In this document: piece after piece, positions 1-12,528 of the stretch
How the letters are laid out: every line of letters starts with the position of its first letter
Numbering within the stretch: position 1 is the first letter of the stretch
DNA from: Prasinococcaceae sp. CCMP 1430
Lineage: Eukaryota > Plantae > Prasinodermophyta
Direction: 5' to 3'
Assembly: GCA_013416795.1 (NCBI GenBank)
Contig: RQSC01000018.1
Coordinates: 326,170-338,697 of the forward strand
DNA: 12,528 bases
Translations under genes and position numbers: made by a program
The notes under the pieces: model-generated
What the model was told of the DNA's origin: nothing
Seen by the model: only the letters and a program-made list of their open reading frames with translations
Database searches by the model: none

Positions 1-1
1 C

Positions 2-1020
2 ATGGGCGCGCCCTCCGTCGGCGAGAGCTACTACGCGGTGCTGGGCGTCGCGCGCGACGCGACGCCGGAGGAGGTGCGCGCGGCCTTCCGCGCCGTCGCG
101 CTCGACACGCACCCGGACAGCGGCGCGGCGGGCGCCGCCGCGCCGGAGGCCGCGGCCCGCTTCCAGCACGCAAAGGAGGCGTACGACGTGCTGCGTCGAG
201 CCGACTCGCGCGCTGAGTACGACGCGGCGCTCGCGCGCGTGGAGGGGCTCGCGGGCTTCGGGCGGGGAAGGGGCAACGCGGGGCTTGGCAGGTCTGTGCC
301 CGTGCGCTTGCACGCGTGCGAGAGAGCGAGAGAGAGTGAGACAGAGAGAGAGAGAGCGCTCTAGCATGCGCGTGGTCATTTGGCGTGCACGAGAGCGAGC
401 ATGCGCGTGCGCGTGCATGCGTGCACATGCATCTGACCGCCAAGCGCGCGCGCGGGCGCGCCTGCCCACGCGCGTGCGCGCTCAGCGATGGCGAGTGGAT
501 GGGTCCGGGCATGCGAGCGCGCGTCGACGCCGCGCGGCGCTGGCGCGCCAAGCGCGACGCGCGCGCTCAGTCGCACGCGGAGCGCAGCGCCTCCGCCGAG
601 GCTGCCATGGGTGCAGAGGAAGCGAACGAGGCCGAGGAGCTACTCAAGCGCTTCAGGGAGGTGAGCGTGTGTCGACCGCCCGCGGGCGAAGCGCCACGTG
701 TGAGCCAGTGCGCGCGTGCGCGTGCGTGCACATGCGTGCCCGCGCAGCGCGCATGTGCGCGTCCTCTCGTGTGCATGCGCTCCGCAGGCGCGCACGTGTC
801 CTCATCCTGACGCCGCGCGCGTGCCTGCGCGCAGTCGGAGCGACACAAGCGCAGCGAGCGGGCGCAGCAGCGCAGCAGCGCTGGCGGCGGTGCGAGTACA
901 CACACGCGCGTGCGCATGGCGGGTGGGGTCGGGCGTGCGCGGCTGTTTGCTGCGGGCGGGGCGGCGGCGGCGGCCGCAGCAGCAGCATGGTGCTGGGCAG
1001 CGCGGCCGAGCGACGCGTGA
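2..1020 (+). CDS. DnaJ/Hsp40 J-domain protein (probably 3 exons)
   Basis: Exon 1 (2-291) encodes YYAVLGV...THPD...F...EAYDVL...R.EYD, a J domain with the HPD motif. Donor AG|GTCTGT at 292, CTGAC at 433-437, acceptor CTCAG at 485. Exon 2 is 486-660 (SDGEWMGPG...LLKRFRE), with donor GAG|GTGAGC at 661, CTGAC at 807-811 and acceptor GCAG at 834. Exon 3 starts at 835 and reads to TGA at 1018-1020; a further small intron after 889 is possible. The J domain is secure, the 3' structure less so. Confidence 0.8.
320..356. repeat. Imperfect (AG)n microsatellite in J-protein intron 1
   Basis: gagagagcgagagagagtgagacagagagagagagag read directly. Confidence 0.9.
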
Positions 1021-1029
1021 CGAACAGAT

Positions 1030-1035
1030 AATAAA
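1030..1035 (+). promoter_or_regulatory. Candidate AATAAA polyadenylation signal for the J-protein gene
   Basis: AATAAA lies 10 nt after the inferred stop, in the 127-bp gap between convergent genes. Function is inferred. Confidence 0.35.
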
Positions 1036-1147
1036 CCCATCACTTGCACGCACGCGTGGGCACAGCCGACGTGCGCCGCGCGCATGCATGCGCGCGCGCA
1101 TGCACATGCCTGTACTCGCTCGTTCGTGCGCTCCATCTGCGGCATGC

Positions 1148-1753
1148 TCAGCGGCCATTGCTGCCATCGCTGCCACCGACGTCCGGCTCGGGTGACCCCT
1201 CTCCAACGGGCTGGGTGGCGCCCGTGTTCTTGTTGAGCTGCGCGCGCACCCGTCGCGCGAGAGGCATAGGGGGAGGAGCGTCGCGGCTCGGACGTGTGAG
1301 CGCCGAGCACGTCCGCCAACAACCCCACGGTGAAGCGCGCCTCCGTGCGGACACGCGCACGCGCGCACGCCTTCGCGCTCGCACCTCCACGCACGCGTCG
1401 ATCCACTCGGAGAAGACATCGATGGCCTCGGTCAGGTTGTTGGCGGTGGTCGTATACCGCGCCTCACACTGTGCGCGCGCGCGCATGCGTGAGTGAGTGA
1501 GTGAGCGCATGGCCCGTCAGCGCGCGCGGGCATTGGCCCCGGCCCCCACTCTCCTCCCCACCTGCCCCCTCCACGCGGGCGAATATGGCGCACGCACCCT
1601 CTCGCAAGCGAGCGTGGCCATCATCGCGTCCTTTTTGTCGATATAGCACTTGACGGAGTCCTTGTTGCCGCAGTACGGGCAGTCGAACACCTTGGCCACC
1701 TTGAGCTGCTTCCTCCCCTTGAACGGCTTCTTGGCGGACTTGCGCTTCCCCAT
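1148..1753 (-). CDS. ELF1: Transcription elongation factor 1 homolog (Elf1/ELOF1, C4 zinc ribbon), 3 exons
   Basis: Exons 1753-1598, 1468-1385 and 1237-1148 with GT-AG introns (AGG|GTGCGT, GAG|GTGCGA). Spliced protein: MGKRKSAKKPF...VFDCPYCGNKDSVKC...LACERCEARYTTTANNLTEAIDVFSEWIDACVELN..., with the Elf1 MGKRK start, the CxxC...CxxC zinc ribbon and the DVFSEWIDAC signature. Confidence 0.95.
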
Positions 1754-1819
1754 GGATGGCGCCGCGCCGCCGCCGCGCGCGCCGCGCGCGCCGCCCCCTC
1801 CAGCCGCCGCCTCCCCCCC

Positions 1820-1995
1820 NNNNNNNNNNNNNNNNNNNNNNNNNNNNNNNNNNNNNNNNNNNNNNNNNNNNNNNNNNNNNNNNNNNNNNNNNNNNNNNNN
1901 NNNNNNNNNNNNNNNNNNNNNNNNNNNNNNNNNNNNNNNNNNNNNNNNNNNNNNNNNNNNNNNNNNNNNNNNNNNNNNNNNNNNNNNNNNNNNNN
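1820..1995. other. Assembly gap (176 N)
   Basis: Run of N flanked by a C-run on the left and a G-run on the right. It probably contains the WD40 gene start and part of the shared promoter. Confidence 1.
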
Positions 1996-1996
1996 G

Positions 1997-3904
1997 GGGG
2001 CGCGCGGCCCGGCCGGGCTGGGCAGCGTGCGGCGCGCGGCACAGCGAGCGGCCGTGCCGCGTCTGTGCCTGCACGCCCACATGCGCGGGCACGGCGGGTG
2101 TGTCAACACCGTCGCGTGGGACGAGTGCGGGGAGGCGTTGCTGTCGGGGTCGGACGACCTGTCGCTTTGCGTCTGGCGCGCGGCGGACCTCACGCTGCGC
2201 GCGCGCGCGCGCACCGCGCACTCAAACAACATATTCTGCGCGCGCTTCGTGCCCGGCAGCGGCTGCGCACGCGCGGTCAGCTGCGCTGCCGACGGCGCGG
2301 TGCGCCTCGTGCACCTGCCTGCGGACGGCAGTAGCATCGGGAGCCCTGGCGGCATGCGAGGCGGCGATTCGAGCGACGAGCTCATCGCGCAGTGGGACGG
2401 CATGCTCATGAAGTTCGCATTCGCGCCCGGGAGCTCGGACGTGTTCGTGACGACGCAGCAAGACGGCGCCGTCCGCTGCTACGACCTGCGCGCGAGGCTG
2501 CGCGCAGCCAACGGCGCGGGGGCGCTGGCCTCGCGGCCGACGACGCGACGGCGCCACGTCAACCTCATCGGCGGAGCTGAAGAGGAGGGCACGGGGGGCG
2601 GCCTTCGCTCCATCTCGACGGTGTCGACCTCGGACGTGTGCTTCGACCCGATGCGCCCGGAGACGATGGCCGTCGCCTCGGACGCGGACCACGTCGTGCT
2701 GTACGACATACGGAGGGCGGGCGAGGTAGCGGCTATCCACCCGAGGGATTGGTCCAGTGGGAGCGGCGCAAGCGCAGACACCGGACTTGAGGGCCTCGCT
2801 GCCACCTCGGCGCGCATGCTGCAGCCGGCGGGGACGCTGGGCTGCCACACGGAGGGAGTGTCAGGCATAGACTATGACTCCCGGGGCAGGCTGCTCATCA
2901 GCTACCGCGGGGGGCACATGTACGTGGTAGACACCCGCGCTGCGGGACGCGGCGTCCCACAGCCGCGCGAGGACAGATGGGCGGGCGGTAGTGGCAGTGG
3001 CGGGCGCGAGACCGGAGGACCGAGTCCCGATAGTGGCGAAGGTGGAGGCGACGAGGACCCCCAAGAGGAGCTGGGCGGACCCGGAAACAACGACCGCGAA
3101 GGGGAGGACGAGGAGGACGAGGGTGACCTGCTTAGCACGGCTGCACTCGAGCGCATGGTGCGCGCAAGTGACGAGGCCACCATGGATGTCTTCGTGCGCC
3201 TCGTGCGAGAGCGACAGGCGAAGCTCAGGCGTCGGCAGCTCAACAAGTGCGAGACGCACTTCGAGTCCGAGCTCAAGGGGCATCTCAACCGACGCACCTT
3301 CCTCAAAGAGGCGCGGTTCTTCGGCGAGGGCGAGTACGCCGCCTGCGGCTCGGACTGCGGCCACCTCTTTGTTTATGAAACCCGCAGCGGCAAGCTGCTA
3401 CGCCGCATCCCGGCGGACTCGAGCATCGTGAACTGCGTCGCGCCGCACCCGCGAGGGCTGCCTATTTTGGCCGTCTCAGGCATCGACGACGATTGGCGCG
3501 TGCTCGGACCGGGCTCTGCGCACGCGGTGCCGCCACCTGAGGGGGTCTCGGTGGGTGATATTGCAGAGCTTAGCGCGTCGTCCGAGTCGCACCGCCTCGA
3601 GCGCGCGAGCGTGGCCACGCCGCTCGCGCAGCCCGGCGGTGCGGCGAGCTGTGACGCGGGCGTCGTGTTGGGCAGCCGCATCATCACTCGACGTCGCGCC
3701 GACATGAGCTTGCTCGGAGATTCGAGCGATGACTACGGTGGCTCGGACTCAATGGACGAGGACTACGACACGGACACGGACGAAGAGGAAGACGACGACG
3801 CAGACACAGACACAGACACGGAGTTGTCCGATCGCCCCGACGAGCACTCAGACGCCACAGACACTGAGAGCACCGGCACAGACACGAGTGCGGAAGACAC
3901 CTGA
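1997..3904 (+). CDS. WD40-repeat protein of the DCAF6/DCAF8/WDTC1 family (putative CUL4-DDB1 substrate receptor), 5' end in the gap
   Basis: The frame is open from the gap to TGA at 3902-3904. Family-type motifs: GHGGCVNTVAWDECGEALLSGSDD, HSNNIFCARFVP, YDLR/YDIR (WDxR-like), and the C-terminal block KGHLNRRTFLKEARFFG..AACGSDCGHLFVYE...ADSSIVNCVAPHP..PILAVSGID. Acidic insert and acidic tail. Confidence 0.85.
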   Translation, partial: GARGPAGLGSVRRAAQRAAVPRLCLHAHMRGHGGCVNTVAWDECGEALLSGSDDLSLCVWRAADLTLRARARTAHSNNIFCARFVPGSGCARAVSCAADGAVRLVHLPADGSSIGSPGGMRGGDSSDELIAQWDGMLMKFAFAPGSSDVFVTTQQDGAVRCYDLRARLRAANGAGALASRPTTRRRHVNLIGGAEEEGTGGGLRSISTVSTSDVCFDPMRPETMAVASDADHVVLYDIRRAGEVAAIHPRDWSSGSGASADTGLEGLAATSARMLQPAGTLGCHTEGVSGIDYDSRGRLLISYRGGHMYVVDTRAAGRGVPQPREDRWAGGSGSGGRETGGPSPDSGEGGGDEDPQEELGGPGNNDREGEDEEDEGDLLSTAALERMVRASDEATMDVFVRLVRERQAKLRRRQLNKCETHFESELKGHLNRRTFLKEARFFGEGEYAACGSDCGHLFVYETRSGKLLRRIPADSSIVNCVAPHPRGLPILAVSGIDDDWRVLGPGSAHAVPPPEGVSVGDIAELSASSESHRLERASVATPLAQPGGAASCDAGVVLGSRIITRRRADMSLLGDSSDDYGGSDSMDEDYDTDTDEEEDDDADTDTDTELSDRPDEHSDATDTESTGTDTSAEDT

Positions 3905-3932
3905 GCGCGGCCGATAGGGCGCGTCGACAGCG

Positions 3933-3937
3933 TGTAA
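3933..3937 (+). promoter_or_regulatory. Candidate TGTAA (UGUAA) polyadenylation signal
   Basis: 28 nt after the WD40 stop. UGUAA is the established near-upstream poly(A) element in chlorophyte algae such as Chlamydomonas. Confidence 0.45.
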
Positions 3938-4001
3938 CAGAAGCCGGACGACGCAATGCACGTGCAGTGCGCTCTGGCGCTCCCTTTTGCGCGCCCGCGC
4001 C

Positions 4002-7000
4002 ATGCCATCGCGCGCGCTCTGCCAGCGCGCCGCTTTTTCCAGCCTGCCGTCCTCGCGAGTAGTGGCGGGGCTGTTGCGCGCCACTGCGGTGCCAGAGGCG
4101 GCCGCCGGCGCGCGGCGGGCGCGCCCAGGCGCCGTCGACCTCTTCTGCGCGGTGACGGGCTCGGGCGACCGCGCGCTCGCGGAGCGCCTGCTCACCGACG
4201 CGGGAGGCGACGCCAACGCCGCCGCGGACGCGTTCTTCCGCCGGGAAGGGGTGGAGGCCGCCAAGTCGGCCCTGCGCGGGGTGGGGGGCACGCTCGTCCT
4301 CGGCAGCACGCAGCGCGTGGTGAGGGGCTCCGGTATCGAGCGCGACGCTGAACGCGAGGCCAGCGCGCTTCGGGGGCTCGCTGCCCCGGGTCGCGGCGCG
4401 CCGGGAGCGCACGCCGACGCCCAGCGCGGATGGGCTCATGCCGTGCTGCCGGCGGAGCTGCGCGCCGCGGGATTCTCAGCGCTGCGTGAGTTCGCGGACG
4501 ACGTGGCCGAGCAGTGCGCCTCCGACGCCGCGGCTAACGACGCGCTGCTGCGCGCCGTCGCCGCGAAGTCCCCGCGTGCGCTCTACTGCGACTCGGCGTT
4601 TCCAGCCGGTGCGGCCTCCATCGACGGCGGCGGCAGCGACGGGGGAGAGCACCACACGCCACCACAGCCGCCGGCCTGCCGCTGCGGCGACGGCCAGCCG
4701 GCTGCATGCAAGCGCGTGAGCAAGGACGGCCCGAACCAGGGGAAGCTGTTCTACTGCTGCGCCCGTGAGCTCTCGGCGGAGCGCTGCGGGTTTTTCGCGT
4801 GGGCGCCTCGCGGCGCTCGCCCGAGCGGGCCGCAGCGCGCGCAGGCCGAGCGCGTGTGGCGGCGCTGTTCGCCGCCGCTGTTCAGGCTCGCAGCCGCGCG
4901 CGGGCCGTCCGCGGATGACGTGAGGCAGGGCTCGGTGGGGGACTGCTGGTTCGTCAGCGTGCTCGCTGTGCTCGCGACGCGTCCTTCGCTCGTGCGGATG
5001 CTGTTGCCTCAGCCCAGCGCCGCTGCTGCAGTGGGCGCGCACCGCGTGCGCCTTTTCATCGACGGTCACTGGCGCGAGCTTTTGCTTGACGACAAGTTTC
5101 CTTGCACAGTCGCGCAGGGGCACAGATTGGCCTACGCCAAGGCTGCTGGCGCAGAGGGCGACCAACTGTGGGTGCCCCTTCTCGAGAAGGCGTACGCGCG
5201 CGCCCACGGCAGCTATTCGGCCATCTCGGGGGGGTGGATGGCTGAGGCCATGCTGGACGTCACGGGGTGCAGCTGCGAATCCGTGTGGTTCCATGAGAAA
5301 GGCTTCGACTTTCAGCTCACGTGGGCTCGCATGCTGAGCTGGGCGGACAGTGGCTTCATGCTCGCCCTCGCCACCGGCGCGGGGGGCGCACAGCTACGCA
5401 AGACTGGGCTCGTCGGCGGCCACGCGTACAGCGTCCTGGAGGTGCGCGAAATCACCGACGCCAGGCCCTCGCGACAGACCAAACTGTCTGCGTTCTTCGC
5501 GGGATCCTCCAGTGAGCTGACCGGTAAGGGCAAGGAGAAGGCGGACGCAGCGGCGGGCGCGCGCGGCCGTGCGGACGCGGAGGTGCCCGAAGGCGGTGCG
5601 GTGGCGGCACGCGCAAAACGTATGCGGGTGGACGATGGGGTCGCAAGCACTGTCGACCTCACGACAGAGTCGGCCTCTGACGACGACTGCATCGTCGTCT
5701 CCGACACGAAAGCGGCACATGCTGGCGTTGTGGATGCACGCACCCGCGGTGATGCAGAGCTTGCGAAGGCGCTTCAACGCGAGGAGGGGCACGGCCTCGG
5801 AGATGCTGACGTGGTGTGCGTGGGGGTTGCGGAGGCGCCGGCGTATTCGTTCGAAGACGAGGTGCTTCGGCTCGTGTCGATACGCAATCCGCACGGAAGG
5901 GGCACCGGTTTCACTGGCGACTTCGGGCGGAAGAGTGCCGTGTGGAACGACAAGCTGCGCGCAGTGCTCGGGGGCGCATCCAGAACGGCCCGCAGCGATG
6001 GCAGCTTCTGGATGACGTACGAGGACGTCGTGAAGCATTTCGTCCTGCTTGACTGCTGCCGAGTGCCGCGTGGGCCCTTTTTCTCGGGCTCGTTCGACGT
6101 GACCATCGAGGCCGCGCGCACAGACTCGGGGTCGTCCCTGGTTCTGCGCGCGCTCGGCGGGTTGCGCGCGCCTGTCCAAGTCGCGTCTGTCCAGCCGACG
6201 AAGAGGAGCAGGATGGGCGAATCGCACTGGTACGTTCCTTCCGGGCTTGCGTACGGGGATGGCGCGGGCCAGGGCCTGACTGCCCGAGCCCACGGCGCGG
6301 ATCGCGTGGCATCGCACAGCGTCATGGTGTCTGAGGTCCCCGTGTGCATCTCGGCGTTCTCGCTGCACACGCGCGTTGGCAAGAGCGCATCCCTGGTGCT
6401 CCGCGTGGTCTCTCCAGTACCTCTCGCGGTGCGCGAGGTGCCGTGCGCGCCGCGCGAGCCGCTGTGTCTGGCGTTCGCGCGCGCCGCCATCGGCGAGGCG
6501 AGCGGCAACGGCCAAGGCGCTTCGTCCGGCGCGCGCGTGTCGAAACGGCACTACCTGGGCGCAGGCTCGATGCTCGCGTGCGTGGGCACGGCCGCCGACG
6601 GCGATGCCACGCTGGTGGCCGTCAACGCGTCGGCGTCCGAGCGCCTGTTTCTGCGCCTCGCGATCTCGGCCAAGTCCGGGTCGGTGAAGAGGGGGCCTGG
6701 CGCGCGGCAGCCCGTGCTGTGCGAGGACGGTTCGTGGGCCGTCTGCGTTCCCCCAGGGGCCTGCCGCGTCGTCGCCAGTGCGGCGGCTCTGTCGACGTGG
6801 GAGTGGGCGTTCGAGTACAGGTACCAGCGCGAGCGCGCTTCGGGCGGCGCGTGGCCCGCGCCGACGAACGACGGCGCGTGGGCGCAGGCGCCGGCGCCAG
6901 CGGCACATCGCCGCCGCCGAGGCCGCCGCCGGCTTCAGGCCCGAGGCGCGCGGGGGCTACCGGCGCGGCTGCGCGGGGGCCAGGTGCGTCGCGGCGTAGC

Positions 7001-7091
7001 GTGGCGGGCGCCAGAGGGAAGGGGGTTGGGGGGAGAGAGGAGGCGAGGGCGGGCCCCCCCCACACACACACACATCCCTTGTTGTACATAA
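4002..7091 (+). CDS. Calpain-family (CysPc, SOL/CAPN15-like) cysteine protease with UBA-like domain, GRF zinc finger and PIP/SIM/MIU-bearing insert
   Basis: Long ORF from ATG at 4002. CysPc motifs: YCDSAFP (4584), VWRR (4854), QGSVGDCW (catalytic Cys 4944-4946), WVPLLEKAYA..HGSY, GHAYSVL (His 5421-5423), IRNPHG (Asn 5886-5888), FWMTYED (6006). A domain-III/SOL-like region follows. The exact 3' end is uncertain. Confidence 0.9.
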   Translation: MPSRALCQRAAFSSLPSSRVVAGLLRATAVPEAAAGARRARPGAVDLFCAVTGSGDRALAERLLTDAGGDANAAADAFFRREGVEAAKSALRGVGGTLVLGSTQRVVRGSGIERDAEREASALRGLAAPGRGAPGAHADAQRGWAHAVLPAELRAAGFSALREFADDVAEQCASDAAANDALLRAVAAKSPRALYCDSAFPAGAASIDGGGSDGGEHHTPPQPPACRCGDGQPAACKRVSKDGPNQGKLFYCCARELSAERCGFFAWAPRGARPSGPQRAQAERVWRRCSPPLFRLAAARGPSADDVRQGSVGDCWFVSVLAVLATRPSLVRMLLPQPSAAAAVGAHRVRLFIDGHWRELLLDDKFPCTVAQGHRLAYAKAAGAEGDQLWVPLLEKAYARAHGSYSAISGGWMAEAMLDVTGCSCESVWFHEKGFDFQLTWARMLSWADSGFMLALATGAGGAQLRKTGLVGGHAYSVLEVREITDARPSRQTKLSAFFAGSSSELTGKGKEKADAAAGARGRADAEVPEGGAVAARAKRMRVDDGVASTVDLTTESASDDDCIVVSDTKAAHAGVVDARTRGDAELAKALQREEGHGLGDADVVCVGVAEAPAYSFEDEVLRLVSIRNPHGRGTGFTGDFGRKSAVWNDKLRAVLGGASRTARSDGSFWMTYEDVVKHFVLLDCCRVPRGPFFSGSFDVTIEAARTDSGSSLVLRALGGLRAPVQVASVQPTKRSRMGESHWYVPSGLAYGDGAGQGLTARAHGADRVASHSVMVSEVPVCISAFSLHTRVGKSASLVLRVVSPVPLAVREVPCAPREPLCLAFARAAIGEASGNGQGASSGARVSKRHYLGAGSMLACVGTAADGDATLVAVNASASERLFLRLAISAKSGSVKRGPGARQPVLCEDGSWAVCVPPGACRVVASAAALSTWEWAFEYRYQRERASGGAWPAPTNDGAWAQAPAPAAHRRRRGRRRLQARGARGLPARLRGGQVRRGVAWRAPEGRGLGGERRRGRAPPTHTHIPCCT
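4131..4238 (+). other. UBA-like (UBA_4-type) domain within the calpain
   Basis: AVDLFCAVTGSGDRALAERLLTDAGGDANAAADAFF fits the F..vTG......A..lL......l..A...FF pattern of the N-terminal UBA-like domains of p47, DCN1 and TDP2. Confidence 0.7.
4677..4802 (+). other. GRF-type zinc finger within the calpain
   Basis: CRCGDGQPAACKRVSKDGPNQGKLFYCCARELSAERCGFFAW matches CxC...V.K.GpN.Gr.Fy.C......C.FF.W. Confidence 0.85.
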
Positions 7092-7381
7092 GTATACCAA
7101 CATTATTTTTTACATTATATGTACACACGGGAGACTATACTGCACATGCCACGCGTCTCGACCCTAACCTCCCATCCGCCGCGTTGGCGCGCAATTTAAC
7201 TTAATTTGACCACATTTTTGGACCCTAATTGCAATTCACGCCCCATACATGAAAATGAGCGCGCGCGTGCGTTTTGATGTGCGGCCCGCGAGGGGCGCGC
7301 GCGCGCGCGCGCGTGCGCGCGCGCGGCACGCGCAACGCACAGGCATAAGCACACACACGTAACACGAGTGCACTCGCGCNC

Positions 7382-8854
7382 GCGCCGCGCGCCGCGTGCC
7401 GCGCGTCGGCCGTGGTGCTGCCGCTCGAGCTCGACGCGGGGGGGACGCTGTCCGTGGCGTTCGCGCTCGGCGGCGTGCTGCACCGCGGTGTCGTCGACAC
7501 GGGAAGCGCTTTCCTCACCGTGCAGGCGCAGTGCTCGGCCGCTGCGGCCGCCGCGGCGACGTCGCCCGCTGGCGGGGCGTCCGAGGAGAGCTTCTTCGGG
7601 TGCCTCGACGGCGCGGAGGGCTTCCCGGCGGGCCTCCCGCCCACGTACGAGGTGTACGGCCTACAGGAGGAGGGCTGCGAGTGGTGGCAGGGCACGCTGC
7701 GGCTGGGCGATGCGCTCGCCTTCGTGTACGACGACATGGTGTTCGGCGTGACGGGCGACCGGAAGACGGCCGTCGCGCGACTCAATTCCGCGCCGTTCTT
7801 CGGCCTGGTCAAGTACGAGGCGCCGGGCATCAGGCCGACGCTCCTCGGGCAGACGGACCTGCGCGCCTTCTCGGTGGACTTCGCGACGCGCGCGCTCACG
7901 CTCAGCCGCGCGCCGCTGCTGCCGCCAGCGCCCAGCGGGGCGGCCGCCTCCAACGCGATGCGCGTGGTCGACCTGCGCGAAGTCGGCGCGCCCGTCATGC
8001 ACTATGCCGCGCGCATCGCCGCACTGCGCGTCAACGGCAACGACGTGCTGCCCGCGGGCTCGCCGCCGGCGTACGCCGTCTTCGACACGGGAACCACCGG
8101 CCTGCTGGTCTCAGAGAACCTCTGGCGGGACTCCGAGTTCGAGCTCGGCGCCGTCAACATGGACATGGCCGTCGAGGCCGAGTCCGGCGGCGTGGTCGAG
8201 ATCGGTGCCAGCAGGGACACCTGCCGCCAGTACGACAGCAGCTGCATCTTCGTGGCCACGCCCGTGCCGGTGCCGTGGGGCGCGTCACCAGACAGCGAGG
8301 AGGTGCGTGCGAGCGGCGGCGGCGCCCGCTGGGCGACGACGCGCGCGCGCGCGCGCGCGACGGCCCGTGCACACGTGCATACACGCTCCGTTTCACGCTT
8401 GCGCGCGCGCGCGCGCGCGCGCGCGCGCGCATGCCACCGTGCCCTCCCCCGCGGTGCCACGCGCCGACGGCTGACGGCCGCGCTGCCCTGCTTGGCGTCG
8501 TATCGACCTGCACAGGCGAAGCGGCGCTACTGGACGGACGATGGGCCTTCGGAGGTGCAGCAAGGCGGCGCGCGAGTTATCTTCGTCGGCATGGCCCTCA
8601 TGGAGCGCTACGGCAGCCTGATCGTCGACATGGATGACGGGCGCATGGCACTCGAGGGCGCGCGTGCCATCGCAGCGGAGGACTCCGAGCTTGTCGCTGG
8701 CGCGCGCGCGCTGGCTGCGGTGCCGCCCGAAGAGCGCGCGGCCGCGCGCGAGGAGCGGCTGCGCGCACAGGCAGCGCGCATACGCGCGCGAGAGGCGGAG
8801 CGCCGCGAGCTCATGGCCGCTGCACAGCGCAACCAGCGCGCCCTCGACGTGTGA
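7382..8854 (+). CDS. Pepsin-like (A1) aspartic protease, 2 or more exons, 5' end unresolved
   Basis: Two catalytic motifs, GVVDTGSAFL and AVFDTGTTGLL, plus the C-terminal IFVGMALMERYGSLIVDMDDGRMAL (ILG...FD...RIGF-like). Intron 8303-8515 (GAG|GTGCGT, CTGAC at 8471, CACAG). There is no in-frame ATG between the upstream TAA (7346) and the domain, and an N at 7380 may hide missing sequence. Confidence 0.8.
   Translation, partial: APRAACRASAVVLPLELDAGGTLSVAFALGGVLHRGVVDTGSAFLTVQAQCSAAAAAAATSPAGGASEESFFGCLDGAEGFPAGLPPTYEVYGLQEEGCEWWQGTLRLGDALAFVYDDMVFGVTGDRKTAVARLNSAPFFGLVKYEAPGIRPTLLGQTDLRAFSVDFATRALTLSRAPLLPPAPSGAAASNAMRVVDLREVGAPVMHYAARIAALRVNGNDVLPAGSPPAYAVFDTGTTGLLVSENLWRDSEFELGAVNMDMAVEAESGGVVEIGASRDTCRQYDSSCIFVATPVPVPWGASPDSEEVRASGGGARWATTRARARATARAHVHTRSVSRLRARARARARACHRALPRGATRRRLTAALPCLASYRPAQAKRRYWTDDGPSEVQQGGARVIFVGMALMERYGSLIVDMDDGRMALEGARAIAAEDSELVAGARALAAVPPEERAAAREERLRAQAARIRAREAERRELMAAAQRNQRALDV
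8401..8430. repeat. Perfect (GC)15 tract in the aspartic-protease intron
   Basis: 30 nt of uninterrupted gc read directly; a second (GC)9 tract lies at 8341-8358. Confidence 0.95.
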
Positions 8855-9148
8855 ATGAAGTCAGGGCGGCCTGGTGGCCGGGCGGATAGCAGTCCTGCGG
8901 CGGCGGCGGCGCACGCGCCTGGGGCATCCTCGTCGAGCGCGCGCCGCGATGTTGTACATTACCTCTCAGTACGATTCTCGTTTACCGGTAGTCGTGAGCG
9001 ACCACGCGAGCGAGCGCCGGGAATGCGCGCGCGCTTTGTGGCGGCGAAGCAGAGCGGTGGTGGTGCAGCAGCTTGAAAGCGGTGGTGGTGCACGCGCAGG
9101 CGACGCCGGCAGCGACGGCTGATGCACGAGCGCGCGCGGTAGTGGCGT

Positions 9149-10534
9149 CTATTCCCGCTCGAACTCCAAACACGGGTACCTGGCGGGGCCGACGGCGTAC
9201 TCGAGCTGGACCTGAGCTTCGCACAGCCTAGGGCCGTGCACGGGGTGATCGTGCAGGATCCTCACCATCGCTTGCCTCTCGTCGCTCCCGGCGTGCGCCT
9301 GGCTGTTCGTTGAGTGCGCCGAGCTGAAGCCGCCCGTGCTAGACACTTGCTCCCGGGCTGTCCTCGCTGCGATTGCGCGGACCATCGCCGCGTCTGCGAC
9401 CCCGAAGGTAGCGAAGTGCAGCACCTCCTCGAAGGCGTCGAACGCCCCCGGGTAGGTCTCGAAGCGCTCGATTCGCAGCGGCATGTGCGGCGCGCCCATT
9501 TCAGCCGCCCCGCTGTTCCGATAGTTGCGCACGTAGTGGAGCAGCGCGCCTTTGATCGCGCCGCGCTCCATGTTGTGCTCGAGCCCCTCTGCGACGCTCA
9601 TTTCGTTCAGGACTTGCGTGATCGATCGGTTGCCCTCGTCCGGGCGCGGCTTTTCCATCCAGTGCGGTTCCTTGTCCGCCTAGGTGGCGCGTCGTTCGAC
9701 GAAGTGGGCGCAGGGGGTCAGCGCGCGCAATGGTTGCCACGGACACCGTGACGGACTTCGGCAAGTGGCACTTCTGCCAATCATCGGAGCAGGCACTGAG
9801 ACCCGCTCGGCGCCACGCACCTTCGTGTACAGGTAGTCACTGACCGCGGCGCTGAAGGGGTCGCGCATGCCCGATATATATCGATACGCCCCCGCGGCGG
9901 CCATGGCCTTGCACTCCGGCGGTAGGCTTTCGTACGGCGTCGTCTCCCAGTCGTGTTCCACCGCATTGTTCATGAGCAGCACGAGCGCCTTCGGCGGCCT
10001 TGAGCGCCCCGCTGCGACCGAGTCGCCCGCCATCGTCAGCGCCGTAGGACGCACTCGCTCGCTGGGCTCGGGCGGCGCCAGGGCGCGTTCCACGGTGTAG
10101 TTGCACGCGACGTCCAACCACGACCCTGGCGGGCATCGCTCGCCCCTCGAAAAGAATTCTCGCGCGCAGCCGGGGCGGCGGATGCTCAGATACTTGACAA
10201 ACTCGACGTCGGCGAGGCGCTGCCTGCGCACCGGCCCGCCGAAGAAATCGCTGATGAGCACCGAGCCTGCCTTGTGCAGCTTTCCCACGACGGTGACGAG
10301 CTGAGGCTGCGCCTGCTCTTGCAGCTCTCTTTGTCGCTCGAGCTCGGGCCGCCGCAGCAGCTGCCGCTGCACTGCTCGCTGCTGCTGCTCAGGCTGCTGC
10401 GCGCCGACTGCGCGGAGCAGGCCAACGAGGAGAAGCGAGCACAGGCAGACGACTCGAGCGCAGGCGTCGCCGGGGATGCGCGCCCGCCCTCGCGGCTGGG
10501 CACGCGCGGCGGCGACCCGCGACGCGGCGGGCAT
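9149..10534 (-). CDS. Probable PAPS-dependent sulfotransferase, secretory/Golgi type, 2 exons (about 414 aa)
   Basis: Exon 1 is 10534-9821 and exon 2 is 9679-9149. The intron has AAG|GTGCGT, CTGAC at 9721-9717 and a CTAG acceptor. Hydrophobic N-terminal stretch VVCLCSLLLVGLL, a Q/R-rich stem, 5'-PSB-like LHKAGS and 3'-PB-like MRDPFSAAVSDYLY motifs. Confidence 0.7.
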
Positions 10535-10988
10535 GACGACCGACAGGGCGCGCCCGCGCCGCCGCGGCAGCCGCGGCAGCCCGGCCTGTTCCGCTGTCAC
10601 GGTCCGTCGTTGGGCACCGCCGGCGTGCGCTGGCGAATTGGCAATCTCCACCACCGCCAGCACTACCACGGCACCACCACCCGCCCCCCCCCTCCTCAGC
10701 TCCGAGCGAGCCACCGCCCGCGCCGCCGCGTGTGGCGCCCCCTACGCTCCCCACGCCCTCTCCCCCCTCCCCTCAGGCTCCCCGCCGCGCGAGCTTTGAT
10801 GAATGCGCGTCGGCGTCAACAGCTGCGTCGACGGCGCACGTGCTGTGCTGTGCGTACTGTACGTAGTCGACTTTGACGCCACTGTCAACAGCCCTGTGCG
10901 CACGCGCGCGCATGCCCACACGCATTCGCGACCCGGTACGATCGCATGCAGACCGGGTGTGTACGCATTGAAAAGAGGCGGATGTGCT

Positions 10989-11048
10989 GGGGTGAGACCG
11001 GGGTGAGACCGGGGTGAGACCGGGGTGAGAGTGACCTGAGACCGGGGT
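10989..11048. repeat. 11-bp tandem repeat (GGGGTGAGACC)n
   Basis: Three perfect units (10989-11021), a partial unit (11022-11030), then a degenerate TGAGACCGGGGT. Confidence 0.9.
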
Positions 11049-11374
11049 CGCGCGCGCGGACGGATGAAACCCTGACAAAACCCTTAAAAGTTGTAACCCG
11101 AAGAGGGCCGAGGCCGTCGCCGGCGGTTTCGCGGCGGGCGTGCCGCGGCGCGCGCGCGCAGGGGGAGGCGGAGGCGGGCGCGGGGAGGCTACTGCCGAGG
11201 GCGCGGCCGCTGCAGAGCCGCTGCCAGCGCCGGGTGCCCTCGCTGCCGCGCGCGTGCCCGCCCGCAAGTGCTCGCGCGCCGTTCCTCACCCCGCACGCAC
11301 ACACGCATCGCTTTCCCCCCCTGCGCCGCCCATCCACCGTCACCCATCAATCGCGCGCCGCCTCGCGCCCGCAG

Positions 11375-11599
11375 GTGTTCCGCCGCGCGGCGACCAAGAT
11401 TGAGTCGCTGTGCGGCGCCGCGGGCCTGTCGGTCGCGGTGAACCCCGCCGGCAAGCCGCGCAAGGGCACCTTCGAGGTGACCGCCGGCGGCAAGACGTAC
11501 GTGTCCCTGGTGGGCATGCCGCGCCCCTTCAAGAAGCTGCGCGAGACCGACATGGAGGCGCTCGCCGAGGAGGTCATCGCTGGTGCCAAGAAGAAGTAA
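11375..11599 (+). CDS. SELENOH: Selenoprotein H-like (Rdx family), last exon only
   Basis: After the GCAG acceptor (11374): VFRRAATKIESL...VNPAGKPRKGTFEV...VSLVGMPRPFKKLRETDMEALAEEVI. The NP.KPR.G.FEV and RPF..L motifs match the SelH family. A SECIS is present downstream, but the CxxU exon was not located. Confidence 0.85.
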   Translation: MFRRAATKIESLCGAAGLSVAVNPAGKPRKGTFEVTAGGKTYVSLVGMPRPFKKLRETDMEALAEEVIAGAKKK

Positions 11600-11717
11600 A
11601 CGCTCCCGCGGGAGCCCGGCGCGAGGCGAGCGCCCGAAGCAGGTGTGCCCGCGGCGGCGGGCAGGCGGCCTGGCAACGTGGCGCGGCGCTCGCCTTCGGC
11701 CTCCCCGCGCCCCGCCC

Positions 11718-11787
11718 CGCGCGTCCCATGACCGCCGATCCGTCTCAAACGCAAGCGCGTGGCGGCGGCGCGAGAACACGACGCGCG
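11718..11787 (+). promoter_or_regulatory. SECIS element (type II-like) in the SelH 3' UTR
   Basis: Helix I cgcgcgtc (11718-25) pairs with gacgcgcg (11780-87). ATGA core at 11728-31 opposite GA at 11772-73. Helix II cgccg..ccgtc pairs with ggcggcggcg (10 bp with a 2-nt bulge). AAA at 11747-49 is followed by an apical mini-stem acgc/gcgt. Confidence 0.8.
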
Positions 11788-11807
11788 TGGGGGGCTCGGG
11801 AGAAGTC

Positions 11808-11812
11808 TGTAA
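11808..11812 (+). promoter_or_regulatory. Candidate TGTAA polyadenylation signal for SelH
   Basis: 20 nt downstream of the SECIS, consistent with the mRNA 3' end. Confidence 0.5.
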
Positions 11813-12058
11813 ATCACACGGCGTGCCACCACCGCGGGCGCGGCGCCGGGCCTACGCGCACTCCGCCGCGTTGGGAACGAACGCATGGTGTGCTGTGCGC
11901 GCGCGAGCGCGCTCGTGTGGGCGCCGGCGCTCACGCCGTGCAGCGTGGGCAGTTGGCATGCGGCGTGAGCAGTGCGCGCGAGAGAGAGACGCGCGCAGCC
12001 TACGAGCCACGGCGACGGGCACACGTCCTCTGTGTGTTGTGCCTTGTCTGCGTGTGGT

Positions 12059-12075
12059 GGTGTTTTTGAAACACC
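12059..12075 (-). terminator. Histone mRNA 3' stem-loop
   Basis: The minus strand reads aaaaaact-GGTGTT-tcaaa-AACACC-accac, 85 nt after the H2B stop. The A-rich 5' flank and ACCAC 3' flank resemble histone stem-loop flanks. Confidence 0.7.
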
Positions 12076-12160
12076 AGTTTTTTGTGGTGGTTGTGGCGCT
12101 GCCGCCATCTCCTGCGCGTGGCAGAGAGGGGGACGATGCAGCCGCTCGACCTCGCGGCGC

Positions 12161-12511
12161 TTAGGCCGAGGTGAACTTGGTGACGGCCTTGGTGCCCTCC
12201 GACACGGCGTGCTTGGCGAGCTCACCCGGGAGGATGAGGCGCACGGCGGTCTGGATCTCGCGCGAGGTGATGGTGGGCTTCTTGTTGTAGACCGCGAGCT
12301 TGGACGCCTCGGTGGCGATCTTCTCGAAAATGTCGTTGATGAACGAGTTCATGATCGACATGGCCTTGGACGAGATGCCGGTGTCGGGGTGCACCTGCTT
12401 GAGCACCTTGTAGATGTAGATCTTGTACGACTCCGTCGGCTTCTTCGCCTTCTTGGCGCCGCCCTTGACGGTCTTCTTGGCGGGCTTCTTGTCAGCCTTC
12501 TTGGGAGCCAT
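12161..12511 (-). CDS. H2B: Histone H2B (116 aa, intronless)
   Basis: MAPKK...[40 protein letters not shown]...[35 protein letters not shown] is canonical H2B. Confidence 0.99.
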
Positions 12512-12528
12512 GGTGAGTGTTGGGTGTG

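What the first reader, a model, noticed from the sequence alone, without database searches (positions are those of the whole stretch)
4002..7091. Calpain built like a replication-coupled DNA-protein-crosslink (DPC) protease
Seen: one ORF combines an intact calpain triad with a UBA-like domain, a GRF zinc finger, a PIP box, an NLS-like motif, SIM-like motifs and an MIU-like motif. Established: GRF fingers of NEIL3, APE2 and TOP3A bind ssDNA. DPC proteases pair a protease with DNA-, PCNA-, ubiquitin- or SUMO-binding modules: SPRTN (PIP, UBZ, SHP), Wss1 (SIMs, SHP), GCNA (SIMs), FAM111A (PIP), Ddi1 (UBA). I know of no calpain-fold member of this group. Inference: this is a nuclear, possibly DNA-activated protease acting at forks or DPCs, a convergent class of genome-maintenance protease. 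GRF-calpain fusions may already appear in protist domain surveys, but I know of no functional assignment.
Basis: partly seen in the sequence, partly recalled or inferred. Interest (0 to 1): 0.92.

Follow-up and report, generated by a model that had tools for sequence, protein, structure and literature searches.

The report
Algal calpain with conserved PCNA-docking motif
This green-alga gene encodes a calpain protease that carries a single-stranded-DNA-type zinc finger, a ubiquitin-binding domain and a PCNA-binding motif conserved across diatoms and red and green algae. It therefore looks like a replication-fork protease of a fold not previously linked to DNA repair, though no experiment yet shows this.

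Summary
The ORF at 4002-7091 (+), from Prasinoderma coloniale, encodes UBA_4, a GRF zinc ribbon and a calpain core with an intact Cys315/His474/Asn629 triad, followed by two C2-like beta-sandwiches. The GRF is an insert inside subdomain PC1. A 132-residue disordered loop between His and Asn holds a PIP box, an NLS-like motif, two SIM-like motifs and an MIU-like motif.

The UBA_4~zf-GRF~calpain architecture is already published (Zhao 2012; Rawlings 2015), with no function assigned.

What I found in no paper is this:
- A canonical PIP box sits about 18 residues after the catalytic His in 49 of 138 divergent family representatives, and is degenerate in 26 more. It reaches diatoms, Chloropicon and Rhodosorus.
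- The consensus is G-x-Q-x-K-[LIV]-T-[DE]-[FY]-F.
- Ubiquitin- and SUMO-binding elements recur at different positions in different lineages.
- The residues of the classical calcium switch are missing.

APE2 is a precedent for pairing a PIP box with a Zf-GRF.

The last 62 codons of the ORF are out of frame relative to relatives, which also carry 11 more bases near 6902.

The parts
4002..7091 (+). ORF as read (1029 codons plus stop). It is homologous to relatives from 4002 to 6902 in one frame with no intron.
4131..4247 (+). UBA-like domain (Pfam UBA_4), aa 44-82. Helical in the model, pLDDT about 80.
4500..6068 (+). Calpain catalytic core (CysPc, PC1 plus PC2), aa 167-689, carrying two inserts.
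   Evidence: calpain-1/-3/-9 cores, Z 34-35, rmsd 2.4-2.9 A, model 167-689 aligned to calpain-1 33-354
4671..4805 (+). GRF zinc ribbon, aa 224-268, inserted inside PC1 after the F-x-D-x-x-F-P motif (aa 194-201). The residues matching those whose mutation abolished APE2 ssDNA binding are kept as G247-K248 and R261.
   Evidence: PMC5861430
4944..4946 (+). Catalytic Cys315
5421..5423 (+). Catalytic His474
5886..5888 (+). Catalytic Asn629 (in RNPHG; the Trp that follows in classical calpains is His here)
5460..5855 (+). 132-residue insert in the beta-hairpin between the His and Asn strands, aa 487-618, mostly disordered.
   Evidence: strands 475-485 and 621-628; pLDDT below 50 for aa 501-616
5475..5498 (+). 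PIP box QTKLSAFF, aa 492-499, with a short helix at 495-499 at the base of the loop. Conserved at this position across the family.
5613..5630 (+). NLS-like basic patch AKRMRV, aa 538-543. The 52%-identical relative has KKKRR at the same place.
5649..5705 (+). Two SIM-like motifs, TVDLT (aa 550-554) and DDDCIVVSD (aa 560-568). Both are kept in P0002.
5751..5786 (+). MIU-like helix DAELAKALQREE, aa 584-595. The same motif sits in the same loop in P0002, P0033, P0037 and P0040.
6060..6443 (+). First C2-like (CBSW) beta-sandwich, aa 687-814.
   Evidence: mu-like calpain domain III, Z 10.2, rmsd 2.8 A, 120 aligned; calpain-7 distal C2L, Z 9.7
6456..6851 (+). Second beta-sandwich, aa 819-950. Its nearest folds are a Leishmania hypothetical protein and SMP-1.
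   Evidence: 1r75, Z 9.1, rmsd 3.0 A, 101 aligned; 2fe0, Z 8.0, rmsd 3.1 A, 97 aligned
6901..6999 (+). Conserved C-terminal tail (ends CVAA plus stop) in frame +1, identical to P0001. The ORF frame leaves it at about 6902, where the relatives carry 11 more bases than the window.

Best explanation
The gene encodes a non-classical calpain (CysPc-C2L-C2L) of the published Zf_GRF-CysPc subfamily. I propose that it is a nuclear protease tethered to PCNA. The proposed steps are these. The PIP box at the base of the His-Asn loop docks the enzyme on PCNA. The GRF zinc ribbon inserted in PC1 binds single-stranded DNA at forks or gaps, and may also touch PCNA as the APE2 GRF does. The UBA, MIU-like and SIM-like elements select ubiquitylated or SUMOylated proteins stuck on DNA. 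The calpain core then cuts them, under the control of these contacts rather than the classical two-site calcium switch. In effect it would be a calpain-fold counterpart of SPRTN or FAM111A, built on the APE2 logic of recruitment by PIP and activation by GRF. Shown here: the domains, the triad, the fold, the insert positions, conservation of the motifs and loss of the calcium-switch residues. Inferred: every binding event, the localisation, the substrates and the activation mode.
For: The fold and the position of the GRF inside PC1 come (Z 34-35).

The PIP box sits 17-21 residues after the catalytic His in 49 of 138 representatives, with 26 more degenerate. Column counts are Q 86/117, hydrophobic 105/109, aromatic 90/106 and F 66/94, with T-[DE] favoured at positions 5-6 as I recall for the strong PIP boxes of p21 and Cdt1. 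Named carriers span diatoms, Chloropicon, Rhodosorus and Prasinoderma.

The motif lies at the edge of a variable, disordered insert. It is absent from a 42-row clade with short loops, so the fold does not need it.

Ubiquitin-binding modules were acquired repeatedly: UBA_4 in 20 of 97 members, plus CUE, UBA_HYPK, UBA_8, UIM, UIM_2 and RanBP zinc fingers. Extra nucleic-acid modules also occur: zf-CCHC, GRF_2 and Smr. UIM-like motifs number 125 against 4.3 in shuffles, and SIM-like motifs 155 against 44.

The residues matching those whose mutation abolished ssDNA binding by the APE2 GRF are kept. The calcium-switch residues are lost family-wide: R104 becomes A/P, E185 becomes Q and E333 becomes T.

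APE2 pairs a PIP box with a Zf-GRF that binds ssDNA and PCNA (PMC5861430). Known DPC proteases pair a protease with PIP, UBA/UBZ or SIM elements (PMC7782752).
Against: - No binding, localisation or activity data exist for any family member.
- PIP-like motifs are promiscuous and can bind other partners.
- The conserved G-x-Q flank hints that part of the motif could be a structural hinge. I could not inspect model coordinates to see whether F498 and F499 are buried.
- About a third of the family lacks the motif.
- No SHP, VIM, APIM or UBZ motif was found.
- The SIM, UIM and MIU counts rest on regular expressions with a crude shuffle control.
- GRF, zf-CCHC and Smr could equally point to RNA.
- The first 42 residues look like an organellar presequence if they are translated.
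- Many family sequences are metagenomic gene predictions.
Confidence: 0.45

Rival explanations
1. It is a PCNA- or chromatin-associated regulatory protease. It makes limited, calpain-style cuts in specific replication, licensing or repair factors for cell-cycle control, and is not a general remover of crosslinked proteins.
For: Calpains typically perform limited, regulatory proteolysis (established knowledge). The PIP box often has the T-D form that I recall from p21 and Cdt1. The PIP box, NLS-like patch and ubiquitin- and SUMO-binding elements fit this reading as well as the DPC one.
Against: An ssDNA-type GRF inserted in the catalytic subdomain suggests sensing of DNA structure rather than of one protein substrate. 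The basic residue at +4 that I recall as needed for a CRL4-Cdt2 PIP degron is not consistently present. No substrate is known.
Confidence: 0.25
2. It is a ubiquitin-guided protease acting on RNA-protein complexes or in general cytosolic quality control. The PIP-like motif would then bind a partner other than PCNA or serve as a structural hinge.
For: The APE2 paper describes Zf-GRF as a motif of proteins in DNA/RNA metabolism (PMC5861430). Some members add zf-CCHC, CUE or Smr modules; from memory, CUE plus Smr recalls the ribosome-collision nuclease Cue2. The G-x-Q flank is more conserved than a typical short linear motif.
Against: The column pattern matches the PIP consensus at exactly the four defining positions and varies elsewhere. 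The motif lies next to a disordered, basic, NLS-like segment. The nearest solved GRF relatives are the DNA repair enzymes NEIL3 and APE2.
Confidence: 0.12
3. It is an ordinary calcium-activated cytosolic calpain whose extra motifs are incidental.
For: The core superposes best on calcium-bound calpain cores. D106 and D331 equivalents are kept.
Against: The R104-E333 pair and E185 are replaced family-wide, and E302 and D309 are also lost in this protein. The site assignments are from my memory of the calpain-1 core structures. The motifs are conserved across distant lineages. AlphaFold2 often returns the closed form regardless.
Confidence: 0.05
4. It is an organellar protease acting on plastid or mitochondrial DNA, targeted by the Arg/Ala/Ser-rich first 42 residues.
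For: Residues 1-42 have only one acidic residue (E32) and are disordered.
Against: The annotated model of the same species starts just before the UBA domain. Relatives from Ostreococcus, Ectocarpus and the 52%-identical P0002 have no such extension. PCNA and SUMO are nuclear.
Confidence: 0.03

Closest known systems
Zf_GRF-CysPc calpains of protist surveys (Zhao et al. 2012, PMC3563603; Rawlings 2015, PMC4631099: Q012Z6_OSTTA and C1MTG3_MICPC, UBA_4~zf-GRF~pC2)
   Same: Same domain order and same family. Ostreococcus tauri, Ectocarpus, Rhodosorus and Durusdinium proteins are direct sequence relatives.
   Different: Those papers list the architecture only. None of the papers my searches found mentions a PIP box, loop motifs, the GRF as an insert in PC1, or a DNA-linked function.
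Calpain-7 / PalB (non-classical calpain, CysPc plus tandem C2-like domains)
   Same: A catalytic core followed by two beta-sandwiches. The first matches the distal C2L of human calpain-7 at Z 9.7, rmsd 2.9 A, 114 aligned.
   Different: It has no MIT domains. It has UBA and GRF instead, plus a 132-residue loop insert.
APE2 (PIP box plus Zf-GRF exonuclease)
   Same: It pairs a PCNA-binding PIP box with an ssDNA-binding GRF. The GRF residues whose mutation abolished ssDNA binding align with conserved residues here.
   Different: The catalytic domain is an EEP nuclease in APE2 and a cysteine protease here. Here the GRF is inside the catalytic domain and the PIP box is in a catalytic-domain loop.
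SPRTN, Wss1 and GCNA (DPC metalloproteases)
   Same: A protease combined with DNA-binding, PIP, ubiquitin-binding or SUMO-binding modules (PMC7782752).
   Different: The fold and catalytic class are unrelated (SprT/WLM zinc metalloprotease against papain-like cysteine protease). No SHP, VIM or UBZ motif was found here.
FAM111A (PCNA-bound serine protease at forks)
   Same: A PIP box together with DNA binding and a protease domain. FAM111A is proposed to remove protein obstacles ahead of forks.
   Different: FAM111A is a serine protease and, as I recall, an animal protein. No homology.

Membership tests
Calpain (MEROPS C2, CysPc) | Peptidase_C2 profile match above the curated cut-off | tested here: met
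   178 bits against a cut-off of 23.8
Calpain (MEROPS C2, CysPc) | Cys-His-Asn catalytic triad | tested here: met
   C315, H474 and N629 align with the calpain-1 and calpain-5 triad. Across 142 relatives H is invariant, C is present in 141 and N in 137.
Calpain (MEROPS C2, CysPc) | Two-subdomain PC1/PC2 fold | tested here: met
   Predicted model against calpain cores: Z 34-35, rmsd 2.4-2.9 A, about 300-315 aligned
Classical calcium-switched calpains | Calcium-site and switch residues of the core (R104, D106, E185, E302, D309, D331, E333 in calpain-1 numbering, from memory of the core structures) | tested here: not met
   A304, D306, Q388, G636, R643, D666 and S668 in this protein. Family-wide there is no R104, E185 is Q in 97 of 142 and E333 is T in 91 of 142.
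Zf_GRF-CysPc calpain subfamily | GRF zinc ribbon N-terminal to the catalytic Cys, and grouping with the published members | tested here: met
   GRF at 42.7 bits against a cut-off of 25.9. The Ostreococcus tauri member is among the best hits. GRF is found in 85 of 97 scanned members.
Calpain-7 / PalB type | Tandem C2-like domains after the core | tested here: met
   aa 687-814, Z 10.2 and 9.7. aa 819-950 is a second sandwich, Z 9.1; its assignment as C2-like is weaker.
Calpain-7 / PalB type | N-terminal MIT domains | tested here: not met
   No MIT hit; UBA_4 instead
PIP-box PCNA ligands | Q-x-x-[LIVM]-x-x-[FYW]-[FYW] in an accessible segment | tested here: met
   QTKLSAFF at aa 492-499. Mean pLDDT is 63 for aa 491-500, next to a disordered loop. 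Burial of the aromatic residues could not be checked.
PIP-box PCNA ligands | Motif conserved in orthologues | tested here: met
   49 canonical and 26 degenerate of 138; column pattern; tree
PIP-box PCNA ligands | Physical binding to PCNA | not testable with these tools
   No complex prediction or assay was available
SPRTN/Wss1-type DPC proteases | SprT or WLM metalloprotease domain with HExxH | tested here: not met
   Only the calpain protease domain was found; the fold is calpain
SPRTN/Wss1-type DPC proteases | p97-binding SHP or VIM motif, or a UBZ finger | tested here: not met
   No regular-expression match
SPRTN/Wss1-type DPC proteases | DNA-dependent cleavage of crosslinked proteins | not testable with these tools
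   Needs biochemistry
APE2-like PIP plus Zf-GRF pairing | Both modules in one protein, with the GRF residues needed for ssDNA binding kept | tested here: met
   APE2 G483-R484 and R502 align with G247-K248 and R261 (alignment; residues from PMC5861430)

The most novel reading that the evidence does not exclude
GRF-calpains are a convergent, calpain-fold class of DNA- and PCNA-dependent proteases that clear ubiquitin- or SUMO-marked proteins from replication forks. The class would be ancestral to much of Archaeplastida and SAR. PCNA docking on a loop between the catalytic His and Asn, together with ssDNA binding by a zinc ribbon inside PC1, would replace calcium as the switch that aligns the active site.
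Probability: 0.3. Interest if true: 0.9.

Novelty: new variant of a known kind. Interest (0 to 1): 0.72.

Why it matters
Known DPC and fork-clearing proteases are metallo-, serine or aspartyl enzymes; none has the calpain fold. The role of the widespread GRF-calpains in algae, diatoms and dinoflagellates is unknown.

A PCNA-docking motif fixed next to the active site, an ssDNA-type finger inside the catalytic domain, and repeated independent gains of ubiquitin and SUMO readers together give a concrete, cheap-to-test hypothesis for a whole protease subfamily. They also suggest a non-calcium way of switching a calpain on.

The ecologically dominant phytoplankton groups that carry it include genetically tractable species, both diatoms and Ostreococcus.

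Tried and rejected
- **Plasmodium calpain as a characterised relative.** A 2026 review says the GRF configuration occurs in Plasmodium. Other papers describe Pf-calpain as calpain-7-like and nucleolar. I did not treat it as the same family and did not test it.
- **PIP degron.** The basic residue at +4 is not consistent across members.
- **Other motifs.** No SHP, VIM, APIM or UBZ motif was found.
- **CaaX prenylation of the conserved CVAA tail.** The 52%-identical relative ends in CVA, so this is not conserved.
- **TDP2 UBA similarity.** E = 1.1, not significant.
- **Organellar presequence.** Weak; see the rival explanations.
- **Neighbouring ORFs.** Only an upstream WD40 gene has a Pfam match; the rest have none and say nothing about function.
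- **Minus-strand ORFs across the gene.** These were taken as by-products of 70% G+C.
- **The 142-row alignment.** It was too large for the Pfam scan and for structure prediction, so subsets were used.
- **Earlier notes of the scan.** A word search found nothing on SPRTN, Wss1 or PCNA in this genome.
Full report
**The sequence and its source**

The window is about 70% G+C. One long ORF runs from 3987/4002 to 7091 on the plus strand. Its 90%-identity protein cluster contains the EukProt entry for Prasinoderma coloniale. That annotated model (P0207) is 99.8% identical to window 4119-6821, so the window comes from this prasinodermophyte green alga.

The protein aligns collinearly with relatives from 4002 to 6902, with no intron. 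The only neighbouring ORF with a family match is an upstream WD40 gene at 2027-3904. Minus-strand ORFs across the gene are what 70% G+C produces by chance.

**Check of the observation**

Pfam finds three domains, all above their gathering scores:
- UBA_4 at aa 44-82
- Zn_ribbon_GRF at aa 224-268
- Peptidase_C2 in two stretches, aa 282-486 and about 617-695

The PDB sequence search returns calpain-5, -1, -9 and -3 cores, and the GRF domains of NEIL3 (E 4e-14 for the domain alone) and APE2.

Across 142 relatives His is invariant, Cys is present in 141 and Asn in 137.

The five short motifs are all present:
- PIP QTKLSAFF, aa 492-499
- NLS-like AKRMRV, aa 538-543
- SIM-like TVDLT, aa 550-554
- SIM-like DDDCIVVSD, aa 560-568
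- MIU-like DAELAKALQREE, aa 584-595

Each appears in 1-2% of shuffles of this protein, and all four motif types together in none of 20,000.

**Anatomy**

An AlphaFold2 model built with a 52-row alignment has pTM 0.74.

*The catalytic core.* The model superposes on solved calpain cores at Z 34-35, rmsd 2.4-2.9 A, over about 300-315 residues. Model residues 167-689 match calpain-1 residues 33-354. The catalytic domain therefore starts at aa 167, before the GRF.

*The GRF insert.* The GRF is an insert inside subdomain PC1, placed just after the family's F-x-D-x-x-F-P motif at aa 194-201. This confirms another note on the same window (s1-389937).

*The loop insert.* A second insert, aa 487-618, sits in the beta-hairpin formed by the strand after His474 (475-485) and the strand leading to Asn629 (621-628). 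It is disordered (pLDDT below 50 for aa 501-616) apart from a short helix at 495-499 inside the PIP box and a helix at 582-594 over the MIU-like motif.

*The C-terminal domains.* A separate model of the C-terminal region has pTM 0.82. It shows that aa 687-814 is a calpain C2-like (CBSW) sandwich. It matches mu-like calpain domain III at Z 10.2, rmsd 2.8 A, 120 aligned, and the distal C2L of human calpain-7 at Z 9.7. Residues 819-950 form a second sandwich whose nearest folds are Leishmania 1r75 (Z 9.1) and SMP-1 (Z 8.0).

The overall architecture is UBA, then CysPc carrying a GRF insert and a loop insert, then C2L, then a second beta-sandwich.

**What is already known**

The fusion is published. 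Zhao et al. [quoted passage not shown] Rawlings 2015 lists UBA_4~zf-GRF~pC2 for Ostreococcus tauri Q012Z6 and Micromonas C1MTG3 (PMC4631099).

No function is assigned. A 2026 review only folds these proteins into a cytokinesis hypothesis. Full-text searches combining calpain with PCNA, PIP box or DNA-protein crosslink found nothing relevant. A review of DPC proteases does not mention calpain.

**The family and the PIP box**

A profile search of 1.84 billion cluster representatives returned more than 150 family members at E below 1e-105.

- In 49 of 138 members with a recognisable core, a canonical Q-x-x-[LIVM]-x-x-[FYW]-[FYW] lies 17-21 residues, nearly always 18, after the catalytic His. Another 26 have a degenerate G-x-Q-x-x-hydrophobic version at the same place.
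- In the 142-row alignment the columns under window residues 492, 495, 498 and 499 read Q 86/117, L/I/V/M/F 105/109, F/Y/W 90/106 and F 66/94.
- Positions 493 and 494 vary, although K is common at 494. Positions 496-497 favour T-[DE].
- This is the PIP-box pattern, with the T-D preference that I recall for the strong PIP boxes of p21 and Cdt1.

Named carriers of the canonical motif are diatoms (Epithemia, Fistulifera, Cylindrotheca, Chaetoceros, Mayamaea and others), the green alga Chloropicon primus, the red alga Rhodosorus marinus and Prasinoderma. Ostreococcus, Ectocarpus and the chlorarachniophytes have degenerate forms.

On a FastTree of the core, with loop columns excluded and rooted on a calpain-15-like sequence, the motif occurs in the earliest-branching clades inside the main 132-row group. 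It is missing from one derived 42-row clade with short loops, which includes the dinoflagellate Durusdinium. Support on many forks is modest. The simplest reading is an ancestral motif lost once on a large scale and eroded sporadically. Because that clade folds without it, the motif is not required by the fold.

**Ubiquitin, SUMO and nucleic-acid modules**

Of 97 members scanned, 85 have a GRF and 20 have UBA_4. Others carry CUE, UBA_HYPK, UBA_8, UIM, UIM_2 or RanBP-type zinc fingers, and extra zf-CCHC, GRF_2 or Smr domains.

The PIP-less clade instead carries two or three C-terminal UIMs and an acidic-flanked hydrophobic SIM.

Regular-expression counts over 160 proteins, compared with shuffles, are:

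| Motif type | Observed | Shuffle mean |
|---|---|---|
| UIM-like | 125 | 4.3 +/- 2.1 |
| SIM-like | 155 | 44 +/- 6 |
| MIU-like | 16 | 1.4 |

The shuffle control is crude, and a few SIM hits fall in folded strands.

In this protein's closest distinct relative (P0002, 52% identity) the PIP box, basic patch, both SIM-like motifs and the MIU-like motif are all kept while the spacers differ. The MIU-like motif recurs in the same loop in P0033, P0037 and P0040. SIM-like motifs occur in the loops of about eight other representatives. Ostreococcus has its acidic SIM-like motif at the C-terminus instead.

Ubiquitin and SUMO readers are therefore a recurring but positionally mobile feature, which is how short functional motifs tend to behave.

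**Calcium**

I took the calcium ligands and the R104-E333 switch of the calpain-1 core from memory of the published core structures. Using the alignment, this protein has A304, D306, Q388, G636, R643, D666 and S668 at the positions of R104, D106, E185, E302, D309, D331 and E333.

Family-wide, R104 is never Arg, E185 is Gln in 97 of 142 and E333 is Thr in 91 of 142. The classical cooperative calcium switch is not conserved.

**Mechanism proposed**

APE2 is a direct precedent for the module pair. Its PIP box recruits it to PCNA, and its Zf-GRF binds ssDNA and the PCNA C-terminus and promotes activity (PMC5861430). The APE2 residues whose mutation abolished ssDNA binding, G483-R484 and R502, align with G247-K248 and R261 here.

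Known DPC and fork proteases pair a protease with PIP, UBA/UBZ or SIM modules.

I therefore propose a nuclear calpain docked on PCNA through the loop PIP box. It would sense ssDNA through the GRF in PC1, be directed to ubiquitylated or SUMOylated proteins on DNA, and be controlled by these contacts rather than by calcium. Both inserts sit in the catalytic domain, one beside the His and Asn strands, so allosteric control is plausible but unshown. Every binding step, the localisation and the substrates are inferred.

I rate the reading as a DNA-linked, PCNA-tethered protease that clears proteins stuck on DNA at about 0.45. The rivals are:
- a regulatory protease for specific PCNA-bound factors (0.25)
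- an RNA or cytosolic ubiquitin-guided role, with a PIP look-alike (0.12)
- an ordinary calcium-activated calpain (0.05)
- an organellar enzyme (0.03)

**Gene-model problems**

Relatives P0001, P0211 and P0002 end with a conserved tail. In the window this tail is intact and identical to P0001, but it lies in frame +1 at 6901-6999. The ORF frame leaves it at about 6902, and the relatives carry 11 more bases there. The annotated P. coloniale model bridges the spot with a predicted intron to the final CVAA. The last 62 codons of the ORF (6903-7088) are thus probably not real protein. Whether this is an assembly error or an allele needs resequencing.

The window also lacks a 54-nt segment that relatives have before the UBA domain and that holds the annotated start codon. 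The first 42 residues may therefore be untranslated leader.

**Limits**

- Most family members are metagenomic predictions without names, and some are fragments.
- The motif scans are regular expressions.
- The tree is a FastTree with many weak forks.
- No complex prediction could be run.

**Verdict**

The architecture is already catalogued. The family-wide PIP box in the catalytic-domain loop, the GRF as an insert in PC1, the mobile ubiquitin and SUMO readers and the lost calcium switch are new supporting facts.

Noticed in passing
window 6880-7000: The conserved C-terminal tail (ending CVAA plus stop at 6997-6999) is in frame +1, while the ORF continues in another frame to 7091. Relatives carry 11 more bases at about 6902, and the public gene model bridges the site with a predicted intron. 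This is either an assembly error or a real frameshift allele.
   Followed up: partly
window 4100-4135: The window lacks a 54-nt in-frame segment, present in P0001, P0211 and the annotated model, that holds the annotated start codon just before the UBA domain. The first 42 residues of the ORF are Arg/Ala/Ser-rich and disordered, so they could be a presequence or untranslated leader.
   Followed up: partly
window 2027-3904 (+): An upstream ORF of 625 aa with WD40 repeats (weak THOC3/WDR3-type propeller matches). The other long ORFs in the window have no Pfam match.
   Followed up: no
P0004, P0006, P0007, P0008, P0012 (relatives, not in the window): The PIP-less clade, which includes the dinoflagellate Durusdinium, carries a zf-CCHC knuckle, two or three UIMs, an acidic SIM and a basic patch at the C-terminus. 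P0012 adds what look by eye like a ZZ-type and a RanBP-type zinc finger. The ubiquitin and SUMO readers are thus present but relocated.
   Followed up: partly
P0084 and other diatom relatives: One diatom-clade member combines UBA_4, a calpain core and an Smr nuclease-type domain. Several diatom members carry CUE in place of UBA_4.
   Followed up: no
window 5883-5897 (RNPHG): The Trp after the catalytic Asn, which I recall as the wedge residue of calcium-free classical calpains, is His in this protein and in 43 of 142 relatives. These include all 11 aligned members of the PIP-less group.
   Followed up: no
window 4119-4289 (UBA region): The only PDB sequence hit that aligns along the UBA-like region is the N-terminal UBA region of C. 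elegans TDP2, a topoisomerase-crosslink repair enzyme. At E = 1.1 it is not significant.
   Followed up: no

What the first reader, a model, noticed from the sequence alone, without database searches (positions are those of the whole stretch)
5460..5860. Roughly 130-aa motif-dense loop between catalytic His and Asn: PIP box, NLS, SIMs, MIU
His (5421) and Asn (5886) are 155 codons apart, versus about 24 residues in classical calpains. The insert holds QTKLSAFF (5475-5498), a perfect Qxx[LIM]xx[FY][FY] PCNA-binding box; KRMR (5616-5627), fitting K[KR]x[KR]; VDLT (5652-5663) and DDDCIVVSD (5679-5705), tandem SIM-like motifs spaced much as in the STUbL RNF4; DAELAKALQREE (5751-5786), MIU-like; and DVVCV (5808-5822), a third SIM-like motif. 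Several independent motifs in one loop beside the active site argue against chance. They suggest recruitment to, or activation by, PCNA and SUMO-ubiquitin hybrid chains.
Basis: partly seen in the sequence, partly recalled or inferred. Interest (0 to 1): 0.85.

Follow-up and report, generated by a model that had tools for sequence, protein, structure and literature searches.

The report
Calpain loop carrying PCNA/SUMO/ubiquitin docking motifs
A green-alga protein-cutting enzyme (a calpain with a DNA-binding zinc finger) carries a real, translated 130-residue floppy loop whose first motif, a PCNA-clamp docking box, is conserved at the same spot in relatives across many eukaryotes, which suggests but does not prove an unrecognised family of DNA-replication-linked proteases.

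Summary
The + strand ORF from 4002 encodes a UBA-like + GRF zinc finger + calpain protein of Prasinoderma coloniale (PRCOL_00006516). Its catalytic His (5421) and Asn (5886) are 155 codons apart, and every listed motif sits at the stated coordinates.

The segment is coding:
- The annotated gene model keeps it.
- A 57%-identical orthologue keeps it in frame.
- All 4 differences from a 98%-identical TARA contig inside it are synonymous.

The new result is comparative. Among 137 family representatives (at most 50% identical), 51 carry Qxx[LIMV]xx[FY][FY] with Q at His+17 to +20 (48 at +18), against 0.07 expected. Conservation falls to background straight after the box. Downstream loop parts are enriched in basic clusters, acid-flanked SIM-like cores and MIU-like helices (0 of 1000 shuffles reach each count).

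In this protein, the PIP box and MIU are individually improbable and conserved. The tandem SIMs are conserved only in the nearest orthologue. KRMR and DVVCV are weak.

Caveats: AlphaFold models the PIP stretch as semi-ordered (block pLDDT 79-85), so a structural or self-docked role is a live rival. The loop leaves the far end of the His/Asn hairpin, not the active site. No binding has been tested. I found no paper describing this. The scan noted the same gene only on this window.

The parts
4002..6898 (+). Coding sequence of the UBA-like + GRF zinc finger + calpain protein (Prasinoderma coloniale PRCOL_00006516). The window's ORF tail beyond about 6898 is out of frame relative to related contigs.
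   Evidence: ORF and translation. Pfam domains. Identity to EukProt model P0227. 11-nt indel at 6898.
4131..4247 (+). UBA-like domain (Pfam UBA_4, aa 44-82)
   Evidence: E = 1.9e-7, 31.2 bits against a cutoff of 21.8. UBA_4 is found in 19 of 108 family members scanned.
4671..4805 (+). GRF zinc finger (aa 224-268)
   Evidence: Pfam E = 6e-11. Sequence hits to NEIL3 and APE2 GRF structures. Foldseek hits 5u6z, 7omk and 7jl5.
4845..5459 (+). Calpain protease core, first part (aa 282-486). It holds the catalytic Cys (tgc 4944-4946) and catalytic His (cac 5421-5423).
   Evidence: TM 0.77 to the calpain-3 core.
5460..5849 (+). Insert of about 130 aa that replaces the turn of the His/Asn beta-hairpin. 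Mostly disordered, Ala/Asp/Gly/Val-rich, net charge -7.
   Evidence: Unaligned to calpain models. pLDDT below 50 for model residues 296-368 and 373-399. Composition. All 4 differences from contig L002 are synonymous.
5475..5498 (+). PIP box QTKLSAFF (aa 492-499), with Q at His+18
   Evidence: Sequence. P = 0.0004 in shuffles. Same offset in 48 of 137 representatives, and 51 of 137 at His+17 to +20. Predicted short helix LSAFFA, block pLDDT 79-85.
5616..5627 (+). KRMR basic cluster, a weak candidate monopartite NLS
   Evidence: P = 0.09. The stretch is absent in P0002. Basic clusters are nevertheless enriched in family loops: 24 of 74 against 7.5 in shuffles.
5649..5705 (+). Tandem SIM-like motifs TVDLTTES and DDDCIVVSD (cores start at aa 551 and 563, 12 residues apart)
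   Evidence: Sequence. Conserved as VIDLTGTSSDEDCVVV in the 57%-identical orthologue P0002. Family-wide SIM enrichment 13 against 3.3.
5751..5786 (+). MIU-like helix DAELAKALQREE
   Evidence: P = 0.004. Predicted isolated helix at model residues 369-382. LAxxLQ[RQ]xE is kept in P0002, P0004 (Amorphochlora), P0083 (Bigelowiella) and P0073. The key Ala and Leu-Gln of MIUs are taken from PMC2699339 and PMC5824887.
5808..5822 (+). DVVCV, a third SIM-like core (weak)
   Evidence: Not conserved in P0002. Similar D-VVC[LV]G occurs in distant members P0183 and P0068.
5850..6086 (+). Calpain protease core, second part (aa 617-695), with the return strand EVLRLVSI and catalytic Asn (aat 5886-5888)

Best explanation
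The segment 5460-5860 is a translated, largely disordered expansion of the beta-hairpin turn between the strands that carry the catalytic His and Asn. The protein is a UBA-like + GRF zinc finger + calpain protease of the green alga Prasinoderma coloniale.

The segment is the long form of a loop that works as a cassette of short docking motifs in a large clade of GRF-calpains. That cassette has a positionally fixed PIP box six to seven residues after the His strand, usually followed by a basic patch, then acid-flanked SIM-like cores, and in some lineages an MIU or UIM helix.

The most likely mechanism has these steps:
- The PIP box tethers the protease to DNA-loaded PCNA.
- The GRF finger binds single-stranded DNA.
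- The SIMs, the MIU and the N-terminal UBA-like domain hold it on SUMO- or ubiquitin-marked chromatin proteins.

Proteolysis would then be confined to replication or repair sites. This is functionally analogous to SPRTN, Wss1 and FAM111A, but built on a cysteine-protease scaffold.

Shown: the loop exists and is coding; the PIP box and MIU are conserved in a motif-specific way; motifs are enriched family-wide; the loop is predicted disordered with helical motifs.

Inferred: every binding partner, nuclear localisation, and any effect on activity.
For: Coding status:
- The ORF is uninterrupted here, in TARA contig L002 (98-99.6% identical) and in orthologue L001/P0002.
- All 4 differences inside the insert are synonymous.
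- The annotated model P0227 contains the insert.
- The Rhodosorus MMETSP transcript P0006 contains its PIP-bearing loop.

PIP box:
- 51 of 137 representatives carry it at His+17 to +20, against 0.07 expected from the rate elsewhere in the same proteins.
- The information profile is G+16, Q+18, K+20, hydrophobic +21, T/D, F/Y, F, then background.
- Typical forms such as QSKVTDFF and QKKLTSFF, followed by K/R runs, resemble classical PIP boxes (the resemblance to Cdt1, p21, Lig1 and UNG2 is from my own knowledge).

Other loop motifs: SIM-like 13 against 3.3, MIU-like 6 against 0.1, basic clusters 24 against 7.5, each reached by 0 of 1000 shuffles.

Order of motifs: PIP, basic, SIM, SIM, MIU is preserved in P0002 despite indels.

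Structure: the loop is disordered, with PIP and MIU as short helices.

Domain context: GRF in 93 of 108 members scanned. Recurrent ubiquitin or DNA-damage modules are UBA_4 (19), UIM/UIM_2 (5), UBM (2), RanBP zinc finger (2), PBZ (1) and CUE (1).

Precedent: a review states that all Plasmodium species have the Zf_GRF-CysPc configuration. The P. falciparum calpain is nucleolar, and the title of the cited Russo et al. [quoted passage not shown]
Against: - No binding data of any kind exist.
- Two AlphaFold models place the motif in a fairly confident region. In the window protein the blocks holding TDARPSRQTK and LSAFFAGSSS average 85 and 79. In P0156 the corresponding blocks average 90 and 72. 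The motif may therefore be packed on the core rather than free.
- In the window's nearest named relatives the aromatic pair is degenerate while Q and the hydrophobic residue persist: Ostreococcus QTKLTEVY, chlorarachniophytes QLxIxxCF, P0159 QTKLQFGG. A pure PCNA-binding model does not predict this.
- The window's SIM cores are sub-canonical: VDLT has two hydrophobic residues and CIVV three. The ELM-like pattern is not significant in this loop.
- Pfam finds no ubiquitin-binding motif in the insert.
- A predicted MIU in SPRTN turned out not to bind ubiquitin.
- About a third of the family, in a separate superclade, has short loops or a GNVSGF motif and no PIP box although it keeps the GRF finger.
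Confidence: 0.55

Rival explanations
1. Structural or self-docked element. The conserved G-x-Q-x-K-hydrophobic-x-x-F-F stretch is an ordered extension of the His/Asn hairpin that packs on the PC2 lobe, for stability or as an intramolecular latch. Its match to the PIP consensus is fortuitous. The rest of the loop is a tolerated low-complexity expansion whose SIM and MIU look-alikes are lineage noise.
For: - Block pLDDT of 79-85 here and 72-90 in P0156 for the motif, against below 50-55 for the rest of the loop.
- G at +16 and K at +20 are conserved although they are not part of the PIP consensus.
- Q and the hydrophobic residue persist where the aromatic pair is lost.
- Pfam sees no ubiquitin-binding motif in the insert.
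Against: - Members with 24-30-residue hairpins fold, by homology, without the motif, so the core does not need it.
- All four PIP key positions are conserved, a T-D pair is frequent (24 of 52), and K/R clusters follow.
- Downstream enrichment of SIM, MIU and basic motifs over shuffles is not explained.
- High pLDDT is known for conditionally folding binding motifs (my own knowledge, not tested here).
Confidence: 0.25
2. IS1-like regulatory insert. Like insertion sequence 1 of calpain-3, the loop acts as an internal propeptide or occluding segment that is removed by autolysis to activate the enzyme. The motifs would be secondary.
For: - It is a long disordered insert inside the PC2 lobe of a calpain.
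- The closest structural matches are calpain-3 cores.
- The IS1 precedent is from my own knowledge.
Against: - The insertion site differs. It is the hairpin turn after His, which by strand geometry lies distal to the cleft (inference).
- Nothing in the data speaks to autolysis.
- It does not explain the fixed PIP motif.
- It is not exclusive with the main explanation.
Confidence: 0.1
3. PIP degron. The box makes the protease itself a substrate of CRL4-Cdt2, so it is destroyed on chromatin-bound PCNA in S phase.
For: Many family members have Cdt1/p21-like QxxVTDFF boxes. 24 of 52 have [TS][DE] at positions 5-6.
Against: - Only 3 of 52 combine T/S-D/E with a basic residue at +4.
- The window's QTKLSAFF-AGSS has neither. 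The degron rules are from my own knowledge (Havens and Walter).
Confidence: 0.04
4. Artefact. The segment is a retained intron or an annotation error, or the motifs are chance products of a low-complexity, GC-rich sequence.
For: - GC3 of the insert (0.72) is lower than in the flanking calpain exons (0.79-0.83).
- The genome is about 70% GC, so long spurious ORFs are common.
- KRMR and the ELM-like SIM are not significant.
Against: - It is in frame and stop-free in two species.
- It has homologous motif islands in P0002.
- 4 of 4 polymorphisms are synonymous.
- It is included in the annotated model.
- The PIP box is conserved across 51 representatives.
Confidence: 0.03

Closest known systems
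Zf_GRF-CysPc calpains (architecture catalogued by Zhao et al. 2012, PMC3563603; the 2026 review PMC13413365 lists Ostreococcus, Rhodosorus and Plasmodium)
   Same: A GRF zinc finger followed by a calpain core with a Cys/His/Asn triad. The window protein clusters with Ostreococcus, Rhodosorus, Amorphochlora and Bigelowiella members.
   Different: Term searches of these two papers gave only GRF architecture and taxon passages, and the review has no occurrence of PCNA or SUMO; I did not read them in full. This protein has the longest His-Asn loop seen (155 residues, family range 20-155).
SPRTN / Wss1 DNA-protein-crosslink metalloproteases
   Same: A protease combined with a DNA-binding module and short motifs for PCNA (PIP), SUMO (SIM) and ubiquitin (UBZ, MIU) in disordered regions. 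The SPRTN schematic is quoted.
   Different: The catalytic fold is unrelated: a SprT/WLM zinc metalloprotease against a papain-like cysteine protease. No SHP or VIM p97 motif was found here. Here the motifs lie inside the catalytic domain's hairpin rather than in a C-terminal tail. This is an analogy only, not membership.
FAM111A/B (PIP-box serine proteases at replication forks)
   Same: A protease carrying a PIP box, and a proposed role at replication forks (my own knowledge).
   Different: FAM111A/B have a trypsin-like fold, an N-terminal PIP box, and no GRF, SIM or MIU arrangement.
RNF4 tandem SIMs and RAP80 SIM+UIM readers of SUMO or hybrid SUMO-ubiquitin chains
   Same: Closely spaced acid-flanked SIM cores of the V/I-D-L-T type, 12 residues start to start, followed about 20 residues later by a ubiquitin-binding helix. 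The RNF4 and RAP80 details are from my own knowledge.
   Different: There are only two to three cores and they are sub-canonical. An MIU replaces the UIMs. Nothing shows chain-type specificity.
Calpain-3 IS1 insertion
   Same: A disordered insertion within the PC2 lobe of a calpain core. The calpain-3 core is the best structural match.
   Different: The insertion site and sequence differ. IS1 is an autolytic occluding peptide (my own knowledge). Here the insert carries conserved docking motifs.

Membership tests
Calpain (Peptidase C2, CysPc) | Papain-like two-lobe core with a catalytic Cys, His and Asn | tested here: met
   Pfam PF00648 E = 2.4e-52. PDB calpain cores E = 1e-28 to 1e-21. C, H and N are aligned in 26 of the 27 GRF-calpains; P0029 has E at the Asn column. 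Foldseek TM 0.77 to calpain-3.
Zf_GRF-CysPc calpain subfamily | A GRF zinc finger immediately N-terminal to, or within the start of, the CysPc core | tested here: met
   PF06839 at aa 224-268. The same architecture appears in the closest homologues and in 93 of 108 scanned members.
Canonical PIP box | Qxx[LIMV]xx[FY][FY] sequence | tested here: met
   QTKLSAFF at aa 492-499. It occurs once in the protein, with P = 0.0004 in loop shuffles.
Canonical PIP box | Located in an accessible, flexible segment | tested here: inconclusive
   It is predicted as a short helix next to the core, with block pLDDT of 79-85 here and 72-90 in P0156. No coordinates were available to check whether it is buried.
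Canonical PIP box | Binds the PCNA hydrophobic pocket | not testable with these tools
   This needs a pull-down, ITC or a complex model with the alga's PCNA.
PIP degron (CRL4-Cdt2 substrates) | T-D at box positions 5-6 and a basic residue at +4 | tested here: not met
   The window has S-A at positions 5-6 and S at +4. Only 3 of 52 PIP-positive relatives meet both criteria.
SUMO-interacting motif | Hydrophobic core of the [VIL]x[VIL][VIL] or [VIL][VIL]x[VIL] type with an acidic or Ser/Thr flank | tested here: inconclusive
   TVDL fits only the looser ELM-like core (P = 0.2). CIVV and VVCV are three-residue cores with acidic flanks (P = 0.024). The tandem pair is conserved in P0002. SIM-like cores are enriched in the family.
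MIU (motif interacting with ubiquitin) | A single helix with hydrophobic-x-L-A-x-x-L-Q-x-x-acidic; the Ala and the Leu-Gln are critical | tested here: met
   ELAKALQREE has the Ala, the Leu-Gln and the acidic tail. The critical residues are from PMC2699339 and PMC5824887. It is predicted as a helix and conserved in 4 relatives. Ubiquitin binding itself is untested, and SPRTN's predicted MIU was negative.
Classical monopartite NLS | K[KR]x[KR] in an accessible region, conserved | tested here: inconclusive
   KRMR is present but P = 0.09 and it is not conserved in position. Basic clusters are enriched in family loops.
SPRTN/Wss1 DPC proteases | SprT or WLM zinc metalloprotease domain (HExxH) | tested here: not met
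   Pfam finds only UBA_4, GRF and Peptidase_C2. The resemblance is functional and architectural only.

The most novel reading that the evidence does not exclude
GRF-zinc-finger calpains may be an unrecognised, widespread class of PCNA-tethered cysteine proteases guided by SUMO and ubiquitin. They occur in green and red algae, chlorarachniophytes and many uncultured protists. Their docking cassette would be built into the catalytic His/Asn hairpin, and they would carry out replication- or repair-coupled proteolysis, for example of DNA-protein crosslinks. That would make them a third, independent invention of this activity after the SprT/WLM metalloproteases and the FAM111 serine proteases.
Probability: 0.3. 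Interest if true: 0.85.

Novelty: new variant of a known kind. Interest (0 to 1): 0.66.

Why it matters
Calpains are studied as cytosolic, calcium-switched proteases. The GRF-calpain branch has been catalogued only by domain architecture, and its function is unknown. Its one studied member, the essential nucleolar Plasmodium calpain, is linked to pre-S-phase development.

A PIP box conserved at a fixed position inside the catalytic domain gives this branch a concrete, testable hypothesis: proteolysis tethered to PCNA on DNA. The recurrent SIM, MIU/UIM, UBA, PBZ and UBM modules and the single-stranded-DNA-binding finger all fit that hypothesis.

If it holds, it would add a cysteine-protease solution to replication-coupled protein clearance. 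It could also suggest how lineages handle DNA-protein crosslinks, and might offer leads for studying the parasite enzyme.

Tried and rejected
- Intron or artefact reading: rejected on the orthologue ORF, synonymous polymorphisms and the annotated model.
- dN/dS against P0002: not computed, because at 57% amino-acid identity synonymous sites are saturated. I used the 98%-identical TARA contig instead.
- Pfam scan of the insert alone: nothing found. UIM_2 hits in the P0144 and P0177 loops are below cutoff at E = 0.05.
- PIP-degron reading: rejected for this protein.
- p97-binding SHP and VIM motifs and APIM: none found.
- My first, strict SIM definition (three [VIL] in a four-residue core) misses the window's own motifs. 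I therefore report them as sub-canonical.
- Literature searches for calpain with GRF, PIP box/PCNA or DNA-protein crosslink: only architecture catalogues turned up, and no functional link.
- Model coordinates are not exposed. I could not measure burial of the PIP residues or the distance from the loop to the active site.
Full report
**What is there.** The window is about 70% GC. Its longest + strand ORF (3987-7091, first ATG at 4002) encodes three Pfam domains:
- a UBA-like domain (UBA_4, aa 44-82);
- a GRF zinc finger (aa 224-268);
- a calpain Peptidase_C2 domain, matched in two pieces, aa 282-486 and aa 617-695.

PDB calpain cores match in the same two pieces. Query residues 484 to 617 correspond to chain residues 265 to 275 of calpain-5, and calpain-1 has no gap at all there.

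The catalytic residues are Cys (tgc 4944), His (cac 5421) and Asn (aat 5886). His and Asn are 155 codons apart. The non-GRF calpains recovered in the same search have spacings of 20-24.

**Organism and gene model.** The 90% cluster of the identical protein P0001 contains EukProt entry EP00793_Prasinoderma_coloniale_P003049 (PRCOL_00006516-RA, P0227). That annotated model is identical to the window's translation through the whole insert. The published annotation therefore treats 5460-5860 as exon.

**Is the segment coding?**
- TARA contig L002 is 98-99.6% identical to the window. It differs at four positions inside the insert, and all four are synonymous in this frame.
- The orthologue P0002 on contig L001 (57% amino-acid identity) carries the gene as one uninterrupted ORF. 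It has a homologous, shorter insert with a His-Asn spacing of 117.
- GC by codon position in the insert is 0.75/0.56/0.72. This is a weaker third-position bias than in the flanks but still coding-like. The other two frames contain stops.
- In Rhodosorus marinus, the MMETSP transcript-derived protein P0006 contains its own PIP-bearing loop.

I consider intron retention excluded for practical purposes. RNA-seq from this alga was not available to me.

**The family.** A search with residues 215-700 found GRF + calpain proteins in Ostreococcus tauri, Amorphochlora, Rhodosorus, Chytriomyces, Amoebophrya and many metagenomic eukaryotes. A profile search of 1.84 billion representatives returned 150 further members, each at most 50% identical to the others.

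This Zf_GRF-CysPc architecture is already catalogued. Zhao et al. [quoted passage not shown] A 2026 review (PMC13413365) lists green algae, Rhodosorus and all Plasmodium species. In term searches of these papers I saw only architecture and taxon passages, and the review has no occurrence of PCNA or SUMO. Further searches combining calpain with PIP box/PCNA or with DNA-protein crosslink found no paper making the link.

**The central new result: the PIP box is a family feature.** The His-Asn spacing in the family ranges from 20 to 155, and the window has the longest. Among 137 representatives in which both catalytic motifs could be located:
- 51 carry Qxx[LIMV]xx[FY][FY] starting 17-20 residues after the His, 48 of them at exactly +18;
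- with the strict [LIM] form the count is 32;
- the same pattern occurs only 5 times in the other 112,158 positions of those proteins, giving an expectation of 0.07 for that window of positions.

A column-by-column information profile counted from the His shows peaks at G+16, Q+18, K+20, L/V/I+21, T+22, D+23, F/Y+24 and F+25. It falls to background (about 0.6 bits) from +26 onward.

Typical forms are GEQSKVTDFF, GQQKKLTSFF and GSQSKIRSFF, often followed by K/R runs such as SPDKKKSK, KKRKI or PRPKKKKQK. From my own knowledge these resemble the high-affinity boxes of Cdt1 and p21 and the PIP-plus-NLS heads of DNA ligase I and UNG2. The full PIP-degron signature (T/S-D/E plus a basic residue at +4) is present in only 3 of 52 and is absent here.

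**The rest of the loop.** I took the variable part of 74 loops (His+26 to Asn-10; 2,620 residues in total) and compared motif counts with 1000 composition-preserving shuffles:

| Motif | Proteins observed | Shuffle mean | Shuffles reaching observed |
|---|---|---|---|
| Acid-flanked SIM-like cores | 13 | 3.3 | 0 of 1000 |
| LAxxLQxxE-type MIU | 6 | 0.1 | 0 of 1000 |
| Basic clusters | 24 | 7.5 | 0 of 1000 |

- SIM-like examples are SPEVEIVEP, DDEEVEVITK, DDDEVTIIEK, DDGDVVCLGD and TEVIDLDVDD.
- Two of the six MIU matches are doubtful. The four convincing ones are P0002, Amorphochlora P0004, Bigelowiella P0083 and P0073 (identity of P0083).
- Two members have UIM-type helices instead, IERAVQLSL and IEHAIRMSL. 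These were read by eye; my UIM pattern caught only the second, alongside a doubtful P0026 match, and was not enriched (74 of 1000 shuffles). Their Pfam UIM_2 hits are below cutoff at E = 0.05.

Against P0002 the order PIP, basic patch, SIM (VIDLT), SIM (DEDCVVV), MIU (SDAELALALQREEE) is kept, while the linkers are reshaped by indels. The stretch holding the window's KRMR is missing in P0002, and its DVVCV has no counterpart there.

**Structure.** An AlphaFold2 model of aa 215-720 with a 108-sequence alignment has mean pLDDT 77.8 and pTM 0.72.
- The core is confident. Foldseek matches calpain-3 and calpain-1 cores (TM up to 0.77) and the GRF fingers of APE2 and NEIL3.
- The His strand is model residues 261-271 and the return strand is 407-414. 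The insert therefore replaces the turn of that hairpin.
- Residues 296-368 and 373-399 have pLDDT below 50.
- Two short helices are predicted. Residues 281-286 are LSAFFA, the second half of the PIP box. Residues 369-382 are GDAELAKALQREEG, the MIU.
- The ten-residue blocks containing the PIP box average 85 and 79, so that part is not predicted to be disordered.
- A second model of a distant member with a PIP-NLS-SIM-SIM loop (P0156) shows the same picture: 90 for the G-x-Q-K-K block, 72 for the LTNFF helix block and 52-55 for the rest.

I had no coordinates, so I cannot say whether the hydrophobic residues are buried. This is the main reason I keep a structural or self-docked rival at about 0.25. 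High pLDDT is also seen for conditionally folding binding motifs, but that is my own knowledge and was not tested here.

The His and Asn lie at the near ends of two roughly ten-residue antiparallel strands. The loop therefore leaves the domain at the far end, not 'beside the active site'. This is inference from strand geometry.

**Phylogenetic spread.** I built a FastTree tree of 128 cores with the loop removed.
- One superclade of about 90 members contains all the PIP boxes, with at least 16 state changes on the tree.
- A second superclade has short hairpins or a conserved GNVSGF motif (Amoebophrya-like) and no PIP box, although 53 of 56 scanned PIP-negative members still have the GRF finger.
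- In the window's nearest clade the box is often degenerate: Ostreococcus QTKLTEVY, chlorarachniophytes QLxIxxCF, P0159 QTKLQFGG. Q and the hydrophobic residue are kept there while the aromatic pair is lost. This argues for some structural contribution of the first half of the motif and tempers the PCNA reading.

**Domain context.** Across 108 scanned members the accessory domains are GRF (93), UBA_4 (19), UIM/UIM_2 (5), UBM (2), RanBP-type zinc finger (2), zf-CCHC (2), PBZ (1), CUE (1) and Smr (1). These are ubiquitin-binding or DNA-damage-associated modules, consistent with a chromatin and ubiquitin theme.

The Plasmodium falciparum calpain, placed in this architecture by the review, is nucleolar. 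[quoted passage not shown] The title of Russo et al. [quoted passage not shown]

**Interpretation.** The best-supported reading (0.55) is that the loop is a docking cassette:
- The PIP box tethers the enzyme to PCNA.
- The GRF finger binds single-stranded DNA, as known for the APE2 and NEIL3 fingers (my own knowledge).
- The SIMs, the MIU and the UBA-like domain recognise SUMO- or ubiquitin-marked proteins.

Together these would confine proteolysis to replication or repair sites, by analogy with SPRTN. The SPRTN schematic, with PIP, SIM, UBZ and a predicted MIU, is quoted. The protein is not a member of that family, because it has no SprT or WLM domain.

A note of caution from the same preprint: SPRTN's predicted MIU does not bind ubiquitin. 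The window's SIM cores are also sub-canonical. The 'hybrid SUMO-ubiquitin chain' idea and 'activation by PCNA' are conjecture.

**Verdict.** It is strong for a conserved PIP-type motif, moderate for the MIU and tandem SIMs, and weak for the NLS and the third SIM. The claim about proximity to the active site is wrong in three dimensions.

The architecture class is known. The conserved motif cassette in the catalytic hairpin appears to be undescribed in the literature I could search. I rate it a new variant of a known kind, with interest 0.66.

Noticed in passing
window 6898-6999: Related TARA contigs (L002; proteins P0230, P0231) have 11 extra nucleotides at 6898 and read straight through to ...GARCVAA followed by a stop. 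In the window, CVAA plus TAG lies at 6985-6999 in a different frame from the main ORF. The annotated model P0227 bridges the two with an intron (...AFEYR|CVAA). The C-terminus CVAA looks like a CaaX prenylation box. The window ORF's tail from 6899 to 7091 is probably not real protein.
   Followed up: partly
window 4126: A 48-nt in-frame stretch is present in L002 and P0231 and is absent from the window. It encodes ...RRAAVAVRRMAGGAAG and holds the annotated start Met of P0227. This is either a strain indel or an assembly difference just upstream of the UBA-like domain.
   Followed up: partly
window about 4590-4860: The GRF finger lies between the conserved calpain N-terminal motif FxDxxFPxxxxSxDG and the WxR motif (family consensus). 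It is therefore embedded in the very start of the CysPc domain rather than simply prepended. This agrees with another first-stage note on this window.
   Followed up: partly
window 2027-3904 (+): The upstream neighbour ORF encodes a WD40-repeat protein (WD40 E = 4.5e-15). It corresponds to the 758-aa gene on TARA contig L002.
   Followed up: no
window 1501-2000: A 500-bp block at 46% GC sits in a window that is otherwise 64-77% GC. The alignment with L002 starts only at 1996.
   Followed up: no
proteins P0027, P0133, P0135, P0136, P0149, P0157, P0168, P0174 and others: A separate clade of GRF-calpains (Amoebophrya-like, probably alveolates) has a different, strongly conserved motif in the same His-Asn loop, F[FY]xxxhxxGxLGNVSGF. 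Its function is unknown.
   Followed up: no
family members outside the window (P0012, P0004, others in alignments A4 and A5): Individual GRF-calpains have acquired PBZ (poly-ADP-ribose-binding zinc finger), UBM, UIM, RanBP/NZF-type fingers, CUE and Smr domains. All are ubiquitin- or DNA-damage-linked modules.
   Followed up: partly
window 7055-7075: A C8 run followed by an (AC)n microsatellite (CCCCCCCCACACACACACACA) lies just downstream of the gene's stop region.
   Followed up: no
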